A stretch of DNA of 64,000 nucleotides from Thecamonas trahens ATCC 50062. Taxonomy: Eukaryota; Protista; Apusomonadida. The notes beneath the pieces were generated by a model. The model was given only the letters and a program-made list of their open reading frames with translations. It had not been told where the DNA came from and searched no databases. The first letter of the stretch is position 1. The number at the start of each line of letters is the position of its first letter. The stretch lies in the NCBI RefSeq assembly GCF_000142905.1, contig NW_013657678.1, positions 186,001 through 250,000 on the forward strand, read 5' to 3'. Position numbers and translations under genes: made by a program. Shown here one piece after another: positions 1 to 64,000 of the stretch.

Positions 1-2
1 GC

Positions 3-812
3 ATGCTCGCGCCGGAGCTCCCGGCCGTCGCCGAGTTCTCGACCAACGAGGTCATGGGCCACTCGGCAGACCGCCTCGCCGCGGCCTTTGACATCTCGCG
101 CGAGGCGCAGGACGACTTTGCGCTCCGCTCGCACATGAACGCGCTCGAGGCCGGAAAGGCCGGCAAGCTGTCGGACATTGTCCCGGTGTACGTGCCAGGC
201 AAGAAGGAGCCCGTCGTCGCTGACAACGGCGTTCGCATCACACCGCGCGAGAAGCTCGCATCGCTCAACCCGGCCTTTGTCAAGCCGCACGGCACCGTGA
301 CGGCGGGCAACGCCTCGTTCCTCACCGACGGCGCCTCGGCCGGCCTCATCATGTCCGAGGACAAAGCTCTGGAGCTCGGCTACAAGCCGCTCGCCTACAT
401 CCGCGAGTACGAGTACGTGGCCCAGGACCCCAAGGATGAGCTCCTCCTCGGCCCGGCCTACGTCACGCCCAAGGTCCTCGCCAAGGCCGGCCTCACCCTC
501 GACGACATCTCCGTCTTTGAGTACCACGAGGCCTTTGCCGGCCAGCTCCTCGCCAACATTGCTGCCCTCGAATCCGAGTGGTTCTGCAAGAACAAGCTCG
601 GCCTTGACGCCGCCTTTGGCTCCATCGACATGGACAAGCTCAACAACTGGGGCGGCTCGCTCTCCATCGGGCACCCGTTCGCCGCTACCTCGACCCGCCT
701 CACTTACCACGCTGCCAAGCGCCTCCAGGACGCCGACACCAAGTACGCCCTCACCGCCGCCTGCGCCGCCGGCGGCCTCGGCTCCGGAAACGTCATCGAG
801 CGCTACGAGTAG
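3..812 (+). CDS. HADHB: Thiolase, mitochondrial trifunctional enzyme beta subunit-like (5' truncated at window edge)
   Basis: Thiolase motifs [38 protein letters not shown] and ACAAGGLG; [11 protein letters not shown] is typical of HADHB. Confidence 0.9.
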
Positions 813-993
813 GCTAGAGTGTAAACCCTGTGACTAGACACAGCGTGTGATGCAGAGTCCTCACACTGACCGAGGCCGCAGCCCCAGCCCCAAAGCCAGC
901 CACCAGGTCACGCGGGTTGTGCAGGCCTTGCAGCCAGCAAGAGAGCCACCTCTCCCCTCCCCCTCCCCCCCCCCTCCCCCACCTCACCCAACC

Positions 994-2413
994 ATGGCGT
1001 CCATCCGCGACTTCTTCGCAGAGGGCCCGTACCCCCTCTGGGTCCTCGCCCTGCTCGTGACGGCGTACCTGCTCAACCAGCTCGACCGGTACACCCTCGC
1101 CATCACTTCCAAGGAGATGGTTCCGCTCGGCGGCAACGGCACGGGCTTCCGCTACCAGATCCTCGCCGGCCCAGTCTTCACCCTCGTCTACACTCTTGCG
1201 GGCCTCCCGGTCGGCTACATCGCCGATCGCTTCAACCGTGTCCGCATCTTTGTCGCCGCCATCCTGGTTTGGTCGGCGGCGACGGCCGCCATGGGCGCCG
1301 CCGACACCTACTGGCAGCTCGTCCTCGCCCGCGCGGGGCAGGGCATGGGCCAGGCTGGGTGCAATCCCATCGCCAACGGCCTCATCGCCGAGTACTTTGC
1401 GCCCTCCACCCGCGGCACCGCCCTCGGCATCTACCAGTGGGGCATCTACACTGGCTACTCGCTCTCCTTTGGCGCCGCAGGGCCCATCTCGGCACGCTAT
1501 GGCTACCGCTGGGTGTACTATGCCTTTGGTCTCGCGGGCGTCCCCATCGCCGCCGCCATCTACGCCACTGTCCGTGAGCCCCGCGCGGCGTCCACGACGA
1601 CAAGACTATCGCCCTCTCCGAGGGCAAGCCGCCGGCCAAGCCGTCGCTCTGGACCGTCCTCACCTTCTTTGCTCGCCCCTCACTGCTCCTCCTCTGCCTC
1701 GCAGGTGCCATCCGCAACTCGGCCGGCTACGTCTGGGCCTTTAACACAGAGATCTTCTTTGAGAACGTCCACGGCCTCTCCAAGGTCGACATCGCCAAGT
1801 ACATGTCGGTCATCCCACTCGTGGGCGGCTCGCTCGGCGCCCTCCTCGGCGGCATCATCGCAGACCGCATCATCAAGAAGCGCGGCATGGCTGCCCGCAT
1901 CTGGGTCCTTGTCTTCTCCCAAATCCTCGCAGCCCCCTTGCCGCAGGCGCCCTCCTCCTCAATCCGCCGTGGGCCTTTATCTCGCTCATCCCCGCAAACG
2001 TCATCGGTGAGGCCTGGGTCGGCATCACCCTCGCCGTCGTCTCCGACCTCATTCCTGGCCACATGCGCATCGTCGCCACCTCGATCTACTTTTTCATCAT
2101 CTCCAACATCGCAGGCCTCGCCCCACTCCTCGTCCCGGTCCTCCAATCGCATTTTCACTCACTCCGCACAGCCCTCTTCATCCTCTATCCCTGCGCCTAC
2201 GCAGCCTCGGCCCTCCTCTTCCTCGTCACCTTTGTCTCGCTCCAGCGCGATGTCCGCGCCGCCGCCGCCGCCGCCGCCCTGGCCGATCGCGCTCCTGCTC
2301 AGCCTCCTTCCTCCACTCCTGCCTCTACCATCCCCGAGGGCAATGTCGATTCGGAGCGCACACCCTTGCTCCCCTCGCCTGCTGACGCATCGGTCAACAA
2401 CGCCGGCTCTTGA
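994..2413 (+). CDS. MFS transporter, Spinster-like; two apparent 1-nt frameshifts (~1580, ~1939)
   Basis: LLNQLDRY and GYIADRFNR (MFS motif A), RGTALGIY. Hydrophobic helices continue across three frames when one base is restored at each site. Confidence 0.82.
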
Positions 2414-2601
2414 CACCGCCCGATCCATCCATGCAATCACTCTCCCCGATTCCCCCCCTCCCCCCCCTCGCCCTGCCCGCCTCACCCGCCCCCCGCCCTC
2501 CCGGCCAACACCCACTCAAACACAGCCCGTCGTAGAATCTTCCCGCCACAACCAACACTGAACCACGCCACACCACCCGTCCCACACACTCTCTCTTCCA
2601 C

Positions 2602-2681
2602 CACACACACACACACACACACACACACACCACACATACACATCATATCACACAAACACACACACACACACACACACACAC
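2602..2681. repeat. (CA)n microsatellite just upstream of the Psf2 ATG
   Basis: Two visible CA runs. Confidence 0.9.
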
Positions 2682-2684
2682 ATC

Positions 2685-3674
2685 ATGACTCAGCCCATCG
2701 TCAAGCAGGCGTCGGTGCTGGAGAGCTTCGGCGCGTCTGAAGTCGAGTTCCTGTCGGAGGACGCTGAGGCCGTGGTGGTCCCGCTCTTCCGCGAGCCGGC
2801 CATCCGCTTGCTGGCAGGCACATACGGCCCGTTCCGTCCGGGCGTTCCGCTCACCGTCCCGCTCTGGCTGGCCAAGCAGCTGAAGAAGCAGAAGAAGGCC
2901 AAGATACAGCCGCCCGAGTGGATGGATGTCGACTCACTGCGGGCAACCTACGAGGCCGAGCAGGCCGATCCGCTGTACTTTGAGGCCCTGCCGTACCACT
3001 ACGTCGAAATCGCCTCACAGTTGCTTGATGTTGCCTCGGATGACATTCCGGATGCAAACTCGGTCCGCGAGACCATCGAGGACATCGTCGAGGTCCGTCA
3101 CCTCAAGATCATGGCCGGAATGCGCGCCCTCGACGGCGACTCGCCAGCCATCAAGCTCAACAACCTCGCCGCCATGGAGATCAACTCTATCCGCTCCTTC
3201 TTTATCGCCACCATGGACCACTACGCCATGCTCACAGAGCCCGAGCTCTCCGCCCGCCGCTCCTCCACCCGCGAGGCAACCCGCTCGTCCACTACTCCGG
3301 CCCGCGCCTCATCAGAGGCGTCGTCCGTCCCGCCAACAGGCGGCCTCTCCACAGCGCGCGCCCAGCGCAAGTTCCGCCCGCGCACCTCGTCCACAGGCGC
3401 AGGCTCACGCGCCTCGGCTGCGTCCGCCCGCTCCTCCGAGACCCCGTCGCGCTTCCCGTCCGCCCGCCCGCGCCCACGCTCGCGTCCGCGCCCGCGCCCG
3501 CGCTCCACATCGTCGGCAGCGACGTCAGCGGGCTCGGTCGACCCAAGTTCGTCGCCGTCGCGCCCTGCGCCCGCGCCCATGGATACTGCTCCGCCGGCAC
3601 AGGCACAATCTGGCGAGCCCGGTGAGCCCGAGTTTGGCCGCCCGCGCAAGCTGCGCCGCCTCCGCAAAGAGTAA
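2685..3674 (+). CDS. GINS2: GINS complex subunit Psf2 with long S/R-rich C-terminal extension
   Basis: EVEFLSE, GPFRPGVPLTVPLWLA, PPEWM, LPYHYVEI, LNNLAAMEINSIR. Confidence 0.93.
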   Translation: MTQPIVKQASVLESFGASEVEFLSEDAEAVVVPLFREPAIRLLAGTYGPFRPGVPLTVPLWLAKQLKKQKKAKIQPPEWMDVDSLRATYEAEQADPLYFEALPYHYVEIASQLLDVASDDIPDANSVRETIEDIVEVRHLKIMAGMRALDGDSPAIKLNNLAAMEINSIRSFFIATMDHYAMLTEPELSARRSSTREATRSSTTPARASSEASSVPPTGGLSTARAQRKFRPRTSSTGAGSRASAASARSSETPSRFPSARPRPRSRPRPRPRSTSSAATSAGSVDPSSSPSRPAPAPMDTAPPAQAQSGEPGEPEFGRPRKLRRLRKE

Positions 3675-3693
3675 AGTACACGCGCTAGCGCAA

Positions 3694-6600
3694 CTACACG
3701 GCGCCCTGCTCCCGCAGCGTCTCGCGCACAATCGAGAAAAATACCTCTTCCAGCGATGCAAGCGCCAGCGACCAGTCCTTGATGCCGGCCTGAGACGCAT
3801 GCCGCTCCATTGCCATAAACACCCGTGAGAGCACCATCTCGTCCTTGGGTACCAGCCAGGTGTAGTGCGAGCCAAACGAAGACCACATCCGCGCAGACGG
3901 CGCCACGCTCTCGATAAACGCTTGCATCCGCGCCACGTGCTGGTGGCCCCCCGCAAGCGCCACCTCCAGCCGGTACTCGGACCCGAACCGTGCTTTGAGC
4001 TCCTCGTGCGTCCCAATGCACCGCAGCGAACCCGAGATGACAATGGCAATCCGCGACGCGAGCACCCGCGCCTCCTCCATCGAGTGCGTGGTGAGCAGGA
4101 TCGACCGCCCCTCGCGCGCCCGCAGTAGAATGTCCCAGATCATCCGCCGCGCCATGACGTCCAGCCCGGTCGTCGGCTCGTCGAGCACCAGCAGCCGCGG
4201 CGAGCCGATGAGGGCAATCGCAATAGAGAGACGCCGCCGCATGCCGGCCGAAATGACAGATGCCCACTTGAGCTCACACGTCTTGAGCCCCATTTGCTGC
4301 AGAATGTCGTCCACATGTCCGCGCTCCTGCGTCCGCGGAATGCCCTTCAGCCGTGCAAAGTACAGCAGGTGGTCACGGACGGAGAGGTCCGGCCACAGCA
4401 CGTCGGCCTGTGGACAGACGCCAATCATCGGATGGATCCGTGCCATCTGAGTCCGGATCGAGAGGCCACCCACGAGCGCATCACCGCCAGACGGCCGCAC
4501 CAGCCCACACAGGATGTTGACCAGTGTCGACTTGCCTGACCCGTTGGGCCCAAGCAGCGCCAAGCACTCGCCGTCGCCAACCTTGAGGCAGAGCGAGCGG
4601 AGCACCCGCCGCTTCGAGCCGTCGAGCCCGATGTAACGCTTGTCGAGATCGCGAATAACCACATTAGCCGAGCGCGAGAGTGCCTCGGCGTCGCTGACTT
4701 GGTACACCGTCTGCCGCTCCGCGGCCACGTCGTCAGCCTCGGTCGGATCGACAAGGACCCACGGCGACGGCGATGTCTGGCTTCTTCCGCCGCTCACCGT
4801 TTCGAGCATGCTCGGCCCGTTGAGCGTCGGCGGTATGTTCTCGCTCGAATCGGTAGTGAAGAGGGCAGTATGCGCCCAACCGTGATGCAGACGAATGCCG
4901 GTCAGGCTCGGAGTGTGCCAGCACTTGCAGAGCCAGTCGTAGGCGGCGATGATGGGGAAAAACGGTGAGGCTGGGACGCCATACTTTTTCGGCAGCACCG
5001 CCTCCAGGTAGACCGTGAGAACCAGAAGAACGAGTGACACCACAACCATGAACATGATTTCGCGCGAGAGTGGCGTTCCCCAAGCAAGCGCCGTGATCGA
5101 AAGCGGGGAATCAAGTGCAAACGAGACCACAATGAGATAGATGGCGCGGAAAAAGGCAAACGGCGGATAGACCGAGTAAAGGACCGTTGGTTGGATCTTG
5201 ACGTCCGAGTAGACCGTGACGTTGAGCGTAGCCGCAATGCCCATCGACAACAGCTGGACCACGTAGCCAAAGATGGCCGCAGAGAGGGCCGACGAGAAAA
5301 AGACTGAGAAAAAGTATGTGAGACAGACGAGAGCATGGCCCCAAACAAAGAAGACCACAATGGTCACAAGCGCGTTAGTCATAATAAGCACTTCCAGCTG
5401 GCCTGCAGCCAGAATCGCGAGCATCAACGCTACGATGGTGCAATACATAAAGAGGTCGAACGAGTAGTTGACTAGCCAGAAGACCGACATCCGTAGGCCA
5501 GCCATCTTCTGCACTTCGATGTGCTTGTCCTGCTTCTCGCGAACCATGCCCTGCAGCACCACCGGCATGAGGAACGACGCCGAGAACGGGAGTACAAACA
5601 GGAAGATGATGGCTGACACAATGTTTGCGCCCGATCCCGGATAGCAAACCTGTGGAAATTCGTCCACGCCCTTCAGCCCGGCATACGCTACCGGCGGCGG
5701 AGGTGGTGGAGGTGGAAGGACAGGTGCCGGCGGCGGCGGCGGCGACGGCGGAGACGTGGCGTTGGTAGGCGGCGCCGGTGGCGGCGATGGCGGAGGTGGC
5801 GGTACCGGCGTCAGGTACGAGAGCAATGCATTGGACACCTGATTCATGGCGCGATGCCGAGCATAGAGCAGCTTGAACCGTTCCGGATAGTACAGCCCGT
5901 TGGCGGCGAGGTCAGGCGACTGCAAGACAAAGGCAGTGCCGTACATCTCCGAGAGGGCCGAAAAGTAGAGGGCGCTGGTGGGCACAGTGTACTCGAGGAG
6001 CGGATCTGAGGTGCCGGCCTCGGACGTGACAAAGTAGCGCGAGCTGAGAGTATGGATGTAGGTGACGGCCGAGTCAAACGAGTCGTAATGGACCAGATGC
6101 GGCGAGTAGCCATCACCAAGTGGGACGCCATCGACCACCACGCCGGAGAGGTTGGTGCCTGCATAGGGAAAACGGGCAATGTCACGGGTCATCAACGTAG
6201 TGGCCTCTGTCGCCTGACGCCCGCCAAAGGCATCGGTCCAAACCATAAACTCCCACGCCGCCGAGCAGTTTGTCTCGTCCGGCGCCCATGCACATGCCAC
6301 CGAGCCTGGCGCCGGGAAGGGAACAGGCGACGGCGAGGGGGTGCACTCATTGGCATCGAGCGAGGCGAGCAGGACGATGTGGACCACGATGAGGCCGAGT
6401 GCCACTACAAGCGGGAAGCCCAGGTGGAGGGCAATGGTCTTGCGTTGTCTCTTCTGCTGATGGACCTCTCGAAGGAACTGCACGGGGTAGGGTGGTGGTG
6501 AGCAGGCGGCGGTGCGGGGGAGGGGGAGGGAGGGAAGGAGGGGAGGGAGGGCGTACCATGGCGCGGGTCTGGCCCCAGAGGGTCTTACGGTAGTGGACAG

Positions 6601-6847
6601 GGGTGCCGGTGCCCAGGGGGGTGAATGGTGTCTGGGCTGGCCTCGACGAGCCGCGCATGCCGTTCATGGCGAGACGCGTGCCCGTTTGCGGCGGCGCGAG
6701 TCCTGGCCGATCGTGGCCGCCTGAGTTTGGCACACGATTTGCGACGGCGTCGACGACGCGATGTTGACCAGCCACAGTGGTGGCTCTGTGGTGGCCAGGG
6801 GAGAAAGGCTGTGGTGACTGGCAAGTGGGTGTCGGGTGTTGGTTCAT
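3694..6847 (-). CDS. ABCA-family half transporter (TMD+NBD); intron 6556-6478; start codon uncertain
   Basis: Walker A GPNGSGKS, CPQADVLW, signature ISAGMRRRL, LDEPTTGLD, LTTHSMEEA. A GTACGC...GTGCAG intron joins WGQTRAM to FLREVHQQKR, a typical ABCA N-terminus. Confidence 0.9.
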
Positions 6848-6877
6848 TGCATGCTGCGAGCGGGTGCGAGAAACTAC

Positions 6878-9800
6878 TCAGATAAAGGGCGAGGCCTCGG
6901 GTGCCGGGGCCGGGGCGGAGCGCGGCGGCGGGCGGGAGGGCGGGGCGACCTCGCCCTCGGTAGGCTGAAACGGAGCGGCGGTCGGGGCCGGCGGGGGGAC
7001 AAAGCGCTCGTCGTCGAGGAACGACGAGTTGGAGTCGCTTGCCGCGGGGGCCGGGACCATCATGGGCTTGAAGACATGCGGGGCGCCGGGGCCAGCGGTC
7101 GGTGCCGGCGGGCGGCGGAGCGCAAGGCCTGGGATCGACTTGCGTGGTGGCGGGGCGGCGGCGGCACCCGGCTTCGCAAAGGCGTTGACATAACGGGACG
7201 AAGTCGAGTGGACGTTGCGCGGCGCGCGCGGCGGGCCACGCGGTGGGCCCGCGCCAAGCGGGACACCAGCCGAGGCCGGAGCGGGGGTGGCTCCGGTCGG
7301 CGGCATGCTGGGTGCGGGTGCCTTCGGCTTTGACTTTGGAGGCGGAGGGAGGGCGGCGGCCTTGCCGGCGTTGGGATTGTCGGGGTTGATCCATTTTCCT
7401 GTCTTGGGATCACGGAAGATCTTGAGCTCGCCGCCGAGCTTGGCTTGCTTCTTGGAGCTCTTAAAGGGCCAGAGCGAGGAGAGCAGGCCGCCGCCACTGG
7501 ACGACGAGCTAGACTCAGCTTTTTTCTTGGCCTCCTGCTCCTTGCGCAGCTTCTGGGCGCGGGCAAGGAGGCGGGCCTCTTCCTCGGCGTCGTCGTCGAC
7601 GGCGGGCGTGGATGCAGCTCGGCCCGAGGGCGACGACAGTGGAGAGGGCCCGTCCGTCGAAGCGCGCCGTGCGCCGCGGGCAGTGAGAGGCGGCGACGAC
7701 GGGGCGGTCGGCGGCGCCGATGCCGAGCCCGACGCAGTCTTGGGCGGCGAGCGCGAGCCGCCCCAAGAGAACATGCCGGAGAAGACCCCCTTGACGGCAG
7801 CAACAACGCGCGACGAAGAGCCGGCGGAAAGGTCCATGTGCTCTTGGAGGCGGTGGTGCAGAGCCTTGAGCTGGCTGAGGAATGCAGCGGCAAAATACTT
7901 TGCGCCGCGAGCGGCGACGATGGCGTCGAGAGCCTTGCAGTAGGCGAGTGCGCGGTCGGTGAATCCAACTTCAGCAAGCTGGAAAGCGTAGACGAGCTTG
8001 TAGGCAACAAGCGACGGCAGGGTAAACTGCGAGTTGGCCACCTTGTGGGCGAGCTCGAACATTTCGGTCCGCTGGATGGCCTCGGGCGTAGCGAAGCGAG
8101 CGCCGGTGCCGTCGTGGTCGGCCCCAAGTAGGACCATGCGGGCGGCGGTGTTGAGCGGGCCGATGGGTGCGCCGGCGAGGAGGTAGCACACGTGCTGCGA
8201 AGGGGTGTAGCGCCTGAGGCGGCCGAGCTCGTTGCCAAGGTCAAACATGGCTGCGCGATTTGGCTTGGCACCCGCACCGTTGGCGAGGATCATTGCTAGG
8301 TTGGCCTTCCACGAGGCGAGGACCGGGTGGGTGTCCGGCGACACGCCGCTTGATGGTGCGGCAAACAAGCCGGAGCTCTTACCGGAGAACAGGAGGTAGA
8401 GCGAGCGCATGGGCGAGGCGTGTGCAAACGACGCGGTAGCGAGCGCGGCGACGGTGTCAGCAAAGACGGTCTTGTCGGTGTGGGCAGCAATGACGACAGC
8501 GTGGGCAAAGAGACCAGCGGCTGTGGCAGCCTCGGCAGCCTCCTTGCGCTTGCCGGCCATGAGCAACGTCTCGATGTGGCCAAGGGTGCTGGTGGCGGCG
8601 GCAGCGTCAGGCGCAGCAATAGCATCGGGGAGGAGCTCGGACGAAGGGCGCGAGACGAGGCCGTCGTGCGGTGACGAGGTCAGAATGTCGCTCACCTCGG
8701 CGGCAACCTTGGGGCCCAGAGTCGGATCCTTTTCGAGAGAAAGGGCCAAAATCTCGTAGAGGACGCGTAGCCCGTCCGGGTCGTGCACATCGCCGAGCGA
8801 GTGGTCGATTGGTGCAGCGGCGCGAGAGCGGGCGAGATGAACAGCGTCCTGACGCGAGGAGACAGTGAGCGGCCCCGGGAACGACTCAAGAGTCTGAACG
8901 TGCGGCAGCGTCGCGCAGGCCTGGTGCAGGCGGCGTGTGATGACACGCGGCGTGGAAGCGGAAAACGAGCCGTTGAAGCATGTCACAATCTGCCCGCCAA
9001 AGCCAAACGAGACAACAGCCGCGCGGTTGCAGCGCAGGCGTGACTGGGCAAATGCCTCGGCCGGGCCAGAGGGTGCCGGTGCATAACCGTAGCCGGAGTC
9101 TGCAGCTGCAGCGGTGTGGCCGTAGGTGTCTGTCGACTGGCGGTCGTCGGCCTGGGTTTGGTCGTGGCCGGCTGCTTGCCCGTAGTAGTCGTCGGCCTGG
9201 GTTTGGTCGTGGCCAGTTGCTTGACTGTAGTAGTCGTCGGCCTGGGTTTGGTCGTGGCCAGTTGCTTGACTGTAGTAGTCGTCGGCCTGGGGTTGGTCGT
9301 ACCCGGCTGTTTGCCCGTAGTAGTCGTCGGCCTGGGCTTGGTCGTACCCGGCTGCTTGCCCGTAGTAGTCGTCGGTCTGGGCTTGGTCGTACCCGGCTGT
9401 TTGACCGTAGTAGTCGTCGGCCTGGGCTTGGTCGTACCCGGCTGCTTGCTCGTAGTAGTCGTCGGCCTGGGCTTGGTCGTACCCGGCTGCTTGCTCGTAG
9501 TAGTCGTCGGCCTGGGCTTGGTCGTGGCCGGTTGCTTGACCATAATAGACGTCAGCCTGGTACTGCTCCTGGCCGTAGTAGTTCTCGGACTCGGGATGGG
9601 AAGAGGAGTTGTCCTCACCGTAAAAGTTGGTGGCCGCGCCGTAGTAGTCGCCGGCTTGTGAGCCACCGGCTTGAGAGCCGCCAGCCTGTGAGCCGCCAGC
9701 ATACGAGCCACCGGCTTGGGATTGGTAGTCGTAGTTGACTTCGTCATCATAGTGTTCGCCCTGAGCGACACTCTCATCAAAGACCTCATTGGTGGTGCCG

Positions 9801-12800
9801 GCCACCTCGGCATAAAAGTCAGACTGGGCGGCAGGAGTCGCAATAGGCGTCACTTGTTGGGTGGCAGAGGAAAGAGGTGATTCGGCCGGGATAGAGAGCG
9901 GCTCGTCGGCGAATGGATCAACGTCGTCAGCAACCACAGCAATGACCTCAGTCGGTGCCGTAGAGAGAGACTCGCTGGTAGACTCGTCGTCGTAGGTGTT
10001 GTAAACCTCGCCGACATACGCGGCTTGCTCCTCGGCAGCCGGGGTGGCGAGTGTGTCCGTGGCCGTGGCGGCTTCGCCCTCCGGCTGAGCCGCACCGTAG
10101 CTGTAGTACTCGCCGTTGGTGACCGCGCCATCGCCGTAGTTGTAGTATTCGCCGTTGTACGCAGCCTGCTCATCGGTATCGCCAGTTGTCTGGGTGGCAG
10201 CAGCGGATCCTACCTCGCTCGAGCCCACGGCTTGGCCTTCACCTCCGTAGTTGTCGTAGGGCTCGCCATCGTAAGCAGAGTGCTCGTCGGCGACATGCAC
10301 AGCGGTGGGAGCCTCAGTCTTGGGTTCTGCCTCGTAAGGCACCTCGCCGACAGCACATGTGTAGGTGGCGTCGGGGGATGGTGACGCGGCAATATTGGTC
10401 TCTACAAAGACATCGGTGCCCGGCGCATCTGCAACCGAGTCCATGGCTGCTGAACCCGAATTGGTAATGGGCTCGTCCGCGTAGTTGTCAAAGAAGCCGC
10501 CCTCGGACTCCACTGGCTCGGTTGCCGGCGAGGCAACAGTAGGCTCGGCCGCGGTGAACGGCTCGGCCGCGGTGAACGGCTCGACAGCAGGCTCGTCCGC
10601 ATAGTTGTCGAAGAAGCCGCCCTCGGACTCCACTGGCTCGGTTGCCGGCGAGGCAACAGCAGGCTCGGTCGCAGTGAACGGGTCGGCAGCAGGCTCGGCC
10701 ACGTAGTTGTCGAAGAAGCCGCCCTCGGACTCCACTGGCTCGGTTGCCGGTGAGGCAACAGCAGGCTCGGCCGCGGTGAACGGCTCGGCCGCGGTGAACG
10801 GCTCGACAGCAGGCTCGTCCGCATAGTTGTCGAAGAAGCCGCCCTCGGACTCCACTGGCTCGGTTGCCGGCGAGGCAACAGTAGGCTCGGCCGCGGTGAA
10901 CGGCTCGGCCGCGGTGAACGGCTCGACAGCAGGCTCGTCCGCGTAGTTGTCGAAGAAGCCGCCCTCGGACTCCACTGGCTCGGTTGCCGGCGAGGCAACA
11001 GCAGGCTCGGTCGCAGCGAACGGGTCGGCAGCAGGCTCGGCCACGTAGTTGTCGAAGAAGCCGCCCTCGGACTCCACTGGCTCGGTTGCCGGTGAGGCAA
11101 CAGCAGGCTCGGCCGCGGTAAACGGCTCGACGGCAGGCTCCGCCGTGTAGCTGTCAAAGAAGCCGCCCTCGGACTCCACTGGCTCGGTGCCGGCGAGGCA
11201 CAGCAGGCTCGGTCGCAGCGAACGGGTCGGCAGCAGGCTCGGCCGCGTAGTTGTCGAAGAAGCCGCCCTCGGACTCCACTGGCTCGGTTGCCGGTGAGGC
11301 AACAGCAGGCTCGGCCGCGGTGAACGGCTCGGCCGCGGTGAACGGCTCGACAGCAGGCTCGGCCGCGTAGTTGTCAAAGAAGCCGCCCTCGGACTCCACT
11401 GGCTCGGTTGCCGGCGAGGCAACAGCAGGCTCGGTCGCAGCGAACGGCTCGGCAGCAGGCTCGGTCGCGTAGTTGTCAAAGAAGCCGCCCTCGGACTCCA
11501 CTGGCTCGGTTGCCGGCGAGGCAACAGCAGGCTCGGCCGCGGTGAACGGCTCGGCCGCGGTGAACGGCTCGACAGCAGGCTCGGCCGCGTAGTTGTCGAA
11601 GAAGCCGCCCTCGGACTCCACTGGCTCGGTTGCCGGCGAGGCAACAGCAGGCTCGGCCGCGGTGAACGGCTCGGCCGCGGTGAACGGCTCGACAGCAGGC
11701 TCGGCCGCGTAGTTGTCAAAGAAGCCGCCCTCGGACTCCACTGGCTCGGTTGCCGGCGAGGCAACAGCAGGCTCGGTCGCAGCGAACGGCTCGGCAGCAG
11801 GCTCGGTCGCGTAGTTGTCGAAGAAGCCGCCCTCGGACTCCACTGGCTCGGTTGCCGGCGAGGCAACAGCAGGCTCGGCCGCGGTGAACGGCTCGGCCGC
11901 GGTGAACGNNNNNNNNNNNNNNNNNNNNNNNNNNNNNNNNNNNNNNNNNNNNNNNNNNNNNNNNNNNNNNNNNNNNNNNNNNNNNNNNNNNNNNNNNNNN
12001 NNNNNNNNGCCGCCCTTCCGGACTTCCACTGGCTCGTTGCCGGCGAGGCAACAGCAGGCTCGGCCGCGGTGAACGGCTCGGCCGCGGTGAACGGCTCGAC
12101 GGCAGGCTCCGCCGCGTAGTTGTCGAAGAAGCCGCCCTCGGACTCCACTGGCTCGGTTGCCGGCGAGGCAACAGCAGTCGGCCGCAGGTGAACGGCTCGG
12201 CCGCGGTGAACGGCTCGACGGCAGGCTCGTCCGCATAGTTGTCGAAGAAGCCGCCCTTGGACTCCACTGGCTCGGTTGCCGGCGAGGCAACAGCAGGCTC
12301 GGTCGCAGCGAACGGGTCGGCAGCAGGCTCGGCCGCGTAGTTGTCGAAGAAGCCGCCCTCGGACTCCACTGGCTCGGTTGCCGGCGAGGCAACAGCAGGC
12401 TCGGCCGCGGTGAACGGCTCGACGGCAGGCTCGTCCGCATAGTTGTCGAAGAAGCCGCCCTCGGACTCCACTGGCTCGGTTGCCGGTGAGGCAACAGCAG
12501 GCTCGGCCGCGGTGAACGGCTCCACGGCAGGCTCGGTCGCGTAGTTGTCAAAGAAGCCGCCCTCGGACTCCACTGGCTCGGTCGCCGGCGAGGCAACAGC
12601 AGGCTCGGCCGCGGTGAACGGTTCGACAGCAGGCTCCGCCGCGTAGCTGTCGAAGAAGCCACCCTCGGACTCCACTGGCTCGGTTGCCGGTGGGGCAACA
12701 GCAAGCTCGGCCACGGTAAACGGCTCGGCAGCAGGCTCCGCCGCGTAGTTGTCGAAAAAGCCGCCCTCGGACTCCACTGGCTCGGTCGCCGGCGAGGCAA

Positions 12801-13551
12801 CAGCAGGCTCGGTGAGTGCCTCCGACGCATAGTTTCCAAAGAAGCCAGTGTCGGACTCCACGACTTCGCTCGCCGGTGAGGACTTCACGCTGGCCGTTCC
12901 GTATTGATCCAGGAACCCGCCGTGGCCAGCAGCTGCTGCAAACTGGCCCAGGGTCCCACTGCCGGCATCCACGCCGCCGTCGCCGGGCTCTGCAGTCGGC
13001 TCAGCGCCAAACTGCGACAGAAACCCGTCATCGACCTCGTCGTCACCACCAGCATCAACCTCTTTGGCCACCAGCGACGCCGTGCTCGCCGAGAACTGCT
13101 GGAAGAACCCGCCGTCCGACTCGACAGGCTTGGAGAGAATCTTGGAGAAGAACGAGTTGTCATCACCGCCAGCACCACTCCCAGCTGCCGGCGACCCACG
13201 CTTAGTCGTCACAAACTGGTCAAACAGCGCTGATGCAGGTCCAGCACTGGCCACGCTCGACACGCTCGAGGCAAGCGGCGCCGTCCGCTCCGTTCCCGGC
13301 GCGCCAAACAGGACGGATGCCGCAGCCGAAGCCTCGATGACTCCGCCGCCAGCAGTACCGATATCCTGCCCTCCGGCGCCAAACAACGCCTTTGCCGGGA
13401 GCTCCGGCTCTGCCGCAGGCACCCGTGTCGGATCGGCCTTTGCCGCCCGGCGTGCGCTGAGGAGGGCCGATGGAGACTCGGAGGTCTTTCGCAGCCTCTG
13501 GACGACCGGCTCGGGCAGCGGAGGGGTGGGAGGTGGGAGGTGGTCGGACAT
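6878..13551 (-). CDS. SEC16: COPII/ER exit site protein Sec16 with large N-terminal tandem repeats (spans assembly gap and frameshifts)
   Basis: Central conserved domain FGFGGQIV, FPGPL, WKANLAMIL, QRTEMFE, YKLVYAFQLAEVG. C-terminal AKLGGELKIFRDPKTGKWIN motif followed by a Pro-rich tail. Confidence 0.85.
9144..9555 (-). repeat. 45-bp (15-aa) coding tandem repeat DDYYGQAAGYDQAQA, ~9 copies
   Basis: Direct repeats visible in DNA and translation. Confidence 0.92.
10470..12812 (-). repeat. 102/120-bp coding tandem repeat (EPAVASPATEPVESEGGFFDNY...EPF), ~20 visible copies
   Basis: AAGAAGCCGCCCTCGGACTCCACTGGCTCGG recurs with 102- or 120-bp period. Confidence 0.95.
11909..12008. other. Assembly gap (100 N)
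   Basis: Run of N inside the Sec16 repeat array. Confidence 0.99.
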
Positions 13552-14117
13552 GACTTGTAGAGTTGTGTGGGGTGGGGAGGTGAAGGGGGTGGCTTCTAAA
13601 GATGTGGGGGAGGAGGGGGGAGGAGGGAGGGGGGGGGCGAGGGCGGGGGTAGGGGGGGAGGGGGTGAGTGGGCGCGGACGAGAGGGAAGGGGAGGTCGCC
13701 CACGTCACCGCGAGCAGAGGGGACAGGGACAGGGACAGGGACAATGAACGTGGGAGGGAGGGGGGGGGGGGGGGGGGCGTACTGTGCGTGCACTCTACCT
13801 GTGCAGAGGCGGGGTAAGGAGACGTGTGGTGGTGGCGGGGTAGGCATGGGTGGTAGAGGTGGTAGAGGTGGCAGGCCTGGCCCTCGACCTCGACCTGTCG
13901 TCCGTCTCCCAAGACAGTGGCCGGTGGTGGCAGTGGCGGGTGGCGATGGAAGGCGGGGACTGGTGGCGGCCACACGACACAGACCACTTCCACCAGCCAC
14001 CGACCACCGCCACCCATACCCACCTCCCCCATACCCTCACACTTGCACACACCCCACACTCGCACACACCCCACACTCGTTCACTCGCACACTCGCACAT
14101 ACACACGTGTACCAACC

Positions 14118-14958
14118 ATGCGCCGCAGAGGTGGCATCGGTGGCATCCAGCGCCGCCAGCAGCAGAAGGTACATGCCCCAGACAGCCTACACCCTACCTC
14201 CCCACCACCTCCTCCTCACCCCCCCCCATCCCCCATCCCCCATCCCCCTCCTCATCCTCCTCACTCTCCTCACCCTCATCCTCGCAGAAACGGTTCGAGG
14301 ACGTCGGCGCATCGGTGGAGGAGGCCAAGGTGCAGAACGTGCGCGAGCAGCTGGAGGTCTTCCAGTCGTCGCTGGCCTCATTTGCGGCGCAGTACAAGAG
14401 CGACATCAACCGCAACCCGGCCTTCCGTATGCACTTTCAGCGCATGTGCGCAGACATCGGCGTCGACACCCTGCAGTCGGAAAGTCGTTCTGGTCAAAGC
14501 TCCTCGGCCTCGGTGACTTTTACTACGAGCTCGGCGTCCAGATCGTCGACGTCTGCCTCTCCACCCGCGCCGCAAACGGCGGCCTCATCCTCATGGACGA
14601 GCTCAAGCGCCGTCTTCAGACCCGCCGCGCCGCCACCGCCCAGGAAATCACTGAGGACGACATCGAGCGCGCCATCAAGAAGCTGCGCGTCCTTGGCAAC
14701 GGCTACGCCATCCTCAACGTCGGTGCATCCAAGCTCATCCAATCGGTCCCGTGCGAGCTCAACATCGACCACTCCTCCGTCCTGCTCCTTGCCCAGGACT
14801 CGGCCTCGGTCACGCGCTCCTCCATCAAGGATGCCCTCTCCTGGCCCGACCACCGCATCTCTGCCGTCCTCGATCTACTTGTCCAGGAGGGCATGGCCTG
14901 GGTCGACGAGCAGGGGAAGGAGCCGTCGTACTGGTTCCCTTCGCTCTGGGACGATTGA
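14118..14958 (+). CDS. SNF8: ESCRT-II subunit Vps22/SNF8/EAP30; intron 14169-14287; 1-nt frameshift ~14475
   Basis: MRRRGGIGGI start, INRNPAFRMHFQRMCADIGVD, FWSKLLGLGDFYYELGVQI, WVDEQ...YWFPSL. Confidence 0.92.
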
Positions 14959-15393
14959 CGCCACAGATAACCGCTGGATGCGATCGATCGCTCCCAGAGT
15001 GACCCCAGTCTAGTCAGGAAACTACCAGGTGAAGCCAAGCCCAAGCCGTCCGTCCGGGCGCGCGCGTGTGTGTGTCGCCGCGGAATGAACATCGACGAGC
15101 TCAGGCCACATCTGGTGAACTTATTCTGGGTAGTTATCACACATACGTACATGTACATATACACATACACACATGCTCCGTCGCACTACCACCATCGTGC
15201 AGCGAGTAGCAGTGTTGTTTATGTGACATAGTAAGCATGACCCGCCTTTTTTCTTGATCTTTGATTTTCGCACACCCCGCACGCCACCAACCCCGCTTCC
15301 CTCCCGTACATGCGTAACAATGTGGCGATGCTCCGGCAGCGGCTACCTCTCTTTGCCTCCAAGCACCATAAAGCCAATATTTGAGCAAGTACT

Positions 15394-16914
15394 TTACTTG
15401 TGCAGAACAGTGACTTTCGCTGCCTCGACGGCCTTGGCCGTCGCCCGCCGCAGGTCGGCAACGTCCAGCGCGCGGACAAGCCCGACCACGCCAGCCCGGA
15501 TCTCGTGCAGCGCATCCAGATATTCGGGCTTGACCTCGGACGCGCGCGAAACCCTGAGGGCATGCTCAGTGACTCGCAGCGCACGCTCGACCTTGGCGCA
15601 GCGGATGCGGCTCGGCTCGCGCCCGCCCATGCCACCCTCGGCGTAGTCGGCGTACATCCGCTCCAGGAGCAGGTGCTTCTCGTGCAGTGCAGCAGAAAGG
15701 TCGTTGCGATATGCCTTTGCCGATTGTACAACCGCCTGCGCCTCACACAGCAGCTCACGCAGCCACTCGAGGGCCTCGACCGGTGATGCAAACTTGGTCG
15801 GGAGATCGTCGCGGAACGAGACCTTGTGCCCAGCGGCCGGCACGTGCCAGCCCGCAGACTCGAGGTACGAGACCTTGGCCTTGACAGCGGCGATGCTCTC
15901 GTCGAGCACGGCACCAGCACAAGCCACTTGCTCGTCGTCAGTTCCTGCGGCCATCCGCGACAGCTCGTCGCGCCCGCCGCTTGTCAACGAGTCAATCGGC
16001 GCCGGATTGTACCGCGGGTCCCCTGCCGCGGAGTATACTCCACTGCCTGCTGCCAGCTCGGCCTCGAGCGCCGTCAACAGCGACGTCTGCTCCTCGATGA
16101 CCTGGAGAAGCGAGGCCCGCTCGGAAGCCCAACCTACTGGCGCGTCGACTGCTGGTGGCCGGTCGCTGCCGCCCACCGGCGTGGCTAGGGCAGCGTCGGC
16201 CTCGGCTGCGGCGAGCGACTCGCGTAGCGCTGCGTTTTGGCTCCGCACTCGGGCCAGCTCTGCGTTCTTGGTCTCAAGCGCCGCAGCGAGCGCTTCGTGC
16301 CCGCTCGTCTCGTCCAGGCTCATGCTGCGGGAGCTGGCGTTCGCGGCAGCAAGTTCGGCCAGCTGCGCCGCCAATCGCTCGTTCTGGGCCTCAAGCATGC
16401 GATGGCGGTTGGCAGCCGCGGTGGCAGCAGTATCGGCTGCCGCCTGTGCATCCAACAGCTGTGCCTCTACCAGCGTCAGCCGCGCCCGCATGATGTTGCG
16501 CTCCTCCTGGGCCAGGATGACTGACCGCTCGGCCTGGGACCGCTCAGCCTCGGACCGCAGGCCTGCGCGGGCCTCTGCAGCCTCTGCACGCACCTCAATA
16601 GAGGCACACATGGCCTGCAGCGCGGTGTACTGCTCCAAAGCTGCGTCCCGCTCAGCAGCCAGCGCGTTCTTCTCCGCCGCTGCCGCCGACGCCGCCGCCG
16701 ACGCCGTCGCTCTCGCTGCCGCCAGCTGCGTCTCCAGCTCGGCCACCCGGACCTCCAGCGCCAGCCGCTCGGCGCGAACGTCAGCAAAGGCAGCCGCGGC
16801 AGCCTCGGCCCCGTCCAGTCGTGCTCGCAGACTCTCTCTATCGCCCCGCATGGCGTCCAGCTCCGCCTCGACCTCCGCCAGGCCCTCCTGCAGCGCAAAC
16901 GAGTCGTCGTTGTT

Positions 16915-16947
<33 letters not shown>

Positions 16948-17045
16948 CGCCGCCACCGCCGCCGCCGCCGCCACCTCCTGCTGCCCCCCGCCTACATGAG
17001 CGCCAGCCTCTGCCATGCTTGTTTGCACCCGTTCACCACCACCAC

Positions 17046-17077
<32 letters not shown>

Positions 17078-17223
17078 TCTGCGCCAGCTGTGGCGTCGAG
17101 TGTGTTCGCCATCTGCCGCCCCCCGACTCCCAACCGACCAAACGGCTGCCCCACTCCCCCCCTCTCTCCCTGCCCTCCCCCACACGCTGCACTCATTTGC
17201 TTGTCTGCCTCTCCACCCTCCAC
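15394..17223 (-). CDS. Hypothetical long coiled-coil protein (start may be 17112 or 17016)
   Basis: Long A/E/L/R heptad-rich ORF with GC3-biased codons. Confidence 0.65.
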
Positions 17224-17318
17224 CCTTTCATTCCGAGCTTATCAATCCTTGCTCCTCTTCCCATCTCGATCGGGCACACGCTCCGCGAGTTGGATCGGAC
17301 GGCGGATGTCAGCTCAGC

Positions 17319-18056
17319 TCAGCTCGACGAAGCAGGCGCAGGCGCAGAGCGGCGCGAGTGGGTCCGTGCCGGCACGTTGCGGAACTTGGAGAGCTTGAAC
17401 AGATCGCGGGAAGTGCCCGATGCAGCGGCACGCTTGGTGGCGCCCTGGCGGGCGGAAGCCTCGGCGGCGGCAGCGGCGCGGAACGACTTGCCTGGCAGCT
17501 TGGCAGCGGCCTGGGCGGCGCGGCGGCGCTCGGCCTTGGCGCGCTCGCGCTGCTGATGCTTGGCGAGGTATTCGGCCTGGCCGGAGTTGGACAGCACATC
17601 GGCCATGCCGAACGAGGCCTGGCGGCGGTCCTCGGCGCGGATGGCGTTGCGGACCTTGGTCCGGGCCACGCGCTCCTTGGGCACCGGGTCAGGCCGCCGC
17701 GAGGCAAGCGGCACAAACTTGGCTGCCGGGATGGGCTCAGTGGTGCCCTTGGGCGCCGGCCGCGCCCCGCGGCGGCCGGGCGATCGATGCTTGGCCGGTG
17801 ATGCAGCCTGGACGCCCACCGGCGGCGGGTCAGCCTCCCACGTCATGGCCTTGGCCACGCCGCGTTCGTCGGCCTTGGGCGGGCGCCCGTACCGAAAGTC
17901 CTCAGCCGGCAGTGCATGCGTCGAGCTCCGCGCCTGTCCGGTCACATCCTTGTTGAGAAGCACGTTGCTCTTCATCGACGCCCGCCGCGTCCCGAACCAC
18001 AGCGCCTCGTCGCTCGCCGCCGCGCTGCGCCGGCTCTCTGTCCTGCGCGCCGACAT
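17319..18056 (-). CDS. CFAP77/DUF4483-like ciliary protein
   Basis: NVLLNKDVTGQARSSTHALPAEDFRYG...GVAKAMTW resembles the CFAP77 conserved block. Confidence 0.55.
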   Translation of the reverse strand: MSARRTESRRSAAASDEALWFGTRRASMKSNVLLNKDVTGQARSSTHALPAEDFRYGRPPKADERGVAKAMTWEADPPPVGVQAASPAKHRSPGRRGARPAPKGTTEPIPAAKFVPLASRRPDPVPKERVARTKVRNAIRAEDRRQASFGMADVLSNSGQAEYLAKHQQRERAKAERRRAAQAAAKLPGKSFRAAAAAEASARQGATKRAAASGTSRDLFKLSKFRNVPARTHSRRSAPAPASSS

Positions 18057-18421
18057 CTGCCTCTCTCACTGTCTGCTCTCTGTCTGCTCTCTGTCTGCTC
18101 TCTGTCAACGGCTGAGATGCTCCTACCGACTTTGTGGCACGCTTGGTCGTCTCCTGCTCTCTGTGCTTGCCTCCTTCCCGTTACCGAGTTGAGTGTGAGT
18201 GTGGTCGAAGGGTGGCTGCTCCCGTCTCCCAACGGCCAACGGTCAATGTCGGCCAATGGCGGAATACGGAACACCGAACGGGATTTTGGCTAGCCCCCCC
18301 CCCCCCCCCCGCCAGCCATTTCATGCGACGCCAATTGGCCAGCGCGTGATGGTGGGTGGGTGTGGTCCCTTTGAGGCGCGCGACAATTACCGCTAGGGGT
18401 TTATCCTCTAATCTCGGGGCC

Positions 18422-21400
18422 TCACCGCCGCGGTCGCAACCGCCGCACCATGGGCGTCCGCTCCACAAGCGGCGAGTCATCAGCTGCAACCTCGACCTTG
18501 GCTCCGCGCCCACGCCCACGCCCGCGCCCGCGCCGCGCCTTCTTTGCCGGCGGGGCAAACGGAACCTGATCTTCCTCCTCCACAAAGTCAAAGACGTCGA
18601 ACGATGGCTCGCCACTGCCCTTGCCTCTCTGCCCACTCGCCGACGACTCTGCCCACGACGACTCGGACGGTACAAACTCGGACGACGACGGCGAGATCAT
18701 GGACGAGCCGTCGAGCGCGATCGAGGTTGAGCCGTCGAGAATAATTGAGCCTGAGGCGACCGAGATTGGCGAGCCTGCCGAGGCACCCGAGACGGGCGAG
18801 CCTGCCTCGCTGTCGTCCCGCCGCCTCTTGAGAGTAGCCTCGCTTGCTGCGCTGGCGACCGAAACGTTGCTGGTGAGCATCGAGTTCTCGTCGTTGACAA
18901 CAGCCTCAGCTTCAGCCTCAACCTCGGCCTCAGCTTCAGCCTCAACCTCGGCCTCAGTCTCGGCCTCAGCTTCAGCCTCAACCTCGGCCTCAGTCTCGGC
19001 CTCAGCTTCAGCCTCAACCTCGGCCTCAGTCTCGGCCTCACACTCGTCGTTGACAGAAACAAGATCGGCGCCACCACTGCCGCCTCCACCACTCAAACCC
19101 TCGGATGCAAGCATAGCATCCATGGCCTCAACCAACGCGTCCGTCTCCGAGATGCCAACGCTGGCAAACGAACTCGAGCCGGCGGCAACGCTGGGGCTCA
19201 AACTTCCCACATGGCTCAGGTGCGGACTCGATAGCTGCCATCGCCGCCGGCCCGACGGTGTTGCCTCCAGGTCCATGAGCGAACCTGATGCAAGCATGGC
19301 GTCCATCCGCCCAACCACGTCAGAACCCGGAGTGGCCGGCTTGCGCACCGATGCGATGCGCTCCTCGAGTGACCGGAGTCGCTTGAGCTCCTCGATGGCC
19401 GACGGCGAGAGGAGCTCGGGAACCGCGGAGACCCGGCCAACAATCGGTGACGAGTCGCGGAGCAGAACAAGCTCGCGCTGGAGCTCAACCGTCTTTCCCA
19501 TCATGTTGTGTAGCTTGTCGCGAAGTGAAGCTGCGTCGGCAAGCGCCGCCCGCGACCGGTCCTCCTCAGCGGCCAGCGCCGCCTCCAGCGACTCGATCTT
19601 CATCCGAGCGTTGGCCTCAGCCTGCAGCACCTCGTCCTCGATGAGCTCGTTGACCGCCTTGGTCGACGTCGGTGAGAGCGCGTCGAGCCCGCGACGACCG
19701 ACAGCCGCAGCCGCAGCAGCTGCAGCCTCGGCAAGCTCGTCCTTCACTGCTGCCAGCTCGTCGGCGAGCCGGTCGCGGTCGCTCCGCATGTCGTCGAGCA
19801 GGCCGCAGGTGTGGTCGAGCTCGCGCCGCAGACGGTCGACTTCAGCCGCTGATGCCCCATGCTGCTTACGGATAGTTGAACGCCTCATGATCGAGAGCCT
19901 GCGGTCGTACTTTTCCTCCTGGATCTCGCCGCGAACTGCGTTCTGCGCCTCGTACGCCGCCTGCATCTCCTGAAGCCGTGCCGCCATCTCGCGCGAGACT
20001 TCGTCGCGAATCTCAGCCTCCATGTGAGCCGCTCGCGCCTCTGACTCGATCAGTTGCATCCGCAGCTCCTGGATCTCCTCCACTAGGTCGCGGATGTCGG
20101 CCAGCTCGGCGCTATCGTCGTCTTGCTCCTCGTCGACTCCGCTCATGCTCGACGAGAGGCAGCTTGCCTCGTGCTCGTCGTCCGAGTCCGAAACCGAAAT
20201 TGAGAGCAGCGAGGTGGCAAACTCCGAGTGCGCCATACTCGTGCTTGCTTCTGTTGCTGGCGAAACGCCTCCCGAGAGCTCGATATTCTCATCGAGGACC
20301 TTGGCCAGGACCGGCGAGGCCGCAAACAGCGCGGGCGACTCGAGGCGAGCTTGGGCAATGGCGGCCGCCAGAGCGTTGGCTTGGGCGACAGCCTTGGCCT
20401 TGGCCTGAGCCATGGCAATCATTTCGGCCTTGGCTTTGGCCTTGGCACGGTTGACGACCCGAGTCCGCCCGGTGTCGATCTTCGACTTGGCGGCGACGGT
20501 CGTGATGTCGCGGGCAATGGCCGAGAACTTGAGCACGTGCGCAGTCTCGTCAAAGTGATCTGCCGCCGGCGAGACGTTGACAAGCATGACCACCTTGCCG
20601 TCTTTGCAGTAGTAGTCGCGGAAGAGCCGCGTGAGCTTCGACTCGCGGAACGGGACAACCCGCGGCTTGGCCCGCGGATGATGCTGGTTCCACCGCAGCG
20701 TCTCGAGGCACTTGCCGAGCGTCATCAGCGACGTGTTGATGTTTGACGCTTCCTTCAGCCGCGTACCTGACGCCTGCGTCTTTGCGTACCTTTCTGAACC
20801 GGCCAGATCGATGAACGAGAGGTAGTTGGAGACCAGAAGCTCAGGCTCATCGAGGTACGGCTCGTCGTCGCCGTCGAGCGGAATTACTTCGAGACGGATG
20901 CAGAGGACTGCATGCGACCGCGACGACTCGACGTTGAGCACCGTTGCTGCTGTCTGCCGGTTCGCCTGTCCGGCCGCGAGCACCGCGGCGGCCTCCTCCC
21001 ACGAGCAGACTTGGACCTCGCGTGCGGCCTGGGTGCGGAGCATGCCATCACGCGAGGTGCGGAACTTGAGGACCTCGCGCTTTGGCGGCCGCCCATTGAC
21101 CGGCTCGGGCATCGGCGCGAGCAGGTCGTACATCAGCTCGCAGTAGATCTCGGTGTAGGTGAGAAAGACCCTGTACGAGCAGTTGTCGTTGATCGGGAGC
21201 GCCGACCGGTCGGCCACCCGTGGTGCTGCACTCGACCGGGGTCCTTCCTTCCTGCGCTGTGAGCCAAACTCGTGCGGGACAACGTTGGTCAGGCACTGAC
21301 GACCGTCGATCGAGTTGAAGATGACGTCGAGCGTCCGCGGGATGATCCCTGCCTCGGCCCTGGATCCCTCCATGGTGTGGGTCTTGCCAGCGCCAGTCAT

Positions 21401-21880
21401 GCCGTAGGCAAAGAGAAGGCCGTTGCAGCCCCAGAGAAACGATTCGATGAGCGGGAGTGTTGTCTGGTCAAACATGGTCTTCTGGTCGGTCTCAGGCCCA
21501 AAGACCTTGGTGAAGATGTACCGTCCCTGTCGCTCGCCCTTGGATTTGAACGCCTGCGACGCCGGCGGCGGAACGACAGCAACTTGCTGCGACGACGCTT
21601 GCGCCAGGCATGGCGTTGCGCCCATCCCGCCGTGCTCCTCCTTACGCAGCGGGCGGATCCGCAGGTACACCTTGACCTTTTCCAGCGCCGAGTCGGTCCT
21701 CACCGCCCGGGCTCCTGCCGACGCGCTGCCCTTGGCCTCGTCTGCGGGCGGGGCATCATCATCCACACCAGCAGCCTCCTGCACCTCATCTCTGTCTTCA
21801 CCGCTCTCTGACATCAGCGACTCGTTCATGAAAAGCCGCTTCTTGAGCTTCCTCACCGACTCGGGCGTCGCGACCTCCAT
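18422..21880 (-). CDS. Kinesin-6 family motor (KIF20/MKLP-like) with coiled-coil stalk
   Basis: VKVYLRIRP, P-loop AYGMTGAGKTHT, SSRSHA, DLAGSER, INTSLMTLGKC, VPFRESKLTRLF; extended loop after helix 2 as in kinesin-6. Confidence 0.9.
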   Translation of the reverse strand: MEVATPESVRKLKKRLFMNESLMSESGEDRDEVQEAAGVDDDAPPADEAKGSASAGARAVRTDSALEKVKVYLRIRPLRKEEHGGMGATPCLAQASSQQVAVVPPPASQAFKSKGERQGRYIFTKVFGPETDQKTMFDQTTLPLIESFLWGCNGLLFAYGMTGAGKTHTMEGSRAEAGIIPRTLDVIFNSIDGRQCLTNVVPHEFGSQRRKEGPRSSAAPRVADRSALPINDNCSYRVFLTYTEIYCELMYDLLAPMPEPVNGRPPKREVLKFRTSRDGMLRTQAAREVQVCSWEEAAAVLAAGQANRQTAATVLNVESSRSHAVLCIRLEVIPLDGDDEPYLDEPELLVSNYLSFIDLAGSERYAKTQASGTRLKEASNINTSLMTLGKCLETLRWNQHHPRAKPRVVPFRESKLTRLFRDYYCKDGKVVMLVNVSPAADHFDETAHVLKFSAIARDITTVAAKSKIDTGRTRVVNRAKAKAKAEMIAMAQAKAKAVAQANALAAAIAQARLESPALFAASPVLAKVLDENIELSGGVSPATEASTSMAHSEFATSLLSISVSDSDDEHEASCLSSSMSGVDEEQDDDSAELADIRDLVEEIQELRMQLIESEARAAHMEAEIRDEVSREMAARLQEMQAAYEAQNAVRGEIQEEKYDRRLSIMRRSTIRKQHGASAAEVDRLRRELDHTCGLLDDMRSDRDRLADELAAVKDELAEAAAAAAAAVGRRGLDALSPTSTKAVNELIEDEVLQAEANARMKIESLEAALAAEEDRSRAALADAASLRDKLHNMMGKTVELQRELVLLRDSSPIVGRVSAVPELLSPSAIEELKRLRSLEERIASVRKPATPGSDVVGRMDAMLASGSLMDLEATPSGRRRWQLSSPHLSHVGSLSPSVAAGSSSFASVGISETDALVEAMDAMLASEGLSGGGGSGGADLVSVNDECEAETEAEVEAEAEAETEAEVEAEAEAETEAEVEAEAEAEVEAEAEAVVNDENSMLTSNVSVASAASEATLKRRRDDSEAGSPVSGASAGSPISVASGSIILDGSTSIALDGSSMISPSSSEFVPSESSWAESSASGQRGKGSGEPSFDVFDFVEEEDQVPFAPPAKKARRGRGRGRGRGAKVEVAADDSPLVERTPMVRRLRPRR
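18902..19040 (-). repeat. Acidic low-complexity coding repeat (EAETEAEVEAEA)n in the kinesin tail
   Basis: Repeated CTCGGCCTCAGCTTCAGCCTCAAC units. Confidence 0.8.
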
Positions 21881-21890
21881 GGCCTGGGTT

Positions 21891-21904
21891 GATTGGCGCC
21901 AAAA
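21891..21904 (-). promoter_or_regulatory. Candidate E2F site (TTTTGGCGCC) overlapping a CCAAT element, just upstream of the kinesin-6 ATG
   Basis: Minus strand reads TTTTGGCGCCAATC, matching the TTTSSCGC consensus. Confidence 0.35.
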
Positions 21905-22164
21905 CGCCGCCGTCGTTCGATCATTCGCGGAGGAAGGGGGAACGGGGGGGAAGGGGTGAGTGTGGTTGCCGGGGGGTGGGTGGGGGTGGGAAAGGAGAAT
22001 ATACAGGTGGGGGTTTAGCATACGTGTGGGTCTTCCGTAGAAGGGGTAACGGGGTGAAGAGAGCTGTGGCTGCGGGGGTGGTGGGTGGGAGCCGGACTTT
22101 GGGCCACCTGCCCGGCGCCGCTGCCGAATGTCCCAGAACTCGCGCCGAGAGCGGCGGATGGAGG

Positions 22165-23361
22165 TTAGATGACCGGCGGGAGGACAGCGCGGACAAGGGC
22201 GTGGACTGGCCGGCACGAGACAACAACGGCGGCGGTCGAGGAGATCATCCGGCGAAAGGCTGCGATGAGGAGTGCCGACGGCAGGGTGATGATGTAGGCA
22301 ACGGAGCGGGCGGCGGCGGCGGAGGCATGCGCAGCGCGAACCAAGAGCCGGATCAGCGCGCCGGCGACGGTGCGGACGGCTGGTGTGACGACCGGAATGT
22401 GCGGGAGGGTGAACCAAGCCGGTAGCGCCGGAAGGGCGGGGAGGGCTTGGAAAGGCGTGACGGCAGAGAGGCGCGGAAGAGCGATAGCTGGAACCGGGAC
22501 CATGGGCGCAAGCTGGGCGCCGACGGTGAGGCAAGCAGCAAGGAGGGCGTGAAAAGCGACGACAGTAACAGCTTGCTGGACCTGGCTCCGGATCCAGGCA
22601 TGCCAGGGCGTGTCGAGGCCCTGCCAGCACCACGTGGTCTTGACGGCGTGGAACTCTTGGCCGCAGGCGAAGCAGACCTCGCAGCGGCACTGGGTGCAGG
22701 CGATGTAGCGGCAGCCTGCAGCGCGCGAGAGTGCAATGCCGCATTGCGGACACGGGCGGGTAAAGAGCCAGAGCCAGAGGCGCGAGGCGACGTTGTGGGC
22801 GGCGGCAACAAGCGATGGCGCGGCGATGGCGGGCACGTCCTGGTGGAGCGGGCCATCCGACTCGTTGCGCACCACGGTGATGTCGACGGCGCAACCGGGA
22901 CACGGCGTCCGGCACTCGACGGCGCCGGCGCCTATCCCAGCATCGGGAACGGCGACGATCCAGGCGGCGCGGCAACGGGCCTGGCGGCACTCGACGAGGG
23001 CCTCGGAGCGCGGAGCAGCGACAAGCTGCCCCGCAGCGGAAGCCAGCTCACGGCGGGCGAGCGCGCGGGCGTAGGCCGCAGCGATCCGCGGCGGGAGAAA
23101 GCCCGGCGCGGCTGCCGGTGGGCAGACCGTGGCGCAGAGCGCGCCCGTCTCCTGGTCCACAGCCAGACAGGTGACCGGCGGCGGCGCGGCGAGGCCGGCC
23201 AGAACCGACGGCGGCGGAAGCTTGGCGGCGAGGGCGATGGGGAGGCAAGCGGCGCAGAAAGCGGCATGACGCGGGCAGAACGACGGCGGCGGTGGCTGTA
23301 CAGGAAGCGCAACATCACACGCTGCGCATGCAGCCACCTCTGCCTCCGTCACCGTCGCCAT
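22165..23361 (-). CDS. RBR/IBR-type zinc-finger protein with C-terminal hydrophobic segments
   Basis: CPQCGIALSRAAGCRYIACTQCRCEVCFACG (RING2/IBR-like) plus degenerate upstream Cys clusters. Confidence 0.7.
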   Translation of the reverse strand: MATVTEAEVAACAACDVALPVQPPPPSFCPRHAAFCAACLPIALAAKLPPPSVLAGLAAPPPVTCLAVDQETGALCATVCPPAAAPGFLPPRIAAAYARALARRELASAAGQLVAAPRSEALVECRQARCRAAWIVAVPDAGIGAGAVECRTPCPGCAVDITVVRNESDGPLHQDVPAIAAPSLVAAAHNVASRLWLWLFTRPCPQCGIALSRAAGCRYIACTQCRCEVCFACGQEFHAVKTTWCWQGLDTPWHAWIRSQVQQAVTVVAFHALLAACLTVGAQLAPMVPVPAIALPRLSAVTPFQALPALPALPAWFTLPHIPVVTPAVRTVAGALIRLLVRAAHASAAAARSVAYIITLPSALLIAAFRRMISSTAAVVVSCRPVHALVRAVLPPVI

Positions 23362-23750
23362 GCCGACCCGCTCGCGGCACCTGCCCGGCGTTTCCGACGG
23401 GCCGGGCATGCTGATAAGAGAGGGTTAGGGGAGGAAGAGGGGGAGGGGGGGGGGGGAGGGGCGGATATCTGGTGGAAATGCGGAAGTAAGTTCGGAAGAA
23501 TGGAGGCGAGTGTATGGCTGTGTGTGGAGATGGTGGCGGTGACGGTGGCGGTGACCCTCCCGGCCGAATGACGCGCAAGGGGAGAGGGGGGGGAGTCTTC
23601 CGCCTTTGTGACTAAGTCCGTCGCCCGTGGCACCCGATCCCGTCTCCGCCGCCCAACCACCGAACCCCCCCCTCTCCCTCACCACACCTCGGCACCCAGC
23701 CCCTCCCCACTGCTTACGCACACTGCCACCGCTCCTCCCCCAGAAGGCAC

Positions 23751-24542
23751 ATGGCCGGGACCAACACGCTGTTTCTCCTCAATGGAGGCTCGCTCCTGCC
23801 CAAGGGCGCCGGGTTGGAGGCTGTGCTTGACGTGGACAAGACGGTGGCCTTTCTCGGCTCGCTGGGCGGACGCGACAAGCTCTGCCGAGTGGTGCAGTAC
23901 TTTGCCAAGTGGCTGGCCACCTTTGCCGCCGATGGCCCGGTCCTGGGCATGACGGGTGCGGAGCTGGGCGGGCTTGCGTCTGCGCTGTCGATGGCGCGCA
24001 AGGGCTTCCGCCTCTTCAAGTCGCTGGACATGTACAAGGCTGTGCGCGACGCTACGGACGTGGCCGACCCTGTCCTGCGCATCGCGGCGACGCTGCGGGC
24101 GCTCGGCTACGGGGTCTACCTCATGTACGACAACTGGGTCTTCCTGGTCAAGTCGGGTTTTGCTGCCGATCCTGCGCTCAAGGCCAAGGTCGCGCGCGCG
24201 TACAAGTTCTGGACCCTCGGCCTCGTCTGCTCCATGATTGCCGGTCTGTACAAGCTCTCTGCTGCGGTGGCGGCGTACAACGCGGCGACGCGGGCCATTT
24301 CGGTGTCGAATCCGGACAACGCGGTGCTGGCGGCCAAGGCGACCAAGGCCGAGGCGGCTATCCGCAAGGTCGGCCTCGGCCTCGCCAAGGACGTGTGCGA
24401 CGCGCCGATTCCGCTCAACGCGCTCGGTTGGGGCGGCCCGCTCTCGCCCTCGCTCCGCTTTGCCTCGTTTACCGGCACGCTCTCATCGGCCATCGGGTTC
24501 TACCTTGCGTGGCCGGCGGATGGCGGCAAGGCCAAGTCATAG
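23751..24542 (+). CDS. PEX11: Peroxisomal biogenesis factor PEX11
   Basis: FLGSLGGRDKLCRVVQYFAK, LSMARKGFRLFK, YLMYDNWV, GTLSSAIG. Confidence 0.92.
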   Translation: MAGTNTLFLLNGGSLLPKGAGLEAVLDVDKTVAFLGSLGGRDKLCRVVQYFAKWLATFAADGPVLGMTGAELGGLASALSMARKGFRLFKSLDMYKAVRDATDVADPVLRIAATLRALGYGVYLMYDNWVFLVKSGFAADPALKAKVARAYKFWTLGLVCSMIAGLYKLSAAVAAYNAATRAISVSNPDNAVLAAKATKAEAAIRKVGLGLAKDVCDAPIPLNALGWGGPLSPSLRFASFTGTLSSAIGFYLAWPADGGKAKS

Positions 24543-24565
24543 CTGCGATAGGGAGCCAGGGAGTG

Positions 24566-26513
24566 TTATGCCTGGCCGGCGTGCGCGCCGGCGACGCGGA
24601 AGCGGAACTCGAGCTTGCCAAAAGAGACGACGTCGTTGGAGGCGAGGGCGATCGGCTCGTCGGCGACAAGAACGCCGTTGACGCGGGTGCCACCCTTGGC
24701 GTAGTTGAGGAGAGTAAAGCCATCCTTGCTCTGGACAATGGCCGCGTGCTTGCGCGAGACCGACGACGAACCGTTGAGGAAGGAGAGGTCCAGGTCGGGC
24801 GCAGCGCTCGAGCCTGGGGCAGCCCGCCCCACCACGACCGAGTTTCCGGTGAGCGGGAGCGTAACCACGTCTGTGGCGAGGAACGCCACCGGCTCGTCAT
24901 ACTCGACAGCCGGCGCCCGCAGCGGGTGGCCGGCTGCCGCGCCTGCGGCCGCCGTCGCCAGCTCGACAGGCACCTCGCCGGCCTGGAGCAGCTCGGCCTG
25001 GACCTCGTGGACCCGAGCGGTCAGCTGGTTGAGCCGCTGCCAGGCCAGAAACTCGACAAACTCAGCCGAGAGAACCCGCTGCAGCGCGAGCGCCGAGACT
25101 GGCCGACCCTCGAGGGCGGCGCCCGCCGGCGGCGCCGGCTCGCCCATTGCCGCCCGGTACATAGCCATCTGTTCCTGCATCAGGCCCACCATCTTGGTCT
25201 GCAGCGAGTCGGTTTCCATGGCGACCGCTTCGCCGGCTGCGCTGGCCTGCGACGCCTCCACGGCCTCGGCCACCGAGGAGCGCATGCTCTCCAGAGCCGC
25301 TACCCACTCGTTCTGCTCGGCCACCGACGGCGTGGCGCCCGTCGCAAACGGCGTGATGCCCGGCACAGTCACCCGCGCCGTCCGCCCGCTCACGCGGCGC
25401 GGCGCCGCACTCGCCTCTTTGGCGCTGCTGAGGCCAAAGTCAAGCGTGACCGGCTCGTCGTCAACAAAGCCGTGCGCTCCGTCGTCGCTCCCGGCACTCG
25501 CCGCTGTCTTTTGCTTCTTGAGCACAAACTCGCGGACCCGAGCCGCGTACACATCAAGGTCATTGTGGTTCGGACAGACCCACGAGTCCGAGACCCGCGC
25601 TCCGCGCTCCAGGCCGACGCACTCGGGGTGGAACGACCGGCAGCAGAGGTCGCACGGCAGGAGCGGCCCGCCCGCCGCAGAGCACTTGCAGCACCACGAG
25701 ACGTTGAGCGCGTCGCTGTCGTCCGGCACAATCCCCGCAGCAGCGGCCCCGTTGGCGCCGGCCTCGGAACCCGCTCCCGCGCCTCCAGCGCTCTTCTTTC
25801 CGCTCCGCACCTCACTCCGCGGCGCGAGCGCCGACCGCTCGATGACCGAGAGCCCAGCCTTTTCCAGCTGATTCGCCGTCGCGTTGACCTGCCTGGCCGG
25901 CAGGTCGAGGACACTGCGAGCGGCGGCCGGAGCCAGCGGGCGGCCGGCCGCGCCGAGAACGCGGGTCACCTTGGTCCCGTACGAGAAGCCGCGCTTCCGC
26001 TTGCGCGACAGGATCGACGGTGGCAAGTGGAAGACCTGCGGGTTGTCGCGAGTCAGCGAGTCGATGAGCTTGCCAAAGAACTTGTTGGACATGGCCGCAA
26101 CTCCGTGCGGCGGCGCATGCTTGGTCGTGTAGCACGCGTTGCAGTACCACGAGCCGGCAGGCACCTTTTCGAGCGCAGGCTCCAAACAATCGAGATGGAA
26201 CGAGTTTGGGCACGAGTCGCAGCAGATGAGGTCGCCGCCAGCGCCGCAGGCACAGCACAGGTCGTAGTTGATGAGCGTCGGCGTCGACGTCGCCACCGTC
26301 GCCGCCGCCGGCAGAGCTCCGCTCACCCCGCCACCCACGTCGCCGCCGCTACCTGCCCCTGCCCCGGCTGCCTCGGGTTGGTCGCGGGAGGGCCGCGGAC
26401 GTGCCGGCCGTCATAAACGACTTGCGGGCTGCCGTCGCCGGTGCCGCCCCCGTGTCCATGGGCGTCGGCTCGGCGCCCTTGCTCCGCCGCGACGATGCCT
26501 TTGAGTCCGCCAT
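24566..26513 (-). CDS. PHD-PHD-FHA protein, PHF12-like (5' end has an unresolved frame break near 26350)
   Basis: PHD1 CCACGAGGDLICCDSCPNSFHLDC...WYCNAC, NPQVFHLP, PHD2 CDLCCRSFHPEC...WVCPNH, FHA GR...VSRKHA...GTRVNG. Confidence 0.82.
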
Positions 26514-27325
26514 GCCTCCTGCTCCCATCCGTCCCCACTCTGTCACGTGAGTCTTCGCCCGCCTGCCATCGCCGCCACATCGCGCCGTCCGCCTTCCCTT
26601 CCCCCCCCCCCCTCCCCTCGCTCCCTCCCACCGTCAAAAAAATGCCATCCCGTCCCGCTGCGCTCCTGGTCCCCGGACGCTGCAGGGCTCTGCGCCCGAG
26701 CCCGATGCCGCCGACCACGCCATGCACAACCACTGACTGTATCCCGATGGCCCTCGATGTCCTGCTCCCGCAGCGCATGCGCCCCTTATGCCGCCGCCTC
26801 CACCGTCCCGTCCCAGCGCCAGCGCCGCCCAACCTCGGCGAGTCTCCTCGGCCCATCGGCGACTCACCGGGCAGGGTGGCCAGCCATGGGGCGCAGCCGC
26901 CGGCTATGGCCCATCGCGCCAGGCCGCGCCTCCCATGCCCACACATCGCGCTCCTTGCGCCACTATCCCCGCCTCCTGCCTACCTTGTGCTGCGCGCCAA
27001 GTCGAGTGTGCTTGCCCCTCCTCTCCCACGCTACGCAAAGACGGCTTGTCGGCGACGGCTTATCGCTCGCAGCCCTCCGCGCCCTCCCCACCCGCCCCGC
27101 CACATCAGTCAGCCTCCTGCCGCTACAGCGCAAGCATCGCCACCCGTACATCCTCACCGACTCGCTCCCTCGAACCCTGCCGTACATCCCCTGCTGTTTG
27201 TGCTCTCGGATACGCCTGACGCCCTCCCGTCGTCCCACTAGCATGCCCGGCCTTGCTGCTACTGCTCTGGCGAACGCCCCCCAATTCCACCAACCGATGG
27301 CCATAGGCTGTCGCCACCCGCAGCC

Positions 27326-27406
27326 GCCGACCGACCGACTGGCCGACCGCCGACCGACCGACTGGCCGACCGCCGCCGACCGACCGACTGACCGACCGAC
27401 CGACCG
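27326..27406. repeat. (CCGA)n tetranucleotide repeat upstream of the histone-fusion gene
   Basis: ccgaccgaccga runs, followed by CAGCCAGGCAA repeats. Confidence 0.8.
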
Positions 27407-27549
27407 CCGGCCACCCAGCTAGCCAGGCAATCAGCCAGGCAACCAGCCAGGCAGCCAGCCTCTGGCCTACCTTGCCCGCACCGCACCGCACCCCCCACCA
27501 CACCCGACCACACCCGACCACACCCCACCCCGCGCCTCGACCTCTACCA

Positions 27550-28473
27550 ATGCTGTCAGCGTCAGCAAAAGGAAAGAACAATGAGCCGGACGGCGATGAC
27601 ATCCGCGTACGCCCCCCCCCCCCCCCATCCCTCACCTCTCCCCCCCTACTTCCTCAGGACGACGAATCAGTGTCGGATGATGAGAAACTGTCGCCGGAGG
27701 AGGCGGCCAAGTTGGAGATGTTCATGTCGCCCGTGCCTGGAGCGCCCGATGGCGTGCACCAGGCTAATGTCCTCCAAGACATGGCGAGCAACGCCCGTCT
27801 GGCGGCGTCGGTGGGCGTGGCGCAGATGGTGATCACGCCCACACTCTGGGGCCCCAACGTCTACAAGGTGCTCAAGCAGGTCCACCCTGACATGGGAATG
27901 TCGCGCAAAGCCATGGCTGTTGTATCGGACATCGTCAACGACTTCCTCCGCCGCATGTACCCGGTCATGGTCCAGCTGGCCAAGGCCTCGTTCCGCGCAC
28001 ACTTTGAGCCGGCAGACGCCGTCACCGCTGCCAGCCTCGTCCTGCAAGGCGAACTGGCCAAGCACGCCAAGTCCGAGGCCAATCACGCCCTGACCAAGGC
28101 CCAGGCTGCCCTGAGCCAGGACACCAACACCACAAAGCGGCTCGATACCGGCTCGTTTGACGGCCTCGTCTTTGCCAAGCGCACCATCAAGCGCTTCCTC
28201 CTCACATTAGCCATGTCTCCACCGCGCTTTGCTGATGGCACCGTTGTTTGCATCACTGCTGTCACCGAGTACATTGTTGCCGAGATCCTCGAGCTCAGCG
28301 GCAACGCCGCCCGCGACAACCGCCGCGCCCGCATCAATCCGCGCCACATCCAGCTCGCCATCCGCAACGATGAGGAGCTCGAGAGACTCTTCCGCAACTC
28401 GATCATCTCATCTGGCGGCGTTCTACCCAGTATCCACGCCGTTTTGCTGCCCAACAAGAGCGGCAAGCGCTGA
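27550..28473 (+). CDS. Histone H2B-H2A fusion (doublet) protein; in-frame 51-nt intron 27607-27657
   Basis: H2B fold [28 protein letters not shown]...[19 protein letters not shown], short linker, then H2A fold GLVF...[41 protein letters not shown]...[15 protein letters not shown]. Confidence 0.93.
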
Positions 28474-28538
28474 TTGTCTCACACCGCCGTCACCCATCAA
28501 ACACACACTCAACCCCCCCCCCCCCCTCTCCCCTCCTC

Positions 28539-30170
28539 ATGTGCGGCATCGCAGTCATCGCCGCCCCACGCGCCGGCGACGCCCACCCGTGCCTCCTCTC
28601 CCGAGTGGCCGCCCGCGGGCCAGACAGCACTACGTCGGCCGTCCTCGCCCCGGGCCTCGTCCTCACCGCCTCGGTCCTCTCGCTCCGTGCCCCGTTCACC
28701 GCCCAGCCGCTGCACGACGAGGACTCGGGCGTTGTCATGGCCTTCAACGGCGAGCTCTACGACGGCGCCTTGCTCTCCTACCGCGACTCTGAGGTGTGCG
28801 ACTCGGCGGCGCTCGCCGCTGCCGTCTTTGACGCCTTGTCCGTCGCAAACCCACCCACGCCCGCCGCCGCCGCCGCCGCCCTCCGCCATGCCCTCGCTGC
28901 TGCCGTCGATGTCGGCGAGTGGGCACTCGTCGTCTGGCTCCCGGCGCTCTCGACTCTCCTCTGGGCCCGCGATCGCTTTGGCCGCCGCTCGCTGCTCGAG
29001 GCGAGATCGGGTGACGGCGAGCTTGCCGCCGTCGCCTCGGTCGCCTGCCTCTGTGAGCCCGACCCGTCGTCTCCGGCTCTCGACTGGTCGCCCGTCTTCC
29101 CTGCTGGCGTCTACGGCGCGAGCTGGGATCCGGATGCTGGCCGTCTGAGCGAGCCAGTTCTGGCGGAGTTTCATCCCGTCCCCGGCCTCCCGGCTATGGA
29201 GCTTCTGGATCTCCTCCCGCCACCCGCCGCCGCCGCCGCCGAGCCAGATTGTGAGCCGGTTGTCGTTGCAGCGTCCGATCTGCTTCCTGCTGTCGAGAGC
29301 CTCGGCGCGCTGCTCACCGAAGCCGTCGCCCGCCGAGTCGTCAATGTCCGTGACGCGGCTTCGGTCGGTATTCTCTTCTCGGGTGGACTCGATTCTATGG
29401 TTGTCGCCGCCCTTGCCCACGCCGTTCTCCCGCCGCACACTGCCATCGAGCTCATCAACGTGGCCTTTGCCAAGGACGCCGCGCCCGAGGACGCGTTCAA
29501 CACGCCCGACAGGATGACTGGTACTGCTAGCGCCGCCCACCTTGTCGAGCACTACGCCCCCGATCGGACATGGATTTGGGTCCCCGTCAATGTCCGCGCC
29601 GCCGACCTCACCGCCGCCACCCCAGCCATTGCCGAGACTGTCGCGCCCGCCGCCACCGCCATGGACCTCTCCATCGGCGCAGCACTTTACTTTGCCTCGA
29701 GTCTGGAAAGGCGTGCAGACGCCACGGCGCCACTCGCCCCGGCACGTGTCCTCCTCACCGGCCTCGGCGCCGATGAGTTGCTTGGTGGCTACACTCGGCA
29801 TCGCGCTCGCTGGACCCGTGGCGGATGGTCGGCGCTCTCTGCAGAGCTCGCACTCGACTTTGCCCGGCTATGGCGCCGCAACCTTGGCCGCGACGACAGA
29901 GTTGTGGCCGCCCACGGCTGCGAGCTCCGTCTCCCGTTTCTTGACGAGGACGTTGTCGCCTTTCTCACCAGCCTCCCGCTGGCGTGGCGGACCGATCCGA
30001 GCCGCGAGCGCGGCGTCGGCGACAAGCACCTGCTCCGTGCCCTCGCGGCCCAGCTCGAGCTTGGCGCCGCCGCTGCCGCGCCCAAGCGTGCCATTCAGTT
30101 TGGCTCGCGCATCGCAAAGGTTCTGCCCAAGTGTGACGGTACGACAGCGCTCGGGGCGCTCGGCCTCTGA
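28539..30170 (+). CDS. ASNSD1: Asparagine synthetase domain-containing protein 1
   Basis: MCGI Ntn start, RGPD, FNGELY, RDRFGRRSLL, LFSGGLDS, GLGADELLGGY, RNLGRDDR, KRAIQFGSR. Confidence 0.92.
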   Translation: MCGIAVIAAPRAGDAHPCLLSRVAARGPDSTTSAVLAPGLVLTASVLSLRAPFTAQPLHDEDSGVVMAFNGELYDGALLSYRDSEVCDSAALAAAVFDALSVANPPTPAAAAAALRHALAAAVDVGEWALVVWLPALSTLLWARDRFGRRSLLEARSGDGELAAVASVACLCEPDPSSPALDWSPVFPAGVYGASWDPDAGRLSEPVLAEFHPVPGLPAMELLDLLPPPAAAAAEPDCEPVVVAASDLLPAVESLGALLTEAVARRVVNVRDAASVGILFSGGLDSMVVAALAHAVLPPHTAIELINVAFAKDAAPEDAFNTPDRMTGTASAAHLVEHYAPDRTWIWVPVNVRAADLTAATPAIAETVAPAATAMDLSIGAALYFASSLERRADATAPLAPARVLLTGLGADELLGGYTRHRARWTRGGWSALSAELALDFARLWRRNLGRDDRVVAAHGCELRLPFLDEDVVAFLTSLPLAWRTDPSRERGVGDKHLLRALAAQLELGAAAAAPKRAIQFGSRIAKVLPKCDGTTALGALGL

Positions 30171-30180
30171 GCTCGGGGCG

Positions 30181-32178
30181 CTACTCAAACTGGGCCCACG
30201 TTGGGACCGACGCATTGCGCGACCGCATCACCGTGTTGTACGCCATGAGGCCCGACGGATTGGTCCCGGTCTTGAGCGTCCGCATCGGCGAGAACACAGG
30301 CCCGCGCTGGGTCCGCATTGTGGCCGACGCTGCCGCCACAGGCAGGAACTCGATGAGGTCTGCGTACTCGTGGCGGAGCTCGCCCACCGTACGGTCCTGG
30401 CCATCGACCTTGACAATCGTCTCGTCGCCAATGTCCGGGTTCGACAACGCTGCCAGGAGCGTCTGGAATTCGGACTGGAATCGTTTTGCTGCGTCGGCGT
30501 CGAGGCCCATGACCGCATCGGACTCGCGGTGCTTGCGAAAGGCTGGCACGTAGTGTCGCCAGAACGCAGTCTTGCCCGGAATCTTGGACACCTCCTTGAT
30601 CCAGAACATTAAGATGGCCGCAAAGTAAACGCAGACAATGTTGATGAGGGTGAGTGCAAACGAGAGCGACCCGATCCGCATGTGCCGCACCTCGTCCACC
30701 GTCGAGCCGGTAAAGGTCTGCCCGACTACCGCGTAACAAAAGTTGAGTCCGGCATTGACCGCAGGCGGGAGGAGCGAGGCCGAAATGGCAACGCCGACCA
30801 GCGAATTGGTGTTCTGCGAAATGGTGGAGAGCGCCACGCCGACGCCGGACGGCACCGCAATGGCAATGCCGATGAGGAGGCCGACCCCGGTTCCGCGCGA
30901 GCTCATCTCCGAGTTGGGCCAGTCGAGATCGTCGCCCCACGCTGCAAAACCCAGGCCCACAAGCCCGCCCACCACAAAGCAGATGGCGAGGCCCACAAGC
31001 TCCTTCCATAGTCCCTGCCACGAGAGCTTCCAGTCGCGAATGATGGTGCCAAACGTGAGCTCCATGATCGGGCCCATGATCGGCGAGACTAGCATTGACG
31101 CTACAACCACCACGACGTTGTCGGTGGCGAGGCCGACTCCGGCCAGGAGCGAGGCAACGACGCAGAGGGTGACGTAGTCAAACGAAAACTCGGCTGCCCG
31201 CTTGGTGTCGTCCACAACCTGCTGGATGACCAGCTCGGCCATGATCTGCTTGGCAAACTCGCCCTGGATCCCGATCTGCTCTGTCGCCTCCACCATGTTG
31301 ATCGGCTTGGTCAGCTCTAGCGGCACGAGCGAGAGGTCGCCAAAAGTCACACCGATGCCGACCTGGATCAGCCGCTGCAGCAGCGGCTCGACCTTGCCGC
31401 CGAGAACCGGAAACGTGACACAGTACGTCTCGATTGACTCTCCGGTCACGGCAAACGAGAAACCAGGCGTCCAGTGCGCGTTTTGCACATTGAGCGCCAA
31501 GAGAGCGTCTTCCACCTCTTGCCGGACGTTGATGACCCAAGGTGCAGACTCGTCTGGGTGCGGCCACGAGCTCGACGTCCCGTTGGCCGACCGCGGCGTG
31601 TTGGCGTTTGACGCCGCAGGCGTCAGAAAGGCTTGCGACGACGACATCGGCAGCGCTAGACCGGCCATGCCGATCGCCGGCACCACCGGCTTCCCCTTTG
31701 CCCCGCGCTCAGACTCTTCAGCCTGCTCCTCGGCCTCACTCTCGTCGCCGTACTCGGTGTAGTACGTATACTCAAAGTCGTCATCGCGCCGCGACTCGTC
31801 CCACCAGTCGTCATCATCGTCATCGCCGGCGCCAGTCTCCAGATGGGCGACTGCAGTCGATCCTGCCGGCGCCTGAGCCGCCGCCCTGCTCTTTCGCGAG
31901 CGCGTGCGCACCTTGGCACCCTTGGCCTTTGGCGCGTGAAGCGAATTGTCGCCTGCTGCGGTTCCACTGCCAGCTCCTCGCGCTCGGCCAGACTCGGGCC
32001 CAATGCTGGCCTCTGGTGGCCCACGCGGGGTGAGATACGCTCCGCGCGAGCCGGCCCAAGAGCGCTCGGACCTCAGCGGCTGGAGTGGCTGCGTCCCTGA
32101 CGCCTCGGCAAGCTGGCGGGCCTCCTCGTCCACAAAGTAGTGCGGGAAGGTCATTCGCAGCATGACGCTGTCCGACAT
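30181..32178 (-). CDS. DUF389-domain multi-pass membrane protein
   Basis: AGVGLATDNVVVVVASMLVSPIMGPI, GVAISASLLPPAVNAG. Confidence 0.85.
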   Translation of the reverse strand: MSDSVMLRMTFPHYFVDEEARQLAEASGTQPLQPLRSERSWAGSRGAYLTPRGPPEASIGPESGRARGAGSGTAAGDNSLHAPKAKGAKVRTRSRKSRAAAQAPAGSTAVAHLETGAGDDDDDDWWDESRRDDDFEYTYYTEYGDESEAEEQAEESERGAKGKPVVPAIGMAGLALPMSSSQAFLTPAASNANTPRSANGTSSSWPHPDESAPWVINVRQEVEDALLALNVQNAHWTPGFSFAVTGESIETYCVTFPVLGGKVEPLLQRLIQVGIGVTFGDLSLVPLELTKPINMVEATEQIGIQGEFAKQIMAELVIQQVVDDTKRAAEFSFDYVTLCVVASLLAGVGLATDNVVVVVASMLVSPIMGPIMELTFGTIIRDWKLSWQGLWKELVGLAICFVVGGLVGLGFAAWGDDLDWPNSEMSSRGTGVGLLIGIAIAVPSGVGVALSTISQNTNSLVGVAISASLLPPAVNAGLNFCYAVVGQTFTGSTVDEVRHMRIGSLSFALTLINIVCVYFAAILMFWIKEVSKIPGKTAFWRHYVPAFRKHRESDAVMGLDADAAKRFQSEFQTLLAALSNPDIGDETIVKVDGQDRTVGELRHEYADLIEFLPVAAASATMRTQRGPVFSPMRTLKTGTNPSGLMAYNTVMRSRNASVPTWAQFE

Positions 32179-32385
32179 GGTGTTGCGGAGCGAGGGGAGC
32201 GAGGTGTGGCGAGCCTGGGACTGGCACGAAGAGCTGGGCGGTGGGACAGTGTGTCTGCCAAATCGGGCACTGCGGCAGAACCGGCCGGGGCAGGCTCTCT
32301 CACGTTCAACAACATCAGATGGGGGCGCGCGGCGATGAGGCACCACGACCGGCTACAGAGCAGAGTCTTTGGCCACTGCGGCAGG

Positions 32386-33774
32386 CTAGGAGCGAGAGGT
32401 CCAGGCGACGCGGGCGACGTAGGGGACGCCGCGGGCGTGGAAGACGTGGATGTTCGGGACTGGCTCGCCCTGCGACCAGATAGCGAGATGGGCGAGGTCG
32501 GCGACGGCGCCGGCAAAGACAGCATCGACGACGGCCGGGGGAAGCGAGTCAAGAAGGCCTGGGCGAGCGGGGAGGCCGGCCACAACTTCGGCGAGCGCCA
32601 CCGGTTGGTGGCGAGTGGCGTACGACGGCGCTTTGAGGAAGAGGCGGACTGCACGGAGAAAGGCGAGGCCTGCCATTGGAGCGGTGGCGGGTGAGACGAC
32701 CGGCAAGGCGCGACGGCGCAGCTGCGAGCCGATGCGGACAGCGGAGGAGGGATCGTCCAGGCCATGCCCGTTGCGGAAGCGGGCGGGCGAGCGTGGGATC
32801 CGGGCGCCGGAGCGCGAGATTGAGGCCCGCGACGGCCGCTGGGCCCGCTTTGAGCGAGCGGTGGCGAGCGTGGCCACGGTCCACTCGCCAGTGCAGAACT
32901 TGATGCCGATCTCAGTGACCTCATCCTCCCACAGCCAGGCGTTGACCAGCGACCGCCGCTGCGCCTCGATCCGCCAGTAGTGCATGCCCTCGTAGAGTGG
33001 GTGCGTCCCGGCATGCTTGTCGATTCGCGCCGCCAGCTGGTATCCGTTCTGCAGACGGAAGCCGGTAAAGTCAACCGTGGGCAGCGGCCGCCGCAATCGC
33101 GGGCGGTCGCGCCGGAGGCCAGCACTCTCGCGCCGCTCCTGGATCGTGGCCATCAGCTGCGTCGTTCGCGCGACCTGGTCCTTGCTCCTGCCGGGCGCCA
33201 TGGCCACATTCGACGATCCGAGCGCCATCGCAATCTCGGCCGACTCGGCTTGTGTCGCTGCCGTTGTCGCCGCCACCACCTTCTCCGGCTCTGGTTCCGG
33301 TTCTGGCACTGGTACTGGCTGTGCGACCGGGACTGTTGCCGCGCCTGGATCGGGAGCGAGAACGGTGTGGCGGGCGAGCGGGCGCAGGGCGGGGAGAGTA
33401 GTGGCGCCTTCGGACGGGCCTGGGGCAAGGCCCGGCATTGGGTTTGAGGACGGCAGCGGACGCGGGGCGACGTGGGGGACCGGCCCGATGCACAGCTCGT
33501 CGGCGCCTTCGGAGGAGGTGTTCATGAAGCAGTGCCAGACGGGCGAGAGGTCAGCAGCACGGGCGGCAGGAACCCACTGAAAGGCGCGGCAGTGGAAGCA
33601 TTGCATGACCACTCCATCGTTCCGGACGCCTCCGCCGGCGTTGCTGCCCAGCGGCGCGCCGAGGCCCAGGCCGTGCCGCTCGTCGCCGAGGCCATGCGTC
33701 CGCTTGCTCGGACCTCCACCACGACTTGGCGACCGGGCCCGCTTGCGCGACGCGGCTCCTCCCGCTGCCATCAT
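32386..33774 (-). CDS. Hypothetical protein with degenerate CW-type zinc finger
   Basis: QCFHCRAFQWVP...WHCFMN...LC spacing resembles zf-CW. Confidence 0.55.
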   Translation of the reverse strand: MMAAGGAASRKRARSPSRGGGPSKRTHGLGDERHGLGLGAPLGSNAGGGVRNDGVVMQCFHCRAFQWVPAARAADLSPVWHCFMNTSSEGADELCIGPVPHVAPRPLPSSNPMPGLAPGPSEGATTLPALRPLARHTVLAPDPGAATVPVAQPVPVPEPEPEPEKVVAATTAATQAESAEIAMALGSSNVAMAPGRSKDQVARTTQLMATIQERRESAGLRRDRPRLRRPLPTVDFTGFRLQNGYQLAARIDKHAGTHPLYEGMHYWRIEAQRRSLVNAWLWEDEVTEIGIKFCTGEWTVATLATARSKRAQRPSRASISRSGARIPRSPARFRNGHGLDDPSSAVRIGSQLRRRALPVVSPATAPMAGLAFLRAVRLFLKAPSYATRHQPVALAEVVAGLPARPGLLDSLPPAVVDAVFAGAVADLAHLAIWSQGEPVPNIHVFHARGVPYVARVAWTSRS

Positions 33775-34014
33775 TGTGGAGAGCGTTGGAGTGGTGGGGT
33801 GGTGGTGGTGGTAGTGGTGGTGAGAGCGGTGGGGGATGGTGGCGGAGTCGAGAGGTAGCTGTGGGCGACTTGGCCGGAGGGGCAGGCCAAAGCAGGCACT
33901 AGGCAGGAGACAGCAGCGGATTTATAGGGTGGCGAGCACGGGCAGCAAAGGTCAGCAAAGGCGCGGTGCGGGATACGGTTTATGACTCGCGATAGGATAA
34001 GAGGGCCCGGAGTG

Positions 34015-35400
34015 TCATTCGGTGGATGCGTGGTCGGGGCGCGGATCGACGACCACTTGCGGAGCAGGCCGCGATCGAGTCGAGGGCAGGACAGAGACGG
34101 TGAGAAAGTCCTGGGCAACGGTGACGGCTGGTGAGCCAAAGGCTGCCACAGCCTCGGCGCGGATGGCGGCGGCAGCGGCAGTGTCGGCGGCCGAGTCGCC
34201 CGAGCCGATGTACTTGGGCGAGAGGTGGTTGAGGACGAGGTGGCCGGCCGAGACCGAGGCGGCGAACTCGCCGGCCATGCACGTCGTCGAGTGGCCGCGG
34301 TCGACGGCCTTGACCCGGTCTGCGCTCCGCAGTGACGCCTCATGAACCAGGACGTCAGCGTTGGTGGCGAGTGGCGCAATACCTGACGGGTCACATGTAT
34401 CGCCGAGCACCACGATCTTGCGTCCGGGCCGGGCCGGCGAGACGTAGTCTTCCGATCGCAGATGGGTGCCGTTGCTCAGGGTGACGTCGACTCCGCCGAC
34501 AAGCGACTTGCACCACGCACCAAGCCTGCCGACGCCCGGCGTCGCCTTTAGCTTGTCCACGTCGAGCGACCCAGGGCGTGGCGCCTCCTCCAGCACATAC
34601 CCCACAGTGAGGACGTGCGGGACGTGCTCGATGACCGCGGCGTGGAGGGTGACCGCTGGTCCGCTCGCGCCCGCCGCCGACGGCAGCTCCAGCGGGAGCA
34701 TCCAGTGCGGCGTGGCCAGTGCCTCAGGCGAGGCCTCGTCGGGCGGAGCGTAGTAGAGGTTCTTGTCGCCAGGCGTGTAGCCCCGGACCACCGTCGATCC
34801 ACCAATGTACATGTCGGCAAACGTGTGTGTGGCATCCGGCGGCACGTCCTCGGCAAGCAGCGAAGACTCAGCCGGAGCAAGCAACGGCGGCGGCGCCGGG
34901 CGCATCTCGTGGACGAACAGGCCGCGCGAGAACGAGTACGTCGTGGCCAGCGAGGTGCGGAGGAAGGCACGGATGCCGAGCGGCCCGTAGACATGCAGCG
35001 GGCCACCACCTGCGTTCAGCACCGCGCATACCAGGCCAGGAAGGCCAAACACATGATCTCCGTGCAGATGGGTCACCGCCACCGCAGCGATCCGCGATGG
35101 CTTCACCGCGCACTGGCCCGCCATCAGCCGCCGCTGCGTGCCCTCGCCGACGTCAAACAGCACATACGATCCACACGGCAGGCGGACAGCAGTAGCAGAC
35201 GTGTATCGCGATGATGTCGGCTGCGACGAGGTGCCCAGGAATACCATGTCCATTCCGTCTGCCGTGGTCGAGCTCGCCCGTCGCCACATCGTGGCCTCGT
35301 CCGCGCTCCTCGCCGCAGCCGCCGTCCGTACGGACTGCCGCACCCGCACGCCTGCTCCAGTCACACGGCTACATGCCAGCCACTGTGCCACACGTAACAT
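34015..35400 (-). CDS. Short-form ribonuclease Z (tRNase Z) with putative mitochondrial presequence
   Basis: FLGTSS, FDVGEGTQ, THLHGDHVFGLPG, flexible arm ending GRKIVVLGDT, HEAS, GHST, LNHLSPKY. Confidence 0.9.
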   Translation of the reverse strand: MLRVAQWLACSRVTGAGVRVRQSVRTAAAARSADEATMWRRASSTTADGMDMVFLGTSSQPTSSRYTSATAVRLPCGSYVLFDVGEGTQRRLMAGQCAVKPSRIAAVAVTHLHGDHVFGLPGLVCAVLNAGGGPLHVYGPLGIRAFLRTSLATTYSFSRGLFVHEMRPAPPPLLAPAESSLLAEDVPPDATHTFADMYIGGSTVVRGYTPGDKNLYYAPPDEASPEALATPHWMLPLELPSAAGASGPAVTLHAAVIEHVPHVLTVGYVLEEAPRPGSLDVDKLKATPGVGRLGAWCKSLVGGVDVTLSNGTHLRSEDYVSPARPGRKIVVLGDTCDPSGIAPLATNADVLVHEASLRSADRVKAVDRGHSTTCMAGEFAASVSAGHLVLNHLSPKYIGSGDSAADTAAAAAIRAEAVAAFGSPAVTVAQDFLTVSVLPSTRSRPAPQVVVDPRPDHASTE

Positions 35401-35605
35401 GCTCGTGCTGCTGTGCTTGTTGTTCCGCGGGAGCGTAAAGTGTGACGCGTGGCTCTGACCCCAGCTGAACCCCCCGAGGCTGTGGAGACGTGGGATGCGC
35501 TCGCCGCGTCGTTTGGGCGGCGCAAGGGGGGGGAGGCTAGAACCGGTTTACTAGCTTGTGGCTGATCAAAGGGTGTAGACTGTTGTGCTTGCGTCGAGAT
35601 CGCGC

Positions 35606-37372
35606 TTACTCGTCGGCACCGGCGACGAGGCGGAGGTGCTTCTTAAGGGCAGAGGTGCCTTTGAGGGCGACGCGCATCAGTCGGCGCGACGGGTTGCCGT
35701 CAAACATGAGTGCAGATAGGACCGGGAAGAAGCCGAGATCGGGTGGAAGTTCGCAAAGTTCGTTGTTGCGGACGTCGAGCGTCGAGAGTGCGCAGTCGTC
35801 GATGTGGGTCGGCGGCGGAATAAAGTCGAACGCGTTCGAGTCGAGGACGAGGTCGACGAGAGGCGCCGGGAACGGATCGTCGGTGGCAAACGGCCAGGAC
35901 CTCAGCTTGCAGCCGGAGAGAACAACTCGCTGCAGCGAGTACAGCTCGTTGAGCGCAAACTGAAGTGCCATGCCTCGATTGAACGAGAGGTCCAGGCTAG
36001 TGAGGCTTCCGGCGAGAGCGGCGAGCGAGCGCGGCGGCGCGCGAAGTCCATTGTGCGCAAGATTGAGCAGTGAGAGTGACGCCAGCGGTGGGAGCAGGGA
36101 CTCTGGCACAAGTTCTAGCTTGTTACGCGCAAGGCTCAGCGCCTCGAGCGAGTAGCATACGTCTGGCGCAAACTCGAGCGGCAAGCTGCGAAGCCCGTTG
36201 TCATCGGCCGTGAGGCTGGTGACAAGGCCGCCAAACGAGGCCGGCAGCTCGTCGAGGCCCTGGCTCGAGAGATCAAGGCTGCCATCTCCGGCCGGAACAA
36301 GCGACGTGGCGAGACCGGAGCTTGCGCTGCCGGCCAGCAGCTCTTCTGGAAGCCGGGTCCGCAGGTACTCGAGGATGGCATGCGAGCCCTTTTCGACAAT
36401 CGAGCGGCGAAGGCCGCGGAACGGGTTGCCCTCGACGCCAAGGTGGGTGAGCGAGCTGCAGAGCGCAAGCTCGGGTGGGAGTGAGCGAAGCTCGTTGGAT
36501 GCGAGGTCAAGAGTGACGAGTCCGTCGAGGCCGGCCACCGACGCCGGGACGCTGCGCATGCGGTTGCCGACAGCGCGGACAACCTTGAGGGCGGGCAGAC
36601 CAAGCAGGGCATGAACAGGGAGCTCGGCAAAGGCGCACTCGGAAATGTCGAGCGTGTGCAAGGCGGTGCAGCTTGGGAGCGAGCGCGGTAGCTGCGAGAG
36701 CGATGCGTTGTGGACGAGATGGAGCTCGGCCAGCGCGGCTGAGGACCCGATGGCCTCGGGCAGCGCGGTGAGCCGGTTGTGGGAGAGGTCCACTATGCGA
36801 AGAGAAGGCGCACTCTCAAACAGCTCATCGGGGAGCTCGGCCAGCGCGTTGTGGGCACAGTCAAGGATCTCCAGGCAGGCGACGTGCGAGAGGCCGAGGA
36901 GGGTGTCGATGCGATTGTGGCTGGCGCGGAGCTCGACGAGCCGCGGCCACGGGCCATCGACCATAGTCACGGCGTTGTGGGAGACGTCGAGGACCCGGAT
37001 TGACGGCGAGCCGTAGAGCGGGACGAGCGTGAGGGCGTTGTGGGCGAGATTGAGTCGCAGGAGCGCCGGCCACGGCGGGCGGGCGTTGGCCGCCGCCACC
37101 AGATCGCTCACACTGGCGTCGTCGAGCGCGTTGCGTGAGGCGTCAAAGACCTTCAGAAACTCGTAGTCCAGCAGCTGCGGCGGAAGATAGCTCAGCTCGT
37201 TGCCCGAGATGTCGACCACCCGCAGATCGACCACAGCGTAGCCCGGCACGTCGTCGAGCACCAGGCTGCCCACGACCAGCGCCTCTTGCGGGAGCTCGCC
37301 CAGACCACGGCCGGCCAGAATCAGCTTGCCCTCGGTTTGTGCGCGTCGGTAAGCACGGTCGAGGAATGCCAT
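35606..37372 (-). CDS. Leucine-rich repeat protein (LRRC40-like)
   Basis: Many LxxLxLxxN repeats; GNPFRGLRRSIVEKGSHAILEYLRTR and GNPSRRLMR...GTSALKKHLR caps. Confidence 0.85.
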   Translation of the reverse strand: MAFLDRAYRRAQTEGKLILAGRGLGELPQEALVVGSLVLDDVPGYAVVDLRVVDISGNELSYLPPQLLDYEFLKVFDASRNALDDASVSDLVAAANARPPWPALLRLNLAHNALTLVPLYGSPSIRVLDVSHNAVTMVDGPWPRLVELRASHNRIDTLLGLSHVACLEILDCAHNALAELPDELFESAPSLRIVDLSHNRLTALPEAIGSSAALAELHLVHNASLSQLPRSLPSCTALHTLDISECAFAELPVHALLGLPALKVVRAVGNRMRSVPASVAGLDGLVTLDLASNELRSLPPELALCSSLTHLGVEGNPFRGLRRSIVEKGSHAILEYLRTRLPEELLAGSASSGLATSLVPAGDGSLDLSSQGLDELPASFGGLVTSLTADDNGLRSLPLEFAPDVCYSLEALSLARNKLELVPESLLPPLASLSLLNLAHNGLRAPPRSLAALAGSLTSLDLSFNRGMALQFALNELYSLQRVVLSGCKLRSWPFATDDPFPAPLVDLVLDSNAFDFIPPPTHIDDCALSTLDVRNNELCELPPDLGFFPVLSALMFDGNPSRRLMRVALKGTSALKKHLRLVAGADE

Positions 37373-37642
37373 GGTGAGTGGGAGAAAAAGGGGGAGCTGT
37401 GTTGGGTGGCTGGTGATGGCGGTGGTGGTTGTGTGCATGACATGGCGCCAAGTCGGCGGCGGCGGCTGGTCGGCTGCCGAATGAGCGACAGACCGGTGCG
37501 AGGCGAGGCAGGAGCGCGCGACGACGGGGCCGGTGGCTTGTGGCCAGAGGCAAAGCCAGTTTAGCAGGTAGGTAGTTGGCTGGTGGCTAGCCTGCCTACA
37601 CCTCACTCTACCAAGTCAGCCAGCCACTTTCAGGAACACGGT

Positions 37643-38578
37643 ATGGGCGAGGTGGTCGAGCACGCGCCGGGCACCATGGCCTATCTGGTTGACGAGCTGC
37701 TGGGCCGGACGGGCACGGCGGGAGGCTGCAACGAGGCTGGCGATGGGGTAGCGGTGGGCGATGAGTTCATCGCAAGCACAGGCACTTCAGTGGGACTTGC
37801 AGCGGGTGCTGCGGCGGATGGGGGAGGCGGCGAGGCCTCCAGCAACGGGCTCGGAGGCGGGTCGGGCGAGGTGCTCAAGGGCTTTATCCGCGAGACGCAT
37901 CTGCGGGCCGACGGGACCATCGACGTGGTGACTAAGCCGCACGCCTCGCCGCCACGGGCGTCGCCGGAGCCCGGCTTGATGGCGGCGTCGCGGCCGGCAC
38001 TGGTTGTTGTTGATGTGCAGAACGACTTTCTGCCCGGCGGCGCGCTGGGCGTGCCTGACGGCAACGCCGTGGTTCCGGTCATCAACGCACTGCGCGAGGC
38101 CATCGACTTTGACGCCGTCGTCCTCACCCAGGACTGGCACCCGGAAGGCCACGTCTCGTTCAAGTCGGCCTCTGCCGACGGAACATGGCCCGATCACTGC
38201 GTGGCCAACACCCAGGGCGCTCGGCTGGCGTCGGCGCTCAACGTCGCCTCGTCCGACTACATCATCCGCAAGGGCACCGACGTCCAAGTCGACGCCTATT
38301 CGGGCTTTGGGCCGCCGATGCCGCACCCGCCGACCGAGCTCGAGGAACTCCTCCGCGCCCACAACTCGGATGTGGTTGTTGTTGTCGGCCTCGCTCTCGA
38401 CTACTGCGTCCGTGCCACTGCGCTCGACGCCCATGCCCTCGGCTTTACCGTTTACGTCGTCAGCGACGCCGTCCGCCCGGTCACCCCGGCCGGTGGCGAC
38501 GATGCCAAACTTGACCTTGTCGATGCCGGCGTCAAGCTTGTTACTTCCCAGCGGCTCATGGCCGCGCTTGGCCAGTAG
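37643..38578 (+). CDS. Nicotinamidase/pyrazinamidase (isochorismatase family)
   Basis: VVDVQNDF, TQDWHPEGH, WPDHC, RKG...YSGF, GLALDYCV catalytic motifs. Confidence 0.92.
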   Translation: MGEVVEHAPGTMAYLVDELLGRTGTAGGCNEAGDGVAVGDEFIASTGTSVGLAAGAAADGGGGEASSNGLGGGSGEVLKGFIRETHLRADGTIDVVTKPHASPPRASPEPGLMAASRPALVVVDVQNDFLPGGALGVPDGNAVVPVINALREAIDFDAVVLTQDWHPEGHVSFKSASADGTWPDHCVANTQGARLASALNVASSDYIIRKGTDVQVDAYSGFGPPMPHPPTELEELLRAHNSDVVVVVGLALDYCVRATALDAHALGFTVYVVSDAVRPVTPAGGDDAKLDLVDAGVKLVTSQRLMAALGQ

Positions 38579-38588
38579 GCCGCTGTTT

Positions 38589-40375
38589 TCAGTGATGGTA
38601 AAGAGGCGCAAGCGCCAGCTCCACCGCGGCGCCCCACTCGCGGTCGACGGCCTCGGTTAGCTCGGCGTGGCGCACGGCACTATCCAGTGCGCGTTGAGCG
38701 GCAACGCAACCAGCAGCCACAGCACCAGCGCTGATGTTGGGTACGGGCCGCACCCGCCCGATTGCCGGTGCAAGGCGGAGCCCGAGCTTGCGGCGGTCAG
38801 CGGCGACGACGTCGAGAACCGGCGCAAAGATCAGCTCGGCGCGATGCCGCTCGAGCGTCCCAACGTGCTTGCCGTTGACAACCGTGAGGTGCGGAAGGAT
38901 CCATACCGTATACAAACGGAAAACGAGAGGCCCACCACGGGAGACTCGCAAACCTCGAGCTCACGGAGTTGGCTCAGCGACGCGAGACAGTCTAGGTCTG
39001 CGAGGCGGGCCACGCCGTTGCTTACCAGCGTGAGCCGCTCCAGCATCGGATAGCCCTTGCGGAGCCGCGGCATGCACGCCGCCACGGTCGCCATCGGCGT
39101 CTTGTCAAACACTAGCCCGCGGGTTTTGTCGCGGCCGAGGCCCTTGTCGAGCGGCGCGGTCGTCGAGCCGACAATGTACAGCGTGTCGCCGCGCCACTCG
39201 GTCTTGGCCCGCTTGCGCACCTTGACCTGCACCGGCGAGTCCAAAGCAGGACGCAAGGGCGGCACGGCAGGGCGCGGGGACGAATGCGGGGGCGACTGTG
39301 GTGCCTCGGCTGGGCAGCCAGGCGGAGCAAGCGGCATGACAACGGCAACTGTGCTGGCCGGAGGCGGCGGCGACATGGGAATCGGCACGGTGGGGATGCG
39401 GATGCGCGGGATGCGGCGGGTACCGCTGAAAGGAGAGCCAATATCGGCAACCGAGCCGTCGTCATCAGTGTCCGAGTCGGTTGCCGCGGCACTTGGCGAG
39501 CCAGGTGGCGATGGGCTGGGCGAGGGGGTGAGGAAGAAGGCCGGAACGCGGAGAGGTTCGCCGTTTGGGGTCGATGCCAGTGGCAGCTGAGGACTGAGCG
39601 CTTTGGGTGACGGCGGCGCGGGCTCGAGATCCGTCCCGTCGAGAAGCTGAAGCCGCGGCAGGAGGCGGGCGACAGAGGCACGGTAGTCGGCGCGGACAGA
39701 GCCAGCTGCAAAGGGGTTGCCATCGAGATGGAGCTCGTCGAGCACAGGCAGGTCGCTCAGAAAGGCCACTGCGTCGACCGAGGCAAGGCAGTTATGGGAG
39801 AGAAAGACGCGCTGGAGCTTCGAGTTGGCAGCGAGAGGATGGATGTGTGTGATGCGGTTTCGGCGGACGTTGAGCTCAACGAGCGAGGTGAGGGCGTCAA
39901 GTGGCGGGACGTAGGTGAGTCGGTTGCCCGCGAGGTTGAGGACGCGGAGCGAGACAAGGGCATCGAGCGGGCGCAGGGCGTCGGCCACCAGACAGTTTGA
40001 GTGCAGATCCAGGACGTCTAGCTTGGTGACGGCAGTGACGCCGTCGACGGCAGTGATCTTGTTCTTGCCGGCCATGAGGACACGGAGCGAGCGCACCGGG
40101 CCGAGGCCCGCCAGCGAGGTCAGAGCATTGTTGTAGACGTCGAGAAAGATGAGCGCCGGTACGGCATCGAGATGGGCCAGCGTAGTCAGCGCGTTGTTCT
40201 GGGCGTTGAGCAGCCGCAACCGGCTCTCGCCCTCTAGCACCGGCAGCGTGGTCAGCCCAGTCCGCGCCAGCGAGAGCTTGTCGGGCTCGGCTGCCCGGGC
40301 CTGCTCGTCACGGAAGGCCACCGCGGCGTAGCCATTGATGGAGGAAGCCGGGACGACCGTGAGGCCGTCGCTCAT
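38589..40375 (-). CDS. SDS22-type LRR protein (LRRC49-like); 1-nt frameshift ~38921
   Basis: LIFLDVYNN, LRVLMAGKNKI, LDVLDLHSN, ELNVRRNRI. A second LRR cap (FRLYTVWILPHLTVVNG) continues in the next frame. Confidence 0.78.
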
Positions 40376-40527
40376 CGGGTGTGTGCGGTGGAGGTGGGTG
40401 CGGTGGTGGGTGGCGCCAACATATGGCTTGCGAGGTGGCTTTACCGCATGCTGGCCTGATGTCACTCGGCCTGATGTCACTCGCTCGATCGGTGCGATGG
40501 GTGGACGGGGGAAAGGGGGGGAATGCT

Positions 40528-40570
40528 ATGTGTGTGTGTGTGTATGTGTATGTATGTGAGTGTGTATGCA

Positions 40571-40626
<56 letters not shown>
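40528..40626. repeat. (TG)n microsatellite
   Basis: Long TG run. Confidence 0.92.
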
Positions 40627-40628
<2 letters not shown>

Positions 40629-40666
40629 GGGGTTTGATCGGATGCACTGCCGGCAGGGGTCAGCCA

Positions 40667-41157
40667 TCAGAAGAACGAAGACGGCTGCGACTGCATGGCC
40701 TCTGCCTGTGCCTGCTGCTCCTGCATGCGGGTGCCCACCATGTCAATGACCTTCATGTACTTGACCACGCACCGATCGACGCACGCCGTCTCGGCCCGGT
40801 CAGTCCAGACTCGTTGTACCGTCCGATGCACTTCTTGAAGCACTGCTCGGAGAGCCTATCGCCGCATCCGCCCACGCCCCCCACCTGTGAGTCACAATCT
40901 GCCCTTCATCTACCTGTCTGTCTGCACCCCCTTCCTCCACCCCCTTCCCCTTTCCTGCCGCTGCTTCCTCCCCCCTCTGCGCGGCATCCCGCCCATCTCC
41001 GGCTTGGTCCGACGACGAGGGCCTTGTGCGCCCGCAGGGAGGGCATGGGCGCACGGGGGAGGAGGGGACGACCAAACTGTGGCTCTTACCGGTTGAAAGT
41101 GTCTGTCATGGCCTCCAGCTCCAGCTGGGCCTGCATTACGTTGGGGGACATGGCCAT
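40667..41157 (-). CDS. TIM10: Small Tim chaperone, Tim10-like (twin CX3C); intron 41089-40856; 1-nt frameshift ~40796; absent from the ORF track
   Basis: Reconstructed MAMSPNVMQAQLELEAMTDTFNR/LSEQCFKKCIGRYNESGLTGAETACVDRCVVKYMKV; GTAAGA donor, CTCAC branch site, TAG acceptor. Confidence 0.85.
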
Positions 41158-41389
41158 GGTGGTGGGGATTGGAGTCGGGTGGCCGCTCCGGGTTCGGTGG
41201 GAGCGCCAGCACAAGTTGGGACCGACCACAGTCACCTCAGCGGCACCTGCCGTCTGGCAAGCCGAGGGACTCGATTGAAGGCGCGGCTGACGCCAGAGCG
41301 CAAATTCAGCTGGAGCAGCCTTGCTTTACGTCTCTGGGCCTGTGATCATGGACCTGTGATCATCGATTCGGCGACTCGGAAGCTGGGGC

Positions 41390-42771
41390 TCACGCCGTCG
41401 GGCGGACGGGCGGGTGCGGATCGGCGATGGGATTGATGTTGGCGGCAGTGGGGTGAGGAACGACAAGGCCGACATCGTCGGTCATGCGGAAGCGGACCGA
41501 GCGAAGAGCAATGGCGAGAGCCTCGCCCTCACCGGCCAGCGAGTACGGCTTGACAAGGAGCTCAAAGAGGACGCGCTTGCCGTTGGCGACGCGGAAGACA
41601 GCGTGGGTGGGGAGACCAAGCGGGTGCTTGAGCGCCAGAGTCACCTCGGCGTTCATGGACTCGTCGGCGAGGTCGATAAAGTTGGAGCCGACGAGGTCGG
41701 CCTCGGTGCAGCCGAGCAGGTCTGCGGCGGCCGGGTTGACGGTGTGGATGGTCCACTCCGACGGCGTGCGCGGCGCGGCCGGCAGGCGGCGCGGGGGATG
41801 ACTGGGACTGCGATGATGATGCCTTCGAACGAGGCCCCGATGAGATTGCCGTACCGAGTGCCAGCACTCTGGATTTGCTTGATGTCCTCGCGGGCAATGT
41901 ACCAGTTGGCGCAGAGAACCGCGTACAGTGTGACGGTGACCAGGAGCGGGACAAGAACGTCGATCCAGGTAAAGTCGAGAATGGCTGGAAGGACCGCGAG
42001 AGCAATCGAGGTCAATACCGCGAGGCCGCCAAACAGCGGCAGCGACATGATGACCGATCCCAGAATGTGGACAACGTAAAGAGCGGAGAGGCGGGCAAGG
42101 AAGAACTCGGCCGAGAAGGCCGAGTCGTCGGCCATGGCGACGGCGACGAAAAAGGTGGCGGTAGCAAGGACGACTGCTATGATGCCGGCCAAGTAGTAGT
42201 GCGGCGTCCGCGCCGCAAAGTAGAGGAGCACATAGATACCAGCGGCGACCACCAGATAGATGTTCGACGGCGACCAAGAGTCGAGCTCGTCTGTCCGCAA
42301 GCCGACCAGAACCGCGATGAGAAGAAAGAGCAGCATGACCAGCAGCAGGCCCGCCAGGTACTCGGCGCGCCGAAAGTGGTGCGGCAGCATCGTGCCCAGC
42401 GACGCAAACGGCGCGACCAGGACAGTCCGCACCACCGCGGTGGTGAGAACGTGATCCGGCGGCTCGTCGTCGACCGCCTCGCCACCATCGGACCCAATCG
42501 AAGCGTACGAACCGAACCTCCGCAGGCCCAGCGGACGGTCGTGGATGAGATTGGGGTTGGAGAACGACTTTTGCAGCCGCCGCGCCACCGTCTCACCCTC
42601 GTCGGCAGACTCGGCGTTGGCGTCAAGGCCGGCGGCACTGTCACCAGCTTCTCCACCCAACGACGACGACGACGACGACGTGCCCGACGCCACGGCCTCG
42701 ACACCAGGCAGCACTGCATCCATGTCCATACCCACCTCGGCGTCCATGCCCATACCCGCCTCGGCGTCCAT
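41390..42771 (-). CDS. Multi-pass membrane protein with C-terminal PAS domain; 1-nt frameshift ~41795
   Basis: 5-6 hydrophobic helices, then RYGNLIGASFEGIII...IHTVNPAAADLLGCTEADLVGSNFIDL (PAS). Confidence 0.7.
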
Positions 42772-43354
42772 GAGAGGTGAAGGGGGAGGGGAGGGGGAGG
42801 GGGGGGGGGGGGGGGGACGAGTGTGGCTTGGTTCCTGGTTCAGCTGTGGCCGGTCGGGTCACTTGTGGCCGCTGTTCGTGACGCACGGCAGTCGGGTCCG
42901 ACTCGCTGGCCAACCGATTGGAGTGAGGCGGCGGCCGGTGAGACATCGGAGGTGAGCGAGTAGGGCAAGGGTGGTATTGACACCGCGCGTCTTTTGCTAA
43001 AACCATCAGCAGTGTTTGCACATGTGTTGGGGGGTCGGATGATGAAGATCCTTGGGTGTGGTTTGGGTATCCCCAAGCCGAGACGCGTATCGGCTGTCCT
43101 CGGCAAACTTCTCTTCCCCGCAGCCAGACCTGGCCAGCTAGCCAGCCGAGCCTGTGGCCGAGTCAAGGTCGTTTTGAGTGAAGGACCGCATTATCCAGCC
43201 TCCCTCCGTCCTCCATCAGTCATCGATCTTGCTCGAGCAACCCCTCCCCCTTCACCTCACACACCTCGGACTCGCCACCACTCGCAGAGTTGCCGCCGGG
43301 ACGGAGGCACCAACGACCTCGCTTGCCATCTCCTTCACTCACACCCCTCTCTCC

Positions 43355-44440
43355 ATGTGCCGCATCGACCGCAACGGGTGCAACCATGTCTTCCACCCGA
43401 TCACCCTGTGCGTGGTGCTGATGTGCCTGCCCATTGCTCTCGGTGTACTGTTTGGAAGTGTGCTGCCCAATGCCCGCGAACTAGCGTCGTACGTGGAGAC
43501 GACGTGCGAGTATCGCAACACCACAGCGACGAGCTACGGCTGCTGCACCATCGAGAACTGCATCTGCGCCGAGTGCACGGCAGGAACCGCTACCTGCAGC
43601 GCCATGCAGTCGGCGCTCACCGCTGGCGAGTGCTGCAACGGGCCGCACTGCTGCCGGACCGAGTGCGAGACGTGCTGCACTGATGAGGCATACAGCGAGA
43701 GATACAGCTGCCGCTGCCGGGGATCGACGTCCTCGCGCCGATGCGATACCTGCTACCGCACCCGCTACCGCCGGGTCTGCCACACCTGCAATTGCCGCTG
43801 CGCGCAAGAGGTCACCAATCGCCACTGCCAATCGGTGTGCGGACTGTGCTACAACCTCGCGACAACGTTAATTGTCCACATCAAGCGCGTGGCGAGTGGT
43901 GCGGTCTGCTGCCGCGAGTCGCCGCGCTTCCTCACCAGCAGATGCGAGCGCGATCGCACCGACTGCCGGGACTCATGGCTTCGGTTCAAGGCCGACGGTG
44001 TGTCCCAGAAGTGCTGGTACCACGAGCGCAATCCCGACGGCACGCTTCGCTGGGACCGACCAAAGCGCAACGTCGCCGCTGTCTTCTTCACTGTCCTCTT
44101 CTTCGTGCCCATCGTGGCCTGGGTCTTGGCCACAGCGGTCTTTGTCGGCGTTGTTGCCATGGACAGTTGCTGCCCGAGTACGTTTACGGCGCATCCGGCC
44201 CTCTCAGCATCAGAGCCGCGACACGTCGCGCCTGCGCTGCCAACCACGTCGCGTCTCGCCACCCGCTACCCCAGCTCGCACTCGGGATCGAGCTCGTTGA
44301 CCGATGACAGCGGGCGCGGCGGCAGCAAGCCAAACAAGCCAGGCCGCCGGCAGGACCCGTCTCCGCCGTTTGCCCCTGGCCGGCGTAACATGCCCACGCC
44401 ATCGGCTCCGCCGCCTGCCTATGACGATGTTGCCTGGTAA
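43355..44440 (+). CDS. Two-TM protein with Cys-rich loop (KCNMB/TipE-like topology)
   Basis: TM1, YVETTC, about 30 Cys in the loop, CWY..NP, TM2, cytoplasmic tail ending PSAPPPAY. Confidence 0.7.
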   Translation: MCRIDRNGCNHVFHPITLCVVLMCLPIALGVLFGSVLPNARELASYVETTCEYRNTTATSYGCCTIENCICAECTAGTATCSAMQSALTAGECCNGPHCCRTECETCCTDEAYSERYSCRCRGSTSSRRCDTCYRTRYRRVCHTCNCRCAQEVTNRHCQSVCGLCYNLATTLIVHIKRVASGAVCCRESPRFLTSRCERDRTDCRDSWLRFKADGVSQKCWYHERNPDGTLRWDRPKRNVAAVFFTVLFFVPIVAWVLATAVFVGVVAMDSCCPSTFTAHPALSASEPRHVAPALPTTSRLATRYPSSHSGSSSLTDDSGRGGSKPNKPGRRQDPSPPFAPGRRNMPTPSAPPPAYDDVAW

Positions 44441-44512
44441 CGTTTTGCGGCTGGTAGCGGCGTCGTCGAGGTGAGTAACACGCAACGCGCGGACGTGTCC
44501 GACACTTCTCGC

Positions 44513-45543
44513 ATGCTGGGCGTAGACCGCGGGAGGAGACGGTATGGGCAAGGATCGTCGGCAGCCACGCGGCGTGCGCAGCGGCATGCACACCGACCGT
44601 CTCGCGGGTTGGCTGGTGGTGGGAGGGCTGGCAGGCGCAGCAGGCGGGCGCGCCGACGGCCGGCGAGGCTGCGCGGGCCGGGCACGGCGGCAGCAGGCGA
44701 CGACGTGAGCCTGCTCAGCGGCGACAGCGCGGGCGAAGAGGAGCAAGGAAGAACAAGAGAGTACCTGCCGGGCTCGGGGGTGGCACCGCGTGCGCTGCCG
44801 CTGCTGGACGGTGTTCAGGTCACAGACTCGGCGGCGGTGGTGGCGCGAGCGGTGGCGTATCTGCGTGCGCCGCGTGGCGCTACGCCTGAGCAGATCGCCC
44901 CAAGGTGGGAATGCTACTGGACGAGCTGGGCAGATCTCTGCCAAGCACTCGTCGGGACGTGGTTCTGCGTGGCGTCGCCGATGCCATCTCGTGGGGACTC
45001 GCGTCGTTTGATGGCGACTCGGCCAGGCTGGTTCTTTCCGGCAGCAGAGCGGGCACCGACGAGCGCACGGCAGCTGCTGTTGCTGCAACCGACGTAGTGC
45101 TGCTGGCGCGTTGGGCGGGGGCAGAGCAGGCACGCACGGGCGCTTTGCGGAGGCGGCTGGCGGTGCGTGCGTTGTCGGCGTCGCACTCGGGCCTGGCGGC
45201 ACCCGTGGCTCGTGCCGGGGGCTGGGCGCGGATCCTCAGCACACTGAGTGCGCGGAAGCCGGCGTCACAACAGGCAGTCGTGACACACCGAGCGGCAGCG
45301 GTCGCCATTGAAAAGACGGCCGGCGGACGCGAGATTCAGGATCTGGCGCTGGATATTCTGGCCGAGTGTGAGACCGAGGCGGGACGTGGCGACATCGGAC
45401 CGACTGAGCTGGTCCAGCGCTCGCTCCTGATCCCAATGGAGGTCGAAAATGGCCTAGAGCAGCTGGCGGGTGGGCGGCGGATGGCTTGGCTCAATGGCGA
45501 TGTTTATTGTCTTCCGCCAAGCGCCGGCGAGCCTCGCACCTGA
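44513..45543 (+). CDS. Hypothetical protein, possible C-terminal winged helix; 1-nt frameshift ~44900
   Basis: Two overlapping ORFs join if one C is added in CCCC; the C-terminus has a helix-helix-helix-strand pattern. Confidence 0.4.
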
Positions 45544-46664
45544 TCGTGCGCAAGGTTGGAGTGGATGGTGACAGTGCCGGCATCACCGCGACCTGGTCGC
45601 CACCCGGCTGCGGCCCGAGCAAGGCTGTCGTTTGGATACGTCGTGCGCCGCTGTTCGGTCACGTCTGTTCGTGGACGACAGTCGCGGACGACAACCTCCA
45701 GCCGGGGTCCTGCGCGCCGGGCGGGTCCACGGCTACTTCCGCGGGCACGACTACGGGTCCGATTGCGACGACGACCCCGGCTGCTGCTCGCATGCTTGGT
45801 GTGGGAGTTGACCACTGCTGGCTGGGGCCGGGCCCGACGTTCTGGGCCCCCAATCTCGGATTTCCTGGCCGGTCGTGGCCGGGATGTCTGGGGCGACGCT
45901 GCCGGTTTGACGCGACGGCGTGGGCGCGGACGCGACCGTGGGCGCGGGCGCGGACCAGAAGGCGAGCGCGAGCGAACAACCTGTGCAACCAAGTCGTCCG
46001 ACGCCTCGTTGTCAGAGAGGGGGATGGTAAACGAGGTCGAGACTAGCTCGCTCTCCGGAAGTGGTGCACCGGCGGCTTCGTCGGCGAGCGCGCCACTGTG
46101 AGCGGATGCGCCGGCGACCGCGCGTCCAGCCAGCTGCGCCACCTGGGCCTGGACGGCAGCCAACTCGGAGCGCAGACGAAGGACCTCTTCGACGAGTGCT
46201 TCCGGCGATCGAGCCATGACCTCTACGTCCTGCCAAGCCGCTGCAGGCGACAACTGCGGGGAGCGCACCTGCGGCGACGGCGTCGAGTGCGTCATCAGTG
46301 AGCGATTGATGGGTTCCGGCTCGTTCAGCACGTGCTCGATCGGCGGCGAGCGGTGGAGCTGGCGTCGCGGCGTGAACGGATCCAGCTCTTTGCTGGGCGA
46401 AACGTAGTCTGCGCCGTAAGTGGTGCTCCACCTGTCGGCCTGTAGATCAGGCGAGGGGTGGCGGGGCGAGGAGCGTCCAGGGACCGGAGACGTTACCGGT
46501 CTCCGCCCGGCAGCAGCGCCGACAGCATCGGACTTTACAGGGTACCGTGGCGGCGTAGGCGGGACGGAGGAGACCCGCGGATAGAGACCAAAGGGCGCCG
46601 GTGGCTGCAGCTCTGGGGTCAGCAGGAGGCCGACGTTGTCTGTCTCGGGCAGATACCGAGCCAT
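45504..46664 (-). CDS. Hypothetical Pro/Arg-rich protein with short coiled coil
   Basis: ATG follows a C-rich tract; WSTTYGADY motif; LVEEVLRLRSELAAVQAQV coil. Confidence 0.5.
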   Translation of the reverse strand: MARYLPETDNVGLLLTPELQPPAPFGLYPRVSSVPPTPPRYPVKSDAVGAAAGRRPVTSPVPGRSSPRHPSPDLQADRWSTTYGADYVSPSKELDPFTPRRQLHRSPPIEHVLNEPEPINRSLMTHSTPSPQVRSPQLSPAAAWQDVEVMARSPEALVEEVLRLRSELAAVQAQVAQLAGRAVAGASAHSGALADEAAGAPLPESELVSTSFTIPLSDNEASDDLVAQVVRSRSPSGPRPRPRSRPRPRRRVKPAASPQTSRPRPARKSEIGGPERRARPQPAVVNSHTKHASSSRGRRRNRTRSRARGSSRGPARRAGPRLEVVVRDCRPRTDVTEQRRTTYPNDSLARAAAGWRPGRGDAGTVTIHSNLAHDQVRGSPALGGRQ

Positions 46665-46944
46665 AAGGGTAGTGGAAAGGGGATGGGGTGGGGTGGGTGG
46701 AGCGCGGGGCGTGAGAGGTCGGTGTGTGTGTGTGTGTGTGTGTGGGAGAGAGAGAGAGGGAGGGAGTTGAAGAGTGAGGAGTGAGAAGAGTGGGCCCATG
46801 GCGTATGTCGGGTGTGCGGCCATGGCTGCCACCTGCCGCTGCTTCCTCCGCCACCCCTCGCACCCCTGCCACCGCATCCCCCCCCCCCACTCTCTCTCCC
46901 CTCCTCTCCCCTCCCCCTCCCCTCCCCTCCCCTCCCATTACCAA

Positions 46945-47801
46945 ATGGCTGAAGACGGCGAGTCGGCGGCCGAGCTGGCCTGGAAGCCCGATGCATACGG
47001 CGGGGTGTTGGTCTCGGGCTCGGCGCTGCCCTCGGACGCCGACGCCTTTGCCATCGCTCTGGGGCAGAGCCTGGCTACTTGGCGTGAAGCAGGGAAGCGC
47101 GGGGTGTGGCTGCGCCTGCGTCCGGAGCTTGTGCATCTGGCACAAGTCGCCATCGCGACCGGGTTTGCTATGCACTCGGCGAGCCCTGAGCATCTGACGC
47201 TCGCGATGTGGCTGCCGGACGATACGCCGTCGACGCTGCCACCGGCGCCGGCGTTCAAGGCCGGCATCGGCGGATTTGTGACGCACGGCGATAGCGTGCT
47301 GGTGGTGCAAGAGGCTAACGGCCCGTTTCCGGGCTTCTGGAAACTACCCGGAGGGTCGGTTGATCCAGACGAGGAGCTGCTCGATGCTGCTGCCCGCGAG
47401 GTGCGGGAGGAGACCGCCATCGAGGCTGTGGCGGTGGGCATCGTCGGCGTCCGGCACGCGACGGGCGCCACCGGCGCCAGAGCTCGACCGGCAGACTTTT
47501 ACTTGTGGCGTACATGCCGCTTGACTCTGAGCAGCCGCGACCGGAGCCGGTGCGGCAGGCCTCGGAGATCGCCGCCGCGCAGTGGATGCCCATTGTCGAC
47601 TTTCTCGCGCTCGACCACGTTGTCGGCGTCTATGGCGAGCTGTACAAGCTGGCGGCGACACAGCATGCCGAGTGGCAGGCCCGCGACGAAGCAGGCGAGG
47701 CTTCACTGGTGCCACCGGCCCACGGCGGGCTCATCGAGGCCAACTCGCTGCCGATTGTCTTCCGCAAGGGCTCACACACGCTCCTCAGCGCCAAGCTCTG
47801 A
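46945..47801 (+). CDS. Nudix hydrolase, NUDT6-like; 1-nt frameshift ~47503
   Basis: Pre-Nudix SLATWREAGKRGVWL...GFAMH; Nudix box GGSVDPDEELLDAAAREVREETAI; EIAAAQWMP in the next frame. Confidence 0.85.
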
Positions 47802-47810
47802 AGCTTGTGC

Positions 47811-49196
47811 CTAGGATGACGGGCCGACCCGCGCCGCAACGTCGAGGTAGTGTTCGCAGTTCTTGAACTTGAGAAAGGCGCGGCCAGAGGCGAGCGTGCC
47901 ACCTTTCTCAAAGGTAAAGGCCGAAAAGGCACGGCGACGGACCCAGCCGAGCCAGATCAGAGAGCACGCGTTGGCGGCGATGGAAGCCTCGTTCAGGTTG
48001 GTCTCTGCAGCCTCGAGCTCAAGGTCTGGGACGCCCGCAGCGCGCTGGGCGGCGCGCTTCTCCGCACGCTTGGCAACGTCGTGGGCAACAAGCGTGACGT
48101 CGGTCCACTTGACTTTTTGGGTCATCCAGCGCGTGAACTTGCCGATACCCTTGGGGCCGCCCTCGACAACCACGACAGCATAGGGGCCGGTGAGGACGGT
48201 GCCGGTCAGGTTGTAGTGCTTGGCGTTGGCGGCGATGGAGGCACGCCAGGCGACGGCGTCGAGGTACTCGACACGGAAGACCGCGACTGCCACATGCTGC
48301 GACGTGTCCTCCATTCGCTTTGCCTTCTCCTTGGCCTTGCGCTGCTCGGGCGTCAGTGCCGCGGCAGCGTTACGGTCAAGATGGGCCTGGATCCGGGCGT
48401 TGGTCTCGGCCCTCACTCGGGCCTCCACGGCCGAGGGATCGGCGACGGCCTCGATGCCAAGCACCCGCATCATGTTGGAGAGCTTGACCTTGGGCGGCGG
48501 TGGCTTCTCGAGCCCCAGCCGGATCCGGACCTGCCGCTCCTCCTCCAGCTCCTTGCGCTTACGCTTGCGGAGTTTCTGCCGCTCGCGTGCAGTCATCCTC
48601 ACCTTGGTCGCACCAGCGCCGGCGCCGACCACTGGCGGCGGGATGGGGACCGGGTGCTCGACGAGATTGTCGAGCGTGTTCGGGCCGATGTCGGCATCCC
48701 ACCACTCCACCGCACCAGCGCCTTCGCCCACAACGTGAAAGTCGTCGAACCGCTTGTCGGTCTCGCCGGTCTCGGTCGCGGCGGCGGCGGCCGCCTCGCG
48801 CTGCCGCCGCAACCGCGCGGTCAGCGCGCCCTTGGGCAGGAATCGGAACGCCCGCCGCCGCCCGCGTGTCGCCGCCCGCCCGCGGGGCAGCGACGGCTCT
48901 CCCACAAACTCGGCAGCAGGCGTTTGCGATGGTGCAAGTGCGCGCGTCGGAGCGGCCGTGGAAGACGTCCGCGGTGGCGCAGTCGCTGCAGCCGGCGGAG
49001 GCGTAGCATCTGGGGCTGTGCCCGACGCCGGAGCTGCGCCCGACGCAGTATCTGCCGCTTTGGCTGCCGCTAGCTTTGCAGCCACTTTTGCGGCGAGGGC
49101 CTTGCGCTTCTGGGCCAGCTTGAGCTTGGCCAGCTTGGCCTTGGACGCGGCCATCTTGGCCTTGAGCGCCTCTTTGTCGACGCCGTCACCGGGCAT
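47811..49196 (-). CDS. PRPF3: U4/U6 snRNP protein Prp3
   Basis: VEWWD, LVEHP, RLGLEKPPPPKVKLSNMMRVLG, VVVEGGPKGIGKF, NACSLIWLG. Confidence 0.93.
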   Translation of the reverse strand: MPGDGVDKEALKAKMAASKAKLAKLKLAQKRKALAAKVAAKLAAAKAADTASGAAPASGTAPDATPPPAAATAPPRTSSTAAPTRALAPSQTPAAEFVGEPSLPRGRAATRGRRRAFRFLPKGALTARLRRQREAAAAAATETGETDKRFDDFHVVGEGAGAVEWWDADIGPNTLDNLVEHPVPIPPPVVGAGAGATKVRMTARERQKLRKRKRKELEEERQVRIRLGLEKPPPPKVKLSNMMRVLGIEAVADPSAVEARVRAETNARIQAHLDRNAAAALTPEQRKAKEKAKRMEDTSQHVAVAVFRVEYLDAVAWRASIAANAKHYNLTGTVLTGPYAVVVVEGGPKGIGKFTRWMTQKVKWTDVTLVAHDVAKRAEKRAAQRAAGVPDLELEAAETNLNEASIAANACSLIWLGWVRRRAFSAFTFEKGGTLASGRAFLKFKNCEHYLDVAARVGPSS

Positions 49197-49438
49197 GGGA
49201 TTGGGGTTCGGAGGGGGGGGGGGAGGGAGGGAGGGAGGGAGGGGAATGTGTGTGTGTGAGGCGGAATGGGGGTGGGAGAGGGGTGTAGGTGTAGGTTGGA
49301 GTGGGCCGCGTAGAGTGGGCGTGGGCAGTCGCACGTGTGCGGCCAGTGGCTGCGGCGGGGGGAGGGGGAGGGGGGGGGCCTGCGGCGTGGCGAGTCGCAG
49401 TCGCAGCGAGCCACACGACAGTGTCGAGGCAAAAAGAT

Positions 49439-50233
49439 TCAATCAACGAGCATGGTGAGAACAGATGGGAAGAGCATGGTGGAGACGGCATCGTGCTCTT
49501 CGGATCTAGCTGGGGCGGAAAGGAGCTGCCGGACGAGGGTCGACGAGGTACGGGTCGGGGCCGAGACGGCATCAGCGGCGGCGGCAAGCTCATCGTCGGT
49601 GGCAAAGACGATCCACTCGAGCTCATCGGGGTACTTTCGGCGGGCACGGACGGTGTCCATGCCGCGCGGCAGGCAGACAACGCCGATGCCGCGCGCGCCC
49701 AGGCCTTCCATGAAGCACTTGGCAACGTGGTCGGCGCCAGCGACGTAAGCAACGCGGAGAGAGGCCGCAAGATCGGTAGCACCTGAAGTGGTGGCTGCGT
49801 CGACGATGCGCGCGTGCAGCGTCCGCGCCACCCGCGGGTAGTCGACAAAGGTCGGCTGAGAGACCTCCCAGTCATCGGCCGCCATCCATCCATCGAGCCC
49901 CGCGTCGGCTATCGACGCTGCCACGACCGCCAGGCGGAGTTCGCCGTCCATGGCTGCGGTGCCAAGCTTTCCGCCCACATACTCTTCATGCGAGGGCGAG
50001 AGCAGGCCAGCAACCACCACGGCGTTGGCGCCAAACAGTCCGCGGTCCTCCACGGCTGCCCGTGCCGCGAGAAGTCCGCCCACATGCATGCGGTGGCACG
50101 GCGAGAGCGCGCCCGTCGCCAGCAGCACCACAGGCGTAGAGCCACACAGCCGCTCGGCACACATGGGATCCTCTATCATCGCCGCCCATCGCGCAACGAC
50201 AAAGTCCTCGGCTGCATGCCCCACCCCAGCCAT
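49439..50233 (-). CDS. Nicotinamide/nicotinate mononucleotide adenylyltransferase-like (HxxH nucleotidyltransferase)
   Basis: TGALSPCHRMH, LSPSHEEYVGGK, DDWE, YVAGADH, SSTLVR. Confidence 0.8.
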   Translation of the reverse strand: MAGVGHAAEDFVVARWAAMIEDPMCAERLCGSTPVVLLATGALSPCHRMHVGGLLAARAAVEDRGLFGANAVVVAGLLSPSHEEYVGGKLGTAAMDGELRLAVVAASIADAGLDGWMAADDWEVSQPTFVDYPRVARTLHARIVDAATTSGATDLAASLRVAYVAGADHVAKCFMEGLGARGIGVVCLPRGMDTVRARRKYPDELEWIVFATDDELAAAADAVSAPTRTSSTLVRQLLSAPARSEEHDAVSTMLFPSVLTMLVD

Positions 50234-50679
50234 ACCGATCGCCTGCACAGCGACAAGTGCCTCGAGCTGATGACCAAGACCAGTAGCGACCGAGATGATC
50301 ACTGTAGGGGGTTGCGGGTCAGGGGGCGCGCGTGCTGAAGCGACAGCAGATGTGTGGCGGTGTTCAGGCAAGAGGCGATCAGGCAGGAGGTGACGAGGGC
50401 AGTGGGGACTCGTGCGGCAACGCTCTATCTCGATCTGGTGCCACCAGAGTTCGATCTGGCCACCTTGTGCTTGCTTGTGTGACGATAGCAAACTGGAGGG
50501 TGCGTTTGATTAGGCGGTTTCTGGTCCGCGCCAAACCAGTACCGCTGTCATTGTCACCGGATCATACCCGAGTTCTGCGACGACAATCTTTGGCTGAGTT
50601 CTTCACCCCTCGCTACCCCCCCCCCCCCACCCCCCCATCCCACCCCCTCACCCCCCACCCCTCCTTCCCACCCTCACCC

Positions 50680-53600
50680 ATGACCATCCCTCCCCCCTAC
50701 GTCCTCGCCACACTGACGTTCCTTTTCCTCCTCTACACGGTTGCAGCAGGCAAGCAGGCGTGCGGTGGTTCGTTGGTGGCTCCGACTCTGATCGACCTCA
50801 ATGGAGCTGTTCCGCGCCACTTGGTCCTCTCAGATGTCGACGCAGACGGCAACACCGATGTGGTGTACGGCAACGATGGCAAGGTTCTCGGCTGGTTTGA
50901 AAACAATGTTGCCGGTTCGGGTTATCATCGCTGGGTTCCTCATGTCATCGACTTGATCAGCGAGTCCATTGTCTTGGTCGGCCTTGCCCCCAATCTCGCT
51001 GGTGACGGCGAGACCGGCATCCTGGTCCTCACCCAGTACCGCGTCTTAGCCTACCCTCGCAGCACGCTTGCCCCGTACTACATGTCGGAGACTAGCCGCG
51101 ACATTGCATCGGACTTTAGCTCGGCCGACGACATGGCCGTCATTGACATCGACGCTGACGGACTGCCCGACGTCGTTGTCAGCTCGACAATTGTCATCAT
51201 CTACATGAACATTGCTGCCGAACCGGGCTTCTTTGCGCCCAACGATGCAGAAAACACATTCTCGCCCTTTCTGGCTGCTGGCGACATCTCCGGTGATGGC
51301 GTGCCCGACCTTGCGCTCGCATCCAGCTCGAGGCTCGATTGGATCCCCCTCAACGCCGACGGCACCTTTTCAGGAACTCCGCAGCTTGTGGCTTCACCGT
51401 CGCCGTCCATCCAGTCTGACGGTGCCATCATCGCCGACATGGACGGCGACTTGGATGGGGACATTGTGGTTTTCTCCAACTACCGCAGCAACATTGTGCT
51501 TGCACTCAACGACGGTGCAGGTGGGTCTTGGACGACTTCTACCGTTATCTCGAGTGTGAGTAGCATGCAGCACGTCGTTGTTGCCGACGGCAATGGCGAC
51601 GGCAAGTTGGACGTCTTTGCCGCGGTATTCTCGGGAAATCGTATCTATTTCTATGCGGGGGACGGTGTCGGCGGCTTCGCCGCGTCCACAACTGCCGTCT
51701 CTACTACCCGACCCTACACGGTGGTAGTCGGTCATGTTGACGGGGATGCTGTCGTCGATGTTGTAGCCGGTCGGGGATCTGACGTTGGCATTGCGTTTGG
51801 CAACGGCGACGGGACCTTTGGCTCACCGCCAGGCACCCCTGTGGCCATGGCCAATCCCGGTGGCCTTTCAGCCGCCATAACCTCGAGTGACGTCGACGGC
51901 GATGGTATTGTCGATGTTGTTGTTGTTTGGGCCAACGGCGGGCTGGCCTGGCATCGCAACCTTGGCGACGGCTCGTTTGTTCTTGGCAGCGTTGTTGAGG
52001 CGTCGATGATGTTTGTGCCCATGACCATTGCGGCTGTTGATGTCGAAGGTGACGGCGACGTCGATTTGGTTTTGGGTCGAGTTGGCGTGACCAACATCAT
52101 TTGGTACGCCAACGACGGCGCTGGAATCTTTACATCCATGGGAACTCTTGATCCGCTGGGCGATGCCGTTGTCGTCGTCACCGCTGACATCGACGGAGAC
52201 CTGGATGACGACCTGTTTGCGCTCAGGGAAACCACCAGCAGCGTATGGTGGCTGCCGAACCTCGGCGGTGGCTCATTTGGTAGCGCAATTGCCATTGACA
52301 CATCCCAGGCGTTCATGTCGGAGCCGACGTCGGCCGCCTTTGCCGACTTTGACTCGTCCGGCTCGCTCGATTGTGTTGTCGTCTTCCGCTCCGACAATGC
52401 TCTAGCGTGGTACGAAAACACGGCCGGTGACGGCTCGACATGGACACGACACAATCTGCCGTACACTCCGCTGTATCCGTTCATGGTCCGCGCCGGTGAC
52501 TTTAACAACGACGGCAGGCCCGATGTCGTCGTGAGCAGCGAAGGCCAGCTCGCTTGGCTCGCTAATGTGCAGCCGAAGAGCCCCAGTCCGCACTGGACCG
52601 TTCACATTATTGACTCGGGCAGCCTGTACGACCTTACCGCCCTCGCGATCGGCGACATCAACGGCGATGGCCGTCATGACATCGCGTTTGCGTCAGACGT
52701 CTCTGGCGCCGGTGGCCTCCATCTGCTGGCGTGGTATCCTGGGCTCGACTCTGGGGGTTTTGGCTCGCGCAAGCAGCTCTCCAGTGAGTTTCACGCCAAG
52801 CGCTTGCTCATCTTGGATGTCGATGGCGACGGCCTCGGCGACGTCGTGGCACAAGGCACGTCCCCGAGTAGTGATTCGAGCATCGCACTCTTTCGCAACG
52901 ACCTCGGTGCCATGCCTGCGACATCCAAGTACCGGGGCCTCATTTCCAGGAAGGAAGCTGTTCCAAATGCTCCAAGTGAGGCTTCGTTTGTTGCTGCTGG
53001 CGACGTCGACGGCGACCTCATCGTCGACGTGGTGTTTGTCGGAGAAAGCACTGACGTTGTGGCTTGGCAGCGTGGCGTCGGAGGCGGCGAGCTCGACACC
53101 GCGCCACGGTCGATTCTCTCGGACTTTAACGGGGCGTCGATGGTTGTCCTCGTCGACGTCGACACCGATGGTGATCTCGACGTCATTGCCGCTGCCGCGA
53201 CAGCCGGCGTCCCGCTGATCTGGGCTGAGAACGTGGGTGCTACTGGCGACTTTGCCGTCATTCACACCATTTCAACGCAATCGCCGCCAGGCGTCTCATA
53301 CATCGAAGCCGTCGACATTGACAGCGACACCGACTGGGATGTGGTCTCGGTCTGGAGTACCCGCAAAGTCATCTCGGTCTTTGTCAACCTCGACGGTTCC
53401 GGCACATACAGCAACGAAGTCGTTGTGGCCACGTCGGTCGACGCCTGGAAGTGCGTACTGACTGATGTGGATGGCGATGGCGACACCGACATTGTGGCAC
53501 TCGGGACCTTTTCCAGCCTCTACTACTACATCAACACGGGTGGAGCCGGGTTGGCTTGGACGGCGGCGTCCTGGACGCTGCCCTCGTCGTACCACACCGA

Positions 53601-56600
53601 AGTGGCAGACACGCGATGGGCGGTGGCCGACTTTGACGCTGATGGCGCGCTCGATGTAGTTCACCGGGTCTTGGGCCCGACGCCGCTCCATTTCGTCCAC
53701 TTTGTCTCGGACGTTTCGAGCGCCGCGCCGACAGCTGTGGCACTCCAGGTTTTTGACCGGATGAGATACGCCTGGCCAGTTGATGTCGACGCTGACGGCG
53801 ACCTTGATCTTGTCATTCTCACCCAGGTCGAGAAGTATATCGGTGTTTTCGAGAACATCATCGCAGATGTCCCTGGCGGCGCGGCGCCAATTGCGGGCAC
53901 TCCGTTTGTGTACCCATTCCACCTAGTTGCCAGCGCAGCTTACCAATCTACAGTGCCTGTACTGGTGGACATGGACAGCGACGGTGACATGGACTGGCTG
54001 TTCAGCAGTGGGAGTCCCGAGTCGCTGTTTTGGATTCCGGCGGTAACAGCGCCAAGCGCCTTCTACGAGCCGTCGCCGCAGCAAGTTATGTTTGACGATA
54101 GCCTGGCAGCGTGTGGCAGTGCGCGTGGCTCGTTTGCTTGTCTGGCCGCCAATATCGGCCGGACCTCGCGGTGCGTCCGCGACACGCTTGTTCTCCCGGC
54201 GCGGACATTTGGCTGCCGGCTCGAGGCCCACTTTCCCATCGCCCACGAAATCGTTCTTGACGGCCGCGCAGGTGCCTCTTTTGACTGCACGCCCTTGTCG
54301 GCACCGACCGAGGTCGGTGGCGTGCTGTTCCAGGTTGTCAGTGGCGGCTATCTCGAGTTGCAACACTTGGCTGTGACCAAGACCGGCAGTGCGCGAACGT
54401 CGCTGCTGGGCTCCCCGGGGCTGCGTGCTGATGGCGCTGGCGCGCGGCTAGTTCTGACCAACGTCACGCTGACGAGAGCGGTCTCGGACACGTCTGTCAA
54501 TCCGAATCGGGTGCTTGCCGGCTATGGCGGGGCGCTTATGGCGACTTCGGGCGCCTCGCTGCGCGTTGTTGATACTGTTGTGAGCGACGCAGTTGCAGCT
54601 GTCACTGGCGGCGCGCTGTACGTGGCTGATGCCGAATCGAGCGCCACGCTGATCAACTCCATGATTGTGGAGTGCACGGCGAAAGTCTCGGGCGGCGCCA
54701 TCAGCGTCTCCAGCCTCGGCACAGTGTTTTTGCACAACTCGACTCTTGCACGCAACACGGCTGCCGCCGGCTTTGGTGGCGGGCTGTTTGTTGACGTCGG
54801 CGGACGCGCCGAGGTGATTGGTACGAACATGGTGAGCAACTCGGCACTTGGTGGTGGTGGCGTGTTTGTGCGCCCGGGCTCGTCCGCTGCTATCAGCTCA
54901 TCGGCGCTGACAGGCAATATTGCGGCAGTCGGTGGCGCGCTGGCTACCGCCGACGCTAGTGTTGACGCTGTTACCCGAGCCAGCTCGATGGCGGAGGTGC
55001 CGACGCTGGAGCTGGGTGCCGCGTCGAACGCGTCTGCTATCACTCTGGTAGACTCTGTGGTGAGGAGCAACACTGGGGTGTCTTACGGTGGCGGCGCCTT
55101 TTTGTGCGACGGCTCGAGTGCTAGCATGCTTGTGGCCGGCTCGGGCTCGATCTGGTCGGACAATGTCGCGCTGCGGGGTGGAGCCCTAGGCTCGAGCGCC
55201 GACGTGCTTGTGTGCGCACATGCCGACGGCACCGACGGCGGATCAATTGTGACGAGTGCAGGCGTGGGGCGCCCGGCGTCCACGGGCCTCTAGCACTGCT
55301 GCGATGGGAGACGCCACCGGCGGCGAGCATGTCTGTCGGTTCGTCGCTGAGCGGATTCATCGTCGGGTACGACGCGTCGGGCAATACCGTGACGTACGCC
55401 AACACCGCGCTCCGGGTGGTGGTGGCGGCGAGCGCTGGCATCGGTTCCTCTGCTGCCGGCGACGTGCGGTTGGATGCCGCCACGACGCAGTTGCCCGACG
55501 TGGCGCTGCTGGTGGAAGAGCAGCGCGAGAACGAGCCACTTCCGACGGTGGCCTACGTTGTAGAAGTGGTGCGCGCCCCGGGCTCATCCGGCTTGCCAGT
55601 TGCGAGTCTGAGCGGGCGTGTGGCGTTGACAACCTGTGCTGTCGGGTACGGCAAAGAGACGACACTGCTGGCTGGACATGGGGCGACCTTGTACACGCTC
55701 TGCCGTGAGTGTCCGGCGAGCTCTCACTCTGACGTTGTCGGGTTTGTGCCTTGCGTACCGATCAAGGAGTGCGGGATCAACTCTGTAGATGTGTCATCGG
55801 CGCTGGACGCGGTTCCAGAGTGCATGTGCGACACAGGCTTTATGCTCGTGGGCATCAATCCTGAAGCAAGCTACGTGGTCGAGTGTGCCCCGTGTCCAAG
55901 TGGCGCGGTGTGCAAGCGCGGACGAGATCCGCCTCTGGCAGCGCCAGGGTATTATGGAGAGTCCAACTCGTCGTTTGTGCAATGCCGGAGGGCGAGCGGA
56001 TGCCCGGGTGGCGCGGCGCGGAGCTGTGCCAAGGGCTACGTGGGATATATGTGCAACGTGTGCGATGTCGGATACTACTCGAATGCCAATCAAGAATGCG
56101 TCGTGTGCCCACCCGAGTCGCAGGGTGCGCTTGCCGGCGGAATGGCGATTCTAGCAGCGATTGGTGCCGGTGCCGGAGTTGTTGTTGTGCTCTCGGTGGC
56201 CAAGGCGCGCAAGGGCATGGCTGGCGGAGGTAGTCTCCGCAAGCGGACAATGCCGGCTTCGCTGTCGATGATCTTGGTTGCGTTCCAGGTTGTGGGAATT
56301 TTGGGCGACATCGACTTGTCATGGTCGGGGCAAGCGCGCGGCGCACTGCGGTCTTTCAACATCGCCAACGTCGATGTCAATCTGTTTGCGTCCGAGTGCT
56401 CGCTGACCTCGTTCCACTACAAGTATGCGGTGTCGGTCTCGCTGCCGCTTGTGGTGTTCCTTGGCGCGGTAGCAATTGCCACCACGCTACGCTTCTCGGC
56501 GATGCGGGCCAAGCTGTCTGGAGTGACGATGGGCGTGCTTGTGGATGCTGCGGTGTTCTCGATTGCGCCACTGGTGTATATTCCGATGGCGCGGGCGACG

Positions 56601-57719
56601 TTTGTGCTCTTTGATTGTACTCGGCTCCCGAACGGAGACTGGGTCCTTGATGCCGATCCAGGCGTGGGCTGCTTTGATGAGGCTTGGTGGAGCGTGTTCC
56701 CGGTAGGCATTGGCGGGCTGGCCACGTATGTTATCGGCGTGCCGGCGTACTCGATGCTCGCGCTGATGCGGTCGCAGCACCAGTTGTTGGAACCTGCCAC
56801 GTTTGCGCGATACGGCGAGCTGTACAAGCTCTACCGAGTCCCGTTTTACTGGGGCGGGGTGGCAGATCTGGGCAAGCGGCTTGCAATTGTGTGTACAGCC
56901 GTGTTTGTGTCTGACAGGCAGATTCCACAGATCGGGGTGCTGCTAACCATCCTGCTCTCAGCCTCGTGGGCCGTGCTCTCGTTCAAGCCGTACTACTATC
57001 CACTGTACAATCGGCTCGACTTCCAGCTCACAGTGGTTCTTGTGGTCATCTTGCTCCTGGGCGCGGCGTCACACGCGGATCCGGAGGCTGCAGACACGCT
57101 GTTTGTGCCCGTGGTCCTCATGCTCGTCATCCTGTGCTTCATTGGCGCGCGCGCGCTCTTTACCGACCTCCTCCAGATAGTGCGCTCGCGGCGCAACAGA
57201 TACTCGCCGGCGCATGATCGGGCCCGCCGGCTGGCGCGGCAGCTTGAGCGCGAAGTGCCGGATATGGCGCCCGAGCTGGGCGAGGCCGTCGCCGCTGTCG
57301 CCGTCCGCCTCGGCGAGGGCGAAGGCGAGTGGAGCTCGGACGGCGGGATGGCGCTGACCACCGTCGCCCTGGGCTCCTCGAACTCGTCCGAGGCTGGACC
57401 CGGATCTGCGCTCGTCGACGTGAGTTTGAGCGTGAGCTCGGATTCCAGTTCGGGTTTGGAATCGAGACGGAGCTCTCGCAGGTCGGCCCTCAGCTCATCG
57501 TCCAGCCGCTCGTCGTCGTGGAAGGCATCGAACCCGAGCTCTGCGCACTCGTCGAGCCGGCGGACGCATCCTTCGCTCCCACTGGTGGGTGTGGTCCAGG
57601 CCAAGCCGCTGAGCAGTAGGCAACCATCGCGCCGCAACCGTCCAAGCCTCTCTGGACGGCGGCGATCTTCGGCGGTCTGGCCGCAGTCGGGAGGCCGCCA
57701 AGGTCGCGACGAGCCGTGA
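50680..57719 (+). CDS. Giant surface protein: signal peptide, FG-GAP/DxDGDG repeats, beta-helix (GGA[IL]) repeats, Cys-rich repeats, multi-TM C-terminus; 1-nt frameshift ~55268
   Basis: Many DVDGDGDxD repeats, GGALY/GGAI/GGGLF repeats, CxxCPxG and GYY motifs, several TM helices. The two ORFs join with one extra G. Confidence 0.85.
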
Positions 57720-57845
57720 GGTCTGGGTCTCACCGCAACACGACGACCCGGCGACCTGCGGACGGCAGACGGCAGACAGCAGACAGTAGCCGAGACAAGC
57801 TAAACGTTTCACAACGCACTCACCCTGACTCGACTCTACACAACC

Positions 57846-59429
57846 ATGTCTCTAGAGCAGGGCAGTGCATCGGCCGAGGCGAGGGCAACAGCCGGGGCGG
57901 CCATGGCGGCGGCGGTAGCGACGCTGGCGGCGGCGTTGGAGGGTCTGCCTGCGGCCGGAGCAGTTGAGGCTGTGGCGACGGCCATGGGCGACGTGCTGAC
58001 GTGCGCAGCGGCAGGTGGGCGGCCGCGTGCGACCGAAGTTGGGCCGGGCTTTCCGCACGCGGCACTGGTGGCGAGCCTGGAGGCGGTGGTGCCCGAGTCG
58101 ACCGACGACGATGCGGTGTGCCAGGTGGTGGCGCTGGTGGCCGCGGCGCCTGCGGAGCTCCCGCCTGTCTACGCCTCGCTTGCAGCGGCGCTGCTCGGCC
58201 TCGCTGGCGACGAGGTGCCACTGCGGCGGATGGGCCTCGCGCTGGAACTGGTCGAAGCGCGGCTGCCAGTCCTGCCGTCCCAGACGGCGCCGTGGGGCGC
58301 GCTGCTGTGGCGGACTCTCGCCCGCGACGACCTTGGGCTTGCAGCGCGGGCGAACGCGGCACTTGTGCGGCTTGCGGCTGCGGGTTCGGCGACGGTCTTT
58401 GCGCCCGAAGCGCTGGCGTGGGTCCAGGGGGCCTCGTTTACCCGTGATGGCGAGCTTGTTGCGCTTCGGGTGTGGGAGGCGCTGGTGGCGATTGCAGGTG
58501 CGGAGCCGACGGCGGCGCCGGTGGCGGCTGTGGCCGAGCACAAGCTGCTGGCGCCGCTACTGGAGACGCTGGCAGACCCGAGCGTCGACGTGCTCATCCA
58601 GCTCAACATGCTCGAGCTTGTGGTGGCCGCGGTCCAGACTCGGGCTGGACGTGAGCTGCTCACCGGGTCGACGCTTGAGGCGCTGGCAAGTGTGGCGCTG
58701 GCGAGTGAGACGCTTCGGCCGATACGAGCCTCGCTGTTGCACATTGTGGCGCCGCAGGTGGCGCACGTGGCGCCGCACCTTGATCTTGTGGCGCTTATGG
58801 CTGCACTGAGCAGCGACGACGCCTCGCTCGGCTTTGGCTCGCTTGGCCTAGCGCTCTCGACGCCGGAAGGGTTCGACGCGGTCATGGGCCACGCCGACGG
58901 CCCGGGGTTGGTGGCGCTGGCGGCTGAGACTGCGCTGGCAGAGCCCGGCTCGCCGCTACACGCACCGGCCGACACGGTTGCGGCGCTGCACTCGCTCGGT
59001 GGCGCGCTGTCGAGCCTGCCAGACGAGGCGTCGGCGCGGCTGCTGGCCATTGTGACGGCGGCCGAGTCTGCTGGCGGAGCGGCGCTGCTCTCGCGACGCG
59101 AGCTGCCGTTCCCTGAGCAGCGCGTGGCAGTCTACGGGTTCCTAGCCGGTGCCGCAAGAAGCGGTGCCGGCATCGAGTGGCTGGCAGCGCTCCCGGGCTT
59201 TATGAGCCTCGTCTCGAACATTGCGTCGGACGTGGACAAGGCGTCGCTCGAGGCCAAGCACCGCATGGTCTGCGCCATGACTGGTCACCCGGCGTCTGCG
59301 CTTGCCGCCGCCTTTGGGGACAACAGTGGGGCCCGCATCGCCCAGCTCGCCGAGTCTGGCATCCTCACGCCCGAGTCTGGCGTTGGCGGATCGCCGGCCG
59401 CCATGCTCCCGCCGGTGACCATTGCCTAG
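57846..59429 (+). CDS. PSMD5: 26S proteasome assembly chaperone S5b/Hsm3 (ARM/HEAT)
   Basis: DVLIQLNMLELV, PFPEQRVAVYGFL, LPGFMSLV, KASLEAKH. Confidence 0.72.
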   Translation: MSLEQGSASAEARATAGAAMAAAVATLAAALEGLPAAGAVEAVATAMGDVLTCAAAGGRPRATEVGPGFPHAALVASLEAVVPESTDDDAVCQVVALVAAAPAELPPVYASLAAALLGLAGDEVPLRRMGLALELVEARLPVLPSQTAPWGALLWRTLARDDLGLAARANAALVRLAAAGSATVFAPEALAWVQGASFTRDGELVALRVWEALVAIAGAEPTAAPVAAVAEHKLLAPLLETLADPSVDVLIQLNMLELVVAAVQTRAGRELLTGSTLEALASVALASETLRPIRASLLHIVAPQVAHVAPHLDLVALMAALSSDDASLGFGSLGLALSTPEGFDAVMGHADGPGLVALAAETALAEPGSPLHAPADTVAALHSLGGALSSLPDEASARLLAIVTAAESAGGAALLSRRELPFPEQRVAVYGFLAGAARSGAGIEWLAALPGFMSLVSNIASDVDKASLEAKHRMVCAMTGHPASALAAAFGDNSGARIAQLAESGILTPESGVGGSPAAMLPPVTIA

Positions 59430-59728
59430 CCAATCGACGTTGTATGGCTGGGGCTTGAGGTTTGCCAGCCGACACTGGTGCCTTGGACGAGCCCGAATCG
59501 GAGTGAGAGCCCCCCCCCCCGTTTGGTCAGTGGCCAAGCGCCAGCCCCCGTTTGGGGCGAGAGCCAGCGCCGTAAAGAGCCAACATGAATGGAATGAGAA
59601 TGGGCGACAGCCCGGCCGAACGACCACCGCACGCCTCTCTCTGCACACGCTGCGGTACGTGACAAATGTACCCCCTCCCCCCCTACCCTCCCCCGCCCCT
59701 CCTCACTAACCTCTCCGAACAACCTCAG

Positions 59729-60217
59729 GTTCCCGTCCGAGTACGTCCCGACGGTCCCGTGCCCCGCCCGTGCTCCCCAACCCCACCGGCGAGCCGTACA
59801 CCCTTGGGCTGTTTGATACTGCCGGTCAGGAAGATTACGACCGGCTCCTCACTCCCCCCACCACCACCGGTACTCCGCTTGCCACGGACCCCCACCTCCA
59901 CCTCCCTGCCCCCACCAACTACCCTTCTTCTGGATACAGCCCATACTAGCATGCAGACCATTAAGTGTGTCGTGGTCGGTGACGGAGCCGTCGGAAAGAC
60001 CTGCGACTCGGCTACCCTGGAGAAGCTGCGCAACGGCGGTCAGTCGCCGATCACCCGTGAGATGGGCGAGAAGATGGCCAAGGAGACTCGTGCCTCCAAG
60101 TACCTCGAGTGTTCGGCCCTGACCCAGGAAGGCCTCAAGACCACCTTTGACGAGGCCATCATGGCTGCGCTCCTCCCGCCGGTCACCACCAAGGAGAAGA
60201 AGTGCGCTTTGCTGTGA
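59729..60217 (+). pseudogene. CDC42: Cdc42 GTPase locus, fragmented and out of order (pseudogene, misassembly or scrambled gene)
   Basis: FPSEYVPTV (59730-59756) and [20 protein letters not shown] (59788-59847) precede [18 protein letters not shown] (59951-60004), which is fused to the C-terminal YLECSALTQ...CALL. Confidence 0.8.
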
Positions 60218-60308
60218 TTACTCTCGCTCCCCCCCCCTCCCCCCGCCCCGCCGTCCCGCCGCCCCTAGTACACGACCCCAAACACCGTTTACACAGCCGT
60301 TCGTTCTC

Positions 60309-62747
60309 TTACTCAACGCTCGCAACGGTGGCATGCGACGCAGCCAGAGTGGTGCCAGCCGCAGATGACGACTCGGTGGTGCACTCGTTGCTGGGCTCTT
60401 CTGCTTGCCCAGCCCGCTCTTCGGCGCGGCTGGCTTCGATTTCACGCAAGGCAGCATCCTGGTCGGCCAGAAAGCCATCAACCGGCGTCTCTCCGGCAAC
60501 AACAACGTACTGAGAGGTGTCCAAGGCATCAAGGAAGGCGGCGCGCAAGACATCGAACCGCGCGATGACGTCGTAGGCAACTGGCGCGTCGACCATGGCG
60601 TCAAGGCTCTCTGGGCGCGAGGTCTTGCGCTTCGCACGCATGGCGGTGAGCTTGGAGCCCATGAATCGCGAGGCTGACCGGAGCCGCGACGCAAGATTGG
60701 CCGAGACCGGGCCATCGTGAGAGGCGTTGTCGGACGGGATGTCGCCGTCACTGTCAAACACCTTTTCCAGCGCTGCGGCCATTGCCACCCGCTCGACGTC
60801 TGGCAGCGGAACGAGAGGGTCGTTGAGAATGAGGAGAGAGGCGAGGGCAGCCCATGCGCGCGCCGAGAGCTTGGGGCCGATCGAGGGCGCCGAACCGACA
60901 AGCAGGCGCTGGAGCGAAGACATGGCCTGCACCGCAGCCTTGGCCGAGACGGGCGAGTCGGGCGTGGCGCCCGGTGAGGTCTCGTCGTCAATCCGCACAA
61001 AGTCGTCGAAAAAGTCACGGAGTGCGACTTGCTGCTCGGCGCAGAACGAGTTAAGCAAGTTCATCGGCGACGACGCGGGCGGCGTGACGCCATTGGCCAT
61101 GTTCTGGAGCGTCTTGGCCACTAGCACGAGGGTGCGGCGGACAGGGCGCGCAGGTGTCTCGTCGACAAGACCAAAGACCGAGGGCGAGACAATGGCCGGA
61201 CAGTAAAAACGAAGGAAGAGAAAGCCGCCGAGTGCCCGGTACACAAACTCGGGTCGCGACGGCCACTGGCGGGCGACTGCAGCCTGGAGGTACTGGCAGA
61301 CGAACCTAAAGGCGAGCGGCACAAACTTGGAGGAGAAGAGAATGGCGGCAAGGAACGAGGAGCACTCGCGGGTGAGCGCCTCAGCGCTGGCGGCCTGCGC
61401 TGCGGCGGCAGCTTCAGGCGACATCTCGCCCATGCGCTGCGGATCGATCTCCAACGCAACCGAGCGGAAGACGAGGTCGAGGACCATCGGGCCGATCGAC
61501 GCTTCCAGGTAGTCGCGCCCGATGAGTACCGCAAACTGCTTCATGAACTTGGTCAGCGGCGAATCGGTCCGGAACAACGTGGTGTAGTCTTCGGTGGCCG
61601 AGACTTCGTTGTCGATGAAGATCTTGAGCACCGGAAGTGCGACTTGGCGGTAGACTGCGACGTTAGCCAGAGCGTCCATGAACGCTGACCGGTCTCCGAG
61701 CGGGAGCGCGCGGGTGATCCGATAGAGCCGTACAAACGGCGGTGCGAGGAGCCAGGCCTCGAGCGCCTTCAGTGGCGAGTCGATCTTCCACTCGGTCGCC
61801 GCCGGCACTTCGTACTCGTCGTTGTCGTTCGAATCCGACATGTTGGCCGAGTGGGCCGGTGAGAACCCACGCGGTGTCCGACCGTCTGAATCGCACGAAG
61901 CCGAGCCCGACGACGCGCGGCCGGGGGACGACGATGATGAGCCAGACGCAGGTGTCCGCTCCGGAAGAACAAGCGCGGGCATGTCCGCGGTCGAGGTCGA
62001 TGTTGGGCGAGTGTGCGACTTGCGCGCTTCGCGCCGGCGACGTTTGTACTTTTTGACGCATGCCACCGAGCAGAACGCCTTGTCCTTGGCTTTGATAAAT
62101 TTGGACGAGAGCGCGACCGAGCACTCGGAACAGAGCAGGCACTCGGTGTGCCAGAGGCGGCCCATCGAGCGGACAAAGACCGTGGTCTGCATGTCCTGCT
62201 TGCATCCGTGGCACCGCGGCGCCGTCCCGCCGTTCATGCACACTGTATCGCAGTACGGCCGACCACCCGCCGACACAAACGGCACGTCCAGCAAGCTCTC
62301 GCCGCACAGCTCGCACACAAAGCACGCCGAGTGCCACACAGCGCCGGCTGCTTCCACCCCGGTCCGCTCCACCCCGCCGCGGCACCTCGCGCAGGCTACC
62401 TCGGTCGACCGCGGGCGCTCGCGCTCACAAGCCGCCGTCTGTGCTCCACCCTGCCCCTCCCCTGCCTGCAAGCTCGCTCTCTCGCCAGTCTGCGACCTTG
62501 CCCCCGCGTCTGCCCGCACCCCTTCTCCCTCTTGGTCGCCGCCACTGTCCCGGCTCTCTCCGGCACCCGGCGCAGCGGCGGCAGGCCCTGCCTCAGCAGC
62601 CGGCGTCGGCGAGGCGGGAGCCTCAAGCACGGACTGCGCCGCCAATGTCACAGGCGGGGTCGGGGTCGCCGCGCTGGTCGGTGTGGTGCGCAAAGGCGGT
62701 GTCCCTGGCGTTGGTGGGAGCGCACGTCTCGTGCGCTTGCTGGCCAT
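60309..62747 (-). CDS. LIM-LIM-RasGAP protein
   Basis: Two LIM domains (CARC...WHSACFVCELC...YC; CHGC...WHTECLLCSEC...FC), arginine finger TLFRTDS, FLFLRFYCPAIVSP, AKTLQNMAN. Confidence 0.88.
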   Translation of the reverse strand: MASKRTRRALPPTPGTPPLRTTPTSAATPTPPVTLAAQSVLEAPASPTPAAEAGPAAAAPGAGESRDSGGDQEGEGVRADAGARSQTGERASLQAGEGQGGAQTAACERERPRSTEVACARCRGGVERTGVEAAGAVWHSACFVCELCGESLLDVPFVSAGGRPYCDTVCMNGGTAPRCHGCKQDMQTTVFVRSMGRLWHTECLLCSECSVALSSKFIKAKDKAFCSVACVKKYKRRRREARKSHTRPTSTSTADMPALVLPERTPASGSSSSSPGRASSGSASCDSDGRTPRGFSPAHSANMSDSNDNDEYEVPAATEWKIDSPLKALEAWLLAPPFVRLYRITRALPLGDRSAFMDALANVAVYRQVALPVLKIFIDNEVSATEDYTTLFRTDSPLTKFMKQFAVLIGRDYLEASIGPMVLDLVFRSVALEIDPQRMGEMSPEAAAAAQAASAEALTRECSSFLAAILFSSKFVPLAFRFVCQYLQAAVARQWPSRPEFVYRALGGFLFLRFYCPAIVSPSVFGLVDETPARPVRRTLVLVAKTLQNMANGVTPPASSPMNLLNSFCAEQQVALRDFFDDFVRIDDETSPGATPDSPVSAKAAVQAMSSLQRLLVGSAPSIGPKLSARAWAALASLLILNDPLVPLPDVERVAMAAALEKVFDSDGDIPSDNASHDGPVSANLASRLRSASRFMGSKLTAMRAKRKTSRPESLDAMVDAPVAYDVIARFDVLRAAFLDALDTSQYVVVAGETPVDGFLADQDAALREIEASRAEERAGQAEEPSNECTTESSSAAGTTLAASHATVASVE

Positions 62748-62941
62748 GGGCGAGAGACACGTGTCTTATGTTTCGGGGAAGGCCGACGAACGCGTGTGTT
62801 GGTCGGCACGTGCCGGCTGCGCCACTATAGGGAGGGGGGGGGGGGGGGGCACTGGAGCGCAGTAGCGCGGATTGTTTGTAATGGCTCTCTCTAGGGCAAG
62901 TGCTGGGCGGTAGCGCTGAGGTCATGGGTTGGGCCCAACGG

Positions 62942-64000
62942 CTACAGGAAAGCATCGGTGCCGCGGCGGGACTTGCGCCGCCGCGCGTGACGGCGCGAGT
63001 GAGCTGACTGGCGGAGTGCGCGGCGCGACGAGCGGCGGCGCGGTGAGCCTGGAGTGGCGCGGGTGGATGACGATGACGACGAAGGAAGACAAGCCGGGCG
63101 GTCGTGGAACTTTTCACCGCCGCGAACAACGTAGATGCCAATGATGGCCTCGCCGCAGCCAGTGCACACGGTGCCGGTGGCGAGCGCAAAGTGCTCGGAG
63201 CAGTATGGTTGTCCCTCAAACTCGAAGAACTCGCCCGAGGGGAACGGCTCGTTGCAGACGGCGCAGACGAAGCACTCTTGGTGCCAGGCAACGCCCAGCG
63301 CAGAGATGGCAACTCCGCGGATGATCGAGTCCGGACAGCCCTGTCGGGCACAATGTGGTGAGAAGAGCTCGTGGTAGTGGGCCTCGCAGTACGGCAGGCC
63401 ATTGTGCGGGATAAAGGTGAGGTTATCAAACGGCTTGCGATCGTAGGCGCACACAAAGTGGTTCGGATGGAATACGCAGTCCATGGCCAAGACTGCCGAG
63501 CCAAAGATCGCCTCCTTGCACATGGCGCACTCGCGCCCGTCGCCCTCTTCAGTCACAAATCGGGTGTGCCCGTCGTGGACCTCGCGGAGTTCCTCAGTCT
63601 CCCACTGCAGCGACCGCGACGGCTGGAACTCTTCCACTGACTTGTTGAGCTCCAGAATTGAGCCCATCGACGGGCTTGCCGCCGCCGGCGGCGGCGCCCG
63701 AGGCGGTTTTGGCTTGCGTGGCGGCGAAGCTACCTTTGACGACGACGCAGTCGAGACACGCGATCGAGCCTTGCGTGGGCTTCGCTTGACTGATGTAAAC
63801 TTGGGCTGGACTCGCGGGATTGCTCTTTGCGGCGAGCCCGGATTGCCCGGTGACGCGGTCAGCAGATGCGAGCGGTCGGCCATGAACTTTTCGTACAGCT
63901 CGCGCGACGAGCGTTGGCTCCGCGGCGACGCGCCTGTAGGCGGGGCAGGATCGGCGGCAGCCACCGGCGCCGCTGCTGCTGCCGTCGTCCCGGCGTAGAC
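62942..64000 (-). CDS. Paxillin-like multi-LIM protein (5' end may extend beyond window)
   Basis: CAMC...FHPNHFVCAYD...PYCEAHYHELFSPHCA, WHQECFVCAVC...GQPYCSEHF, partial third LIM. Confidence 0.82.
   Translation of the reverse strand, partial: VYAGTTAAAAAPVAAADPAPPTGASPRSQRSSRELYEKFMADRSHLLTASPGNPGSPQRAIPRVQPKFTSVKRSPRKARSRVSTASSSKVASPPRKPKPPRAPPPAAASPSMGSILELNKSVEEFQPSRSLQWETEELREVHDGHTRFVTEEGDGRECAMCKEAIFGSAVLAMDCVFHPNHFVCAYDRKPFDNLTFIPHNGLPYCEAHYHELFSPHCARQGCPDSIIRGVAISALGVAWHQECFVCAVCNEPFPSGEFFEFEGQPYCSEHFALATGTVCTGCGEAIIGIYVVRGGEKFHDRPACLPSSSSSSTRATPGSPRRRSSRRALRQSAHSRRHARRRKSRRGTDAFL

Follow-up and report, generated by a model that had tools for sequence, protein, structure and literature searches.

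The analyzed window is a stretch of 64,000 nucleotides from Thecamonas trahens ATCC 50062 (contig NW_013657678.1, positions 186,001 to 250,000 of the forward strand), with a uniform GC content of about 65%. At positions 27550-28473 of the plus strand it carries a two-exon gene for a 290-aa protein, in which an acidic N-terminal module leads into an H2B histone fold, and a linker of 19 residues then connects to an H2A histone fold with its docking domain (Table 1). We confirm that this is a genuine, spliced and conserved gene of the T. trahens chromosome encoding a single-chain H2B-H2A histone (hereafter, the doublet). The reading frame is open without interruption from 27472 to 28473. In GenBank the gene is named just ‘histone H2A’ (290 aa), and the database protein P0001, also of 290 aa, is 100% identical to the product described here, with the same splice as we propose. 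P0001 was used as the spliced product for folding, exon 2 was searched directly, and the refined domain borders are those of the HMM envelopes.

Table 1. Features of the single-chain H2B-H2A histone gene (positions within the window)
Feature	Position	Strand	Basis
Exon 1, from the ATG through codon 19 of the N-terminal extension	27550..27606	+	First ATG of the frame; residues 1-19 of P0001; RNA contig from 27521 passes through
In-frame, C-rich spliceosomal intron of 51 nt (GT..AG)	27607..27657	+	Missing from RNA contig and from annotated product
Remainder of acidic N-terminal module, in place of basic H2B tail	27658..27855	+	Charge, orthologues, dN/dS
Conserved motif of the N-terminal module, predicted helix	27691..27759	+	TARA alignment, C20b by eye, AlphaFold2
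H2B histone fold with alpha-C helix	27856..28104	+	HMM envelope (residues 86-168), PDB phmmer, pLDDT 94-98
Linker, 19 residues, weakly conserved	28105..28161	+	Identity, dN/dS, pLDDT, unbroken RNA contig
H2A histone fold	28162..28383	+	HMM envelope from residue 188, Pfam Histone 3.1e-09
H2A docking domain and C-terminus (GGVLP.IH.VLLP.K)	28384..28470	+	Pfam Histone_H2A_C 4.9e-13
Stop codon TGA	28471..28473	+	

Evidence for expression comes from low-depth metatranscriptome contigs of environmental runs with small shares. Contig 11 of run X2 covers 27521-27605 and 27658-27839 and lacks the intron; where it passes directly from 27605 to 27658 a single letter is substituted, which corresponds to a synonymous C>T change at 27606 plus the loss of 27607-27657. 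Another RNA contig (27972-28338) crosses the linker unbroken, and near-identical pieces are present in two further RNA-library runs. The intron predicted in the first-pass annotation is absent from both contig 11 and P0001, and RNA spanning the linker and the intron, which that annotation had proposed to look for, was found in both cases. Its central claim of a nuclear, intron-containing gene for one continuous H2B-H2A chain is borne out by the RNA contigs, the frame, P0001 and synteny. A search of the window and nine histone loci with Rfam at gathering thresholds returned one tRNA only, and the histone 3' stem-loop family had no match at either the canonical genes or the doublet.

The search for orthologues recovered two, with 58-60% and 42% identity. 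The closer one is the TARA protein P0002, whose scaffold has the same three-gene order as the window (a PHD-PHD-FHA gene, the doublet, and ASNSD1). The distance from the T. trahens doublet to the start of ASNSD1, which lies downstream, is 65 nt. The two neighbours on this scaffold are just 44-46% identical to the T. trahens genes, and the top non-self match of the TARA ASNSD1 is the window's own protein. Pairwise dN/dS ratios (NG86) are 0.33-0.35 in the N-terminal module (0.34), the H2B fold and the H2A fold. The value near 1 that was expected of a decaying gene is confined to the linker (0.99, with 25% identity to the orthologue). The doublet thus combines an intron and a spliced RNA form with purifying selection, cross-species synteny and paralogues, as would be expected of a eukaryotic fusion. 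Its codon use is host-like, with GC3 of 0.80 compared to 0.77 in the neighbouring gene, and the T. trahens genome contains no matches to Capsid_NCLDV or DUF5906 (D5 primase). A recent viral insertion is ruled out by the uniform GC content together with the absence of capsid and D5 matches from the genome.

The match of the product to H2B-H2A in PDB and Pfam is far beyond chance. The HMM search detected both folds, as two Pfam Histone stretches plus Histone_H2A_C (1.3e-13 and 1.9e-12), and no additional domain. When the halves were searched alone, the H2A half scored 37.6 bits for Histone (cut-off 26.4) and 49.1 bits for Histone_H2A_C (cut-off 20), and the H2B half scored 19.2 bits in Pfam, under the cut-off. 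The top phmmer matches among PDB sequences are engineered single-chain H2B-H2A chimeras (6k00_D, 9.8e-46), aligned in one stretch over both folds. The AlphaFold2 model has a mean pLDDT of 82.5, with values mostly of 93-98 over both folds and 76-79 in the linker, and Foldseek places it at TM 0.88-0.93 to the engineered single-chain H2B-H2A structures, at 40-46% sequence identity. The H2A half, 64% identical to the canonical H2A of T. trahens, has the fold and the docking segment that define a core H2A (PF00125 and PF16211). The H2B half, 49% identical to T. trahens H2B, has the fold with the alpha-C helix and the GELAKHA.SE...TK signature, and its phmmer alignment to the chimera H2B spans the fold. 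The product departs from canonical histones in two respects: its H2A is not a separate polypeptide (one frame, one product, and an RNA contig over the junction), and the basic H2B N-terminal tail is replaced by residues 1-85 with a net charge of -9 and a pI of 4.2.

Most of the surface features listed in the first-pass annotation were found again. The acidic-patch residues (positions of E56, E61, E64, D90, E91, and E92) are kept as EY..AEILEL and NDEEL, with one change in the TARA orthologue (NDMEL); GELAKHA.SE and the lysines at the H2B-K120 and H2A-K119 positions are also present. The docking domain GGV[LI]P.I..VLLP is retained in every orthologue and in the C20b paralogue, that of the Logan locus being found in a downstream frame. 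The H2B L2 loop has diverged as described, with F-x-P-x-D replacing T-I-T-S-R-E in all three orthologous proteins, and remodelling is likewise seen in the H2A L1 loop and at the end of H2B alpha-2 that faces H4. The replaced H2B residues that face H4 or DNA are at what we take to be the positions of human Y83, E76, R79, S87-S91, and R92; by our numbering of the sequences, the replacements at these positions include acidic residues. The supposedly retained minor-groove arginine of ‘PPRF’ (H2A R42 position) fared less well: it is present in T. trahens but missing in both orthologues, so it is not conserved. The net charge of the fold core is +9, compared to +11 for the canonical pair, and +9 is also the value in all three orthologous proteins. 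The pI of the whole protein is about 7.9, which is atypical of a core histone.

The acidic N-terminal module, whose presence had also been noted before, has been conserved in both orthologues (TARA and Logan). Its motif consists of an acidic run, L-x-x-F-[MV]-x-P, and then DG-[VI]-[HY], and was also read by eye in the sequence of the C20b paralogue; AlphaFold2 predicts a helix at residues 32-42 within a block with pLDDT of about 90. The comparison of the module with a protein atlas gave no usable feature match, and all structural rows were unrelated with TM below 0.45. A predicted complex of residues 20-83 with the fold core (84-290), run without controls, scored 0.00, a value that speaks neither for nor against binding.

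The doublet is not the lone oddity that it first appeared to be. The T. trahens genome has 23 histone-fold matches and at least six fused-histone genes, the doublet among them. Two paralogues share its ancestry, namely the C20b doublet with the same N-terminal motif and a Ran-GTPase-fused triplet. The sister paralogues comprise H2B-H2A-H3 triplets and a longer repeat, and one of the T. trahens repeats also contains, by fusion, a Ran-type GTPase together with FG repeats and a zinc finger of the RanBP2 type. The C29 gene encodes a separate doublet with an HMG-like linker, which groups with canonical histones. The suggested search for a partner H4-H3 doublet yielded no stand-alone one among the 23 matches. 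The canonical H2A and H2B genes of T. trahens are organized in divergently transcribed pairs.

For the origin of the doublet, the first-pass annotation had offered two possibilities, a domesticated viral gene or an independent eukaryotic fusion. Scanning IMG/VR with the single protein returned no relative, and scanning with alignment A1 returned 30 loci. In a careful ML tree, an apusomonad clade (94/86) lies inside a 12-row clade (95/88) that also contains P0149, P0187, and P0170. The contigs of these three sequences carry a D5-like primase, mRNA triphosphatase, thymidine kinase, Evr1/Alr, a split Rpb2, and dense ORFans. In the best tree, the doublet groups with two paralogues and the relatives of these genes, next to doublets from giant-virus-like contigs, which would be compatible with transfer in either direction. 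The viral affinity proposed earlier appears in this grouping at 95/88, but the AU test retains the alternative in which the fused clade is the sister of T. trahens canonical H2B/H2A (delta lnL 12.7, p = 0.305). Because this host-histone sisterhood is kept, capture and host descent both stay in contention. Outside the orthologue, the fold core is most identical to the host's own histones (57%; 64% for the H2A half), compared to no more than 49% for any locus of the viral collection. A short tract resembling gene conversion with canonical H2A remains in the gene, and part of the host-histone identity may stem from it. Recent gene conversion as an explanation of all H2A similarity is ruled out by the nucleotide identity of doublet and canonical H2A, 79% over 209 nt.

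We give nearly even chances to domestication, in which a Nucleocytoviricota virus passed an H2B-H2A repeat to an ancestor that T. trahens shares with the TARA and Logan organisms, and the gene later acquired an intron and the codon use of its host and duplicated into the C2, C20b, and C26 genes. Besides the position of the apusomonad clade among doublets from giant-virus-like contigs, this scenario is favoured by common derived motifs ([VI]AL for PVY in H2A alpha-2, a ten-residue motif, and EL..F), by the pairing of further T. trahens repeats with viral-context sequences (C20a with P0143, C26 with P0257), and by the frequency of repeats in these viruses as opposed to their reported absence from eukaryotes (PMC11222145). 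Against it count the AU test, which does not reject sisterhood with the host histones, the closer identity to host histones than to viral loci, and a genome free of viral hallmark genes; moreover, because the tree is unrooted, transfer from host to virus fits it equally well. That opposite history, a fusion of the apusomonad's own H2B and H2A followed by capture of doublets and triplets by giant viruses of such hosts, we regard as a substantial possibility of somewhat less than even probability. It is not rejected by the AU test and is consistent with the host-like identity and codon use, the intron and the deep synteny, and the grouping of the C29 doublet with canonical histones indicates that fusion does occur in this genome. 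The best tree, however, sets the clade apart from canonical histones at 95/88, and a simple read-through fusion is impossible because the canonical H2A/H2B pairs are divergently transcribed.

Regarding function, we favour, with slightly better than even confidence, the view that the doublet is a chromosomal, expressed single-chain variant histone that most likely takes the place of H2A-H2B in a subset of nucleosome-like particles; this incorporation and its functional consequences we infer from the retained and remodelled parts of the protein. The two folds would pair inside one chain, joined by the freely evolving 19-residue linker, and the protein would be synthesized as a ready H2A-H2B ‘dimer’ with fixed 1:1 stoichiometry. 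With its docking domain, acidic patch, H2A-L2/H2B-L1 DNA-binding site and basic fold core retained, it could dock on H3-H4 and fill the H2A-H2B position in some nucleosome-like particles. Remodelling has affected the DNA contact formed by H2B-L2 and H2A-L1, the end of H2B alpha-2/alpha-3 that faces H4, and the H2A L1 loop, and the new forms are conserved among orthologues. These surfaces, together with an acidic module in place of the basic H2B tail, may lead to looser DNA wrapping and to a preference for particles with two doublets, and the acidic head may cover the DNA-binding face prior to assembly. In viral histone repeats, the linkers were shown to help nucleosomes assemble without chaperones (Irwin & Richards 2024, PMC11222145). 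On the other hand, the replacement of canonical H2B residues facing H4 and DNA, in part by acidic ones, could equally mean that nucleosome function was lost, and the pI of the whole protein is unlike that of a core histone.

These same features fit a rather improbable rival, in which the doublet is a soluble, non-nucleosomal H2A-H2B mimic that masks its DNA face with its own acidic head and acts as a decoy or adaptor for factors recognizing H2A-H2B (chaperones, importins, acidic-patch binders), or, in one variant, as a host decoy that poisons giant-virus nucleosome assembly. The acidic module (-9) almost cancels the charge of the core, the protein has lost the DNA contact of H2B-L2/H2A-L1 and the residues facing H4 but retains the acidic patch, the best-tree relatives lie on giant-virus-like contigs, and Sos and ABTB2, eukaryotic proteins that also have a double histone fold, are non-nucleosomal (PMC13088155). 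The docking domain, however, is among the best-conserved parts in the orthologues and C20b, though a free dimer has no use for it and leaves it disordered; the core charge of +9 is invariant among the orthologous proteins; and the sister paralogues run straight into an H3 fold, consistent with assembly with H3. The decoy or chaperone role suggested in the first-pass annotation found no direct support. Because the H2A docking domain is strongly conserved and the fold core is still basic, the sequence points towards assembly with H3-H4 and DNA, as in the variant-histone reading.

In more speculative terms, apusomonads may keep a working histone-repeat toolkit, either as the source of viral repeats or through their capture, in which the doublet is self-shielded, its acidic head serves as a built-in chaperone, and the protein builds a specialised nucleosome with loose wrapping or disrupts the assembly of viral nucleosomes; we think this improbable as a whole. 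Such a toolkit would comprise chromosomally encoded doublets, triplets and a longer repeat, and would be the cellular counterpart of giant-virus repeats. As of 2024, histone repeats were stated not to be observed in eukaryotes, and a pre-LECA ratchet locking eukaryotic histones into separate chains was inferred (Irwin & Richards, PMC11222145). If the toolkit existed, this ‘ratchet’ would not be absolute, and histone-repeat biology would be open to study in a culturable eukaryote. We found no description of the Thecamonas fused histones in the full-text literature searched. Histone repeats are central to ideas on the source of giant-virus histones and on the emergence of the nucleosome. The doublet provides a cellular lineage for rooted histone phylogenies and a natural H2A-H2B unit in which the basic tail is swapped for a conserved acidic module, and T. 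trahens is a culturable organism for direct functional tests of a histone repeat. Mass-spectrometry data on its histones and chromatin exist from Grau-Bove et al. 2022 (bioRxiv 10.1101/2021.11.30.470311).

Many animal ‘histone fusions’ in databases result from gene models that join canonical H2A and H2B (as in P0003 and P0004), but the corresponding explanation of the doublet as an assembly chimera, mis-joined model or decaying pseudogene is effectively refuted by the same architecture in two independent assemblies of other organisms, the spliced and linker-crossing RNA contigs, the uninterrupted frame, and dN/dS of about 0.35 with a conserved N-terminal module. The fish H2A-H2B gene models and the HSIH-DHF proteins resemble the doublet in being eukaryotic and having two nucleosomal-type folds per chain. 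The HSIH-DHF proteins (Miyake et al. 2026, as reviewed in PMC13088155) have so far been reported solely from animals, and their identity to nucleosomal histones is 60% or more. P0003 and P0004 have canonical sequences in H2A-then-H2B order or in multiples. In contrast, the doublet of T. trahens has diverged: against the host's own histones its H2A half is 64% identical and its H2B half 49%, the latter below the 60% per fold of HSIH-DHF proteins. It also has its own conserved derived surfaces and N-terminal module, syntenic orthologues and RNA evidence.

As in the doublet, an H2B-like fold precedes an H2A-like one within a single eukaryotic chain in the Sos histone domain and in ABTB2/Cca3. These folds reside within signalling proteins, and a review reports no sign of their substituting for canonical histones in nucleosomes (PMC13088155). 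The doublet is no such low-identity pseudodimer in a multidomain signalling protein; its identity to 1q9c_B is about 23%, with a Foldseek rank far below the nucleosomal matches. Its best matches (1e-45; TM 0.88-0.93) are the engineered single-chain H2B-H2A proteins (such as 6w4l, 6k00, and 4m6b), in which the folds come in the same order and are joined in a similar way. Being man-made, these chimeras serve as a structural yardstick, demonstrating that a chain of this kind takes up the fold of an H2A-H2B dimer.

The single-chain H2B-H2A arrangement is known mainly from giant viruses, and here it is present in a eukaryotic host. Doublets of giant viruses (Marseillevirus/Melbournevirus H-beta-H-alpha, Pithovirus, and metagenomic ones) likewise have H2B before H2A, a short linker and the same predicted fold (7n8n_B, TM 0.79; BFVD matches). 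The likeness noted in the first-pass annotation holds for domain order and for linker length (19 residues here, 11-31 in most of the 30-odd viral-collection loci measured), and the best tree has the clade of the doublet next to doublets from giant-virus-like contigs. In contrast to the viral doublets, the T. trahens gene is chromosomal in its host, is interrupted by a spliceosomal intron, and shows host codon use and conserved host synteny. Its spliced intron, its synteny in a second organism, its host-like GC3 and the lack of capsid and D5 matches set it apart from genes encoded in viral genomes. It is far more similar to eukaryotic histones: its identity to the Marseillevirus and Melbournevirus doublets is 25-27%, compared to 40-46% to the scH2B-H2A chimeras; its N-terminal module is acidic and conserved, as opposed to the basic tails of the viral doublets inspected, and no separate H4-H3 partner gene was seen in its genome. 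The domain orders of the sister paralogues match those described for viral triplets and quadruplets (Irwin & Richards 2024, PMC11222145), whereas the T. trahens repeats are chromosomal genes of a free-living flagellate, one of them fused to a Ran GTPase.

The doublet gene lies in a single open frame on the forward strand (27472-28473, first ATG at 27550); the window corresponds to positions 186001-250000 of contig 2 in the 28.7-Mb assembly. GC content is about 65% across the window, and no compositional island was seen at the doublet when GC was followed along it. A 100%-identical 290-aa database protein from T. trahens ATCC 50062 (P0001) is named only "histone H2A". Its length equals that of exons 1 and 2 together, thus the public gene model uses the 51-nt intron. 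We took P0001 as the spliced product for analysis and searched exon 2 directly. The exon 2 translation contains two Pfam Histone stretches and the H2A C-terminal family (1.3e-13 and 1.9e-12). By itself, the H2A half is above both curated Pfam cut-offs, and the H2B half (19.2 bits) is under the cut-off. In a phmmer search of all PDB chain sequences, the top matches were engineered single-chain H2B-H2A chimeras, with one alignment to 6k00_D (9.8e-46) spanning both folds (query 67-267). These matches over both folds make the H2B-H2A doublet a real observation, far beyond chance. As the first-pass annotation had proposed, one frame carries the H2B fold and then the H2A fold with no stop between them.

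Features of the doublet gene, its neighbors, and other fused-histone loci of T. trahens
Feature	Position	Strand	Description	dN/dS (NG86)
Whole gene	27550-28473	+		0.375
Exon 1	27550-27606	+	19 codons	
Intron	27607-27657	+	GT..AG, 51 nt	
Exon 2	27658-28470	+	271 codons	
N-terminal module				0.34
H2B fold	residues 86-168 of 290-aa product		HMM envelope	0.33
Linker	residues 169-187		between HMM envelopes	0.99
H2A fold and docking domain	residues 188-290		HMM envelope	0.35 (H2A fold)
PHD-PHD-FHA gene	24566-26338	-	590 aa; 2 PHD fingers and C-terminal FHA, read by eye	
ASNSD1-type gene	28539-30170	+	GATase and Asn_synthase domains, N-terminal MCGI	
Fused locus	C29:157962-158903		H2B, 156-residue linker with weak HMG-box match, H2A	
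Fused locus (C26 triplet)	C26:145760-146343		within 893-aa P0194: Ras/Ran-type GTPase, FG repeats, RanBP2 zinc finger, then H2B-H2A-H3	
Fused locus	C20:387470-388368		H2B, H2A, H3-like segments over two frames	
Fused locus	C3:581696-582166		H2B-H2A, then more histone-fold-like segments	
Fused locus (C20b)	C20:411122-411256		doublet	

Seven sequencing runs, most of which are environmental metatranscriptomes, contain parts of the stretch; six are classed as RNA libraries, and four were aligned to 27300-28800. A 268-nt contig from run X2 covers 27521-27605 and 27658-27839 with one substituted letter at the junction, which corresponds to intron removal plus a synonymous change, C>T, at 27606. Its second difference (A>G at 27570) is also synonymous by hand codon count. 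The proposed intron is missing from this contig as well as from the P0001 model. Since the spliced form arises only from RNA, the gene is transcribed and spliced in nature. A 367-nt contig from run X1 runs continuously over 27972-28338 with one mismatch, spanning the linker together with the H2B alpha-C helix before it and the H2A fold after it; the junction of the folds is thus unbroken and is not an assembly chimera. Two more runs from other studies contribute pieces at 27797-27986 and 27846-28048 with zero or one mismatch. This RNA support consists of low-depth contigs, not reads, and its coverage ends before 28422. Upstream of the doublet, a (CCGA)n-type microsatellite occupies 27330-27410, and the very high summed depth there was rejected as locus expression, being a low-complexity artefact of unrelated metatranscriptome contigs.

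When 1.84 billion cluster representatives were searched exhaustively with HMMER, 9,542 matches to the doublet were obtained, and only two of these clusters align with the N-terminal extension as well: P0002 (60% identity), located on a TARA Oceans scaffold of 5.1 kb, and P0121 (42%), from Logan. Downstream of P0002 on its own strand is an Asn_synthase gene, the counterpart of the ASNSD1-type gene, and upstream on the opposite strand is an orthologue of the PHD-PHD-FHA gene (46.5% identity over 359 residues). Among 5.8 billion proteins, the TARA ASNSD1 is, apart from itself, most similar to the protein encoded in the window (45%, 7e-113), the runner-up being at 40% and 1.7e-72; this makes the P0002 organism a relative of T. 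trahens. In the P0121 locus, the remainder of the docking domain lies in a downstream frame, which implies an intron there too, and this frame runs on into FG-type repeats and an acidic tail (L026 2039-2209). Between T. trahens and TARA the doublet is 58-60% conserved, compared with only 44-46% for both neighbors. As dS is close to saturation, the real dN/dS values are probably lower than those in the table. GC3 of the doublet (0.80) is in keeping with that of the neighboring gene (0.77) and of canonical H2A (0.85).

The PHD-PHD-FHA gene and the doublet are arranged head-to-head about 1.2 kb apart, and the orthologue of the former holds the equivalent position on the TARA scaffold, so the pairing of reader and histone is conserved and may reflect shared regulation. 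The ASNSD1-type gene starts 65 nt past the doublet stop codon; in the TARA relative the gap is 184 nt and the adjacency is kept.

AlphaFold2 with a 34-sequence alignment gave a mean pLDDT of 82.5, mostly 93-98 in the folds and 76-79 in the linker. Foldseek aligned the model to engineered scH2B-H2A chains (TM 0.88-0.93, 40-46% identity) and, more remotely, to the Melbournevirus doublet (25%) and the Sos histone domain (23%). The best named viral models were Pithovirus LCPAC304 (36%), Marseillevirus LCMAC102 (31%), and a Marseillevirus H2B/H2A fusion (27%). Residue roles on the H2B and H2A surfaces follow the nucleosome structure. All three orthologues keep the H2B L1 loop, the H2B alpha-C helix, the lysine at the H2B-120 position, H2A alpha-2 with the acidic patch, the H2A L2 basic cluster, and the docking domain GGV[LI]P.I..VLLP. 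This includes the acidic patch and the ubiquitination-site lysine of H2B, noted earlier as retained. The claim of retained minor-groove arginines held in part: the R77-position arginine is kept in the three orthologues, but the R42-position PPRF occurs only in T. trahens. The H2B L2 loop, already described as diverged, reads F-x-P-x-D instead of T-I-T-S-R-E and is conserved in this new form. In H2A, the L1 loop and the alpha-2 PVY motif are likewise replaced, with the new forms conserved. At the H4-facing end of H2B alpha-2, the aromatic at the Y83 position and the acid at the E76 position (numbering assigned by hand on printed sequences) are lost in a conserved change.

The fold core stays basic, with a net charge of +9 versus +11 for the canonical pair; the orthologues have +9 to +10. 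The net charge of residues 1-85 is -9 (whole-protein pI 7.9), in line with the reported acidic rather than basic extension. This module has a predicted helix at residues 32-42 (block pLDDT about 90) and the motif order acidic run, L-x-x-F-[MV]-x-P, DG-[VI]-[HY]. By eye, the motif recurs in the paralogue C20b (L023 1402-2469, minus strand, C20 at about 411 kb) as an acidic L-x-F-V-x-P...DG-I-Y, which marks it as an old, constrained element; the C20b fold core has a net charge of -1. A protein atlas search with the N-terminal module gave no informative match.

Searching the entire assembly in six frames with Pfam yielded 23 histone-fold matches. Among the ordinary histones, H2A and H2B form divergent pairs on contigs 9 and 14, and there is one gene each of the H2A.X and H2A.Z types; contigs 34, 57, 40, and 27 also gave strong core-histone matches, which were taken as H3/H4 types. 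Besides the doublet, five loci carry H2B and H2A folds serially on one strand, and two of them, C20b and the C26 triplet, share ancestry with the window gene. Many metagenomic H2B-H2A doublets have FG/GFG-type repeats at one end (P0122, P0139, P0145, P0158, P0163, P0164, P0174). A link between histone repeats and nuclear-pore-type sequences recurs in these doublets, in the Logan downstream frame, and in C26.

Well over one hundred 50%-identity clusters from the exhaustive search match both folds in the H2B-then-H2A order, hence such doublets are abundant in public data. All context-checked doublets are on giant-virus-like contigs (P0276/P0137, P0149, P0187, P0170, P0143, P0257), and 30 IMG/VR giant-virus loci were retrieved. 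The 514-kb scaffold of P0276/P0137 encodes Rpb2, a D5-like DUF5906 protein, a faint Pox_A22 match, and two tandem doublets, which adjoin the D5-like gene (L025 9163-10876). A 74-kb giant-virus-like contig (L060) carries singlet H2A, H2B, H3, and H4-like genes, two doublets, and an intein-bearing eIF2-gamma.

In a maximum-likelihood tree of 66 concatenated H2B+H2A cores (LG+C20+F+G4), the window, TARA, and Logan doublets form a clade (99/91) that is joined by C20b (97/92) and then by (P0257, (P0128, C26 triplet)) (94/86). The enclosing 12-row clade (95/88) adds P0170, P0149+P0187, and P0182+P0212, and canonical histones, including those of T. trahens, fall outside it. Joining the apusomonad fused clade with T. 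trahens canonical H2B+H2A was unrejected by the AU test (delta lnL 12.7, p = 0.305). In raw identity, only the orthologue's core is closer than that of the host canonical pair (57%; H2A half 64%), and the best viral-collection locus reaches 49%. Part of the similarity to canonical H2A may come from a gene-conversion-like tract: 102 nt coding AEILEL..RNDEEL (within 28270-28380 versus the canonical locus L007 1625-1830) are 92% identical, with third positions at 82%, and the tract ends in about 40 consecutive identical letters by eye. The docking tract is at 78% (third positions 47%). The T. trahens-specific RRARIN residues occur in canonical H2A, the doublet, and the C26 triplet, and are absent from their orthologues. 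No NCLDV capsid or D5-type match was found in the T. trahens genome. The doublet is shown to be a long-standing resident of the host lineage, and its placement in the best tree suggests kinship with giant-virus doublets, with transfer possible in either direction. Separately, both halves of the H2B-H2A doublet P0168 (189 aa, 914-bp JGI contig) are nearly canonical, and it clusters with the canonical pair of T. trahens (99/91); either a partial gene model or a recent fusion in a relative may account for it.

On balance we lean toward a variant nucleosome in which the protein serves as a pre-assembled H2A-H2B unit. Pairing of the two folds within the chain and a fixed stoichiometry are a consequence of the predicted fold. 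The doublet would dock onto H3-H4, as the docking domain is conserved and sister genes continue into an H3 fold; wrapping of DNA would be weaker and particles with two doublets preferred, given how the L1/L2 and H4-facing surfaces have been remodelled. Before assembly, the DNA-binding face may be covered by the acidic head. The main functional rival, a soluble H2A-H2B mimic or decoy, appears rather unlikely to us. We regard an artefact as excluded in practice.

Marseilleviridae and other Nucleocytoviricota are established carriers of histone doublets. Our full-text literature search found no paper describing Thecamonas fused histones, and the gene is already public but unrecognised as a doublet. 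Irwin & Richards 2024 (PMC11222145), whose data set included the T. trahens proteome, catalogued histone triplets and quadruplets and reported that such repeats had not been seen among eukaryotes. The eukaryotic double histone folds covered in a review from 2026 and a related article are Sos, ABTB2, SPT3, and the 'HSIH-DHF' database proteins of animals, with neither publication mentioning Thecamonas or any protist nucleosomal-type doublet (PMC13088155, PMC13520046). The animal-type fused models that we retrieved have canonical sequences in the H2A-then-H2B order, whereas the T. trahens doublet is H2B-then-H2A.
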